Source: Blasia pusilla (taxonomy: Eukaryota). From it: DNA of 64,000 bases. Within the stretch, counting starts at the first letter, position 1, and each line of letters starts with the position of its first letter. This document shows positions 1 to 64,000 of the stretch, piece by piece. The stretch covers positions 38,502,001 to 38,566,000 of the forward strand of contig CM114271.1 of the NCBI GenBank assembly GCA_050084515.1, given 5' to 3'. Below the pieces are notes generated by a model. The model saw only the letters and a list, made by a program, of their open reading frames with translations. It made no database searches and was not told where the DNA came from. A program made the translations under genes and the position numbers.

Positions 1-2859
1 GTGGAAGTAGGTAACACATTCAATTTATTTTCTTGTGTTACTATATTTAAAGAGTTATGCTCTACAAGAGTGTAATAAGCGATGATTGTTCTTTTTTTTG
101 CTCTTTTTTTGCCTATGATATACCATTTATCTATTCTTGGCATGAAATTACTGCTTTCGGAAAATAGAATTTTCTACAATCAACATACATTAGAAGAAAA
201 GTATGGTTTTTTGACTCAACAACAAATTACTTGTGAAAAAATGACCCAAATTTCAATTGGTTGGATTAATTTCATCTTCTAACTTACCAAACTAATACCA
301 TCGAGTTGGATGATTTCATGGAGGAGTTTGATAGTTGGTGCGATGCATAGAGGATGCAGAACCAGCAGAGATTCAACCCCTATATGGCGTGGAAGGGACT
401 TTTTCAGCATCTAGAGGGCCCTTCCATGGATGATTACCACGAGTTTTGGATTCTCCATGAGGTAGAGATGGAGGCATGGAGACTATTTTGGTCTCCAAGA
501 TATGTGTCCCTCACAGGGCATGCGATGCATGATGTGGCGGCTGCAGTAGCACCCACTAACCCCACAGAGGAGACACTTGGAGGAGTTGTTGACTTGAGTC
601 TTATGAGTGTGACCAGCCGAGTACCACCTGCGTTCAACCCATTGGTTGAACGTTCAACCTAACAGTTGAGAGAGTTTTTGAGAGGTCTATGCATGGCTCT
701 GATGGTTGATCACAATGACTCATGGTGTGACAGAGGCGCAAGCGGTTCAGTTCTGGTATGCGATACTAGACCGCGAGTTGCATAAGACAGTGTGAGATGC
801 AACTCTCTTACATGTTGGTTCGCCTACTCTCAAGTTTTTATTTTTGTTGGCGGAGTGCATTGAGCTCAACATACTTGAGAGAGTTTTGATGACAGGCATG
901 TCATCTTCCAGGGAGACCACACAAGTGACAGTTTCTCCATGAGTGCCGCAACGCACTACTCAAGATAGAGTCATGGGACCGAGGGCTACGGGAGGATACC
1001 AAGAGCCACGACCACGACCAGTTCAGTCATACGCTGGGCAGCAAGGCTAAGGTATTTCTTGTTGGACGTGTAGAGGATCACATCGTCTGCGAGATTGTAG
1101 ATAGCAGAGTGGAGTGCAGGCAACACCATCAGCTGTATATGAGGCGGCCCAGGGGAGGCCACCCTTACCTCAGTGTAATCATTGGCAGAGATATGGGCAC
1201 TCACGTGAGAGATGTTTCGAGCTCCACCCTGAGCTATGCCTAGAGGGAGGTCGAGGACCTGGAGGTGGCAGAGGACAAGGTGCAGGTGGTCAAGGACGTG
1301 GTGAAGGCAAGATCCCACCACTAGCCAAAGCGAGTGCAACATTTGCATCAGAGGCAGCTTTGGCGAGGATTGCTCAGTTGGAGCAATGCATTCATGCTAT
1401 GACGGCACAACAGGCATCTACGTTAGGTGTAGGGGGCACGTTGACTTCCGGATCTGCTCGGGCCTAGGCAATGGCGGGAGATCTAGGAGGTATGGGATTT
1501 TTGTGCAACATCGCACAAGTGGATGCAGTGGTTACGAGAGGCGCGGTGAGAGCTTTTGAGCCACGAGGATCCGATGTGGAGTTGGATCCCAGAGGGGAGA
1601 GGCTTGCAGGCTGGCTAGACTTCCCCAGTCTTTCACATTGTCAGAGGCTCTTCGGACCCCAGCGATGGTCCCTAGACGGCCTTTGAGGAATGTTGTTATC
1701 GTAGATGCCGATGCAGTTAGAGGAGGGGGTGAGGTGACTACGTCTACTAGGCCTATGGAACATTCAACAGGGCCTATTACTAGCATGTTATGAGAGATGG
1801 CGACGGCTTTGTGTAGCGTCTCACTATTTACGGGTAGAGATTTTTTGACATATGGAGGTCGACCAGTTGAGGTTTTTTGGTTGGTGGCGATGCTCTGTGA
1901 GAGCGATGAGTTTAGTTCTTCTAGTGTTGAGACGCGCACAGGAGATGTGGCAGAGGTACCCTTGGAGCAGGTTCTCAGGATGAGAGCCATAGAGAGTTGG
2001 CATGCAGCAATGGCTAGATTGGCAGAGTTGCCAACTAAACCAGCGATAGAGGGTGCAACCGTCTCACCAGGAGTTGTTGTCTTGGACAACCGAGATGGAG
2101 TTTTCCAGTTGGTTGGTCCATCCAGAGTCATGTATCGAGTGCAAAGAGTGCTACTTGATTAGAGCACTACACCTTATGTTGTCGAAGGCGGCATGTGTAG
2201 CGATGGGATTGCAGAAGTGTGAGATCACTCCATGTCTATTCCATATTCAAACTTCACTAGGAGGCACATCCCTGACACAGTTCTTGACTCGCGATGAGAT
2301 TGTAGTGAGGATTCGACCCGATCATCCTACGAATAGTGCAATGGTGCGGACGCGAGCGGTTGTGACATCGGCCGAGTCTTATGATGTTTTGGTAGGGGCT
2401 ACCATATTGTATTCTCTCAAATTCACACTTGACTTTTGGGAGGAGACAACTTCCTATCGACCAAGTTGGAAATCAGGTGAGGGACGAGCCAGTCAGCTAC
2501 CCGTGCAGTATGCAGGGAAATTTGATGGTTCACTCTGAGGGTCAACCACAACAATTGTCGCTTATTGTGGCACATTATATTGGCATGGAGATTTAATGGA
2601 GGGGAATGCCGATGTAGAGGATATTCCTATAGAGGATACTCCTGAGGAGTGGCATGCGATGACGAGCGTGGCTACATCTGGTGGTGATACTTCTTCATCT
2701 TTGTGGGGAACGAGCATAGATTTGCAAAGGAGAGCAGACAAGCTTGTGAGTCAGGTGTGGAGCCGAGCCTATGCTCTAGAGCAAGATGGGAGAGATTTAC
2801 CACGTGCTCTAGGAGTGGAGACATTGACACCCTTGGACACCATACCGATTGTGTGGCAG

Positions 2860-3470
2860 TATCCTGAGGAGGGTGTACGTATACTAGATCTGTTTGGAGG
2901 GATTAGTACAACATTGGTTGCAGTGTTGCAGGCCAGAGTACAAGTACAACAATACTTGTATGTTGAGAGAGATGACACTGCACGTAGAGTCTCACTACAT
3001 CATGTGTCGAGACTAGTCCAACAATAGGACCAACAGTGATGTTGAATGCGGCGAGTGTTGGATCGTGCACACACCGTCCACGATTGTAGGGGACGAACTT
3101 TTTACCATCTGAGTTACTACGACGGGCTTTTGATGGAGTCCAAAGACCATTACTACTTACAGTGGATGCAATCTTGGATCTAGGGCGGCAATCTCAGGTT
3201 GTTACTCGTGATGATGTACCACCGTTGGCAGTGGCCAATCGGGTGGGCCAGTAGAGGGCAACATCGCCTACGTTGGTGAGTTTTTTTGTAAGGGAGGACC
3301 AGCCATGATATGGGATGACTAGGCAGGTACACTAGTGGAGCCCAACGCTGACGAGCGAGAGCGAGCTATGGGATTCTCTACAGGTACGACAGCGGTGCCT
3401 ATGATGGCACAAGCGTCTCGCACACAAGTAGTGGGTCAGGCTATGGACCTGAATTTTCTTACTTTGGTGT
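2860..3470 (+). pseudogene. DNMT3-like cytosine-5 DNA methyltransferase domain inside the Gypsy pol, internally deleted
   Basis: Motif I ILDLFGGIST (2881-2910), motif II YLYVERDDTA, motif VIII GPTVMLNAASVGSCTHRPRL*GTNFLP (from 3027), motif IX ERERAMGFSTGTT (~3353-3391), motif X RTQVVGQAMD (~3419-3448). PC and ENV motifs are absent at the frame break near 3025-3027. Confidence 0.85.
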
Positions 3471-3772
3471 TCAATCTTGGTTTGGCTGAGCAGAGATAGA
3501 TGCAAGAGGCGTTTGTGACATTACGTCCACTTTGCAGCGCAGCATCTACTGGGACAGGTGAGACACTGGCTGGGGGCGCGATGGTGATGTAGAGGCATCC
3601 ATGGACTTCATGGGACATGTTATGAGAGCATAGAGAGATGGGAGTTCATTTCGTTGATGCAGGACATAGTGGAGTGCAAGACATAGTGGTGTTTGAGTTG
3701 GGAGCGCATGTTGCTGCTCCAGAAGTTGCTAGTTAGCAACCACCACCCTCCCCTTCTCCAGAGGTCACAAGA

Positions 3773-5210
3773 GTGACTTGGGAGCCAATGATTGGTCCTA
3801 AGTTGACAGGAGCGCAGAGGAGACGAGTGTTGCAGTTCTTGTGGAAATTCACGGAATGTTTTGCATATAGTATGCACGACTTGGGTACGCTGAAGAGTCC
3901 ACGTATTTGGATCGAGTTGGATAGTGATACTCCTATCTTTCGACGACCCTACGCATATTCTGACATGGAGCGAGCCTTTATTCAAAGTAAGAGTCGAGAC
4001 TTGGCTGACACTAGATTGGTGGAGAGATCATTGGGAGAGTATGTATCTGCCAATGTTATGCCGGCGAAGAAAGACATGCACGGCCAATGGACCGATAGGT
4101 AGATGTGTGGGGATTACCGTCCTATCAATCTGCATACGAAGGCCAATCGCTATGCTATGCCTACTCTCGATGAGATCTTTGATGCGTTGGGGCATGCAAG
4201 GATCTTTAGTTGTTTGGATCTCCATGCTGGCTATCATCAGTGGCCCATCCGAGTGAAGGACAAGAAGAAGACAACATTTTGGGGGATAGATCCTTTCGGG
4301 AAGGATTGTTTGTATAAGTGGCGGTTCTTACCATTTGGGTTGAAGAATGCCCTTGCGGGTTTTCAACGAGTTATGGATAGGATTTTGGCTGGTTTGGATT
4401 ATGCAAGATGTTACATTGATCACATTATCGTCTTCAGTGCCACGGTTGAGGAGCATGAGAGACATCTGGAGGAGGTGTTTCAATGATTGCAGTTATATGG
4501 GCTCAAGTTACATCCAGGCAAGTGCAGGTTCTTTCATGACCAGATTGAGTACCTTTGACACAAAATTTATCGAGGGGGTATTGGAGTTCAACAGACAAAG
4601 GTGGAAGCCATAGCGCGCATTCCCCGCCCTACAGATGTGAGTCGAGTTTGAGCTTTCATGGGATTGGCAAACTACTACCATTGGTACGTGAAGGGCTTTA
4701 GTGCGATTGCGAAGGCATTCACTTTGCTAACTAGGTTGGACCAAGAGTGGTTTTGGGGAGATCATTAGGAGCGAGCATTTCAAGAGCTCAAGGACAAGTT
4801 GACGTCCTCACTCATTTTGAGAAGACCTATGCGTGGTCGTTCGTTCCAGTTACATATGGACTGGAGTATGTTGGGGTTAGGAGCGGTGCTCACTCAGAGA
4901 GATGATGAGGGGAAGGAGTTTGTAGTGGCATATGCGAGCCGCTCGAACAACGTTGCCGAGGCAAAGTACAATTCCTATGAGGGGGAGTGCTTAGTTGCAG
5001 TGTGGACAGTGGCCCATTTCAGATGTTATTTGTTCGGGAACCCTTTCACGCTCATCACTGATCATCAACCATCTGAGTGGTTGATGAAGTCTGACAAGCT
5101 TACAGGGAAGCTTGCCAGATGGTCACTCTTGTTGCAGGAGTATGATTTTCAGGTTGTCCATCACCCAGGACGTCTGAACCAGGATGCGGACGGGTTGAGC
5201 CATAACCCAT
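3773..5210 (+). pseudogene. Reverse transcriptase and RNase H of the Gypsy element (broken by stops)
   Basis: ORFs 3773-4102, 4103-4486 and 4799-5326 share one frame and carry standard Ty3 RT and RNase H motifs. Confidence 0.95.
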
Positions 5211-5569
5211 GCACGAGCCAGAGCGATGCGACTGGAGCGCGGTGGCATAGTGAGAGTTATGAGGAGATGGTGCCATGTTGGCACACATCTGCCTATTTGT
5301 GTATGTTGGCTATGTTAGGTCAGTAGGAGGCATTCACTCCAGGAGGGAGGTTGGATGGTGAGTCCTCACATCCAGATGCTAGTGAGGAGTCGGCAAGGAC
5401 CGGAGACATCCACGATGATGAGATGGTCTTGGAGTACCTACGCACTAGTGTCCTAGCAAGCACAGTGGGTGCTAGAGAGCGGGATCAAGTCCTACAGCGA
5501 GCCAAAAGGTTCGGGTGGGAGGGGACGCATGTGCTTCAAGTTTGGGACAATGGACGAGTGCGGATGGTG

Positions 5570-6327
5570 CCGCATCCTTCGCAGCGAGCACGAGTCGTGA
5601 GATATGCTCACGAGGAGTTAGGGCATCTCAGAGTCAAGCGTATGTATAGCTTGATTCAGATTTAGTATTGGTGGCGTGGTATGCAGACAGATGTTCATCA
5701 ATTTGTAGCCAGATGCATTCTATGTGATAGGGTGCGGGCATCCTTCAATGCTGCGACACCACACTTGTATCCTTTACCGATCATGGGATTAGGGTATCGT
5801 TGGAGTTAAGACTTTGCAGAGCCTTTACCATTGACGAGACGCCATAGTCGGTACGTGTTGGTCATGGTGGAGCACTTCTCCTAGTGGATTGAGTTGGTAG
5901 CGTTTCTGGATAGGTCGAGTGAGGGAGTGGCTTGTGCATTTCTTGATAGAGTGCTTAGTCATTTTGGCGCATCAGGAGAGGTGTTGACAGACCATGGTAT
6001 TGAGTTTAGGGATGACTTTCAAGCCTTGTGTGATGAGACACTAATAGATCATCATACGACTTCTCGAGACGATCCAGAGGCAGATGGTTTGGCATAGAGA
6101 GTTGTGCAGACTGTGAAGAGAGGATTGTGTAAGTATGGACTCCAAAGAGGACACTTGGGACATTGGGACTGGTTGGCGATGGGTTACCGCTTCAGTCGGC
6201 AGGCATCCTTAGCATCATTCTCACCGTATTTCTTGCTCTATGGGAGAGAGCCATAGTTACCATCGTCGATTCGACGAGATGTGGTTGAGGTACTTGACCT
6301 TGACGATCCAGACGTATGGGTGCAGAC
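5570..6327 (+). pseudogene. Integrase of the Gypsy element (zinc-binding region and DDE core), truncated at the 3' end
   Basis: AHEELGHLRVKRMYSLIQI*YWWRGMQTDV...CILCDRVRASF; YVLVMVEHFS*WIELVA; SPYFLLYGR. Similarity ends abruptly near 6327. Confidence 0.9.
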
Positions 6328-7250
6328 TCCCGGCTGCTCCGGAGTACGAGTATGACGCCAAACTGCTGGTAAAGCACAAAGATTTGCTGACACTCGGTTG
6401 TGTAACGTCTAATCGCCTGGGCAGGAATGGCTACAAGGCTACTTCGCTGTCACCGCCATTGTTTGGACAGTTTTGCAAGCATTTGATGACATTATTTTAT
6501 CCCTCTTGATCTTACTACCTAACAAATAAGCTCGTCAAGATGTGCTATATCCTTTGTCGACGGGCACGTACAAGCAATGTTGGAGGCGCTTCATCCGAGC
6601 ACGAAGGCATTCTTGTCTCCTTTTTTAATCCATCTATATATTCATAAGCAAGAATTGACGGCAAAGGAAGCGCTAGATTGGTCGCAGGTCATTCCCGTCC
6701 GCTTGCCAAGAAAGAGCGGAGCGGTCACTAGTGGGAGCAAGAAGTCACCTCCCATGCGAAGCAGCCCCAAAGCAACATCCGCATACTTCGGCTTCAGGGA
6801 AAGCCGAGGAGTTCACCGAATTGCGAAGACTAAAGCGTGGCAGGGTCAATTTCGAAACACCCTCGGAACCAGAACCCGCAACTCATGAGGACTCCAATGA
6901 GACGCCTCGTGCTAGCGATCACCGTCCTACACTTCGTCCCATGTCCCAGACAGCCAACGAAAATCTGAGTAGTAAAAATGGCTCACCCGGCCTAAAACTC
7001 CACTCATGAATCTACATCGGCATATCGAACCACATCCATCCTTTGCTATGAGGGAATCCTGATGCTAGCACCCTAGCTCTTATACACCCACACACGTATA
7101 TGCAAGAGAGGTGCTCCTAAGGCTCAATATGAGAACGATGGCTTGAGAAAGCCATCTCTCTCACTCTTATACCCTTCGGAAGAGCCAAAAGGGTCGTCAC
7201 CAAGAAATAGCCTTACCAACGGCAACCTACGTGCACAAGTTAGTAAATTA
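6328..7250 (+). other. Decayed coding-like segment joined to the truncated integrase, probably an accessory ORF of another TE
   Basis: Abrupt junction and composition change, followed by broken ORFs (GRNGYKAT..., FLSPFLIHLY...). Family not identified. Confidence 0.3.
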
Positions 7251-8439
7251 CCGAGTGATCGTTGACCCGATCAACGGGTTACCTGATGGAATAAAACCAC
7301 AATAGGAAAATCATCATAAACGACATTCCCGACGCAATAGACCTGTTGCCAACCTCATCCCACATCTCAAGATGAAGTTACACTCGAACAATCCGTTGAC
7401 TCTCTATGTTGTCGAAGGGATGGAACTCTATCTACGTCAAAATAGGATGTGACACATTCCACAATGCTTGCTCTTATGTATTCCACCTCTTTAAATGAGA
7501 GAACAACTATAGGCTATTTCCTTGAAGCCCAACTTATAAGTGAACTTCCCAAGCTTGTATACTCTTAAGATAAATGTAGAATGTTCATTACATGTGCTTC
7601 TTATCTAATCAACATCAATAAATCCTTGCATTGATAAACTTAGAGAAGGTCCAAATTCAACCCCAAACTAAACAAATAACTTTACAAATCGCATAATCCT
7701 CCTCATAACTTCAAGACGAGGTTTCTATGGCACTTGCATGAATTGACTTACCAAGCCAATTTTATAGATCAAGTTTGACGTGGTAATCGTCATGTAAATC
7801 AAACCAAGATTACACAAAAAAATCGAAGTAAAATAGGTTCAAACTTCACACGGCCCATTCCACTTTTGAATCTTCATATGGTCATCAATCTATATCCATC
7901 CTTTTCCATGAGAGAATTTGGACTTTAGTGACTTCTACCAAAGCATAAATTGATGAGTGCTCCATAGGCTCAACATGAGAAAGGGGGCGAGTGAGAGCCC
8001 CCTCCATGACCTCCCCACGTTTTCTACCCTTGGGAAGACCCAAAATAGCTCTTCCCCCAAAAATAACCCTAAATGATAACCTACATACACAAGTTACCAC
8101 ATGACTATTGACCTGGTCAACATATCACCTTCGGCCCCTTGAAAGAGAAAATTAGTGGAGTTTTCTAAAACTATGATCGAGACTCAACAGAATTGTAGCC
8201 AATCTTATTCGACCACTCAAAAATAAGTTATGTTGGAACAACATATTGAATCCCTACACCATCAACACCGTAAAACTCCATATGTTGGCCAACTATAATG
8301 TAACAAGTGTTGTGCACATATACATTGGTGCACAATCTACATCGTTGTTCATATCTACACAACAAACACTATTGATCTTACAAATATATAGGTAGATCAA
8401 GAAATATACAAAAATATATCCACACATATACAAGATCAC

Positions 8440-8800
8440 ACAATCGTCCCCCTAACACCCATCACATCCACTTGATATACTCTACTATCCTATGCTCATG
8501 CGAGACAAACCCATCATCATGTGGGAATTGCATCAAGAGGGGGGATCAAGCATCATTAAAGCACAACATATGCCATTCTCTAGAACAACCATCACAAACC
8601 AATATGGTGGTTGCACCTCCAACATATCCACGCAACATGCACCTCAAGCCCGCCACCACCATTTCCAAATTTGGATCAATATTTCCCTACCACATTTGGA
8701 AGATATTATGACAAAAAATCGCATATATGTCCATTCCAAACCATACCTTTGCATCCATCCAACATCAGGACTCTGATAGGTAACACCTTCTACATATGAA
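8440..8800 (-). mobile_element. Highly decayed Gypsy fragment (RNase H to integrase linker and zinc-binding region)
   Basis: The reverse complement resembles 5500-5700 of the first element (aaaggtatggtttggaatggacatatatgcg vs aaaaggttcgggtgggaggggacgcatgtg). Confidence 0.45.
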
Positions 8801-9159
8801 AAATTTTGGGTCCTACAATAACATCTAGCCTCCTTGATATCACCTCCTATAAGTACACAAACTTTCCAAGATGGAATCTCCCAATCTTTGGACTATAGCC
8901 TCCTCTTCCACGAATGAGCATATATTTCAAAGGATCTATGTGTTGAGCAATAACCAAGTTCTCAAATGCCATGGACATAACGCTATGAAAAATCTCCATC
9001 CTATAAGAATATGCTAGTACCTATATATGCATGCAGTCAAGATCCCAAAACCTCTATCATGTCACCTCAAATATTTGTCGATAAATTATGCTCGCTCTCG
9101 TGGAGCTAAAATTGCAGTGAAAATGACGTCAAGCATACATGCAAAGTGAAACGATATCA

Positions 9160-9660
9160 CATAACCAACTATGGCAATTGTAGGTCTCACACTCATTGCA
9201 AGTCATACTTGTGTAATACTCTCTTCACCGTCTCTACTACTCTCTTCACCAATCCATCCGCCTTAGGATGATCCCTAGATATGGTGTGCTCATATTTCAA
9301 TGCATGATCATATAAGGCTTGAAACTCTCCTCAAAGCCCGATACCCTGGTCAGTCAACACCTCTAAGGGTACATTGCAACAACTCAATACACAATCTATA
9401 AATATATAAGTTTGCCTCTCCCTCACTATCACTATTTGCTAGTGCTACCAACTCAATCCACTTAGAGATATACCCCAACATGACCAACACGTACCTGTGA
9501 TAACGCCCCAACAATGGCAAAGGTCTCGTGAAGTCTACACTCCACAAATAGCATGATCTTGTGATTGGAATGGGAGCATTGAAGGATTCTTGTACTCTTA
9601 TCACACACCATATACATGGCTACTACTAAATGTTGTTTTGCATACCACACCACCTTTATT
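9160..9660 (-). mobile_element. Second Gypsy integrase-core fragment, related to the element at 300-6327, in opposite orientation
   Basis: RVQESFNAP...WSVDFTRPLPL...RYVLVMLGYISKWIELVAL...SEG aligns with RVRASFNAA...WS*DFAEPLPL...RYVLVMVEHFS*WIELVAF...SEG at 5730-5930. Confidence 0.85.
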
Positions 9661-9674
9661 GAACATTGAGTAAG

Positions 9675-10008
9675 TTCATCCTTCCCAACGAGTAAATATT
9701 ATGTGATGTTCCCACTAGGACATTTTGGAGTAAAACGCTTACTCCAAGATGTCAAGACTTCTAGTGGGAACGTCACACAATATATACTCGTTGGGAAGGA
9801 TGAAGCATTACCCACACTCTACTATCCTCTTCTGCGAGTACTCCCGACAAGTATATATTGTATGACATCCCCACTAGGAGTCCAGACATTTTGGAGGAAA
9901 AACACTTTACTCCAAAATGTCCGGACTCCTAATGGGAACGTCACACAATATATATTCGTTAGGAAGGATGAAGCACCGCCCACACTCTATTATCCTCTTA
10001 TGCAAGTA
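9675..10008. repeat. Two tandem copies (~170-bp unit) of a ~130-bp near-perfect hairpin
   Basis: The left arm ttcatccttcccaacgagta...ttcccactag pairs with ctagtgggaa...tactcgttgggaaggatgaa (9675-9804). A second copy lies at ~9842-9965. Both are followed by the same tail cccacactcta(c/t)tatcctctt. Confidence 0.85.
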
Positions 10009-11599
10009 AAATGCATATGTCTTCCCATCTTAACCTCTTTGACTGTGTAGGATATGATCCCCATCCCTAGCACTCACTCTACTCACTAGGATACTAATCC
10101 CCATATCCCCAACCTCCTTATCTTCATGGATATGACGACTATCCATTGTGTCCTCCCTAACCTTCCCATCTAAAGACTTACCATCTTATCCTTCTATTAG
10201 AGTGGCAACAACCCATTGACATGACATATGCAACTAACATAGGAAGGAAGATGCATACTAATTGGTCACCATCTCCTCATAATTCTTGTATTGCCCATCA
10301 AATTCATGTATCATTTCTCTATCTCAAAAATGGGTTGGGACCCACAATCCATTTGCAACTTGATTTAGTCTATTATATTTATGAACCACAAGAAAATTGT
10401 ACTCTAGTAACAATAAAATCCACCTAGCATTTTCTTCAATAAACTTTTCGGATTCTATCACCCATTTTAAATACAAACATAGAAAACAATATGAAAATGA
10501 TAATAAAGGGAAGGAGATGCCAAATTGCCGATGTCCTAATGGATGATTTTATTCTTGATGATGGAGAAATCATGCCCATAATCCTAAGAGATAGAAGGAA
10601 GGGGTGAAGTGTGAGTTCTTCCCCCTAGTTGTTGTGGTCTTGAAGAGGTAGATGATAAGTGGCAACTTTCCAGGTGGATTCCATCCCTTTCTCTCAAATG
10701 TAGAACCCGAAGTCGAACATTTCTGAAAAGAATGGTGAAGTTGCAAAAATGTGACGAATTGTGGTGGAGTTGGAAAAGAAAATTAGTAAAATCCATTGTA
10801 ATATGTTGAAAGAGCTCAGATTTGGTTACCAATCACCATTCCTACAATGTCTCCTAAATATTCACACCAATTTTGACGTCTCTGAACTGTTGAATACCAT
10901 CTCCATCCATGCCTTCTACCCAGAGCCCGGTGTACTTGCTAGTAAAACTAATTGCAATAGTTGACTTTCAGGTGACCATATCCGATTCCTTTATGATGCA
11001 CTTGCCACTTCCACCCAATTTCGAGGGATTCAATATGCAGCATTGTACATCGATGTGTCAGTTCAGTGTTTTCCCTTCTAATGAACAGACTGAACACTCT
11101 TCTGGGTAAGCATACTTTATTGCAATTCCTATCTCATCTTCACATCTTTTACTGTGGTGAGAACACTTCGACTATGTTAGTTGCTCTTTCTAAACTTCAC
11201 ATTCTAGACTAAATTCTGTTCCCAAAGCTGAAGTTGCTTTCTCCTTGGACTTAAATCAATAAATTCCAGTTTCAAAGCTGCTATTACTCTCTGTACATTC
11301 TAAACTAGTTTCTATGTCCAAAGCTGCTGATGCACAACTGATGGTCCTAATCTTTTTAGGGTATACCAATCGTGAGGCAGGGAGTGCTTTGTAAAATTAT
11401 TTCAACTTTGCACTTGGTGAGAGTCTACCTCCTTTCAATTGGTACATAGGAAGTATTGCTTCCTGTGTGCCTACTCCTCTCTCTGCTCTTACTCTATGAG
11501 AGTCTTTCATGTGATATTCTTTTGTTTCTCTCCCTGAACTCCAGTCTCTTATGTGCTACCTTCTCACTGCTGCCTCCAGATCCACCTGGATCTCTGGTG

Positions 11600-12430
11600 T
11601 CTTATCAGGACAGGATCTATCATGCAAACACCTACTTAATGAGTGCATTCTCTACTCGAATCCATTCCATACCTCCTCCCTCGGCAAGACATCAAGATTT
11701 CTGTTAAGTACACACCAGTGGGCCAAGCATGATCATATTGACAATAAGGAGGTTTCAGTAGATCATCACGGATCCAAATGGTAAGGAGAAGAATCCAAAG
11801 TTTTGTCAATGAAAATAACCTTACCATCCCTCGACTAGGCCACAATCTGGGCATGAAATTCAAGCTCCCATCTCCCAATAACTCGGACACAGCATTCGAC
11901 ACCCCAGAACAGCAACATATCACAGTCTGCACATTCAATCCCTGGCAAGCATGCCTGACTGAAACTAACCAAAATCAATCAGGAATCTGACTTTCAGAGT
12001 CATTTCACATGATACTACCCACAATGATTTCATACAGCTCTCCAAATTGCTATAGCTTACAGTTTGACACCTTCCCTTGGAGATTTGAGACAGACAGGAC
12101 CCATGGTCCGAGTGGTTGATTCTATCTTTTACAAGCCTTGCTTGCCTTTCCTGTGCATTGTACAAACGAATCTGAGCCAGATGTACACAAAGTGCTCGAA
12201 AATTCAAAAAATGTCTCTCAACAGACCTGCAAAGACCTGCATGATGATACTAAATTGAAAGAGGGTCAACCACAGCCTGTGTACACCCTCTATCATGCAG
12301 TCAACAATTGATCTCCTCTCCTTGCCACCTCCCAGCAACTATAGTTGATTTTGGTCCCAAACTGTTGGACCTCCCTAATCCTCCCATCCACCAACTGCCT
12401 AGGGATGCGATGTTACGGAAACTATAGCAC
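11600..12430 (-). mobile_element. Possible ancient L1-type LINE 3' relic
   Basis: A GGLG motif (~12370-12400) followed downstream by zf-RVT-like CPDCGLVE (~11830-11855) and a W-rich segment. Very degenerate. Confidence 0.3.
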
Positions 12431-13087
12431 AAGTAGGACTGAAGGGATGTAAAAAATATGCTCATGGCATTAGTTGGCATTGAGACATAAATCGTTTGCA
12501 CACTCCATTCTCCAAACCTCAGCTCTTGTTGTCTGTTCAGCCTGCACACTATACAGTAGGGATCTGCTGCCATGTGAGAACAGGAGGTGGAAGTAGAGCA
12601 GAGTCCTCAGGCAGAAGTTGTAACAAACAACCTCCAGCAGGTTGTAATTGAAGCTGCTTCCATAGCTGACTTTAAGGCTTTGAGCCACCCCCTGTTCATG
12701 CATGCACAAATGTAAACTCTCTGATCACCTGGTAATTTCAAAGCATGTCCAGACGAACAAGATTCTAACCTGGGCAAGAATCCGAGGGAACATCATCCAA
12801 TAACTCCTATACTCTGCAAAAAAAAGTTAAAGCTCAAGTTAAACATTCAACTACCTAAGAATTCTAAACCTTTGGTGTTGGATCGCTACCAGAGGTGATC
12901 TCCAACATTACGCAACACCTCTTCAAGTAGTCCTGTGTTCAGACTCAATGCCCTCAGATGTCAGATGTGAGAATTCGCTGGATGCTGAGACCCTGGAAAA
13001 TGGAAGTGGAAATCATCCAATTGCACCTTGATCGCATCTCAGCACCATGCAGACATTTTGCGCTCCAAAACTGGGGGCATACTGATG

Positions 13088-16000
13088 TCATGAAGAAAAT
13101 TCTTTCCAAGATCCATTGTTATCACCCTCTGAAAGGACCCTGACATCATCTGAGTCGTTCTTAATCCGATCAAAATGATGCAAAACTGCATTTTGCAGTG
13201 ATACCCGTAGTTTCTCACACTGCACAGCAGCATGATTTGGAGACCGAATTTCTGAAAGCTGTCGTAGTAGTCGGTCAACCAGTGTGTAAGGAAACCATAC
13301 GCCGCATGGTTGCTTCCGATTGATCACATCACCTGGCCTTAGCCTTGTGGAAGCTTGTAAGTACTCCAGCAGCAAGTAGGTGGCTTCCACATACCTCTCA
13401 TGATCAAGGTAAATTCGCAGTAGAGCAGCTGGATCTGCCACCCAACTCGAGGCATTCATACCTCTGGAGTCCTTACCCACCTTGAAAGTGTCGATCAGCC
13501 AGAGTGGAAGCTCCATGTCCCTATCCACGGAAAGTATGGTTTGTGCCACTGTAGCTCTAAGATTGGGATGAAACTTCCAATATTTCTCAAGTGAAGACTT
13601 CAGGGCTTGCCAGGCAGTCTTTGCTGCCGCACTCATTGGCAACTTAGGTTGGGGCCTGATCTCTGTACTCAGTTCTTGTGATTGTTCAGCGTTATCATTG
13701 GCAGAATCTGAAGCTAACGTCAATGCCAGCTGAAAGTCTTCTGAGAACTTGATAGGCCTACCTGATCCTAGTTGCTGCTGTAGCATGCAGCACTTCCTTG
13801 CCATCACCTCAAACACCTTCTCCAGCTCTCTCTTCTGTGATGATTCCTTCCAGAAGAGGAAAACAAGAGAAAACGCCATATCATATAGCCCATTCTGGAG
13901 TAACAAGAGCACAACCTCTGATGGTTGCATGTGTGGCCCCAGTGAAGAGTGCTTTACTTCAGCAAACAGAAGATGCAACCTAGCCAGAGTAAAAGCATGT
14001 TCTTTGACTAGCTGCTCAGAATCAAGGGACTTCTTTTCGGTATATGGGGCTGCTCTCCCATCAACTATTTTGCTCTTTGAGAGGTTGTCAGCAGAGACCC
14101 GCCGTCTTTTAGATGGAGACAACCACTCAATTCCACAGCTTACAATCCCATTCGAAGGCTCAACCAACTGCAAAGCATTGATGGCTGCAGCTAAGGCATC
14201 AAGCTCTTCCTGCAAGAGAGAGAGCGCTTGAGATCGAGACTTGGAGAAGCCCTGTTCCCGAATACTGAGGGCATACTGGTACATATATCCTGCAGCTCGG
14301 CCCACATTGTGATGGTGGATATGTAGAGAATATAGGAGCTTGTACAGACTCGCCTTGACACTCATATCCGAGTTCTGTGCCTTGATGAGAAGTTCTTCTT
14401 CAACTCTGCTCAGCAACCCACCATAGGGCAGCTCAGTGCTGCACAAAGCTTGAGAAGCTCTCTGATCACATAGAACAATTATAAACCGTCTGAGGCATAT
14501 ATCCTTGCTCTCTTCATCAGGATTGGAGATAATGGCACAATACGCATTCCCATACAGCTCCAAGTCCAGAGAGAACTTGAAAACATTGGCCCAGAGCCGA
14601 CCCTTGATAGCTGCTCCCACCACTTTCGAGTCCTTCTCAGAATTTTCAATCACAGAGATACCAACTGCTTCATCTACTTGCTCAAGAGCAGCATGTGCGA
14701 ATTGACAGGCACCTTCACTCAGATTGTATTGATCAAACAACTGCATCACCCATTCAAAATACTGGAGCCTCCAAGCCGCTGTTGCTCCATGACCTGGTAA
14801 CTGATGTTGTGGCCCTGTCACAAAGAAGAGAGATTGCAGCACCTTGTTGGCCTCCCCAAGACCTGATGCAGCTCTGAAAAAATATTGGATGGCATCTCCG
14901 ACATGCTTCTCTTTACTAGTCATTTCCAATACTGAGTGTGCCCGGGCAAGACAACAGATACCAAGAAGATGAAGACGTACACTCCATTCACAATTCACAC
15001 TCGCTATCCCTTCCGAAAGCTGCTGTGGTGTAGAAAAGTGTTCTACAGCAGTCAAAAAGCACTCCAGGCTACCATACTGTCCATGTTGGAGGAGAATAGA
15101 TGACAATGTTATTGCCCGTCTTGAGAAAGTGAGAGGGGAAGGATCTGAGCTTTCTCCAACCAGGAGCCAACCAACAAAGCATTTGACATGGTTATGCAAA
15201 GTGTCTGGGTTGGGCAAACAATCCTGCTGAAAGGTCTCCTGCGTTTGAGTTGTCTCAAGGAATGATGCTGCCAATATCTCTGCCAGGGCCAATTCTCCAG
15301 CTCCTAACCTTTCGGACTGAACTTTCTCCCCTCGAGAAACATCGATCTGCAATGAGGACAGCTGCAAGCTGCAATCCTCAGAAGGAGGAACTTCTGCAAA
15401 AGTCACAGTCAACCAATGAAGAAGAAGACTAACTGCCAAGCCTTCCTGCACCTGGGGTAAAATCTGAAGTTGAATTCTGGTAGCCTCACTGGGTGTGAGG
15501 CCAACCTGACCTTGAACCTTCACTAGGTGGCTGAGGAGTAGTAGAAGATCTCGAGCAGCTTCAAAATGAATCCAGGATATTTGCGAGGTCGCTTGAGTGA
15601 AGATCTTGGTGGGCACGCTCCCCAAAGGCACCACCATGGAAGATGCTGCCGGTGTCACTGACTGGGTAGAAAACACTAGATACTGAGCATACTTAGATAC
15701 TACATCCAACACTGCTTCCCAGCTCCCTGCTAAACCTCGCAGAATATGCAAAGACTGAGACATATGCAGTGCAAACTTCCTCTGCTGCTGATGCTGCGCT
15801 TGCATCTTTCCACGGATCTCATCCACACCAAAATCGAGACTCCCTAGGGAGCTGTCCAGTGGGTTGTAGCCTACATCGAGTATCCCTAGAAAAGTCTGAA
15901 CAAGAGTTTGCAGTGGATAGCTCGATGGCCTTAATAGGGCTTCATGGAAAACCCCCAGTGCCACATGACCCAGGCGTCGAGTAATATTCTCTGTACATCG

Positions 16001-17692
16001 CAATAGCGCAGTGATCACAAGGGAATCACCAGGGACCTCGTCCCAGTCTTGGGGAAGAGGCAGACTGAATTCCTCCACAGTGGATGTGATTCCGTTACAT
16101 ACAAGCTGCTCAAGATTGGTGAGTGAGCGAACTACAGAAACTGAATTCCTCCGTATCAATCCCACAGACCCAGTCGATCCATCAGTGAACAGACCGTAAG
16201 CAGTATTACTACGTTTCCAAGACTGCACATAACTGTCAGAGAAACTGATCCACTCATGCAAACTTCGCCTCGCGTTAAGAGGCTGAGCTTTAATGGAGGA
16301 TTTGATTTCCTTCCGTAGCCCATCCAAAGTCAAGGAACTGATCTCGAAGTCGCTGAGGTGTCTGCGTCGCATTTGTAAGACATCCTTGAGGGCAGTGTGT
16401 TGCCGCACACCAGGCTGCAGAAGCCTTCTGAGAAACAAGCTGGGAACTGAATCATCCATCATGTCGGAGGAGCTCAGACCAAGTTGATCGAGAGCAAATA
16501 GAAGGTTATCGCACGGATCTCTTGATCCCTGGAACAGCTGCTCTCCCACCAGAGACTCTTGCAGGCGACAACCTTGGACACTTGAGTCCTCCTCCATACT
16601 TGCCGATAACAATTCCACCTCCCCATTGGCAACTTTTTGGAGCACCCACACTTTGCCCCGGAGTAATTTGCAGCTGAGAACAGCTCCTTGGACAGGCACC
16701 GTTCTTACCAACGACACGTGACTCGGACGGACTCCACCATCGCCTTTAGTGGAGTGCAATGTACAAACAAGGACAGCAGCGGCTTCCACCTTGTCCGTCT
16801 CTGATGGCCCAGCATACCACAGGCCCAACTTGAGATCGTGTCCGACGACATCTGCGTCTTCTGCCCACATCATCTTGGGTGTAGAGCTTGCTAATTCTGG
16901 AGGAGGAGAAATTACTTGATGGAACTGACGATTTCGTTGCAGCAAGTCCCAAACCTTCAAGGCCCCATCTTCGTGGAATGCAATCAATACACTTGCTCCC
17001 GAAACCAATTTAGTGGTGAGGCTTCTCACTGCCGCAGCATTCTTCCCTCTAAAAGAAAATCCCCACAAACGACTCAGCCCACTCTCAACATCCTTGAGCT
17101 CGAAAGGTTGATCTTGGTGACTGCCAGCTTTAGAGCTGATGGGCACACACAAAATGGAACCATTCTGCCCTCCAATGCATAGCAACTCCGGAGTTGCTGC
17201 AAAAGCTGTCACCTTGCGAAGGCCAGCAAGCTCTGCAGCTAAGCTCAGCTCTGATGAGCTTTGGTATAGCATGCCAAACCCACTCCTCGAGGACCTGGCA
17301 ATCCTGAAGCTCACCGTGCATAGGACTCCTGAAGTTGTTATTACCATAGCTTCATAACTAAACCACTGGCTGTTGCCCATCTGCAAGAGTGTAACAGTTG
17401 CGAATGGGCACAGGGGAAATTCGAACGAGAGCCGTAGACCGGTGCTTCGAACCGCCTTGTCACATGACAGCTCCATGAGTTCCAAGGTGTTGGGATGGTC
17501 TTCATGAATCCGCCACACAATGTAAGGAGCTGATCCAGGTGCCTGAGAAACTGCAGTTCTAAAACCCAATCCCCCTACTGCCGTCGGAACGCATTCACTC
17601 AGTGCCCCACACTCTGCAGCAGAATCTGTCTCTGTTCTCACTGGAACCTCTGTCCAAACGGCTGCATCACTGCTCACCACCGCCACCTCCAT
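13088..17692 (-). CDS. NUP160: Nuclear pore complex protein Nup160, single coding exon, about 1534 aa
   Basis: Uninterrupted ORF with plant Nup160 signatures IKGRLWANVFKFSLDL, AYCAIISNPDEESKDICLRRFIIVL, YFEWVMQLF, LPLWL, DPAALLRIYLD and VWFPYT. The first ATG is at 17692 (MEVAV...); the ORF track start at 17704 is a TTG. Confidence 0.95.
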   Translation of the reverse strand: MEVAVVSSDAAVWTEVPVRTETDSAAECGALSECVPTAVGGLGFRTAVSQAPGSAPYIVWRIHEDHPNTLELMELSCDKAVRSTGLRLSFEFPLCPFATVTLLQMGNSQWFSYEAMVITTSGVLCTVSFRIARSSRSGFGMLYQSSSELSLAAELAGLRKVTAFAATPELLCIGGQNGSILCVPISSKAGSHQDQPFELKDVESGLSRLWGFSFRGKNAAAVRSLTTKLVSGASVLIAFHEDGALKVWDLLQRNRQFHQVISPPPELASSTPKMMWAEDADVVGHDLKLGLWYAGPSETDKVEAAAVLVCTLHSTKGDGGVRPSHVSLVRTVPVQGAVLSCKLLRGKVWVLQKVANGEVELLSASMEEDSSVQGCRLQESLVGEQLFQGSRDPCDNLLFALDQLGLSSSDMMDDSVPSLFLRRLLQPGVRQHTALKDVLQMRRRHLSDFEISSLTLDGLRKEIKSSIKAQPLNARRSLHEWISFSDSYVQSWKRSNTAYGLFTDGSTGSVGLIRRNSVSVVRSLTNLEQLVCNGITSTVEEFSLPLPQDWDEVPGDSLVITALLRCTENITRRLGHVALGVFHEALLRPSSYPLQTLVQTFLGILDVGYNPLDSSLGSLDFGVDEIRGKMQAQHQQQRKFALHMSQSLHILRGLAGSWEAVLDVVSKYAQYLVFSTQSVTPAASSMVVPLGSVPTKIFTQATSQISWIHFEAARDLLLLLSHLVKVQGQVGLTPSEATRIQLQILPQVQEGLAVSLLLHWLTVTFAEVPPSEDCSLQLSSLQIDVSRGEKVQSERLGAGELALAEILAASFLETTQTQETFQQDCLPNPDTLHNHVKCFVGWLLVGESSDPSPLTFSRRAITLSSILLQHGQYGSLECFLTAVEHFSTPQQLSEGIASVNCEWSVRLHLLGICCLARAHSVLEMTSKEKHVGDAIQYFFRAASGLGEANKVLQSLFFVTGPQHQLPGHGATAAWRLQYFEWVMQLFDQYNLSEGACQFAHAALEQVDEAVGISVIENSEKDSKVVGAAIKGRLWANVFKFSLDLELYGNAYCAIISNPDEESKDICLRRFIIVLCDQRASQALCSTELPYGGLLSRVEEELLIKAQNSDMSVKASLYKLLYSLHIHHHNVGRAAGYMYQYALSIREQGFSKSRSQALSLLQEELDALAAAINALQLVEPSNGIVSCGIEWLSPSKRRRVSADNLSKSKIVDGRAAPYTEKKSLDSEQLVKEHAFTLARLHLLFAEVKHSSLGPHMQPSEVVLLLLQNGLYDMAFSLVFLFWKESSQKRELEKVFEVMARKCCMLQQQLGSGRPIKFSEDFQLALTLASDSANDNAEQSQELSTEIRPQPKLPMSAAAKTAWQALKSSLEKYWKFHPNLRATVAQTILSVDRDMELPLWLIDTFKVGKDSRGMNASSWVADPAALLRIYLDHERYVEATYLLLEYLQASTRLRPGDVINRKQPCGVWFPYTLVDRLLRQLSEIRSPNHAAVQCEKLRVSLQNAVLHHFDRIKNDSDDVRVLSEGDNNGSWKEFSS

Positions 17693-17730
17693 TTTCCTCC
17701 ACAATCAATTCCACATTCACCAGACGTCCG

Positions 17731-18256
17731 CTGCAAAAAGTCCAAACCCCACACCCCAAAGAAACATCTCGTCACATTCGCACTCGCACCTTTCGCCTCT
17801 TTCACCACGTCAGACCTATGAAAGACCTCTACGACAAAACTCCTTCTCTTGCACTCCGCCGATCCACACCTTCAGATTAGACGTCAACAAACTAGAGATT
17901 ACTCCCCTACTGCAGTTTTTCCTCCTGAACCAGAGGCCATGCTTAGTGCTGCGCTTGTATTGAGGACAGCAGCACCCTACTTCCAGCGATCCCGGCACAC
18001 CCCACACTTCTCAAACATGGAAGAAGCTCCACAAGAATGGGTGGCTTCCGTGTACTGCTCCTGCCGCTCCTACTCCTCCCAGGTTTTGAACTGCTGACAA
18101 GTTGACAGCAACCCCAAAACTCTGATTCCAACGCAACTCCACCACCAATGGCAGCCCTCTCTCTCTCCTCCTCAATTTCCTCGCGTACTTGCGAAGCATA
18201 CACAGACACACCAAACGCCGTTCTCCAAATTTCCTGATCCTCTATCAGTAGATTAC
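17731..18256 (-). other. Predicted 5'-UTR intron of NUP160
   Basis: Donor AAG|GTAATC at 18256 and acceptor TTTTTGCAG at 17731, about 40 nt upstream of the ATG. Inferred from splice signals only. Confidence 0.55.
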
Positions 18257-18699
18257 CTTTCCACCCAAACCCACTGCTCCCACACCGCTCGAGCGCCCAT
18301 TCTTAACTCTAGCTCCAATTCCTCGCCTTCTCCTCCTCCTGCTCCCATTGACTGGGACGAATCGCTCTATGCTCAGCTCCACTCCGAGAGCGAGGAGCAG
18401 AGGGGGCACGACTCGTAGAACCCTAGAAATCTCGTTGTTGGCTCGCAGATGCGAGTTCTCTAGGCCTTCCCGCCTCTTCTCTAGACCCAGACCCACCTTT
18501 GCTTTCAAACCTGCCTCTACCCCTACCTGCCTCTACTGCCTGCCTGCCAAATACAGTAAACCCTAGAGACTACTTTCAGCTGCATCCCATTTGCTGCTGC
18601 ACAATCGGATCTACGAGAGACAGCGATCCTGTGTATTGGGCACTCTTGAAAACTCTCGAGAGTCGCCAATCTGAGCTCAGCTTAGCTTAGCCCAGCCCA

Positions 18700-19391
18700 T
18701 TCCGATCGGTGCTATTTGACCGCCAGAGAAACTGGGAGAACTCTGAGAAGTGGAGTAGAGGAGGAGATGGCGTTTAGGACTGCAGCTGACTTGGGTTTTT
18801 GTTCTACTCCTTGTTTTCTGTGAGAGTTGGTGGCTGGGCTGGACTGGACTGGACTGGACTTCATATCAGCGGTTAAGGGAGACAAAAGAAGACTTCAACA
18901 GAAGGAAATGGGGAACCCATCCCAAGTAGACTAATTAGAAAACCTCAATAGAAAGCGGGTGAGGGAAACGCCATCCGCAATAAAAAAACGGGGGACTGAA
19001 GAGTTGAGTACGTGAAGGCCACAAGTAGAAGGGGGAGGGCTTCTCCGACCCCTTGTTTTCTTGAGTGTTGGCGGCTGGGCTGGGATTGACAGGATAAATT
19101 AGGGGAGAGGACGGGTAAGGAGTACGAAGCTGTTGGGCTGCCGTTGTCCCGAATGTGAGTCGTGGGTCGTGCAACGGTCGGGAGTACTTTCTGTCTGTCA
19201 GTATGTGAAGTCTGCCCCCCATTAGTTCATTTTGGAGAAAGCAGACCGGCGCCTCGGGGAACTTTTTGGAGCAGAAAGACTCTGGACTAAGGGTTTACGG
19301 TTGGTAGAGAGGGAGAGAGGAGAGTAGAAGTGCCGCACAAACCTCTAGAAAGGTGGAAAGTTAACTTAGTACTCGCGAGCCTCCTCGCACA
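18700..19391. promoter_or_regulatory. Probable divergent promoter region shared by NUP160 and PAC1
   Basis: The genes are head-to-head with ATGs 1.7 kb apart. GA/CT-rich leader-like tracts and a (GGACT)n run at ~18840-18860 are present. Start sites cannot be determined. Confidence 0.45.
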
Positions 19392-22300
19392 ATGGCGGGC
19401 ATGCGAGATCCGCTGACGGAAGAGCCTCCCCCATCGCGGTTCGATCCGGATGAGCTCGACGGTTTTGCTCCACCTGCAGCTGCTGCGCTCACGCCGCCCA
19501 TTCTAGAGGTTAGGATCGAGTCCTTGGTTGTATTTTCATGAAGGGTATGTCATATTGAAGTGTGATTTCTCAGCTTCTTGATGGAGCTCAGAGTCTAGGG
19601 AATGAGCCCAGCACTTCTATCTCTCCCTGCTCAGCGAGTCTCTGAAGCTATGGCGTGCGGGCTGTCATGGGGAGGAGAGAATCGACGGCGAGCAGATTAG
19701 GATTCAAGAATTGCGTTTAGATTCACCATGGGCGGAGTCTTTGACTTTGAGTTCACACGGAAAATCTATCAGAGCTTGAGACCCACGGACAGGCTCATAA
19801 TGCTCAGTGTTGGCAAATTGGAAGTCCAACTCTTCATGTTTGTCCAATTGTTTTAGTCGTGATAAACGGCGACGTCTGTGCATCGAACAGTGTGAAGCAG
19901 ATAGACCACTGCGCGTATCGTCTCATGCGCTTAACTCAGCATCCAATACATGCAGATTTGTGTTCATTAATTGGAAGTTTTCTCTGTAGCTGTCCCGTGG
20001 CTACAGGCCCTTAGGGACTTCGACGTGACTCAAAGCTGATTGAAGACAGCATTAAGCTCTTTCCAGATCCGAGTGAAGTGTTCTTGCCGATGCCGAGGAG
20101 AAAAGATGTGGGTGATGAGCTGGTTGCAGTTACTAGTAGAGTATATATCTGATGCACTAGTCTGCGCAGGTGTTTGTGAAGCCAGGGAGGCTAAGGAGCT
20201 GACTAAGCAATGATGATGCGTGGTGTGCTGATGGCAGTGGTCCACCTCAGCTGAAGCGCATCTGCAGTCTGGCAAGCTCCAACCGAAGCTGTTGATTGTA
20301 GCACTTTCTAGAGTGGGCATTCATCTCGTGCATCACCTTCCAAACAAGACGCCGATTGGTTCCATTACACTTCCAGGAATTTCTATGGTAAGTCCTGCAG
20401 CTCAGCAGTTTTGATCCTTTCGTCTCTCCTACCCCTTCGTTCTCTAGGGCAGTTCTCTCTCATTATTGTTCATAGGATGGGGTCTACGGTCACAAGCCTA
20501 GACAAGGTGGTTACAGGATATACTAAATGAGGACTTAACTAGTGTCCATAACTAGGGCATGAATGAAGAGATTTATTGTCGACGGGGAACCCAGGGGCCC
20601 GCGGGAATTTGCTTTGCGAATTGTACAGCAGTTGCACAATAGATAACGGTACCACAAAGGCCCTCAGAGGTCCTTTGTGTCACGTGCTACTCTCTAGCTT
20701 TCACCCTACTTTGCAGGAACTTCGCAATCTGAAGCTGGTACTGCCCAGCCATTAAATCTGAGACCGAGAGAACAAGGTTGTTTGTGCTGATCCCAATTGA
20801 TAGACACCTTTGCTGAGCAGTTGCCCAGATAGCTCCTGGTTGGTGGTTGTTGACAAGAGATGGATTGAAACGCCCCCATTTTCGTAGCCATTAGCCAGAG
20901 TCATAGTACTACGTTTTTGCCCCAGCAGCACTTTACTCAGAAAGGCTTCTAAAGCTCTTGCAGAGAGGCAATGGGGGTCATCTTCACTGATATCTTGAGG
21001 GCGTTGGATGAATTTGATCATATTCCTTACAAATGAATCTCAATTGTCACCTCACCAAACTCAGCCAAGAGTAGTTTGGGTGAGTTGTTCTTCGAATACC
21101 CAGCACTGTCACATGAAGAGCTTCTGAGAAACCTCTATTCCCCAGGGCCATTGACACCCGGGGCCCTGGGGAATAGAGGTTTCTCAGAAGCTCTTCAAGT
21201 CATTCATTCACTGACCCTGAAAAAGATCCTAAGACCTTCTCCTGGCTACAGCGCGTCTAGAGCACTTGAGCGATAAATAATGACGTCCCTAATATAACAA
21301 CCTAAATCATAAGGCACTAGCTGTAGTACGACCTCGTACCATTCTAGTTAAGTTTGTTGATCAAACTCAACGTGATACTTCCATGGCTAACAAGGCCATT
21401 TTCAAATGACGGAGGATATGGTTGGACTCAGATCCACACACCGCAAGTTCGCAACTAACCGAATTGCTCAAAAATAATTCGGTTAGTTGCGAACTTCAGA
21501 GGCACAGCTTTTATGGTATATGCCACAGTTTGAATCCAGCAAGTGCAGACATTAGTCTGCGCATGTTGGAGCACCTGACACGAACCACTCCAGTTGAAGC
21601 ATAGTCAATGCAGATCAGGAAATTGTAGCCAAAGGTTATAACATCCTGCATTGTCTTTGCTACAACTGCCATTAGTTCTCCACTGGTTGTTGGGTTTGAG
21701 CCATCACACCAAGGTATCGGCCCACAATCTCTATAGCCTCCTTTCTTGGCCCCGGCCGTAGATGAAGGGTGTAATTGCTTGGAGCTGGGATCCAAAGATA
21801 ATTATCTTGGCTTTCTGCAGATTGACCTCCATCCCTGATTTTTGCAGAGGCTCTAGAGTGCACTCAGATTGTGGAGCCCCTAAAAGCAAACCCTAAGATG
21901 TCTCTAGGAAAGGGGGCTGATGAACCAATTTCCCGAAAATGCTAGTTACATAACCCTTAGATGCCTGATGTGACTTATTCCAAAGTGAAGAGGTCTGGTA
22001 GGTCCTCCCCATCCGGCCAAGGCTTGGTTGGAGTGGCGGTATCCAGGTTGTGGAGATTGGTGGCCTTAAATTGTCTAGATCCAGGAAAGGGATGTTTGGT
22101 TTATTCCTGAATATTCTCCAGAAATTGCCTGAGTAGTGCTTTCATCTGCTCTGCAACCTTTATTATCTTGTTAGCAGTGTACTCGCGTTTCTTCCTGCAT
22201 TCAAGTAGTTTACGAGCGTCCTGCAACAGTCTAGTGTGTGTAGAATGTGGTTCTACCCTCTAGGAGTGATTGACTTCTTTTTTCTGAGGGAAAGTGTGCT

Positions 22301-24564
22301 GGCATTTCATGGGTGATTCTTGGGATGAATATCTCGAAGTAGATTGGTTCATTGTCAGATTACAGGACAAGTGTGATAAGTAATAGTGACCTTGGTAACC
22401 AGAGCTGTTAGTTATGTACTACCCCAATCAGGGAGTCAGTCCACGACTGATGAGGAGGTTTCTGTGTTGGAGCTAGAGTGTCCAGTCAACCTTCTGAATG
22501 TGTCCACATCAAAATGTCAGTGTGAGATAATTTGTTGAGCTGAGTCGCAAGAGTGTCTCACCATTAGCTGTCTTCTCTGTGTCCTCAGATGTGTGTCGGA
22601 GGTGTGGGAAGAATTGGGCTTCATGATTCAGCTCCTCCATCTTGGTAGTGTTTCACATGTAAATTGGAGCTAAATTTCTGGCCATTCACCAGCTGAAATC
22701 TCCTGCTAAGAGGATGTCCCCTTGTTGATGTATTAATAAACGTTACCTAACCTCATAAGGGAATTTCCTTCTGAGTGCATGGGGATTGAAAGAGCCGATG
22801 GCTATGAAGAGCTTTTTAGTTGGTCCTAAGTCCTCTGACATCTTGATCCAGAAGAATTTATTTTTCTTCATCAATGTTGGCTTTGGAGACAAGTGGTTGT
22901 AACCATGGTGCTACCAGGCATGCCAGACCTCCATGCAACTGGCCATTGCTGTTTGTGAGCTTGTCACAAGTATCTAAAATTTTAGACTCCTGGGTATGGG
23001 GAATGCTATTGGAATTACATGTGGTTGTTTCAGCAGAAAAATGTCAGGTCTTTGTGCCCCAAGTATGTGAAGGCATTACCGCCAGATCTCACTGTGTGAC
23101 CAGCTGGGTTGGTAAATTGGTCCTACCCATCTTTAAAGGTTTCTAGTAGAGCCCCTCTCTTCTTGAAGTCTTCACCTAATGAAACTAGAATATGTCAGTC
23201 TGTTCTTGTGATTTTGAGCTCTCATTACTAGTTGAAATCTTATTAGCTCTGGGGGTTCTCATCTTTGAACTACATATTATCCTGTCACTGTTTTGTCAAC
23301 TTTTTTCTTGACATTTTCAGTTATTCAGCTACGTGATGGGGTAGTCTGGTGCAAGGTAACTTTGAAGAAGTGCAAGTCACCTGACGATGCTGTCCATGGC
23401 CTAATTTATGCTGTGCATGGCCTAATTTATGGACTGCAGGTGAAGAAAGCAGAGGATCCGAGTCCAGAGGACAGAATTTCCTGCATTTTTTCTTGTAATT
23501 CAAACCTATCAATTTTGCTGGTCTCTGTTCAATACCGAGTACCTGCAGAAGGAGCCAATGTATGGGCAAAGGTTCTTTTTCAGACAATCCAGCCAGACAG
23601 GTAATCACCTTTGGGTTTTTCCTACTGAACTTTGAATACAGTGATCTGTTTTGCGGTCACATTTTGCACCTTCAATTTTATAACACTGCAGAAATAGAGC
23701 ATGAGGCATTGATTGAAGTCATAGTTCACCTGTGGTAAGAAAGCCTTCGAACTGACTGTTGAGTATTCATCATACAGAAAGCTCTTGCAAACTCTCATTG
23801 CTTATCACTAGGTTGTTAGTTTATCATCCTTCTGATTCTCTGAAGTGGTTCATTTAGCACAAGGACTTACCTTTTTCTGAATTGGAATGCATACTGGGAC
23901 AGATTCTGACCAGCTTGTCTTCTGCCGGCTTTCTTAGAGTCCTTGTGTTGGAGCATACACCAATCCATCACTTCAGGGGCAAGCTGTCAGTGGATGAACC
24001 TTCACTTTTTGTCCTGGAAACTGATGAACAAAAGGTAAGCATTCTCTCCAGCATTCACAAATCTAAGTAGTAACACATCCTGATTACTATTAAAGTGGGC
24101 ATGCCTAAACAGTATCCTGACAGTGCTGGCTGGACTCCTCTGCAGCTGGAGGATAAGGACCATCAACCTGTTGCCTCCTATTTCCCTACTGGAAGCTTGG
24201 TGGATGGTTTAGCAGCGGCTCTCTTAACCCATGTAAGATTTGGATTTCAATTTACTATTGGAAAGAGAAAATCGATCTTTGTCGGTTTTTCACAAATCAT
24301 GAATCTACACAACTACAGAATTTCTCAATGTTCGATCTGATTAGGCTGCTGTTTGTGTGAAATTGGCAGTGTCAATTAAGGGGGCTGAAAGGGCATCTTC
24401 TTCTGACATGGCCAGCAGAGGATACTTCAATGGTAAAGATGCTGGTTGCAACCCTTTCAAAACTGCTTAGTGTGATTCCAGAGGGGCCAGATTTGAATTT
24501 CCAAGAAGCAGGAAAACTTATTCTGGGCAAGAAGCGCCAGGCCATCAGTGAAATGTATACATGA
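19392..24564 (+). CDS. PSMG1: Proteasome assembly chaperone 1 (PAC1/PSMG1), 6 exons, 268 aa
   Basis: Exons 19392-19508, 20238-20387, 23440-23600, 23938-24034, 24146-24232 and 24370-24564, all GT-AG with consistent phases. Protein motifs DPLTEEPPPSRF, LLVSVQ, FRGKLSVDE, YFPTGSLVDGLAAALL, CQLRG and C-terminal MYT (HbYX) match plant PAC1. Confidence 0.92.
20700..23150 (-). mobile_element. Decayed LINE (non-LTR) sequence in PAC1 intron 2, antisense to the gene
   Basis: Minus-strand remnants in LINE ORF2 order: ILLAGDFS (~22695-22720, like APE GDFN), SVVD (~22435-22450), KPWPDG (~22010-22028, like KSPGPDG), RYLGV (~21700-21720), KVSINWD (~20790-20812). Confidence 0.55.
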
Positions 24565-25978
24565 ACCTAGTATCTACCAATCTTTGAGGTTCCAGCAAGA
24601 ATCATGTAATAGCAAAAAAAAAAACAACCAAAAATTCGGATGACAAGTTTGGTAAGATAACAATGTGGTCATCCATCATGGAAAGGATGCCCCAAAGTAC
24701 TGCAGCCTTAACTAGGTGTCCGATGGTGAAACAAGTTTTTCTCTTGGGCTCAGCTACCGTACCTCGGCACATGTCAATGAATTCATACTCTAGCCTCAGA
24801 CGTTGCATCTTTGAATGGAATGTATGTGGAGTGGCCTGTGCCATAGCTGTTGCTTGTGACCCCAAAGACAACCCTATCTTTCATCTTATAACTGTGTATG
24901 CATACTTTCTTTCGGATGTCACGTGAATGGATGGCCTGCCCTATGTGGAACTTCTTTGGTGACCTCTTCTGGTAACTTTGAATGCATGAATGATGCAAAT
25001 ACCAAAAGGAAACACTGTAGGGAGAAACATTACTATTGTGGGTAGTGTTTGCAGATGACAAGTGAAACCAGAAAGCACTTGCATGTTGTGGCTTCTCTAG
25101 CAAGTGCTTGTCCAGAGTGATAGTCTTATCCACTGTCCTGTCCAATTTTTCATGATTGGAAAGAACCTTATCTGCAAACATGTACATCAGGGTCCTGGTA
25201 GTTTTTTAGCGAGTACGGGTACATTTCTGCTCTCTACAGGCAGTGATATTTTCTTGAATCCGGCTGGCTAAAAAGATACAAATACCAAGGAGAACTCCTG
25301 TACTCTGTTGGTTTTTTGCAAGGTGATTTGCAGCATGACACAAAGAGACCAACAGTGGACAAACAGATATTTCACTGTCAATATCTGTCCATTGGTTCAA
25401 AGAGCGAAAGCTGTGTCTGATTACACTGAAAGGAGATTCTAAATCACAATAAAGATCCGGGACACCTTGGGGATGTTGATGATGTTGGGACAACATGGTT
25501 GCCTGGAGATTGTTCATGTGTAACCAAACTAACTAACCAGCCTGACGTTCAACTTCATCCTCAAAGTCTCCAATTGATTGAACACTACCTGAAAACTCCA
25601 TCCAAGTCTAAATCAGCCGAAATACTGATGGACTTTATAAACTTTCCGCCCAAAAAAATGTACATGTGATCAAGCTGTGAGACATCTGACACCTGATAAT
25701 TCAATTTTTGCTTCTAACTACTGTTCTTCAAGCAATCCACGGCTGCAGCTTGCAATCTCAGAACTTTCAGACAGTTACAAAGTGGAATTTGATTCTGGTA
25801 TTGCTTGCTGCTACGCTGAGGCAACTCCATCCCCGTTTGGCAGTTCACAAACTGTGGGCCTGCCCAACTTCTTTCTGACATAGCAGTACTCTCTCTCCAT
25901 TGTGATTTATTCCCGTTCCGCTCGCTTGCACCCCATTATATCATACCATCCACATTTGGGGAAAAAAATTGTGGCAGC

Positions 25979-27266
25979 TCAGAAAAATAAGATGGACAGG
26001 CCCATGAGGAGACAACACCCAGCCACCCATGGGCTTAATCGCTCACCTGAGGAACACAAACAAGGAGAATACTTAGAGGCAGAGCACAAGAAAAAGTCTT
26101 TCAACTAGATGAATATGTCACTCCGACATCCTTCAACTAAAACAGGCACAAAGCTCACGAGTAAACATTCAAACTACTGCTATCTGCTGGTGGTTCAAAT
26201 TTACAGGCATTCCACTACCAGATGAGCCCAGGCATACAGAACAAGAAAAATAAGTAGAAAATTTTACCAATTCGGGCTGCTTTCCAGAAGAAACCTCGAA
26301 ACCTGTACCATAGAAGCCACCCACGACAAATGTAAATCAGTCTAGTGAACCAAAATACGGAACAAATACGAAAGAATTGAAGGAGAAATGCAGTTTCTTT
26401 TCTTCAATTTACTTGCAAACCACTGTTCTAATCCAGAACTGGAAAGCTCAGAAGCCTAATCTAGCTATCAAGCGAACACAAACTAATGCCCTTTGTTTGT
26501 TACTTTGTCCAAGCTTTCCATGAAGTCTTTGCAGGTAGGCCACCACTGAGTGAGGATGGCACCATCAACACTCATAACGTAGTCGTCTGACAACAACTGC
26601 TACCTGTGAAGAGCGATTCCCTACCCAGTCTTCTTCTCTAGAACCTTTGGGAAGTGGATCTTGATGTACGTGCAGGTGCAAATTACCAGGAGCACCACCG
26701 TGAGAAACGACTCAAAATTGAACAGGGCTGACTGCATATCCACACATAAATAATCAGCTAGGAACACAAACTGTACTCATTAAGTAGTGCCTGTCGTAGC
26801 CTTGCCTAGGAACACAAAGTGGGAAACATAGTATACCCTTCACAACATTGACCGCCCTACAAAAGCAAACTCTACACTACACCTTCCAAGACAACCATGT
26901 TCCGAAATCTATCATGCTAATTAGCCAGAATCAAGAGCCAGCCTGGTGTTCCAATACCGACGAGTAAATGGGAGAATAGCGTTTACGATGATTACTCATC
27001 ACTATTATCAACATTTGCAGAAAGTAACCAAGTACTATACCAATAGTTCCACACTCGAAAAAAATACTTGAAAAGCACCATTAGCTCCGACATAGTCTCC
27101 CAACTCACAGCGCAAAGGATTCATTCCAAAGATAAATCACACTTGAAACAAATACGGCGTCAAAGATTTGATCTCCTGTCTCAAACTTTTGAAAATCTTA
27201 CAGACATCCACACACATCCGCTCGTGGTTGAAGAACAAGATTATGTGACAATGAGCTACAGACCAT
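25979..27266 (-). CDS. TMEM167: Protein kish (TMEM167 family), 4 coding exons, 70 aa
   Basis: ATG-only coding exon at 27266-27264 (gcagccATG|GT), then 26731-26625, 26302-26268 and 26046-25979. Product: [70 protein letters not shown]. The ATG position is the least certain part. Confidence 0.93.
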
Positions 27267-27405
27267 GGCTGCCGAACTCGCAGAAACCTCCGGGACGAGA
27301 TATTCCGATGTAGCCGCGCAGGAGAGAGTTGCCAACGAAGGCGAAATTGGCGTGCGCTCCTCCAGCACCGGGACCGAGCTGGCTTGGGGCTCAAGGGGCA
27401 CGCAC

Positions 27406-28612
27406 CTGCATGAGTGTGCATCGCTTTCAGCTTTAGATTCAGACGGATTAAACCTGCATCGAACGAAATCGTCACACCCAAAAATTGGGGCAAAGGCAAC
27501 AAAATGATACACTGGCACGCAAAAAACTGCACTTGGATTTTCTAACTCTCGACCCAGAGAAGCAGGGTGAAAGGTTATCAATGAAGTCACGATGACTGTA
27601 ATATCAATCGGTGAACTCGGACGACATTCCAAGCACAGGACCACAGTAAAGCCGTAAAAGCTGCTGAGTGAAAAAGGCGTAAGCACTGCTGAACTACAGG
27701 GCGGAGATCCGCAGGTAAACGTTTCTGTTTCTGATCAGAGTGCCCCTCAAACAGGCGAATGGCTTCCACCGTCTACCAATTTCGGCTATTCCAAGATCTT
27801 CCTTATGCGTTGTCATTAATCTCATGCATAAGTCCACAAATCAGTCTTACCCTGTTCAATTTCAGGTTTTACAAGACTGTTTTTTCAATCACTGTCGTCG
27901 AGCCAACTATCGACCAAACATTCAAGAAAAAAAAAATGCAACTCTTCTGGCGGACATGAAAATTCACGAATTAGGAGACGAGACGCTTTCAACGGCTCCG
28001 ATCTGGGGGAAATCGTGGGTCCAAGTCTGTAAATTACTTAAAAGGTGCATGCTTCAAGACATCCACTTCCCTTCCTTCACATCCCAGTGGCTCCCCGTCG
28101 AGACAGACTCCCAATCACTACTGAATATCCGGCAAAACAATTACACCAAATCGGAAATTTTTGTACAATCAAACTCCATTGCAGAGAAGAGGAGAGATCC
28201 CTCCGCTCGACGGGAGGAAAATCATTCATCCGGTCCTCCTTGACAAGTTTTAGGCCAATTAAAAAACCCTTTCACTGTCAACATGACATGAACCTCAAGT
28301 ACGAACCCTACCGACCTAATCCACGATCCAGCGCAAAACAGGAGATTTCTGATCCAATCTCCTCACAAATGAACCATCTCTGGAACAGTAAGAATTTCAC
28401 ATGCCTACGCCACTCACCCGAAGAAGCCACAGCCACGACGCACGTCGGATGCGATTAACAATCCGGCCTACAACAGCTCCAATCGCACCTTCCTCCCAAT
28501 GCATGCATTCAGCGGGAAACAGGTCAAATTCCGCGCTCAAGCAAACATGCAATTTCTCTTGTGTTCACCAAATCAATCAGAGCTACTGCGTCGTCCTCGG
28601 AGCTCAGCTTAC
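27406..28612 (-). other. Predicted kish 5'-UTR intron; most of it is duplicated in inverted orientation at 52822-53979
   Basis: Donor GAG|GTAAGC at 28612 and acceptor CATGCAG at 27406. Positions 27405-28588 match the reverse complement of 52822-53979. Confidence 0.6.
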
Positions 28613-29074
28613 CTCACCGCGACTGTAGTTGTTATTGGTATTTTATGTCTTCCGTCCACCTTACTTAAGAGACCCTTCTATTGTAGGAAACAGGTTTCCA
28701 AAGTTTTATTGTAGGAATCTGGTCTCCATAACTTTACAACGATTCCAAGTCAATGGGTTTTGTGGCGGGCTTCAAGTTGTGGCAGATGCCGGAGCTAGAG
28801 GCGCACTTAGTAGTAGTCATAGTTCACTAGGAGTTGCTAGTATTGTTTCTCTTGTTGGTGAATTTAGTCGACAAGGGGAATGCCTCCTTTTCTTTCAAGG
28901 CCGCATATGGTCTTTGGATACTTGACTCTTCAAGTCCCCCTCTTCTGTTTTTCTGATGGGTTTTTCATCTTGCATATTTATTGAGGTTCGTCGCTTTCCT
29001 TCTTTGCGGGGTTTGAGCCATTCGATCCGGATTTTGGCACGAGTGCTTGGGGAAATAGAAGATTCTAATATATA

Positions 29075-29396
29075 CTAGTAGGTGCTCGGGGTATGCATAT
29101 TTCATACTTAATTTATTTTATTACCTCTCCTTAATTCAACTCCCTCTGTCAAAGTGACATGTGTCGACATCATTGGAGTCTTTAGAGGACACATGTTAAC
29201 AGTCAACTCTTAAGGAGGGTTTCCTCAAACCCCATCCTCTTTTAATCATGGGGCTAATCATGTTGCCTACAAAAAAAAATTCTTGCTGCACATAGAGGGA
29301 AACATTTTCTTGTTACGGAGTTGTCACATGTCAAATAAAGAAGTGTTTGCAAATCAACAAGGCACTCTCCAATAATAATAATATATATTATATAGA
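29075..29396 (-). mobile_element. Non-autonomous Helitron, about 320 bp
   Basis: The minus strand reads A|TCTATA...TTATTATTGGAGAGTGCC...CTAG|T. Its 5' end is shared with the element at 57358-57554. Confidence 0.7.
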
Positions 29397-29574
29397 TTAG
29401 AGAGTATTATTCGAGAGTGTTCTTTCCATTTTCAAATTTTTATGGTGATATTCTATTAGGACATCTCAAGAGTGTTCATTCCATTTTAAATCCCTCTCAA
29501 CCAAAAGATCATTCTAAGTTCATTCAAAAATCCTTGAACTTCTTAAATCGGTAATATCATTTTAAAAAAGCTAT

Positions 29575-30777
29575 AGATCTTGAAATCCCAAGATGGTGTT
29601 GTCCTCCATGTGAACAAATCCATCATGGAGGTTCTTCGTAACGATGCACAAGTCATTATTGACTATGTAAGTGAGTTGGTCATCCTTGAATAAGTATTTC
29701 CCATTTCTATGAATTTTTTGAGATATTATTATTATGGTACCATCTATATTATAATGGACTACCTTATATGGACAATAATATATTATAACGGAAAATCTTA
29801 TATGGACTGTAAGAGTAAGTAAGTATATATAGTATGGGTGACCTCATATGGATAATAAGACAAATTAGTGGGATAATGAGAAAAAATTGTAACATTCTTA
29901 AAATATAAGAGTTAAAGAAAAAGTGTGACATTGTAATTGAAATTTGTTGTTTGATTCAATTAGATGGGTAGAGGAAATGAATTTGAGTCGAGGAGAAAGA
30001 TATTTTTATTCATAAATAATTAAATTAGTTTATATTATATTGAGTGATATTAAGTTTATAATAAGACAAGATTGTGGGATAATTAGAAAAAATAACCAAA
30101 AATTAAATGTTTTCATTAATTCTTAAAACAAAAACTAGGGACAAAGATGTAGCTAGAGATAGGGAATAGGGAAAAAGGCTAAGCGTCTACAACAAAGAGA
30201 CCAAAAACAATACCTTCGCCTTCCTTGATGGGAAGGGAAAATGAATTTTAATGGAAAAGGAGTAGATATTATTTAAATTTTATGGAAGGGTGAAATTATT
30301 TAGGGAGTGGGATATCATTTAAATTTTAATTGAGATGTGAAATTATTTAGAAGAGTGGAATTTTATTATTATTTTAAGATTTAAGGAAATAAGAATTATA
30401 TTTAAATTTTGAAATGAAAAATATGACTAATTTTAAAGATAATCAAGTCAATTCATGTTTGATATTTTGGGAAAGGACAGTGAATTTTAATGGAAAATGG
30501 AAATTATTTCAATAATTAAACTTAACTAATAATTCAGTTAGTAAATGTTATTTTGGTGGGAAGAATGGGTATTCTTTAAACTTTTATGGAAGAATACAAC
30601 TATTGAGGAGATTTTGGTATTATTTAAAATCTAATTGAAGAGGAAAATTATTTTAAAATTGAAATATTAGTATACTTAAAATTGAAAATTATACATAAAT
30701 TTGAAATGATATATATTTTTAAATATTAAAAAATCATTTTTAAATGGCCATGCTAACAAGTCATTCCATATGGCGAA
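29575..30777 (+). pseudogene. Inverted copy of gene X exon 3 plus most of the following intron
   Basis: Matches the reverse complement of 50173-51302. It includes the exon sequence (DGVVLHVNKSIMEVLRNDAQVIIDY) and its donor site. Confidence 0.85.
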
Positions 30778-30789
30778 ATAGGATACCCA

Positions 30790-32972
30790 TTGGAAGTTTC
30801 CCCTTTTCTTTATAACATGTTTGTGGTCATTCAACTTTGCAAAGAATCCTCATTTCTAAGAGGGTTTGAGAGCGGTTGCTAGATCGGGGGGCTGCATATC
30901 CAAGACCCAATCTAGATCAAATGCAATGTAAGGATCTTCCTTAATCCAAGGCCCATGTTGAAAGAAATGTGAAGAGATATTTTGGTGGTATTCATAAGAG
31001 GTGAATGTTTCATTAGGCTATTAATGCCTTAGGCGTGATAAATAATGGAAGATAGATTGTAACGCATTTTATGCTTTTGGACTTATTCTCAATAGGTTGA
31101 CATTGCTTCTACCTACAAAGATAAGATATGCGATAAATTATATCTATCTAGCTACGATTATGTTTAAAGTATATAATGATTAGTGAGGAGTTTGAGACTT
31201 GCCTTATTGCAACAAATAGAAAAACAAGATTGGAGGCGTAAAGTCTCTGAATAAAATATTGGATATTGGATTTTGGGCCAAAGTGCACATCTTCAGGAGA
31301 TCATTTTGGAACTCTATATCTTGATAAGATTGGTAGAAAATCATAGGGAAATGATGGGGAAAAATTACTATCAGACATGGCATTTGACGAATAAGGTGGA
31401 AGCTTGGTTGGATAACTTGAATGGTGCTAGCAATCTTATCACAGAGGAAGTATCGAATCAAATTGCCCACTATCTTGACGTGAGGTGGAGGGTATGGAAG
31501 AATCTTTCTCATTATACTACTATTGTCGTGCGCCTACTCTCCTTGAACGTTAATCTTGTTTGTTGCGGAAGCGTGCGTTCAGTAGGTCACGCTCTCAACG
31601 CTGATTTGCATCCAAACACGCACTTCGGTTAGTCGGGTCTTGGATCAATCAGCGGGATTACTTTCCGACTTCTCGTCTTGGACTCTCTCTTCAAGCTCAA
31701 CCTTCCTAGTTTCGCGGTTTCCAACACGGGCAAGTCTCAAAGACTTGGGGAGACTTTCGTCGTCGGTTCGGGGAAACGAAACGGCGTTTCGCGCCTAGCG
31801 GTTCCAACTGTCCGATGAACATCCAATGAGTTCCTCACCAAGACTCGCACGAAGTGAATTCGGGTTGGAATCCAAGTGTGGCGACAAAGTCCACTCCTTG
31901 GATCAGGTTTGGGTTTGGGTTTCGCGCCAAACTCCCGTTTCATCCGTGCCTCTCAAACGCCGTTTGGCGCCCAAAGTGGGTTTCGTTTCCGAGACATCTC
32001 AGAGAAGGTACTCCCCTTACTAGTACTTCTGGGGATCTCCGGGGCCCCTACATTTAGGGAAAGACACCGGGCCCCTCCATTGGCCCTCAACCCGATTGCT
32101 CTCTGAATCGTTTTCGGCCAATATCTCAGCCTGTACTTATGCGTTTGCTGAGATCTTTGGTGCGTTGGAAGCGTCTCAAGATCAGCTTTCCAACGCGCCC
32201 TTACTTGTCCCGAACGCATCTTGGAGCTCAACGTTATGGTCCTAAACACAGTCAGATTCTCCCAAACGCTAGTCATGTTCCAAACTGGTTCTCACCTCTT
32301 TGGGAACCAACCTCCAAGACTCAACTCATCTCAAGTCTCGGCTCGCGTTTGGTCTAGGTTTCCTGGTCGCGACCACTAACGCATGAAACGCACACCTCTG
32401 TTCCACGTTTCGTCTCTTAGACTTTTCCAAGAGACTCTTCCAAACGCCTCTCCAAAGCGCAAACCTCGCGGCGTGAGTTCCTTTGAGTTCTGATGTTTCG
32501 CTTGGCGCGTATTTGGTGTTGTTTGGTTATGAGGGTCGCGACAACTATGCTTCTCAATCCTAAGTATTTATTCTTCAAAGAGTACAAGAAACGTATTTTT
32601 GTGTCTAAGTGTATGTAAGGCCTTAGTGACTATTTTGACTTATGGGGCAAACGCATGCTGAAATTTACAAGTGATGCTCTATGATTTTTCAAAGTCAATT
32701 GTCTCATAGAACATAATAAATTCTGCTCTCAAGAGGATATATTGCAAAATATAGATTGGAAAAAATTTTCCACCACTCAAAATGGGTAGGAATGGTGGAT
32801 GGCTTATAAAGACTTGGCTCCCAAATTACAAAGCATTTCTATATGCATCTTGACACATAAAATCATTGCGTCTACTTGCAAGAGAAATTGGAACTCTCAT
32901 AGATTCACTAAAAACCAACATAGGAATTGACTAAAAGCTTCCACTACAAATGATCTAGTTTATGTACATTAC
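30790..32972 (+). mobile_element. Degenerate hAT transposase, interrupted by a solo LTR
   Basis: SFNFAKNPHF (~30825). RWRVWKNLSHYTT is followed by the insertion and then resumes MLLNPKY. Dimerisation domain WWMAYKDLAPKLQ...TCKRNWNS...RN*L...DLVYVHY (32793-32972). Confidence 0.85.
31524..32543. mobile_element. Solo LTR, 1020 bp
   Basis: Termini TGTCG...CGACA with a perfect 5-bp TSD ACTAT (31519-31523 and 32544-32548). GC content is higher than the flanks, and the hAT reading continues across it. Confidence 0.9.
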
Positions 32973-33006
32973 GACAATCGACAAAGCCAAAGCTTTGTCG
33001 ATCCTA

Positions 33007-33166
33007 GATTGCCAACTTCTATATGGAACTTTAGAAGTTGGCCTATTAGATTTCGGAGCCAATTTAAAAACCACTTTGCCATCGATGTAGATTGCCAACT
33101 TCTGTATGGAACTTTAGAAGTTGGCCTATTAGATTTCGAAGCCAATTTAAAAACCACTTTGCCATC
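33007..33166. repeat. 83-bp tandem duplication, each unit with a short internal hairpin
   Basis: agattgccaacttct...ccactttgccatc occurs twice; ccaacttct pairs with agaagttgg within each unit. Confidence 0.85.
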
Positions 33167-33629
33167 ACTAAATCCAATAGAAAATACTTCTACCCGAAGA
33201 GCCTGTACCAGGGAACAACCACCTCCTATAATAGTTAAAAAAGGGCCATGTACTCTTTCAAACCTATCATTCCATTTTATGATGATATTAGCATAGAACT
33301 ACAAGATTCCAGAACCCTAGATCAATCTTAAATTTCTGCCTCATCAATTTAAGTTAATGCAATGGGAAGAAAAAGAAAATTCAATGTTGAGTTTAAAGGA
33401 GAAGAAAAATGTTTGTAGCCTTGAAGGCCCTTAGAGTTTATTGTGTTTTCCTTATCATTTCAATATATTTATTTATTTATCTTACTATGCACCTTTGTAT
33501 ATATGTGTATTTCAGTTTCTCCAAGCACATGATTTTGACTCTAACTGTGGTCCGGAAAAAATTACATGGCAAATGTAAGTCCAATTCAAAACCAAAAAAA
33601 ACAAAAAAAATAAAATCTAGAAGGGCGTG

Positions 33630-35548
33630 GTAAGATTTATTAATAAAAAGGACTTGTGTACTTTTCATTTGTTCCTCATAAATGATATCGGCCTGAAACT
33701 TTTTTTTCTTCTCCATGGGAGTAGTCCCAACAACCTCACAAAATTTCATGGCTAATGTAAGTTCCACCCCAAGCCCCACAATAAAAATTTCTTTTAAGAC
33801 TTACATGACAATCTCGAGGTAGGAAAAATGGCTTGTGTACTTTTCATTTTTTCCCATATACATGATCTTTACCTGAGACTTGTTACACTTGTTCATAAGA
33901 GTGTTTAAAATCATTTTGAAAAAAAATTCAATTCAAATAGCTCTTCCATCCAAAGCCCAAAAAAAAGGTAAACCGAGACCCTCACGATAAGATTTACTAA
34001 GGAAAAATGACTTGTGCATTTTTTTATATTTTTCATCTAAATTTTATTGACCTCAACCTTTGTAGACATATTTCTTAGAGTGTTGAAAAACACCTTGCAA
34101 AGTTTCAAGTCGAATGGAACTTCCATCAAAAGCCCACAAATGGAGAAGTCATTCTAGACCCTTTTGTTACGATTGACCAAGGAAAAATAAATTCCGTACT
34201 TTTCATTTTTCTCATTGTAAATGATCTTGACCTAAAACTTTGTAGAAAAGTTTATAAGAGTGTTTTAGCCCAAATTTTAAAGTTTCAAGTCAAATGAAAT
34301 TTCCATACAAAGGTTAAAAATGAATAGGTCAATCTAGACCCTTACGATAAGATTTATAAAAGAAAATTGGCTTAAAAGTTTTTTCATCTTTTCCAAGTGT
34401 ATGATATGGACTTGAAACTTTTTAGAAACTTTTCTATAATTTTCTTAAACCACCTTGAAAATTTTAAAGTTATAAAGAACTTACATCCAAAGGCAAAAAA
34501 TGAAGAGTTCCAAACCCTTGCAACAAAGCTAAGGAAAAATGACTTTCATATGTTTCATCTTTTTAAGATATATGACCTAGGAATGAAACTTTATGGACAA
34601 GTTTATAAGTATGTTTAAAAAATCTTGTCAAATCATCGAAGAAAATGAAACTTCCACGGACAGGCAAGAAATAATTAGGTCATTCCAATCTTCCAACCCC
34701 TTGCGATAAGATTTATATAGGAAAAAAATGACTTGCAAGTTTCTCATCTTTTCCAGAGATATGATATGTACCTGAATCTTCATCAAAATGTTGAAAAGAG
34801 TGTCTTAGACCATCTTGCAAAGTTTCAAATCAAATGGAACTTCCATCCAAAGGTAAAAAATGAAGAGGTCATTCATACACTTGCGGTAAGGTTTAATACG
34901 GAAAAAGACTTGCATATTTTTCATCTTTTTCATGTACATGACGTGGATCTGAATTTTTTTAGAAAAGCTAATAAGAGTGTTTTCAAGCACCTTGCAAAGT
35001 TTCAAGTCAAATGGAGCTTCCATCGAAAGGTAAGAAATGAAAAGGTCATTCCTAACCCTTGTGACAAAATTTACTGAGAAAAAACGACTCAAAAGTTTAT
35101 CATCGTTTCCACTGATATGATCTTGACCCAATTTTTTTTTTTAAATAGAGTTTTTTAAAGCACCTTGCAAATTTTCAAGTCAAATGGAACTTCCATACAA
35201 AGGAAAGAAAATTAAAAAGGTCACAACAAGGTTTATTGAGAAAAAGGACTTGGATGTATTTCATTTTTTTCAAGTATATCGTTTTGACTAAAAACTTTGT
35301 GGGAAATTCAATTTGAGTGTTTCAAAGCACTTGGTAAATTTTCAAGTCAAATGAAACTAATGACGAGGTCATTCCATACCCTTGCGATAAGATTTACAAA
35401 GGAAGAATGACTTGCATATTTTGCTTCTTTTCCATGAATATGGTGTGGACCTCCAAATTTATAGAAAAATGTATAGTATTGTTTAAAAATACCTTGTAAA
35501 GACTAGAAATGAAAAGGCCTTTCCAATCCCTTGCGATAAGGTTTACAA
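33630..35548. repeat. Diverged ~180-bp tandem array, left block (about 11 units)
   Basis: The recurring motif ttcaagtcaaatggaacttccat...ggtcattc...gataagattta. A unit marker recurs at ~33654, 33832, 34012, 34193, 34372, 34544, 34733, 34910, 35088, 35250 and 35412. Confidence 0.9.
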
Positions 35549-35639
35549 GCTGCAGAGTTTCAGTTCTCAAGAGTCAACACCTACCATTGACAAATTGACC
35601 GTGTTGGGACGAAAACTCCTTTGAAATGAGCATGCCCCC

Positions 35640-36110
35640 TAGACGGTGCATGGGGTGGTTGAGGAGGTGGCGGTGGATCTCCTCATTGCGAATTTTCCTT
35701 TGGGTTTTGCTTGTGGGACAACAATCCGTCTGACACTGTCCCAGATTGGAATGTCCTGCTTTCGTACGACCAGATCGCGCTCTTGTTTTCTTTTGCCGAC
35801 GCGTATCTGAGTGACAAAGGTTGTTTCTTGGTCCTCACTGGAGCGAGCAGAGATGAGCTCTTCAACCTTCAGTGCATGAAGAGGTCGCTGAAGTGGAGGA
35901 CGGTGCAATCATGGGTAATTAAAAATGAGTATCCACTCCGATCGGCGACGAGTCAAGTCCGAGTAAGTCCTCTTATTCAACGAATTGAGTCTAACATAAA
36001 TTCAACCCGTCGGATCCCAACAACTTGTGTCTGCGGTGTTGCAATCCATCGACAAGATGAGTCAAGTGAACTAGAACATTTGTCCTGGTGGTTTTTTCCC
36101 TATGCCTGCC
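35640..36110 (+). pseudogene. N-terminal half of an N6-adenine/N4-cytosine (beta-class) methyltransferase-like protein
   Basis: VDLLIANFPLG resembles motif IV vDLiitDPPYg. After a frameshift it continues VPDWN...LFSFADAYLSDKGCFLVL (like rvLkpgG.i.i) and then W(V)IKN. Confidence 0.55.
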
Positions 36111-36199
36111 CAAGGATGATGGAGTGTATTCCACATCCTTATCTCCTCCCTCGGACAAACCAGACGCCTCCCGCTTTCGCTTCTCCCAAGTCTGTTGTC

Positions 36200-38884
36200 G
36201 GCTTGTGGAGTCTTTGTTACCTCATACTCCACATGAGTTTTCTTGGACAAGGATCTGGTCCGGCCCTCTTTCCCCGCTCGCCCGGACGATTCCGCCTCTT
36301 GCCTTGAAGACTCAACCTCTTTTCTGGAAGACTCGACCTCCAAATTCCTCGATCCCCTCGCCTTCCTCAAACCCGCTATGGATTTGTCTTTGGCGGTGAT
36401 GACCTTGCCCACCAACTCCGCTGTCTCGAGGGCTTGCTCCTCCGCATCTCCTTCGAAAAAATCATCAGGTTGCACGAAGTTCGGAATATCGTCCCTACCT
36501 GTAACCACTGCATCATACACCATGGGTAGATTTTTTTTTGTAATGTCCTCTGGGTCGTTGAAGTCCAACCAGATTGGACAATTGTTGACCTCCCAGTCGG
36601 ACATGCCCTGTCCCATCTCCATGTCGTACATGGAGAATGCCTCTCCATCAGGCGGAGAAGCCCACAATTTGCAAGGTGCCGGTAATTTTTTCCAGGATCT
36701 TGCATTCTTACAATTGATGAGGTACCTGTACACCATCCGCTGGGCAGCTCTTTGTCGAGATGACTCGGCCGCCTGGTCTTGAAGATCCCGCTTCTTCTTT
36801 GCAAAATCCCGTTTTTGGGCGTCTATTTCCTCATCGAGGTCTGCTTGAGGGAGGATGTGATTCTTGAACATCATCCTGAATCCTCGGTTTTTCGTGGGCT
36901 TATCTCTGATGTCATCAAGCCATAGTTCAAAATCTTCTGCAGCCTCTAGGTTTGGGGGGCTGGTATTCTGGCAGGAGAGAGGAAGAGAGGAGAGTCTGTC
37001 TTAAAAAAAAGGGCCAAATCCGCCTCCTCTCTTCAAAAAAATTTGACATATTTGAAATTTTTGTTTGCTTTCAAATTCATGAAATCTTTAGAAGAGAGTA
37101 GGTAGTGGTCCACATTCGGGCCTTAAGAAACCTCCTTTTTTCAGGGGGCGAGAAACAAGTAGACATCATAAGACCACTACAAACATTTTTCCATCACTCT
37201 CCATGTGAGCCTAAGTTTTTTCACATTGCCTGTCTCAATCTATAGTAAGCTGTGCCCAGGGCTATTTTTTTTTTAGGACCATTGGCAAATAATGTGACCA
37301 GAAGTAGCAATCTCATCTCAATGAAAGGTTCAAATAAAGACCAACTTTGTGAAATGTGAACACAGGAGACGATAATTAAACCAAAAGATTGTTAGCTGTC
37401 TGGAGTAAAGAGAAACTGATGTCCCTTCATTTAGATCCTAAATCTGATAAACCGAGATGCTGCACCCCTCCCAACCCGTTGGAATTTTACAGGTTCCAAC
37501 TCTTGCAACCCTTCGGAATCAGCCCCCTTCACTTTTGGTCTACCAGGGAAAGAGTCCGACCACTCAAGCAGCCAATCTGTCGCAATCCGACACCTTGCTT
37601 GGAAATGGTTGAAAAGTTGTAGTGGTCAAAAAGTGAAAAGTTGCAACCCGTCGGAATCACACGGGTTGCAAAATAAACATTCTGAGTAGCTAGATGAACA
37701 CAATCCACAAGTCCAAAAAAAATTTTCAACAAACACCATTATCGGTTGAAAAAATCTCATCTTTTATTACCTCCAAAGGAACCTCGGAAATGTACATTTG
37801 ATCTAGTCTATGATTTCTTCAGCCTCGTCATCTACAAATTTACTCCTAACTCTCATAGGTTCCTGTACAAAAGGAATGTCCTGGGATACAAGTGGCTCCT
37901 CTGGCCGATTGTAGACGGGGATCGAAAATGTTGGCGAATTCGAGAGCCTTGGCCCCCCCTAGGTACACCATAACGGTCCCATGTAACCTGATTTGAGTCC
38001 CACCGCCTTCCTCGGCAGTATATCTTGTACGCTCCATCGTGACATCCATCCAGTATCAATATGTGCTCCGTCCTTGGAAATACCAAGATGGCAATCCCAC
38101 AGGTAGTAGGAATCCAACACGTCTGAGAGAAGAGAAGAAGCCTACGACTTGTTTGAAGATACTAGGGAAAGGAGCCGAAGTGAAGAAGCCTGCCAGAATG
38201 CTTCTAAAGTTGGACTAATAGGGAAAGAGTCCGATCACTCACATAGCCAACTTGTCAGAATCCAACAAGTTGCCTGGAAGTGGTTAAAAAGGTGCAGTGG
38301 TCAAAAAGTGAAAAGTTGCAAGCTGTGGAAATCCGATGGGTTGCAAAATAGAAGTCCTCGGAATACATAGATGATCACATTCAAAAAGACATAAAAGATA
38401 TTCAGCAAACTTTTAGAAACACCATCATCGTTCGAAAAAATCTTGTCCTTTATTACATCCGAAAGAACCTCGGAACTGTACATTTCATCTATTCTATGAA
38501 TTCTTTTGCCCTCATCATCAAATAAATCCCTACTCCAAACGTTGCAGTCAATTTGGGTCCTTGAGTTCTTTGAACTCACTCGTCATTGTCCGAGAGCTCT
38601 TGCAAAATTACTGTCGGCCTTGCCCTCCCGATTTTCGGAATCGTGGGAAGTGACGATGGTGTCACTACCAATGGTGGGTCTGGAACCGGAGCTCTCGGCT
38701 TTGGAGGAGAGTTGTACGCCCCAACTAGCCTGTCGTAATCTACCTTTGCCTCCTTGCAAAGGTCAAACACTTGTTGCCTTCCCTCAAAGCAGAGAATGTT
38801 CCTGCCACTCTGCCAAGCGCCTCTGATACTCGCCCTTGAAAGGCCCACTAAGTCGAACACCAAGTCTTCAAAAGCATCTTGCAC
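36200..38884 (-). pseudogene. C-terminal half of the amino-methyltransferase-like protein followed by further unassigned coding segments
   Basis: EDLVFDLVGLSRASIRGAWQSGRNILCFE (~38872-38785) resembles beta-class motif I gDiVLDpFaGSGtt..Aa...gR..igiE. Further coding-like pieces lie at ~38100-37850 and in the 267-aa ORF 36874-36071. Confidence 0.5.
37544..38520. repeat. Diverged ~290-bp direct repeat pair (37544-37835 and 38220-38520)
   Basis: Both copies contain agggaaagagtccga...agtggtcaaaaagtgaaaagttgcaa...gaacctcggaa. Confidence 0.8.
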
Positions 38885-39435
38885 AATTTCAAGTCAAATG
38901 GAACTTCCACCCAAAGGTAAGAAATGAAAAGGTCATTCCAAACCATTGGGATGAAGTTTACTAAGAAAAAATGTATTAAAAGTTTATCATCCTTTCTTGA
39001 TATATGAATTGGACCTAAAACTTTGTAGACAAGTTTATAAAACCATTTTCATTCATCTCAAAAAGTTTCAAGTCGACCAGAGCTCCCATTCAAAAGTAAG
39101 AAATAAAAAGGTCATTTGAGATCTTTGCAATAAGATTTACTAAAGAGAAATGACTTGTGTATTTTTCATGTGTATATGGTTTGGACCTTAAGATTTGTAG
39201 AAATGTGTTTAAGAGTTTTTTAAATCACAATGCAAAGTTTCAAGTCAATTGAAACTTCCATACAAAGGCAAAATATGAAAAGGTCAATTGAGACCTATGT
39301 AATAAGGTTTACGAAGAAAAACATAACTTGCATATTTTTCATCCTTTCGAGGCATATGACATGGACTTGAAAGTATGGAGACAAGTTTATAAGAGTGTTC
39401 ACAAGAACCTTGAAAATTTTCAAATCAAATGGATT
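38878..39435. repeat. ~180-bp tandem array, right block (about 3 units)
   Basis: Same unit and orientation as 33630-35548; markers at ~38976, 39155 and 39328. Confidence 0.88.
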
Positions 39436-40474
39436 GATCCCTCCATGGTGACACATCACTTTCTAGCGCGTCTAAAACATTTAAATACGCATGGGACTCA
39501 AAAATAAACAATTAAGGGCGTTAAGGGGTAGTTAAGTTAGTAGATGGGAGAGAGGAGAGAGGAGGGGAGGGAGAGTCTTTTGATTTTCAAATTCAATGAT
39601 TTTTCACATTTTTTCATATAAATTTTTAAAAATATTTATCAAAAAAAGAATAGGCTTACAAATATTTCAAATCCCAATTAATTCTTCTAAATTTTTTCTT
39701 TCCCTTAAAATTTAAAAGTAAAAAATTATGAAATAAAAATACTCACAAAGTTAAAAAGGTTTTTTTTTTCTTTTAATGATCCTCTTTAAGGAAGTTGAGA
39801 TAAGGGATGGAAAGAAGGACGAGAGGGAGAGTATTTTATTTTTTAGACCGTTTAAGAGGAGAGATTAAATTTAATTAAAATTTTCCTATTTTGATGTATC
39901 CTTTTCTCAAAAAATTGTACGTATGTGGGGCTTAAGAAAAAAGGTCATCCCCAATTAATTATTGAAAAATTTTCTTTCCCTGGAAATTTGAGAATATATA
40001 GTTCATAGCCAATTTCTCTAGATCACTACCTGTCAACGAATCTTTAATCTTTGTAATCTTTAGAAAGTGAAACTAAAGAATAGTAGGAGAAAGATCATGT
40101 GTTGATTTAAAAAAATTTGCTCCAATAGCAAAGTTAGATGCATCAAAATTCATAATCTATAGAAGTAAGAATCATAGAATTGAAGAATTTGTCAAGAACA
40201 AACTTTATTCTTAAATTCTTGAAATCCTTTTTCTTGCTCTTTATCCTCAAGTTATGAAACTTATTTTGAAAATATAAAGGTAAAAGGTGTTGCAATGTGA
40301 GCATAATAATAAACGAAGCACCAAGAAATTAGCAAGTTGATTGAATGTGCAAAGTTTGGTAACATCCTTTGGGATTCGCCATTCTTGCCTATCCTTCATC
40401 TTTTCTTCTTCCATCTTAATCCCTTGTCTCCAAAAAATTTAACCCTTTGCTTCCAAAAGTTCAACTTTGATTTT

Positions 40475-40820
40475 TTACAATAAAAATTATACTACACTAT
40501 GGACTCAATATTTCTCATAGAGATGTTTTGCAGATTTAATGGGTGTTTTACTAGAAGCAACAAAGATCTTCCTACGGGAAGAAAGTTCTATGTTCTCTTT
40601 AGTTGAAGGCTTCTACACTTGGATAGGAGTCATAGGACCTATATATCTTCTTTCATTTTTTCAATAAAAATTCTACTACACCATGGAATCAATATTTCTC
40701 ATAGATGTTTTGCAGACTTAATGGGTGTTTTACTAGAAGCAACACAGATCTTCCTACAAGAAGAAAGTTCTATGTTCTCTTTAGTTGAAGGCTTCTACAC
40801 TTGGATTGGAGTCATAGGAC
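40475..40820. repeat. ~183-bp tandem duplication; the second unit is interrupted by a MITE
   Basis: tcaatatttctcatag...gaaggcttctacacttggat...gagtcataggac occurs twice, and the unit resumes at 41116. Confidence 0.85.
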
Positions 40821-41115
40821 CGAAGCCCATAGTTTGTCCCGGAAGCGCATTAAATGCGAGAGCCAGTACCTTCAACGGGCAGGGGCCACGGGTAGGTAGT
40901 TAAAAATGAATTTTGCAACTAAATAACAAAACCCCCTGTATAACACCGTGAAACGTTGGTAGTATAGTAGACAAGGTCATGGCGTACGGGTGCATTGACC
41001 CGGGTTTGAACTTGACTGCGCTCACCGTTTTGAAACTCCCCCCTCACTTGCTTGCCGGTGTCCAAGCTGCCCGCTCTCGCATTTAATGCGTTTCGGGGAC
41101 AAACTATGGGCTTGG
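40821..41115. mobile_element. hAT-type MITE, 295 bp, with an internal tRNA-like segment
   Basis: About 40-bp imperfect TIRs (aagcccatagtttgtccc...cgcattaaatgcgagagc) and a perfect 8-bp TSD CATAGGAC (40813-40820 and 41116-41123). Confidence 0.9.
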
Positions 41116-44100
41116 CATAGGACCTATATATCTTCTTTCATTTTTTCAAAAAATTTTATTAGTATGTAAATGAATATGAATAAACTAGTGAAAAATTAGA
41201 TTGGGCCCCAAGTAAGTCTAGGATAGTTTGAGACAAAATTTTAATCATAACAGATTATTTCAAAAAGTGTGATTATTCTTGGGTGAAAATTATAGCATGA
41301 TTGGATTACAAAATTTTCTATTTTCCTCAAAAAAGGTTGAAATTTATATCCTTTAAAAAAATTGAGTAAGACTTTGGAATTGCATAAGTAGTTAAAGAGG
41401 GAAGAAAAAAATGTTGGAGATTAAAAAATCCTCTTTGGTTTAGCACCATTAATCTGAACAATGCATCATTAAGATGGCTTAGAAAAATTATATTCATAGA
41501 ATTGAAGAAAATAGATTTCTTGCACAATCAAATAGTTAGAGAATTGTAGTGGTAGTGGATTTTTGTATGTTCAATTTTCTTCCATGTTCAAGTTCCATTG
41601 AAGCTCTACTGTCGCCGCACGGACGGATTAGGCCACGTTGCACATTCAAGATTTATTCTATTTTCAGTGATTTTCTTGCATTGTGTTTTCTTATAAAAGA
41701 CCTAGTGGTTCTAGTAATTTATTTATTTATTAAAAAAAATTTGAACGATAATTTTTTTGTAGCATTAATGATTGGGATGTCATAGAATAGTAGATTAGAG
41801 TAGTTTTAACATTTTTTTTTGGAATGTTTTGTTTTTCAGTTACTCTTATTTCCTCGAATGTAAGTTAATTCTTTTAATGAAGGGTTGGATAGCCTAAATG
41901 GAAGATGTCATAATAAAACCTCTTCAATTCGTTCTTCGTTCTCTATCTGGTATAAAGGAGTATGCAATCTTAAGGAACTCCGACTAAAGCTTTGAATTTT
42001 CTTATTGGCATTGTGAAGCAAGACACTCAAGCTCTAGCCAATTTCCCAATAGCTACAAATACATTTGAATTAGAATATGTACCACAAGTTTACAAATCAT
42101 ATATACATTTAATCATCAACATTATCATTTGCTTGCTCTCTCATTGCATTAACTTAAATAGATGAGGCAGAAATTTGCAAATTACTAATAAAATAATATA
42201 AATAGATTTGTTAGAAAGACTAGGGCCCCTCATAATAGAGTGTAGACTTACTTTTGGTAGAAACTAAAAGTGATAAGAGAGTGGGTTGTACAATTTAAAA
42301 TCTAGAATACAAATTTTACCATGAGACGTGTGGCATAATTTAAGGTAGCATGTTACTAGATACATCAACAAGAGAGCCTCAAATCCATATGGTGTTGATA
42401 GTAGGGATGATAATTATAATTTTTTATTATCATGCTTTGTTGAGAAATGGAAAATGCATTATCGTTTGAATCTTGTCTAGATTGTGACTTGCTACATCTC
42501 TATGTTTTTTGATAAATAAACTCTTCTGAAAATCAGTTTTTTTCATATCTTCAATGCCTTCTATTTTGTTAAATTTACTAATTCAGTAATGCCTAAAACA
42601 TGCATAAGCTTGACATTGCTTTACAAAGCTATGTCGTAAGTGTAGAAGCTTGATGAATGTGAATTTTTACATTTATTTTTAATGATCTATCTTTAATCCT
42701 TATCTTGAAATTGGCTTACATATGGTATAATTTTCTCTATCGTATTATTTAAATAGGAGTAAAATTGATATTGAATTGTAAAAATTTACTAAATAAAATT
42801 AGGATTGTTACTAGTGACATCAGGTTTCTTGAGCCACATAGTGATTAATACTCTACAACGTAAGATGACTAGTAGTTCATGCTTCATAATCTAAATATCT
42901 TAGGATTGCATTTGAAATATAGGTGGAGGTCCTTGAAATTGAGACGTAAATCTTGGTTAGGCACTTGTTAGATATGTCACGTCTTTTAGGATAGATCGAC
43001 GGGTTTTGATAGAGCACCTTCGAAGACATTGGAGGACGGCCTCAAGAGGTCGAGGATGACAAGTTGAGGCTTTGGGTAACCTAAGAGAGCAAATTTCCCC
43101 ATCGTTTTGGCTCCTTTGGAGATATATTGAAAAATTTACTATTTCAGGTAAGTTGTCATCAGAATTAGAATAAAATTTCCACTTTTGGAATTGGCTCTTG
43201 ACACCCTACAGTAGGTCAAGAGCCAAAGAGGTGACCTGCGAGCATAAGGTACCATAGAAAGAGTTTGGGAGAGGGAAGGGGATATACCCAAAGAGAGAGA
43301 GCCTTAGAACTCATTCTCTCTTTTTTGAACCTCTTGGCATGAGGCGGTGCAACTATGGTATACATAACCTTGCGAGTAATCCAAGTCTCTCACTAGGAGA
43401 GTAGGTTTGGTTTGACATAAGAGAGAGATGGAGTTTATGTACACATTGTGAGATATGTAAGTGCTTGTGATTTATTGGAAATATTTTGGTACACGATCAT
43501 CTAGATGCCATGAGAGAGTATGATATATTGTGTGTTAGCGTGTGTATTCGGTGACATCAACGTATATTATGTTGTTATGTGTATGTGCACGACGAATTCA
43601 CAGTCAAGTTTTCTAAGTTGAAAAAGACAACATATCTTGTAATTTTTGGTCCATGATAAAGAAACTCAATATATAAAGTTTGATTGCTATTCCACTCCAT
43701 CATCAAAGTTAGAAGTTGTATTTGAGATGTCAAAAAAGTTCTTTGTGGATCTTGCATGATGTCATAGGGAGAACAAATGTGCCTCTAAACTCGATGCGAG
43801 ACAAAATACTCCCACTAGAGGTTTTGTCCAATTTATGGACTTGGCTTCCATATTATGTCATTTGAGTATTAGAGATAAGCTAAGGATTATTTTGTCCAAA
43901 TTTCATTGTGTTACAAGAACTCGTTGTTGAAATTTGAATTACTTATGGATTTCATACCTATGTGATGACGATAGTTAGAAAGGATTCTTCACGAGCCCTC
44001 TATTTCATTCATGAGACTTAAAGTCGAACATAACTTTAAAATATGTAGTTGGGGCATAAACAAGCCTACCATTCTATCTTTGGGTTATAAATACCTGCAT

Positions 44101-44487
44101 TTCCATATTGAAATTAGTAGTTTTCTTGCTTACGAGACTGAAAGATTTCACGAAGCAGATGACGGGAATCGCTACACATAAGCTTTTTCACGAAACTGCT
44201 TTGGATCTCTCTCACTCCGTGCCCATGGGGCAGAATAGGAAGTGAAGGTTCATGTTATGCAACCATTATAAAGAAGATTTTCTGGATCTCCTTTGGGATC
44301 TATATAAATCCAGTCTTATTGAGAGCAAGCGGATGCCTATGGTATGAGAAGAATTTATTTAGTAAAAAAGGAATTAAAAAAAAAGCAGATGAAGGAAAAC
44401 CCATAAAAAAAAACTCATAGAATCAAGTACGCGAAGGCCACAACCGGCGGACCGGATCTTGGGTTTAGGAAGATTCCCCACTTGAGC

Positions 44488-44609
44488 TGGCGTCTCAAAA
44501 GCCTAGATATTCCGAAGTGCTTAGGATCTATCTGAACCCCTTCTTCTTGGCGTCTGAAAAGACTAGATATTCCGAAGTGCTTAGGATCTATCTGAACCCC
44601 TTCTTCTTG
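44488..44609. repeat. 60-bp tandem duplication overlapping the predicted gene X stop codon
   Basis: tggcgtct.aaaag.ctagatattccgaagtgcttaggatctatctgaaccccttcttct occurs twice; the paralogous region (~54243-54303) has one copy. Confidence 0.9.
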
Positions 44610-47600
44610 AGAGGAAGCGTGGGAAGTGGGGGTTCGTGTCTGAAACACTGCTGACGAAGGTATTCAAGCTTTTCTTCATAGGTGCTGTAGGGAGGTTTGG
44701 CCACTTTGGCATTAACGAAGACCTGCTGCAGGTGGGTGCGCAGGAACGAGTGCTCGGAAACTCGAACCAGAGGGGTCACTTTGTAGATGCAGTGCGATGC
44801 CGCCAGCAGAAACTGCAGAGGCACGATCGATGTGTTCGTCAGTACCAGTTTAGAAACTATGTGTGTGTGTGTGTGTGTGTGTGACGAACTAGCAAAGAGA
44901 GGATGTGTAGGCCTCTCTACATCCTTCACTTCCCGACTACTTGGTTTAGATGGGGATGGAGGACAAGTTCTGTTTCATGAAACAAGCTTCCCTTCATCAC
45001 TGGGGATTCACAAGCTTTACTCGACTACGAGAGAAGTGAAGCACTTGCCCTTTGGATTTCTTTCACCCCGAAGCGCAGATCAGCTGTTTTGACCGAAAAT
45101 TCGAAGATATCCTGCAATTTACAGTATGGCAACGATAACTGAAGTGAGACGCGCTAAGTTACAAAATACATCAAAGGTATTTATCGGCACCGATAGTACA
45201 GTTTGTTTTGATGAGGCCTCTAGGAAGTAGCGGAGATGGTAGTCAAAAAAATGGAAGGAAGTGTTTAGAGGATGACGTGCCATCTGAATCTCAGTGAGAA
45301 GCAAGAGCAGCAAGTTGATTGACGGGGTATTAGCATGGTTGATGAGATCGCAAATCCTCAAGACATGGACAGTGTGGAGGGGAAATTCACCAGTGGTGTT
45401 TGAAGGGCATATATGCTAATCGCAGCCGCCAAAAAGTCATCCCAATGTTCTCCAAGTGCTAGCCATTTCTAACGTCATACAACATGGATGGTTGGGGGTA
45501 AATATGCCACTGAAGAACTGATGCTGTTGTTCAATTTACTTGCCAGCATATCTTGCTCAAAATTTATTATTAGTTCAGTCGATATTTTCTCTCGTCGATT
45601 TCATGAAATTTTGATAACAACCTTATTTGCATCCTTTCCCTTGATAGATAGTTTGCCTCAGTAAAATTCCTCAAATTGGATAAGCAGACCTTAGTGTACC
45701 TTGAGGTGAGGCATGATGAGCCGCACATCCACTTCTAAGTCTACTTGAGTCCACGCATTTGCAAACACCGTCATCTGAGGCTCATCACTTTTGGTCTTTC
45801 CTTTGGTTGCTTCCGCTTCTGCTTTCTGTATCGCAGCTGCGACGGCAGCAGCTTTGGATTCTGATGAACTGAGGTCTGGTAAACCAGGAGTAGGAGCATC
45901 TGGGGCCAGAGGTTGCTCGGGCTCCACTTTCGGCTCGACGTAATCTGGAATTGCTAGCCTAAGCGCAGCTATTGCAGTTTCTTTCCGGGAGTCAAGAGCC
46001 TCCTGCAACAGTTCAGCGCAGGTTTAGAGATGCCATTTCTGCCAAAACCCTGGAATCCCCAAGCCCATCCAGTTAGTCCCCCGGTTAGACTGCCACCAAC
46101 CTATGTCAAGGACATGAGAAGAATTCAGAGGATCATTTTTCAGAGTATTCCCACATACCATCGATTCAGGGATTTCAGCTGAATGCAAATCTTCCAGGTT
46201 GCTCTTGATTTCTGTGGCAAAGTTTGGGAGAAGTTCATCGACTATGAAATGATAAATCTGCTCAAGGAAGAACAGAAGAATATGATGTTAGGGTAGAGGA
46301 GGTTAGGAATCGATCCATCAAATTCAAATATCCACAATTCAAAATTTTGATTATTGAGCTTATCGCCCCACCTAAGCTGCATTCTGGTGAAAGCAAGGCT
46401 TTCTCAGCTTACCTTCTCACTGTATGTTGCAGCTGGTGGAGCCCTTTTATATAGTTCTGCACAATCCTCAACATGGGTGGCTTTCGATAAACAGAAGAAT
46501 AGAGATGGGTTCCGATAAACGTGAGATTTACAGACTTACACTGCTATGGAGGGATAAATGAAACCATTTAATTACTGTCCCAAATAAACCCAAGATATGA
46601 GACCATAAGAAGAAAGCATCAGAGTCAGTTAGCATGTATCCCAACCATCGTAAGGCAACTGAATGAATGCAAAGTGCACGAATGCGTTCATCCATTCAAT
46701 CTAGAAGTCAAATCGTTATCTAAGACTACCGAAATGCTTGAAACCCTTGATCGGCTAAGAGCCTTTCTTTGACCTGGGTGGGTGACAAGATTACCAGAAT
46801 GCAGATGTAACATAACTGGAAAGAAACCCCAGCTCGACAGGTGATAGCAGCCAGGGGGGTTGTTAATGGGCACATACTTCTCGAAGTGCAGTTTTAGCTT
46901 GTTTTCTGCAGGAAGAACTCGTTGTTTTTATGCCATCGGGAGTCTCAAATATCTTGCTACGATATTTCCCTAGCATGTAAACCATCCTAAATGAAGTATT
47001 TTGTGTGAACTAAGAAACGCACTGTTAGACTTCAGAAAGTGAGATGATCATTCGACAAAAGACTTGGTAAGAATTATCAATCTTACCGGTGAAAGGCACT
47101 GGAGATAACTTCATCACGCGAAATAAGTTTTGAAATTGTTCCTGCATGAAAGGAAAATGGGCAAGCATTTAAAATTGGAGGAACACTCCTCAACCTTTCC
47201 ATGCCCGCTGATATGTCCTAACAAAAGAGATCTTCATCAAATTAAATGCGGAGCTGCACATTGAAAGGGGGCCTACTAGGTACTAGTTTTAGACCTTTCG
47301 ATCCAGCTCACTACATAGTCATTTCCCTTCTACCACTTCGTGGAACCAAGTTTGAAACAAAATCCCTCTTTTATGGATAATATTATAATATTACGTAGAT
47401 AGATAGAAAGTTTGTATAGCATTGGAGCCGCTGACCAAAAATCTTTTCGCCCAAAAATTCAAAGGAAAACATTTTTGCTGCCCGTATTACCAAAACATTT
47501 TCCTCCTGCTCCATTTTCGATCAAAGATATGTTTACAAATAAATAAATTATCTTGAGCTATTTCGGCGAAGAGTGAAGTGTCCTTTATATCTACATATTC

Positions 47601-50600
47601 TCTTTCAAAGCTCTGAGTTTTCATTAGAAGCACATCCTATATTTATTCTACAATAGCTTATAGCTTTCTATGAACTTAATGCAGATCACTTTGGTCCCCA
47701 TGAGAACGCATTAGAAGATTAAGAAACTGACCAGATTGAGTACACCAAAGTCCTTGTCTTCTAGCTCCTTTCCTTGTCCAGAAAACCATAGAATCATAGC
47801 TTGGATCCCACCTGCATCATTCGGTATCAGATTGTCATACATCAAGTTTGTAGTGGCTCTACAATTCTGAGATTGTTGAGATAATCCATGAATTATCATG
47901 ACACCACTGTGGGTATCTGGCATGTAATCTCCATCCATGACCACTGGGACAGAAAGTACCTAAGCGAGTTATTGATATACTGCATCTTCCAAACATGAAA
48001 GCAAGAATGAGTCGAGTGTTTCATTGGTTTCCTAGATTCTGGAGAAATGGAATATGTAAACAAAGAAACTGGTTTGTTGTCAACCAGAACTGAAGTGGCT
48101 ATGGGACTTAGGTTTCAAGACTTGGAGAAAGAAAGTTGCCGAAGGATGAAAAATAATGTCGTGATCAAAGAAACTAACCACTGTATGATCTCAGAATCTC
48201 TTGAGCAACCATAAACTCATCGTTGCGGAAAGCCTCGTCCTTATCTTCCATAACTTTCATCAGAAGTTCTGGTATCCCATAAGCTGGCCAATCTGCAAAA
48301 AATTGTCTACATGTGAGTCACGACCAAATCCACTGCTAGAATAGAATATACAGCAGTACCAAAACTCACATGAGGCGTCCATTTCTTACTCTGGGCCGGA
48401 CCTACACTTGAGCAGCAGGAAAAGTTTATATAGATGCTTCTGCAACCGTATAGAGTAGCTACTGCAGATAATAAATCGGATGCACAACAACGCTTGAGTG
48501 ATTGGATTCAGTTCAATGCCAATGAGACCTTTCTATTACTTCTAAACCCGCAAAACGATTTTTAGTGGGCTTCACTCTTTTTATTAGATTCTCTCAGGCC
48601 CCCTCTATCTTCTTTGATGGATTTCTTCACATCAATTTTGTATGCATGGGGGCATTTGCTCTTCCATACTGTGATCCTAATGAACTTTCCTACTTTAAAA
48701 CTCCATTAAGCACATTTCAGATACGACACTGCTTCATCAAAGATGAGACGAACAGGTGAATAACTATGCAGCATCAACTCCTACCAGCTGCTGGCTAATC
48801 AGAGACATCATTCACTGCACTACATACGAGGAACTCTGAAAGTTTGGATTCGTTGCTGATACTGAGATTAAAACGTTTAGAAAATAGCATTTCTCCTTCA
48901 TGGGACTTATCGCTGTTGGGGTCCAGATGTGGGTTTACCCTTCCCTGACCAAGGATCGTCAACTTTTAGCTTTTGTAGGTTCCATAGGGCAGAGGAAGAG
49001 GTGAAGAGTTAGTACTACCAATGAATGTTATAATATCAACAGGCGTTTGAACTTCCACCTCGAAAAATTGTGGTGGGGGTGGATCTTCGGGAGGTGGAGG
49101 ATTTCCCGTATTGTCTGGATCTTGGAGAGGAGCAGGAGGCGGCGGTGGCGGTGGAGGTGGAGGATCCTCTTGTCCCTTCTTCTTTTTCTGTATGGCCCCA
49201 TATTGTTTATCAGTCTTTGAAGAAAAAAATATTGATACCATCAATAAACTTCATAGCTTTCCCGCACAATCTCTACGTACAGGTGAAACAACTCGTTTTA
49301 CAGCAAGTTGAAGTGGGATTTGAATCTCGAGCTAATGGTTGTGCGAAAAGATGTAAATTGAAAGTTGCATTGCAGCTGCATCCGTCTTCCTGGGATAAAT
49401 TCAATTAAGCTATCATTACAATCGACGTACGGGCATTATTTGTAGTCTGAAAACTCGTGGTAAGTTCAGAGTTTACCTTCTTCTTAGGTGGAGGTATCTT
49501 CGAGGGTGGCACATCAACAATGAGAGGACCCTCTGCAAAGTATGAGAAGCAGGGTCAGTCTAGTGGGCACGTATTGGACTCGATAAAGAAGTGAGCAATG
49601 ACACTATAGGTAGCTGCAAATGGTCCAAGGAAAATCAATACAAGAGAGAACATCAGCTCTATCAAGCTAGGAAATATTTCATGATGAGGACGGGATTCAG
49701 ATACCTATATCCACCTGGGAACCTTATGGCATTACATGTCACTCAAACAGATTAGAGAATTTGTACATGAAGAGAAGAGAAGAGCTTGGAACCAGATTTG
49801 AGAGCTTTCTAAGAGAATATCAAGGCATACATTGTAAGTCACAGGAAGAAATGAGGTGGTTTGTAATTAGCAGAACTTTTGTTTGTTGCGATGGGAACGA
49901 AAAGATGTTTTGTAGTCCGTATTGGTAAAGGCGTAAAACAGCTGCATATGCAACGTAATTTGGTGAGCTTTGGCCAGCTGACATACTCGGCATAGTTTCA
50001 AGAAATTCCTCTATCAGTTCCTTAGGACTTGGATCTGCAGATCGGCCCTCCCAAGGTTCTCTGAATGTTCTCGGGCCACCTGTAATAGTCACTCACTCTT
50101 TGTTGGCCACAAAGCTCGATATCTTCGAGTGGAATCGTTAAAAGGACTTTTCAGTATGAACACCGTGCAAATCGCCATATGGAATGACTTGTTAGCATGA
50201 CCATTTTTAAATGATTTTTTAATAACCTAAAATTCTTTATCATTTCAAATTTATGTATAATTTTCACTTTTAAATTAATTAGATTCTTCAATTAAAATTT
50301 AAATAATACCAAAATCTCCTAAATAGTTCTATTTTTTCATAAAATTTTAAAGAATACCCATTCTTCTCACCAAAATAATATTTACTAATGGAATTATTAA
50401 TTAATAAAATAATTTCCACTTTCTTATATTTCTTATATTGAATTTGTCCTTTCTTATAATATCAAACATGAATTAACATGATTCTCTTTTAAAATAGTCA
50501 TTTTTTTTAAAATTTAAATATAAGAAATATTTTTTAAATTTTAGAGAATAATAACATTTCATTCTCCCAAATAATTTCACTCTTCAATTAAAATTTAAAT

Positions 50601-52697
50601 GATATCTCACTCTCTTAAATAATTTCATCCTTCCATAATTTTTAAACAATATTTACTTCTTTTCCATTAAATTCATTTTCCATGGGAAGGTATTGTTTCC
50701 GGTCCATCCTAGGCGACTAATTGTCATAAACGCTTAGCTTTTTTCCCTATCTCTAGCTACATCTTTGTCCACTGTTTTTATTTTATGAAGTAAGGAGAAA
50801 ATTGTAATTTTTTATAATTATCCCACAATTTTATCTTATTGTAAATTTAATATCACCCAATATAATATAATTATTTATGAATAAAAATATCTTTCTCTTC
50901 CACTCAAATTCATTTCCTTTATCCATCTAAATCGAATCAAACGACAAATTTCAAATACAATATAACGCTTTTTCTTTAATTCTTATATTTTAACAATGTT
51001 ACAATTTTTTTCTCATTATTTCACTATTTTTTCTTATTATCCTTATAATATTTCCCATTATAATATTAAAATATATATATATATATATTATTTTCCATAT
51101 AAGGTAATCCATTATAATATACATGGTACCATAATAATAATAATATCTCAAAAACTTAATAGAAATGGGAAATACTTACTCAAGCACCAAGGATGGCCAA
51201 CTCACTTGCATAGTCAATAATGACTTGTGCACCGTTACGAAGAACCTCCCTGATGGGTTTGTTCACATCGAGGACAACACCATCCTGGATTTCCAAGTCT
51301 ATGGTTAGATATGTTCCAGCTACAAGCCAAATCAAAACAAACGAAAATTAAAACACTTGATATTAGGAGTTGGGTTACCCTTTGCATATGACCTGCAAGT
51401 ACATAACTCGCCTAATCTCCCGTTTTTTCCTATTTTGTATCACGGAAACATGATTCGCAAAAGAAAGTCTCAAGAAAACATTCTTCTCAAAGACAGATCT
51501 TAGGCCACGAGCGGCTGCAATAGACAAGGTGGTGAACACTTCATGGCTTATGAAGAGTGAGACTTCTACAAAGTACATATTTTCTCCTGCCAGAATAAGG
51601 GTGATTAATTAAAATATGGTATCTGCGGGATCGAGTCTAGTCTGCAGTTATCATATCGTCGCAGGATGTAGTAGTTTTGGCAGAGCAACACTCCAGAAGC
51701 AAGAGCACGAAATACTCGACGACAAGTCCCTCCGGGAAAACCCACTTCTTCAGTGAGGGTGTACCACAGTTCTGATGGCTAACGGGATGAACTTGTTTGG
51801 CGCTTGATCTGCACGTGTGCATCAATCACATCACTAGGTGAGTCGTGCGAAACCCTAAACGCTGAAATTAAATCAGCGTTTTGGAAGAGTTCTTCAACAT
51901 TCTTACCACATCATCCCTGAAGAGCAACTCAGACACTAGAGCGGATACTCCTTTATTTTTAGCAATTCAAACGTGGGAGTACTTGCGGCGCAGAAGCTAA
52001 CTAAAGTCCAATTCCATCATCCACCATCATAGATAAGCATTTCTCAGAGGATTCTTGAAATTTTTTGTGACCAACGAATCCGCACAAATCAGATAATTGT
52101 TCTCTTTGTTAGTCCGACCTTTCGCAAAAGCCACTCGAATGCAAGCAGATTGACCAAGCCAGCAAAGTGGTTGATGACCGTATCCACAAGGCAGGGTGAA
52201 TGTACTTCTCCTTACATCCCACTTGTCGATGGTTTCTATTACTTCCGCCTGTACCAAGTCATAAAACACGTCACATGTCAAAGTGCAAGAGGAATATGGA
52301 CATCATCACAACCACCAACATAAAGTGGTCTGCTATCAACGATGCTGGATTGTCTACTTACCTCTACAAATATGGGGATTTTCAAACCGCCATGTGTATC
52401 ACAGTCTTCTAGTCTTCTGCTTTGAATTCTGTTCATCTCCAGACTCCTCCTAATTTTTGCCGGCATCTCTGGTGGGGGTGGTGGCTCCTTGTAGTCTGGT
52501 CCTGAGATGATGCCATGGTCTGAGCATTCTGACGGCTTCTCCGTATCGAATTCTTCATATTTGAGAACACAGTAGGTTTTGTCGGTTTTCTTTGGGATGA
52601 TGATCTTCTTCTCCCCTGGTTCTCTGACTTTAGGGGGTTTACCAGCGCTCCAGAATGTCTCACTGCGAATCGGTTTCACTTCTCTCCTTGGCTCCAT
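44588..52697 (-). CDS. Gene X: uncharacterised multi-exon protein with a Par3/HAL-N-terminal-like (ubiquitin-fold) region and a polyproline tract
   Basis: Phase-checked exons 52697-52362, 52248-52119, 51319-51206, 50079-49987 and 49532-49477. More GT-AG coding exons lie near 49190-49017, 48290-48180, 47810-47730, 47140-47087, 46455-46413, 46257-46159, 46002-45700, 45470-45390 and 44812-44588; these boundaries are approximate. TLPCGYGHQPLCWLGQSACIR...GVVLDVNKPIREVL resembles the Par3/HAL N-terminal pattern. Confidence 0.7.
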
Positions 52698-52821
52698 CTT
52701 TTCCGGTTGCCCTCAATTGCTTTAGGATTACTAATGTGGTTCAGGCTCCGTAGTTCGCTGTTGGATATGCTCCTCTTCTCTGTATAGTTAAACATAAATT
52801 ATGTATTTGTGCCGAACGGTA

Positions 52822-53979
52822 CAGTAGCTCTGATTGATTTGCTGAACACAAGAGAAATTGCATGTTTGCTTGAGCGCGGAATTGACCTGTTTCCCGCTGA
52901 ATGCATGCAGTGGGAGGATGGTGCGATTGGAGCTGTTATAGGCCGGATTGTTGATCGCATCCGACGTGCGTCGTGGCTGTGGCTTCTTCGGGTGAGTGGC
53001 GTAGGCATGTGAAATTCCTACTGTTCCAGAGATGGTTCATTTGTGAGGAGATTGGATCAGAAATCTCCTGTTTTGCGCTGGATCGTGGATTAGGTCGGTA
53101 GGGTTCGTACTTGAGGTTCATGTCATGTTGACATTGAAAGGGTTTTTGTAATTGGCCTAAAACTTGTCAAGGAGGATCGGATGAATGATTTTCCTCCCAT
53201 CGAGCGGAGGGATATCTCCTCTTCTCTGCGATGGAGTTTGATTCTACGAAAATTTCCGATTTGGTCTACTTTTTTTGCCAGAGATTCAGGAGTGATTGGG
53301 AGTCTGTCTCGATGGGGAGCCACTGGAATGTGAAGGAACGGAAGTGGATGCCTTGAAGCATGCACCTTACAATTAATTTACACATACTTGGACCCGCGAT
53401 TTCCCCCAGATCGGAGCCGTTGAAAGCGTCTTGTCTCCTATTTCTTGGATTTTCATGTTCGCCAGAGGAGTTGCATTTCTTGTTTTTCCCTGAATGTTCG
53501 GTCGATAGTTGGCTTGACGACAGTGATTGAAAAAACACTCTTGTAAAACCTGAAAATGTACAGGGTAAGACTGATTTGTGGACTTATGCATGAGATTAAT
53601 GACAATGCATAAGGAAGCCATTCGCCTGTTTGAGGGGCACTCTGATCAGAAACAGAAACGTTTACCTGCGGATCTCCGCCCTGCAATGAATTCAGCAGTT
53701 CTTACGCCTTTTTCACTCGGCAGCTCTTACGGCTTTACGGTGGTCCTGTGCTTGGAATGTGGTCCGAGTTCACCGATTGATATTACAGTCATCGTGACTA
53801 CATTGATAACCTTCCCCCCTGCTTCTCTGGGTCGAGAGTCAGTAAATCCAAGTGCAGTTTTTTGCGTGCCAGTATATCATTTTGTTGCCTGTGCCCCAAT
53901 TTTTGGGTTTGACGATTTCGTTCGATGCAGGTTTAATCCTCCTGAATCTAAAGCTGAAAGCGATGCACACTCATGCAGG
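52822..53979 (+). repeat. Inverted copy of the kish 5'-UTR intron
   Basis: Reverse complement of 28588-27405 with scattered substitutions and a ~30-bp deletion. It ends at the intron's CATGCAG|G acceptor. Confidence 0.92.
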
Positions 53980-55655
53980 CAGAATAGGAAGCGAAGGTTC
54001 ATGTTATGCAACCGCTAGAAAGAAGATTTTATGGATCTCCTTTGGGATCTATCAAAATCCCGTCTCATTGAGAGGAAGCGGGTGCCTATTGTCCGAGAAG
54101 AGTTTATTCAGTCGGGAACGAGTCCTCAACAAAAAGCAGGTGATGGAAAACACATCCGAAATAAAAAAAGGGTGATGGAAAACCCATGAAAACACAACCG
54201 GATGGGATCTACTCGATTCCCCACTTGAGATGAAGCGTGAGCTGGCGTCTGAAAAGACTAGATATTCCGAAGTGCTTGGGATCTACCTGAACCCCTTCTT
54301 CTTGAGAGGAAGCGTGGGAAGCGGGGGTTCGTGTCTGAAGGTATTCAAGCTTCTTTTCGTAGGTGCTGTAGAGAGGTTTGGCCCCTTTGTCATTAACGAA
54401 GACCCTTCTTTATAGCAGGTGGGTGCGCAGGAACGAGTGCTCGGAAACTCGAACGAGAGGGGTCACTTTGTAGATGCAGTGCGATGCCGCCAGCAGAAAC
54501 TGCAGAGGCACGATCGATGTGTTCGTCAGGACCAGTTTGGAAACTGTCTGTGTGTGTGTGTGTGTCACAAACTAGCAAAGAGAGGATGTTTAGGCCTCTC
54601 TGCATCCCTTACTTTCCCCACTACTTGCTTTAGATGGGGATGCAGCACAAGTTCTGGTTCATAAAACAAGCTTCCCTTCATCATTTGGGATTCACAGGCT
54701 TTACTCGACTACGACACCCCGAAACTCATATCAGCTGTTGTCAACGAAAATTCGAAGATCAAGTTATTTTTTATTTTTTGATAAAATATTTGGGAAGAAA
54801 TACATAATCTTATTAACTTTTATGTAACAGATTAAAAAAATTTCTTTATAGCAAAAATTATTATTAAATAAACTCACACACTCCCACAATATTTGTAACT
54901 TATAATATGGCAACGATGACTGAAGTCAGACGCGCTAAGTTAGAAAATACATCAAAGGAATTAAGTGGCATCGATGGTACAGTTTGTTCTTATGAGGCCT
55001 CTAGGAAGTTGCGAAGATGGTAGTAAAAAGAATGGAAGAAAATGTTTAGAGGACGATGTGCCATCTGAATCTCATGGAGAAGCAAGAACAGCAGGTTGAT
55101 TGATGGGGTATTAGCAAGGTTGATGAGATCGCATATCCTCAAGACATCGATAGTTTGAAGGCGAAATTCAATTGTGGTGTTTGAAGGGCATAATGCCAAT
55201 CGCAGCCGCCAAAAAGTCATCCAAATGTTCTCCAAGTGCCAGCCATTTCTAACGTCATACAACATGGATGGTTGGGGGTAAATAACCATTCATTTCTATT
55301 ACTTCTAAACCTGCAAAACTTTTTTTAGTGGGCTTCACCCTTCTTATTAGATTCTCTTAGTCCCCCTCTATCTTCTTTGATGGATTTCTTCACATCCATT
55401 TTGTATGCATGGGGTCATTTCCTCTTACATACTCTGGTCCTAATGAACTTTCCTATTTTAAAACTCCATTAAGCATATTTAATATACGATCCTACTTCAT
55501 CAATGACGAGACGAACTAGTGAATAACTATGTTGCATAAACTCCTACCAGCTATTGGCTAATCGGAGACATCGACGTATTGTTCACAGCACTACATACGA
55601 TGAACTCTGAAAGTTTGGAATCGTCTGTTGATATTGAGATTAAAACCTTTAGAAA
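53978..55655 (-). pseudogene. Partial direct duplicate of the gene X 3' end with an internal ~3-kb deletion
   Basis: 53978-55284 matches 44229-45504 (with indels and an AT-rich insert at ~54760-54905). 55293-55655 matches 48530-48883. Confidence 0.9.
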
Positions 55656-55659
55656 CAAG

Positions 55660-56520
55660 TATGTGGCCCCCAATTTGGAACAGTAAGCCCAAGGAGATCG
55701 ATGTTACACAGTAAATAACACGCTGACAAGAACGAATATGTGGCAGGGTATAATGTTGAGCGAGTTGGTGGTCGGATGAGATAAACCAGGAATGTTTCAT
55801 TACGCGGTTGGATGTGAATGTGAATGTTGTCGATAAACTATTTACGAAGTTTAAACCAGTTTTATTTGAATATCATGCTTATTGGAATATTAAGCGGAAT
55901 GGATACGTAAATGCATTCAAGTATGTCTTGCTCAATATATATCGGAATGTTTAAGCACGTTGATAGAGAAGTCGTTGTATTAGTGTTTTCAATTATTTGA
56001 GATGATTATAAATAAAGTTTTTGTCTTGCAATGACGTAAGGAGAAAAATGGCTAGTGATTTCGCTGGTGGGGAGCTATGAATTTATTAAGTAGAGGTCCC
56101 TTAAATTATAGGGCACAATTGATCGAAATTTTGACATGAGATGCGCAGAACAAATGCATTTACTATTGTAGCCGCAACTCTGAAGTAGTTTTCCAGAGGA
56201 TGATTAACACGATAGATAAGAAATAATAATGAGAGTCAAGGGTAGCTACTTATTTTGGGTTACTGAAGTTGTGGTTAAATAAGACGCTTGTAGACAAAGG
56301 GCACGACAACTCACATGAAAAGGCGCAAAAGTATGTGAATTTTGCAACATGCTATTTGAGTGACATAAGAATCAGGTATGAAAGGTATATGAAAGTAAGG
56401 GTGTGAACTGCTATATCATTTATCAACGAGAAAAGAAGTAATGCATTATGGACAAAGAAGTGGCCACACAGTGTGGTTGGGTATTTACGTAGGTGCTAAT
56501 CGTATATGGAGATAAATAGG
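55660..56520 (-). mobile_element. Possible highly decayed PIF1-type (Helitron) helicase relic
   Basis: Scattered frameshifted words in helicase order (DQL, SLRH, RVI..NIDL) next to Helitron termini. Weak. Confidence 0.25.
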
Positions 56521-57357
56521 GAAAATAGAAATAGGGTGTTTAGGAAGTAGATTGCAATATGCTTGCTAAACAACTGAAATAACTGGTGGGATGTTTGAAA
56601 TATATTAGGAGGGCCTGACTTTAGATAAGCGGGGAAGTAGAGGTTGGAAAAAGGATATTTATAAGGAAAGAGAAAAAAAATTTGGGAATGTGAATAGTGG
56701 AAGTATGAATTATCAGTTCCGTGGGTTCATGTAAATATTTTTAGGCTAGGTGGTCTAATTTTTTGAGTGTATAGTAGGTGGATGTTTTTATTTGTATTGT
56801 GAATATTGTGAAGTGTACATTGCGGTTGGATATGAATAAATTTGGGTAATGTATTGCACATAAGTGATGAATAATGAAGGGTGAAGAACATGAATGTTTG
56901 CACTGAATTGTAGTCGGAAGAAAAGAAAGTGAACAAGAGAACATGCAGGTAGAAAAATGATTGAAGTGTAGGTTGTGTATATTGAATTGGAAGCATTTAA
57001 AAAATACATAAGTGGACAATAGCAAATATGTTGGGAAGTTAATAGTGTTGTAAAAATGATGGTGTGAATGTGAGTATTAGTAGAGTATAACTAAATTTAT
57101 TAGCTGTAACTGACATAATAAAAAATTAAAGATAAAAATGTATCACTTATTGATGACAGGTATGGTGGGAACTTATGGGTAAGAAAAGATAATCACTATA
57201 TGAAAAAAAAAATCTCCTTATTTTTTGTTGTTTGTGTATGGAACATATGATGTAAACGCAATAGCAAAACCATAAATATAAAGTTTAAATAAAAATATGA
57301 TGATCGTAAAATAGTTTTTTATAAAGTGATGCTCTACTTCAAAATATTCTCTTACAA

Positions 57358-57554
57358 TCTATATTATTATTGGAGAGTGCCCTTTCATTTTTCAAACATC
57401 TCTTCTTTTGATATTTGGCACTTCCAACTAATAAGATCGTTCACTTTCTGAACCCATAGGATCACTCATAATCAATTTAAAATGGGATTTGAGAACTTTG
57501 AGTGTTAATTATGGGAGGTAATTTAAACCTGTATATTGCTCGGGCTTACACTAG
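57358..57554 (+). mobile_element. Non-autonomous Helitron, about 200 bp
   Basis: A|TCTATATTATTATTGGAGAGTGCC...CTAG|T, the same 5' end as 29075-29396. Confidence 0.7.
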
Positions 57555-57628
57555 TCACATTGTAAAATTTATTATAGATATATTTTCCTCACAAATGAAT
57601 GCTTGTGGATGCTTGATAACTTGTCAAA

Positions 57629-58600
57629 CTAGTAAGGTACCCATGCGATGCACGGAAAATAAAAAAGTATTTGAAGAGTTTTTGTTAGTGAAGAGATTGA
57701 TGATGTTGCACACAAATTAAAAAAATTCTTGTCCAATTATCACATGTCAATAGGGCCTTAAAATTAAGAGTTTTCAAAAAATATGTTTTATTTATTTATT
57801 TATTTATTTTAAATATAAATTCATTTTTTATATTAAAAGAGTAAGAAAATTTCACCTTTAAATAACACCCATCTCCACTGAATAATTTCACTCCTCCGTA
57901 AAAGCTCAAACGATAACTATTCTTCCCCTTCCATTCTTCCCACCAAAATAACATTCGCTAATCAAAATCTTAGCAATTTTAATTAACGGAAAAAATTTTC
58001 CTTTTCCATTTAAATTCATTTTCCTTTCCCAAAATATCACATACGAATTAATAAGATTATTTTTTAAAATTTTCATGTTATTTAATTCAAATTTTGAAGA
58101 TGATTTCTATTTTCTAAAATCTTAGAAGAGTAATAACATTTCACTGTTCTTAGTAATTACAATTCTCCATTCAAATTTAAATGCTATCCCAATACACTAA
58201 GTAATTTTATTTTTCCATAAAATTTTAAAAAAATCTACTCCTCCATTATATTTTTATTTCCTTTTTTCATCAAATATAAATTGAGGTAAAATTGCTAAAA
58301 TTTTAGTTATTTATCATATTTTTATTAATATTTATAATCACCCATTATAATTTTAAATTAATTATTACTTGATTAAAATATATTCCACTGAAATCCCTAT
58401 TTGTTTCTTTTGTTCTATTTCTATCCATCTAATAGGGCTCGAGCAAAAAAATTCAAAGATGTTGCATATTTTGTCTTATTGCCCCACTATCTTGTCGTAT
58501 TATGCATATGTGGTCGCCCATTATTATATAGGTATGCATGCAATCTCCCTATTTCGCATCATAATAATTGGTATAGTCTTTAGCATAGTTTAATTGTTAA
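57629..58600 (-). mobile_element. Helitron 3' terminus and AT-rich body; 5' end not located
   Basis: The minus strand ends CCGTGC-ATC-GCATGG (hairpin), then GTACCTTA, then CTAG|T. The body (57830-58560) is a diverged relative of the AT-rich sequence at 50270-51050. Confidence 0.7.
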
Positions 58601-59462
58601 GGTATAATGAGATCCCAAAGGAGGATATTAGTGTTTTTTTATAAATAATAATTATTTAGATAATATTATATCATGTAGAAATTTTAACTTTGTATAAAAT
58701 ATTTTGGAATGATTTCTCCGAGACTCCCAGAAGACATATGGAAGAACACACATCAGAGTGAATCCAACTTTGAGACGATTAGAGGACAGGTTTTAGAATC
58801 GATGTTTCCATCTCTCGTTGATTTTTTCCCAAAATGGAGGGAAAAAAGCACTCCTTGACCAAAGGCAAGAGGATATGTATTACCATTCCTTAAAAATCTT
58901 ACTTCTATCCAAACAACATAAGAAGGAGATGTAATACGTACCATTCCAGTTCATTCTTGTACATGTGCACACAAGCACGAGATAAGAGATGCCCCACTAC
59001 TCCACCCCAATCTTATGTCTCCTCCACAATGTTACTCTTGTTCTATAGGGGCACAATAAAAAAATTGTTTTCCCACTCCTCCTCAATGTCAACGATATTT
59101 TTATCAACATAATATCACTCCTCCACAATCCTACCCACATCCATATCAAACAACCTCCCCTACTTCCAAAAACCACTATCCTTCTAACTCTCCATCCTAC
59201 TCATCCATCGTCTTCTATGTGGGACCAAAAAATGATTATTTCTTATTATGCAACTTTATGCTCCCCACTCTTGAAGTGAATTCATTCATTTTCTTGCCCA
59301 ATCTTCCTTGGATAGTTATCCTCTCTCTTATTCCCTCTTTTCCATTCTCAAAATTTCAATAATTATATTATGAAAAGAAAACATTTCTTGAGCGATAACT
59401 AAAGGAGGAAATCCATTTTATAAATAAAATAAATTTCAAAAGAAGATGAAAAAAGAAAAACA

Positions 59463-59500
59463 TCTATACTATTAACCGAGCATGGGGAGGTTACTAAATG
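59463..59500 (+). mobile_element. Candidate Helitron 5' terminus
   Basis: A|TCTATACTATTAA start. No convincing hairpin-CTAG 3' end was found in the window. Confidence 0.35.
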
Positions 59501-60840
59501 GGGAAATGAAAAGAAATAGGGAAGCTAAAAGAAGTGAAGCTTACGAACTCTTTTTTACCGAATTATTTGTATAGCACTTTGATCTCTAATCTTTGTCTCA
59601 ACTTATTTTGTTTTGCAATCTCTTATTTTTTCTCAATCCGATCTCGGCGTATTTTGTGCTTCGTGCCCTCATTTCATCAGTCGGAGAAATATGTCAACGA
59701 ACTATTGGGGGCCGTGCGCGGACACATGTTATGAATAGGTGCACCTATTACGTTTAAACACCTGCAGAAGTTCGACGGACATTCAAGGCTTTGGACTATA
59801 GATAAATATTTTTTACTCTCCCTCTCTTTTCTACTTTCGAGAAGAAATTTGGAGAAGGAAGAGACAGGCCATCTACTATTAGCGGGGGAGGAAGATCCGA
59901 GCATCGACTACGTTCCTAATCTGCAGCTGCGTCGAATTTTGAATGTGTAGTTTCAAATCTACAGCCCATAGCCGCGTCGAATTTTGACTTTGCAGCTTCA
60001 AATCTGTAGAGCTAGCCGGCATTGAAGTCATGGTAAGAAGGCCTCTCTTTCTTAATGAGTACTCTGTCTCTCTCAATCACTATCTCTCTCGATCAATAAA
60101 AAAAATTGACTCGAGGAGAAGGCCAATCTTGTCACGCCATTCGCCGGAACTCTCTCATAATGTGTTGCTAAGATTGAAGCCCACTCTCTAGTCTGTGTCA
60201 CAATTCTCGCTCGTAATCCCGACCTCATCGCAAGGTTCACATGAGCATCGATTTGACATCGTTCCGCACTAGATGTCCTTAATTTTATGCCGATGTGAAC
60301 TCTCTTTAATGAGGAATATAGGGCCCGAAAGCGGACACCATTGGAGCAGCGCATCACAAATAAGAAAGCGAGTGAGTTAGCGATGGATTTATTGATTCAC
60401 TGACGGACGTAGGGGTAGAGAGAACCAATTGAAAAGAGGGGAGTGTAATGGCGAGGACTGATTTTTTCTAGTGCGGGTCTCAAGGGATCCATTAGATTTT
60501 GATCTCAATGTTAGCTCCACAAGAAGAGCCTAACCCGACCCATGGAAACCAGACCTATTTTTCTGGAAATGGCGTCGCCTTAAGATGAAAGAGAGAGGGG
60601 GTCGAGTGCTCTTGCGGTCGAGATAGAAGAGTTGGAGATCAAAGATTTGCACTGAAGAGTGATGAATTAATAAATCTCAACTTCCAATTCCTTAAGGATG
60701 AATGCGTGATCATAAGCTAGATCATAGGTAAGTGATCATCTGCTTCTTTCTAGCCATAAGTAGCGAAGGAGCTCAATTTGGTACATAAGTTATCATGATC
60801 ACCTCCCTCGAATGTGGTATTTTCACAATTAAGTGAGGAT

Positions 60841-61036
<196 letters not shown>

Positions 61037-63332
61037 GAATCCAGATAGCGCGCGGCGATCACTCGCTATCGATAAGAAATGATTTTTTGATCGCATCAAG
61101 CTCTTGCTAATATTGAAGCCAGGGGTCTGCATTAAAGCCTCGATTAGAGTCCGGATTAAATCTCCCTGTGCACTATTGGGAGATTTCATCTCATCTTGTG
61201 CCTTAACATAGAAGATTGTGCTAATTGTGCTTATTGAGCCAATGTGAATCCAAGCGCTTCATCAAGAGCGTCATTCTTGCACATTAGATAATTTGATCCG
61301 GCGGACTATGCGACATTTTCCACACTACAATCTCATAAATGTAAAATCAAATGCGGGCAATGCTCAATTTGAGGAAGTGGCCGTGAAGAATGAATATGCG
61401 TGTTGAGGCCAGTAATCCATCAACGCATCCTGGAATAGTGGGAGTGGATCTCAAGCGCGTCACAGAAGCCAATTTACAAAAAGAAGGGAACGAATTGCTG
61501 AAAAATATGTGTTCAGATGTCTGCACAAACCTCCGATCCAAATTGTGCAATGGGGCTTAAACCAAAAAATAGGCTCACGAGCCAAAGACATGTGAGCTGG
61601 TGCGAAGATGATTGGGATCACCTATTCAGCTGCAAGGACAATCAAAATTGTGATTCTTCAAGACAAAGGAACATTTACCACGAAATCGGCCCAACAGATG
61701 ATGTGTGCTACTGATTCCCAGAAGTTGTCCTTACGGCTATCCTATGTGAAACAGAAATAGAGCTCAAGAGTTGTGATGTCTGCTTGGATAATGCAGCACA
61801 ACACCGCCCGCTCGTTGTTGTTGCTGCAAGCGCCATAGCTCGAGCCGATAAAAATTCATAGGAAAGAAAGAGACGAGTAACCATAAACTCATTGCAATAT
61901 TTAATTAATTAATGATAAAATAGAGCATCCTAGAGACTGCCTCGGAAGTCTATTGTATCAGCCAAGAACATGGCGAAGAAGTTCGATCCACTCACTCATT
62001 GGGGGCAAGAGAAACAGTGGTTCCCAAGAACTTGAAATCGTATCTGGTGTTGGGGATAATCCCTAAAAAGGATCCATCATACAAAATATTACTCTTGGGA
62101 CTCCTATGGTTACACCCGTCCTATTTAGATAGAGAAAACTTCTATGTAAGTCTATTTATGGGTTTCGAAGACGAGGAAAACCCGAGAATGATGTGTAGAG
62201 AGCCATGGTCATTTATAAACTCTAGGATAGGGATAAGGTCATTTACAATTATTGAAAAATACTTCATATTTTAAAGAACCTTCCTTACGTGGAACAACAA
62301 AAGAAAAAGGCTCACACAACTCCACTTTAGTATTTTAAGGAAAACCTCCTCCCTCTAAGATCATAACCCACTAAAATAGGTTGCTTAAGCATCGAAGTCA
62401 CTTTGACTAAGAAAAAACAATTTACATTTTCTTAGGGCTTAGGAACTTTTTTATTGCCGAAGAGCTTTTGCACTAATAAGCAAAACATATTTCAGTTAAT
62501 TTTTTGGCATATCTACAAAGTACTTTCCATGTCAATACAAATGTAATATAAATAAAAAGTATTTGGGATAGAGAAATGAGGATGACCACATCCATTTCCC
62601 TTTTGTTTTCGACGTTGCCACTTCATTTTATTCCACCAATACTATTGAGGAAATTCCAAATATAGATATTCTTTCGTAGATGGATCATAATGATTTGTTG
62701 CAAACCATTGAGTGAGAGTGGTCTCCCAATTTCTTTGCAAAATTTCTTATATTGATTCACCATCATTAAAATACACCATCTGTCCCTATGAAAGATGAAC
62801 CACTAATCTGACAATATTTGGTTGTTTCGAATGCAAAAAAAACTTGAAAAATTGCCAACATGCTTCATATGCAGAAATATATCTATATAACATGAAAATA
62901 TATATATAATTAGCTCATGAGTCTTACTCTTTAAATCACTCAAATTTTTTTGGAAAAAATATGATAATATATATTCTTACAACAAAATATTATATTGTTT
63001 CATAATAACTTGCAGGGTTTTTGAACTACTTGAGAGTCTTAAATGATGTACAATGGGTTCCATTCAACATATGGGACAAAGAAACACAATTAATGTAACA
63101 GTAGGAATTGCTCGTCCCACAATTCCCACATAATGTGATATAAAAGAAAAATTCAATGAAATTCTTCTCATTAATATTTTGTAACCATGTGGAGTACTAG
63201 TAAGTTATAATTGCGTAATAAATCTTCCACATAAATAATCCAAAATATAAGATTATAATATGATATTTTTATCACATACATAATAGACTATTATATTTTA
63301 ATTTAAATCATGGTAATAATACGCATAGAAGT

Positions 63333-63864
63333 GGGTTCACGGCATTCGAAAATCGTAACTTTTAGTCGAGCGAGTCCGTTACTATCGGGAACTCTTGGCC
63401 GTGAACTCGGGATTTACCTTCCCGGGTACAGAATTGACTTGATGTTATCCGGGCAGGGGACCTGGCTTCGGATGGATGGAACTTCTAGAAAAGGCCGTCC
63501 GCATGTTCCGGGAAAGTTCGTCCGGATACCTGCCCGGTCGTTTACTGCAGACCGGATTGCGGCGCGTTTCAAAGGACGTGAAGCATTCCCCTCTGCCACA
63601 GACAAGTCCCCCACTGTGCGAGCGTGTCAAACCTGAAATAGTCCACGTGGTACTGTAACCCGGGTCGAATGAGACGGCTGCATGAGTGGTACATACGGAC
63701 GGGAAAACGACAGTAAATAAAGTTTGACGGTGGGGTGAAACCCTCACCCGTTCTGATAATGTAGTAAAGAAAACAAATCTCTTAAAAAATGGTTTAGGAC
63801 AGATGAAAAGAAAGAAAATAACTGAATTCAAAACGCTCGCGATTTCTACAAATACCATTGACCC
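63333..63864. mobile_element. Possible MITE with imperfect terminal inverted repeats
   Basis: gggttcacggcattcgaaaatcg resembles the reverse complement of the right end, gggtcaatggtatttgtagaaatcg. It is a GC-richer island in AT-rich flanks. No TSD seen. Confidence 0.3.
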
Positions 63865-64000
63865 GTTTAAACATAATGGAAATAAGTTAATGTCACCTAT
63901 GTCCTAAATCATATTCATAAATATGACTACTTGGAAAATGAGTTTTAAGTGGTGATGTTTCTTGTTATTTGAGTGCGATTAAAAAATCCTCAGATTTGGA

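Follow-up and report, generated by a model that had tools for sequence, protein, structure and literature searches.

The window, a 64,000-nucleotide stretch of Blasia pusilla contig CM114271.1, contains at 294-6328 on the + strand what is very probably an old, silenced, and non-autonomous copy of a Ty3/Gypsy LTR retrotransposon whose family bears a DNMT3-type C5 cytosine methyltransferase. The family is organized as gag, protease (PR), methyltransferase (DNMT), a conserved UAG stop, reverse transcriptase (RT), RNase H (RH), and integrase (INT). The element is a new land-plant member of the already known Gypsy-DNMT3 elements. Taken by itself, the copy in the window is unremarkable, decayed repeat DNA with 29 in-frame stops and several frameshifts. 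Its features are listed below (asterisks mark stops).

294-1599, + strand: decayed gag in frames 0 and 1, with a CCHC-type zinc-knuckle remnant near 1060-1100
1590-2535, + strand: linker and aspartic protease, with a frame change near 2164-2198
2539-2838, + strand: conserved spacer between protease and methyltransferase, frame 1, matching the residues before motif I in relatives P0001, P0002, P0037, and P0027
2839-3024, + strand: N-terminal piece of the methyltransferase, frame 1, with motif I (LFGGIS, SAM binding) and motif II (YVERD)
3022-3027, + strand: deletion junction and frame change, with about 111 profile positions lost, including motif IV (GWPCQG) and motif VI (ENV)
3027-3251, + strand: middle piece of the methyltransferase, frame 0, with the motif VIII region (THRPRL*GTN) and the target-recognition part
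3257-3499, + strand: C-terminal piece of the methyltransferase, frame 2, with motif IX (ADERERAMG) and motif X (RTQVVGQAMD)
3500-3733, + strand: C-terminal tail of ORF1, frame 2, with three secondary stops, matching the last ~90 residues of Marchantia P0173, P0117, and P0176
3734-3742, + strand: conserved ORF1 stop and its context, TAG CAA CCA, in frame with RT; candidate readthrough boundary
3737-4490, + strand: reverse transcriptase, frame 2 (Pfam RVT_1, E 2.6e-15 on 4103-4486)
4769-5323, + strand: RNase H, an intact 185-codon stretch (Pfam RT_RNaseH, E 1.1e-32)
5327-6328, + strand: decayed integrase, zinc-binding and core domains (Pfam Integrase_H2C2, E 6.6e-4, and rve, E 3.9e-5, both under the Pfam curated cut-offs)

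Identity and state of the element

The RVT_1 and RT_RNaseH matches, the weak integrase matches, and colinearity with relatives P0178 and P0246, whose tblastn alignments over the integrase reach 6313-6328, identify the element as Ty3/Gypsy. Colinearity with Marchantia P0114, P0179, P0182, and P0173 extends over the entire element (gag-PR-DNMT-RT-RH-INT). The gag of the element, which contains eight in-frame stops, is 40-62% identical over 294-650 and 670-1599 to Marchantia P0179, P0173, and P0182 (tblastn), and the zinc knuckle was identified by eye on the sequence. The active-site triplet of the protease is D-stop-S (VLLD*ST, about 2148-2168), where P0027 has LLDSGA. No Pfam protease family was found in the window protease piece; the region is colinear with P0027 and Marchantia proteins, and Asp_protease_2 is present in relatives P0102 and P0040. 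The RT shows 57-67% identity to Marchantia P0114 and P0134.

When positions 1-6600 were compared with the whole window, no LTR pair or other terminal repeats were found around the copy, and no second copy of the element. The sole further match was an integrase fragment at 9090-9544 (67% identity). Upstream of about 290 the sequence is AT-rich and unrelated, and the 5′ end of the element may be truncated. A search of sequencing runs returned five DNA rows with small shares (0.05-0.08), with no RNA row listed. The window also contains NUP160, which is 72% identical to Marchantia NUP160.

The methyltransferase remnant

The remains of the methyltransferase cover 2539-3499 and consist of three pieces in three frames. 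We built a family profile of 404 positions from 12 intact relatives, and hmmsearch placed the three pieces on this profile in the correct linear order (E 2.8e-17, 1.6e-21, and 4.7e-27). The frame-1 stretch 2539-3024, in whose spacer part (2539-2838) no Pfam family was found, reads ILDLFGGIS (motif I) and then YVERD (motif II). LFGGIS, at about 2884-2901, falls on the LFGGIG column of the family profile, and the N-terminal piece occupies profile positions 15-72 (hhalign probability 98.5%, E 3.8e-15, query residues 101-161). The middle piece reads GPTVMLNAASVGSCTHRPRL*GTNFLP (motif VIII region, target-recognition part), with an internal TAG at 3087 and a terminal TAG at 3252, and occupies profile positions 184-258 by hmmsearch (hhalign probability 97.8% for 3090-3251). 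The C-terminal piece reads EPNADERERAMGFSTGTT (motif IX) followed by RTQVVGQAMD (motif X), contains a small deletion and frameshift near 3285-3295, and occupies profile positions 275-345 by hmmsearch (hhalign probability 99.5%). Motifs VIII, IX, and X are canonical and non-permuted, at profile positions 197-207, 295-304, and 319-329. An initial annotation, made from the sequence alone, had located motifs I, II, VIII, IX, and X in canonical order and called the domain a DNMT3-like C5 methyltransferase. The translations and hmmsearch agree with the former, and the profile matches of the three pieces, with DNMT3A as the top solved structure, agree with the latter. The protease segment (2050-2535) and the N-terminal piece share frame 1, as it had stated, with one TGA between them.

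The PF00145 scan suggested at that stage gave no match at E<=1 for 2539-3027, 3090-3254, or 3323-3499, each scanned alone; a significant C5 methyltransferase match was obtained through the profile of intact relatives (hmmsearch, hhalign). PF00145 was listed for 8 of 20 relatives in one Pfam scan, six of these eight above the 22-bit cut-off, and for 14 of 18 in a second. Since the window pieces have no PF00145 match of their own, the identification rests on these intact relatives. A phmmer search with 2539-3027 against 1.84 billion representatives yielded 96 proteins at E<=1e-3 (best 3.9e-34). The resemblance to methyltransferases at the sequence level is far beyond chance. Colinearity with relatives rules out both a chance resemblance and the nesting of another element within this one.

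Profile positions 73-183, where the catalytic PCQ and ENV lie, are absent from the window copy (hmmsearch). The missing residues correspond to 1343-1447 in P0027, 245-352 in P0037, and 432-529 in P0114, and the PF00145 match of P0114 itself (460-529) falls inside this interval. Neither the Pro-Cys of motif IV nor the ENV of motif VI is found in the window copy, both lost in the same deletion. Because about 111 profile positions with motifs IV and VI are deleted, the window copy cannot be catalytic, and judged from its sequence it is a dead and inert relic. Methylation by this copy, which the initial annotation had envisaged for the element lineage, is impossible.

DNMT3 affinity and possible function of intact members

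Among solved structures, the family profile matched DNMT3A best (6.3e-26), followed by DNMT3B (about 1e-23), DRM (1.8e-14), DNMT2 (3.4e-11), and M.HhaI (2.8e-9). DNMT3A, DNMT3C, and DNMT3B range from 1e-26 to 1e-20, ahead of DRM, DNMT2, and the bacterial enzymes (1e-9), and by this ranking of profile scores, which is not a rooted phylogeny, DNMT3 is the C5 methyltransferase class nearest to the domain. The closest structures to the ESM Atlas model of relative P0094 are DNMT3A clusters (TM 0.61-0.63).

The catalytic motifs are widely kept among relatives. In the 145 full-domain relatives, drawn from 250 with any profile match, PC is present in 103, ENV in 102, HRxR in 133, ERE in 132, and all of them together in 85. 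GWPCQG is found in K. nitens P0246 and in 8 of the 12 tabulated Marchantia proteins (7 of the 9 spanning the whole domain), and the LENV of motif VI is kept in Marchantia copies. In these copies the methyltransferase motifs lie between protease and RT. The Marchantia P0173 cluster contains 18 members at a minimum of 90% identity, and five of the 15 members listed are 1278-1281 residues long and are located on chromosomes 4, 5, and V. The Marchantia ORF1s are multi-copy, keep all catalytic motifs, and look intact.

We tentatively propose that bryophytes may host a still-active Gypsy lineage in which a working DNMT3-type enzyme is made from the Gag-protease frame, before a leaky UAG (see below), and methylates the element's own cDNA before or at integration. 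The methyltransferase, once freed, would methylate new element cDNA, or target DNA at the integration site or close to it, with S-adenosylmethionine as donor. In the available portion of de Mendoza et al. 2018 (PMC5890265), cDNA or integration-site methylation is proposed for retrotransposon DNMTs in general from dinoflagellate DIRS elements, and de novo CG methylation by retrotransposon DNMTs is reported. If our proposal is true, every particle would carry the methyltransferase at Gag stoichiometry, and de novo cytosine methylation in land plants would have one source encoded by transposons, which would contradict the published claim that land plants lack methylase-encoding transposons. Such a source could add to heterochromatin, for example on the Marchantia V chromosome, where copies sit.

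An intact methyltransferase may instead not act on its own element DNA, its role being in RNA, in host loci in trans, or mainly in giving integrated copies the appearance of host heterochromatin, which would limit their expression and the harm to the host instead of shielding cDNA. This is possible but rather doubtful. The role is left open in the same portion of de Mendoza et al. 2018 (PMC5890265), where RNA methylation is raised for a LINE-borne enzyme. Placement in ORF1 beside a nucleic-acid-binding Gag would suit an RNA substrate, and the tRNA methyltransferase DNMT2 is among the weaker matches of the profile (3e-11). Against this, among solved relatives the DNA enzymes DNMT3A, DNMT3B, and DNMT3C are nearest by far, and the activity reported for retrotransposon DNMTs is on CG sites in DNA.

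A conserved UAG at the end of ORF1

The initial annotation described motifs IX-X and the RT as lying in one frame broken only by point stops. Both are in frame 2, but the TAG at 3734-3736 is the conserved end of ORF1 (gag-PR-DNMT) rather than a product of decay, a new detail. Its site coincides with the C-termini of P0173, P0117, P0176, and many environmental ORFs, and related loci have in-frame TAG CAACCC, TAG CAGTTA, or TAG CAATTA at the homologous site. The stop is kept while its flanks have diverged (APEVAS* vs PPLEEVS* and SPKVFA*). We compared 63 DNMT-RT junctions in related loci; 35 are single-frame, and a stop followed by CAA or CAG occurs at the homologous position in 12 of these 35. 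The available text of PMC5382211 gives UAG-CARYYA as the type I leaky-stop signal of tobamoviruses. The window's TAG CAACCA conforms to this signal; CAACCC, the context seen most often in related loci, differs from it at the last base. The UAG at 3734 is probably a leaky boundary between gag-PR-DNMT and RT-RH-INT.

It could also be argued that this TAG is one more decay stop in a family that normally makes a single uninterrupted polyprotein, given the 28 other in-frame stops in the element, 16 of which are TAG, and the single-ORF relatives P0178, P0183, P0185, and P0194, which have no such stop. We consider this quite improbable. The stop falls exactly at the ORF1 end of three Marchantia proteins and of Sphagnum-type loci despite diverged flanks, a Gln codon (CAA/CAG) is next to the stop in every case with readable DNA (the window and 12 loci), and in Marchantia, gene models fusing the methyltransferase with the RT leave out the stop stretch. 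Readthrough is not universal in the family, because the four single-ORF relatives encode everything in one frame.

With a leaky UAG, ORF1 (Gag-PR-DNMT) would be the main translation product of intact members, and some ribosomes would pass the UAG-CAR context and add RT-RH-INT. It would follow from such expression that the methyltransferase is made at the Gag level; it would then enter the virus-like particle within the Gag precursor and be freed by the protease. The conserved boundary predicts both the amount and the destination of the methyltransferase. The earlier assignment of the domain to the polyprotein is right in that the domain is integral, but it lies in the gag-PR frame upstream of a probable leaky stop and not in one uninterrupted pol.

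Spread of the family

Members of the family are present in both bryophytes and streptophyte algae, with matching sequences in Marchantia polymorpha, Klebsormidium nitens, Calypogeia, Sphagnum, Closterium, and Spirogloea. In the window, Marchantia, K. nitens, Closterium, and environmental loci alike, the methyltransferase follows the protease and precedes the RT. Colinear relatives confirm that this position, noted at the outset, is integral to the coding region, and the segment is carried by other family copies (Marchantia, K. nitens, and environmental loci). K. nitens P0246, which is 38% identical to the window across 1045 aligned positions, beginning at the C-terminus of the methyltransferase and continuing through the integrase, is colinear as well, consistent with the suggested relation to the Klebsormidium element (de Mendoza et al. 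2018). The suggested land-plant lineage also holds, for bryophytes only: the liverworts Marchantia and Calypogeia, the moss Sphagnum, and the window itself. No named vascular-plant protein was found among the 59 and 97 matches of two relative searches. Of 80 related metagenome loci, the 15 whose ORFs were listed are all decayed, and the set was used solely to compare stops.

In a domain tree of 151 rows (FastTree, without an outgroup or rows for host DNMT3 or DRM), the window groups with 10 Marchantia and 4 environmental rows in a clade of 15 (local support 100), and element architecture changes only twice (49 vs 82 rows). That a single Gypsy copy or its very recent ancestor captured a host DNMT3 fragment, so that the domain is not a family trait, is extremely improbable and was rejected: the window does hold a single, badly damaged copy, but the same order and homologous sequence are present in at least 10 Marchantia proteins, K. 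nitens, Closterium, Calypogeia, Sphagnum, and dozens of environmental contigs, and the domain tree tracks architecture.

Methyltransferase-bearing Gypsy elements have so far come from one charophyte alga and been assigned to that lineage, and a published evolutionary argument rests on the loss of methylase-encoding transposons in land plants. The window and its Marchantia, Calypogeia, and Sphagnum relatives show that these elements moved onto land, or into land plants, and are still present in bryophytes. Our search of open full text found no description of a methyltransferase-bearing retrotransposon in a liverwort or moss; supplements (e.g. of PMC5890265 and PMC12344493) may list such sequences. 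Because Marchantia polymorpha holds multi-copy, intact-looking ORFs, how a transposon benefits from a de novo methyltransferase becomes testable in a tractable land plant.

Comparison with known systems

KnitGypsy-Dnmt3 of K. nitens, as presented in the available portion of PMC5890265, and the window element are both Ty3/Gypsy elements with a non-rearranged DNMT3-type domain in the coding region. K. nitens P0246 (KFL_009030040), which we take to be a copy of the KnitGypsy-Dnmt3 family, has the order DNMT-RT-RH-INT, as in the window element. The hosts differ, a charophyte alga in one case and a liverwort, a land plant, in the other, and the same portion of the paper (de Mendoza et al. 2018) regards the domain as acquired within the K. 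nitens lineage. Unlike KnitGypsy-Dnmt3, the window copy has no catalytic core. The window family has the conserved in-frame UAG after the domain, of which that portion of PMC5890265 makes no mention for KnitGypsy-Dnmt3, and a DIRS-like terminal-repeat arrangement is reported there for the K. nitens element.

Gypsy elements of chlorophytes (Haematococcus, Scenedesmus, Monoraphidium, and Cymbomonas) encode a homologous methyltransferase with 35-43% identity to the query domain. Their order is RT-RH-DNMT-INT-PHD, with the domain after RNase H, whereas in the window element it precedes the RT, and the chlorophyte and streptophyte types separate on the domain tree with only the two changes. The DNMTs of Cymbomonas 'EpiLTR' elements are placed beside DNMT4 in the available text of a 2026 preprint (10.64898/2026.05.21.726589).

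The catalytic domain of animal DNMT3A/3B/3C has motifs I, IV, VI, VIII, IX, and X in a linear order identical to that of the element family. The element has neither PWWP nor ADD domains, its methyltransferase being fused to Gag and protease, and identity is low. Plant DRM, a DNMT3-derived de novo methyltransferase that the family profile matches at 1.8e-14, has permuted motifs, in contrast to the canonical I-II-(IV-VI)-VIII-IX-X of the window element.

The proposed ORF1 boundary shares the in-frame UAG of the tobamovirus type I leaky stop. The six bases after it are CAA CCA in the window and CAG UUA or CAA UUA in related loci L001 and L070; most related loci have CAACCC rather than CARYYA. Gammaretroviruses use readthrough of a UAG between gag and pol. 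Their boundary comes directly after gag, whereas that of the window element comes after the protease and the methyltransferase.

Structure of the Ty3/Gypsy element

Positions 294-6328 (+) of the window read as a single Ty3/Gypsy element with the following layout.

Features of the Ty3/Gypsy element (window coordinates, strand, feature)
294-6328, +, whole element (sequence reading)
about 2100-2535, +, protease region, upstream of the methyltransferase motifs
2539-3024, +, methyltransferase N-terminal piece in frame 1, with ILDLFGGIS and YVERD
3027-3251, +, methyltransferase middle piece in frame 0, with GPTVMLNAASVGSCTHRPRL*GTNFLP
3257-3499, +, methyltransferase C-terminal piece in frame 2, with EPNADERERAMGFSTGTT and RTQVVGQAMD
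4103-4486, +, RT (Pfam RVT_1, E 2.6e-15)
4769-5323, +, RNase H (Pfam RT_RNaseH, E 1.1e-32)
two pieces, +, integrase (weak Pfam matches, under curated cut-offs)

The motif positions and frames described in the initial annotation are correct: the motifs lie between the protease region and RT, in three frames. Self-comparison of the window found neither an LTR pair for the element nor a second copy, and upstream of ~290 the DNA is AT-rich and does not resemble the element.

Two other loci in the window were noted. A second Gypsy-type integrase fragment (9090-9544, -), on the strand opposite to the element, shares 67% DNA identity with 5801-6251 of the element and has no detectable methyltransferase beside it; it adjoins a cluster of short direct and inverted repeats (9675-10008; units of 44-102 nt, 83-93% matching). 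At 13091-17704 (-), an uninterrupted 1538-codon frame encodes a full-length NUP160 with six Pfam NUP160/Nup120 domains and no introns. Identity is 72% with Marchantia polymorpha NUP160, across the full length of the frame, against 66% and 65% with the NUP160 of two Riccia species, 64% with that of Calypogeia and no more than 47% with those of mosses, which identifies the source of the window as a liverwort. The lack of introns may be normal for this gene in the liverwort, or the frame may be an intact retrocopy lying amid repeats.

Homology and decay of the methyltransferase

PF00145, the Pfam model proposed for checking the domain, was not matched by any of the three methyltransferase-region pieces at E<=1. 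Searching 1.84 billion representative proteins by phmmer, with 2539-3027 as the query, returned 96 proteins at E<=1e-3 and 16 at E<=1e-10 (best 3.9e-34); one weak match, P0077, is an unrelated bacterial Ig-repeat protein. PF00145 was present in 8 of 20 matches scanned with Pfam, directly downstream of the part matching the window, and exceeded the 22-bit cut-off in six of these. We aligned 12 short, mostly domain-only relatives into a profile of 404 positions (A1), whose invariant columns include P-C-Q, E-N-V, H-R-x-R, E-R-E..M-G, and the Gly and Asp of motif X. The N-terminal, middle and C-terminal pieces match A1 in the correct order, at positions 15-72, 184-258 and 275-345 (E 2.8e-17, 1.6e-21 and 4.7e-27; hhalign probabilities 98.5, 97.8 and 99.5%), confirming that the C5-methyltransferase remnant is real.

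Profile positions 73-183 are absent from the window copy, corresponding to residues 1343-1447, 245-352 and 432-529 of the relatives P0027, P0037 and P0114. The P0114 stretch includes its PF00145 match (460-529), with motif IV (GWPCQG) and motif VI (LENV). The deletion junction is at about 3022-3027, where the frame changes; a further small deletion, near 3285-3295, also shifts the frame. Along the frame path taken from Marchantia alignments, the element contains 29 in-frame stops (17 TAG, 9 TGA and 3 TAA), and a stop interrupts the active-site triplet of the protease (D-stop-S). The observed/expected ratios, 0.62 for CpG and 1.55 for CpA, are as would be expected for a long-methylated, deaminating repeat. 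The window copy is dead, a relic.

When A1 was compared with all solved structures, 57 distinct sequences matched, led by DNMT3A (E 6.3e-26), DNMT3C (1.3e-24) and DNMT3B (about 1e-23), followed by tobacco and Arabidopsis DRM (1.8e-14 to 5e-13), DNMT2 (about 4e-11) and M.HhaI (about 3e-9). Vertebrate DNMT3A clusters are also structurally nearest to the ESM Atlas model of the relative P0094 (TM by query 0.61-0.63). Unlike DRM, the element has its methyltransferase motifs in canonical order. The domain had been called DNMT3-like, and this description holds as a ranking of matches, not a rooted tree, among sequences that do not include host plant DNMT3.

Distribution of the family

Named relatives come from Marchantia polymorpha (many proteins, e.g. 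Mp_4g09160, Mp_8g17980, Mp_6g11220, Mp_2g26090 and MARPO_0091s0058), Calypogeia fissa, Sphagnum jensenii, S. troendelagicum, Closterium, Spirogloea muscicola and Klebsormidium nitens (KFL_009030040). Tblastn of these and the other relatives on the window showed full colinearity. The Marchantia proteins P0179, P0173 and P0182 align at 40-62% identity over gag, protease, the sequence on either side of the deletion and the tail of ORF1, and P0114 and P0134 carry the alignment on across RT and RNase H (57-67%). The K. nitens polyprotein, P0246, runs from the protease region to the integrase, its 3′ part being 38% identical over 1045 aligned positions. On an unrooted FastTree domain tree of 151 rows, built without host sequences, the merged window pieces group with 10 Marchantia and 4 environmental rows in a clade of 15 (local support 100), nearest to P0107 (65% identity over 201 columns).

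Nine of the 12 tabulated Marchantia proteins span the whole domain; all nine have LENV and seven have GWPCQG. A tenth, P0134, which covers the core only, has GWPCQG and LEKV for LENV. Every catalytic motif is kept in at least four Marchantia proteins (P0173, P0116, P0117 and P0118). The P0173 cluster at 90% identity has 18 members; among the 15 listed, five have lengths of 1278-1281 residues and map to chromosomes 4, 5 and V. Full-length M. polymorpha copies include Mp_4g09160, Mp_5g06330, Mp_5g06860, Mp_Vg00370 and Mp_Vg00540. Across the family, 145 of 250 relatives cover the full domain, and 85 of these keep PC, E-x-V, HRxR and ERE. Judged from these comparisons, carrying the methyltransferase is a trait of the family, which is present in land plants, in agreement with the land-plant lineage proposed initially. 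No named vascular-plant protein occurs among the 59 and 97 matches listed in two relative searches, each limited to a capped shortlist of word-sharing candidates, which is weak evidence that the lineage is absent from vascular plants.

Several near-identical members of the Marchantia ORF1 cluster are borne by the male sex chromosome V (Mp_Vg00370, Mp_Vg00540, Mp_Vg00690 and Mp_Vg00480). We also observed a second architecture (P0190, P0184, P0206, P0197, P0214, P0126 and P0153), in which a homologous methyltransferase follows RNase H and precedes the integrase, often with a C-terminal PHD finger. Its hosts are the chlorophytes Haematococcus, Scenedesmus, Monoraphidium and Cymbomonas, together with many environmental contigs, and the two architectures (49 vs 82 rows) separate on the domain tree with only 2 changes. 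In several chlorophyte and Closterium elements (P0214, P0204, P0206, P0230 and P0093), motif IV reads GWECQ(D/G) instead of GWPCQG, replacing the Pro of the catalytic Pro-Cys with Glu, while the ENV-type motif VI is otherwise kept.

A conserved stop between ORF1 and RT

The initial annotation had read the frame from motif X to RT as broken only by point stops. This does not hold for the TAG at 3734-3736, which lies at the homologous ORF1 end of the Marchantia proteins P0173 (...PPLEQVS), P0117 (...PPLEEVS) and P0176 (...PSLQCVA). The window reads ...AAPEVAS, TAG, then QPPPSPSPEVTRVTWEPMIGPKLTG..., and the bridging Marchantia model P0182 picks up again at ...EEEWEPLIGSQITG; exactly this stretch is left out by the Marchantia gene models that fuse methyltransferase to RT. 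Many independent environmental ORFs have homologous ends 88-143 residues past motif X, with endings common within subfamilies, e.g. ...GGMNALSATK in four (close variants in four more) and ...GNGASSSN in three (close variants in four more).

Among 80 related metagenome loci, 63 methyltransferase-RT junctions could be assessed. Methyltransferase and RT share one frame at 35, and at 12 of these 35 the homologous place holds a stop with CAA or CAG directly after it (9 TAG CAACC(C/T), 1 TAA CAACCC, 1 TAG CAGTTA and 1 TAG CAATTA). The nine-plus-one CAACC group has the ORF1 ending ...ASPKVFA in common with Sphagnum jensenii P0156 and the unnamed P0113. In a further subfamily TAG CTCACC is found, at another position, and at L025, one of the same-frame loci, no stop separates methyltransferase from RT. 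Nor do all relatives share the arrangement: in four (P0178, P0183, P0185 and P0194) one ORF spans the junction. At the level of sequence, these comparisons show the stop at 3734 to be a conserved feature, not damage. The available text of PMC5382211 gives the type I plant-virus readthrough signal as UAG CARYYA, which the window's TAG CAA CCA fits.

Ten of these metagenome contigs (L002, L004, L005, L007, L015, L018, L021, L044, L048 and L059) contain decayed elements whose ORF1 ends in ...SPKVFA, ...FPKVFA or ...SPKVFV, followed by an in-frame TAG (TAA in L002) and CAACC(C/T). Such an ending, seen also in the Sphagnum jensenii protein, points to a subfamily of mosses that is large and old and shares the ORF1-stop-ORF2 layout.

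Proposed expression and comparison with known elements

We propose that ORF1 would encode gag-protease-methyltransferase, and that RT-RH-INT would be added by occasional readthrough of the stop; the methyltransferase would therefore be made at the Gag level and packaged through Gag. Intact members are predicted, most likely, to perform SAM-dependent de novo methylation of their own cDNA or insertion site. Both targets were proposed for retrotransposon DNMTs by de Mendoza et al. 2018 (PMC5890265), whose available text also describes de novo CG methylation by these enzymes. Less likely alternatives for intact members are RNA methylation, action on host DNA in trans, or self-limitation.

The same paper described KnitGypsy-Dnmt3 and placed its acquisition 'in the K. 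nitens lineage'; the words Marchantia, Physcomitrella and chlorophyte are absent from its available text. Later papers refer, with a citation to it, to 'streptophytes (Gypsy-DNMT3)'. No liverwort or moss report was found in the full-text literature, a coverage that leaves aside supplements and subscription journals. The Marchantia sequences are already in databases, since UniRef labels one of them 'DNA (cytosine-5-)-methyltransferase', but they are apparently undiscussed. What is new here is the land-plant occurrence of the already known Gypsy-DNMT3 elements, with the conserved boundary at a putatively leaky stop as a modest new structural point.
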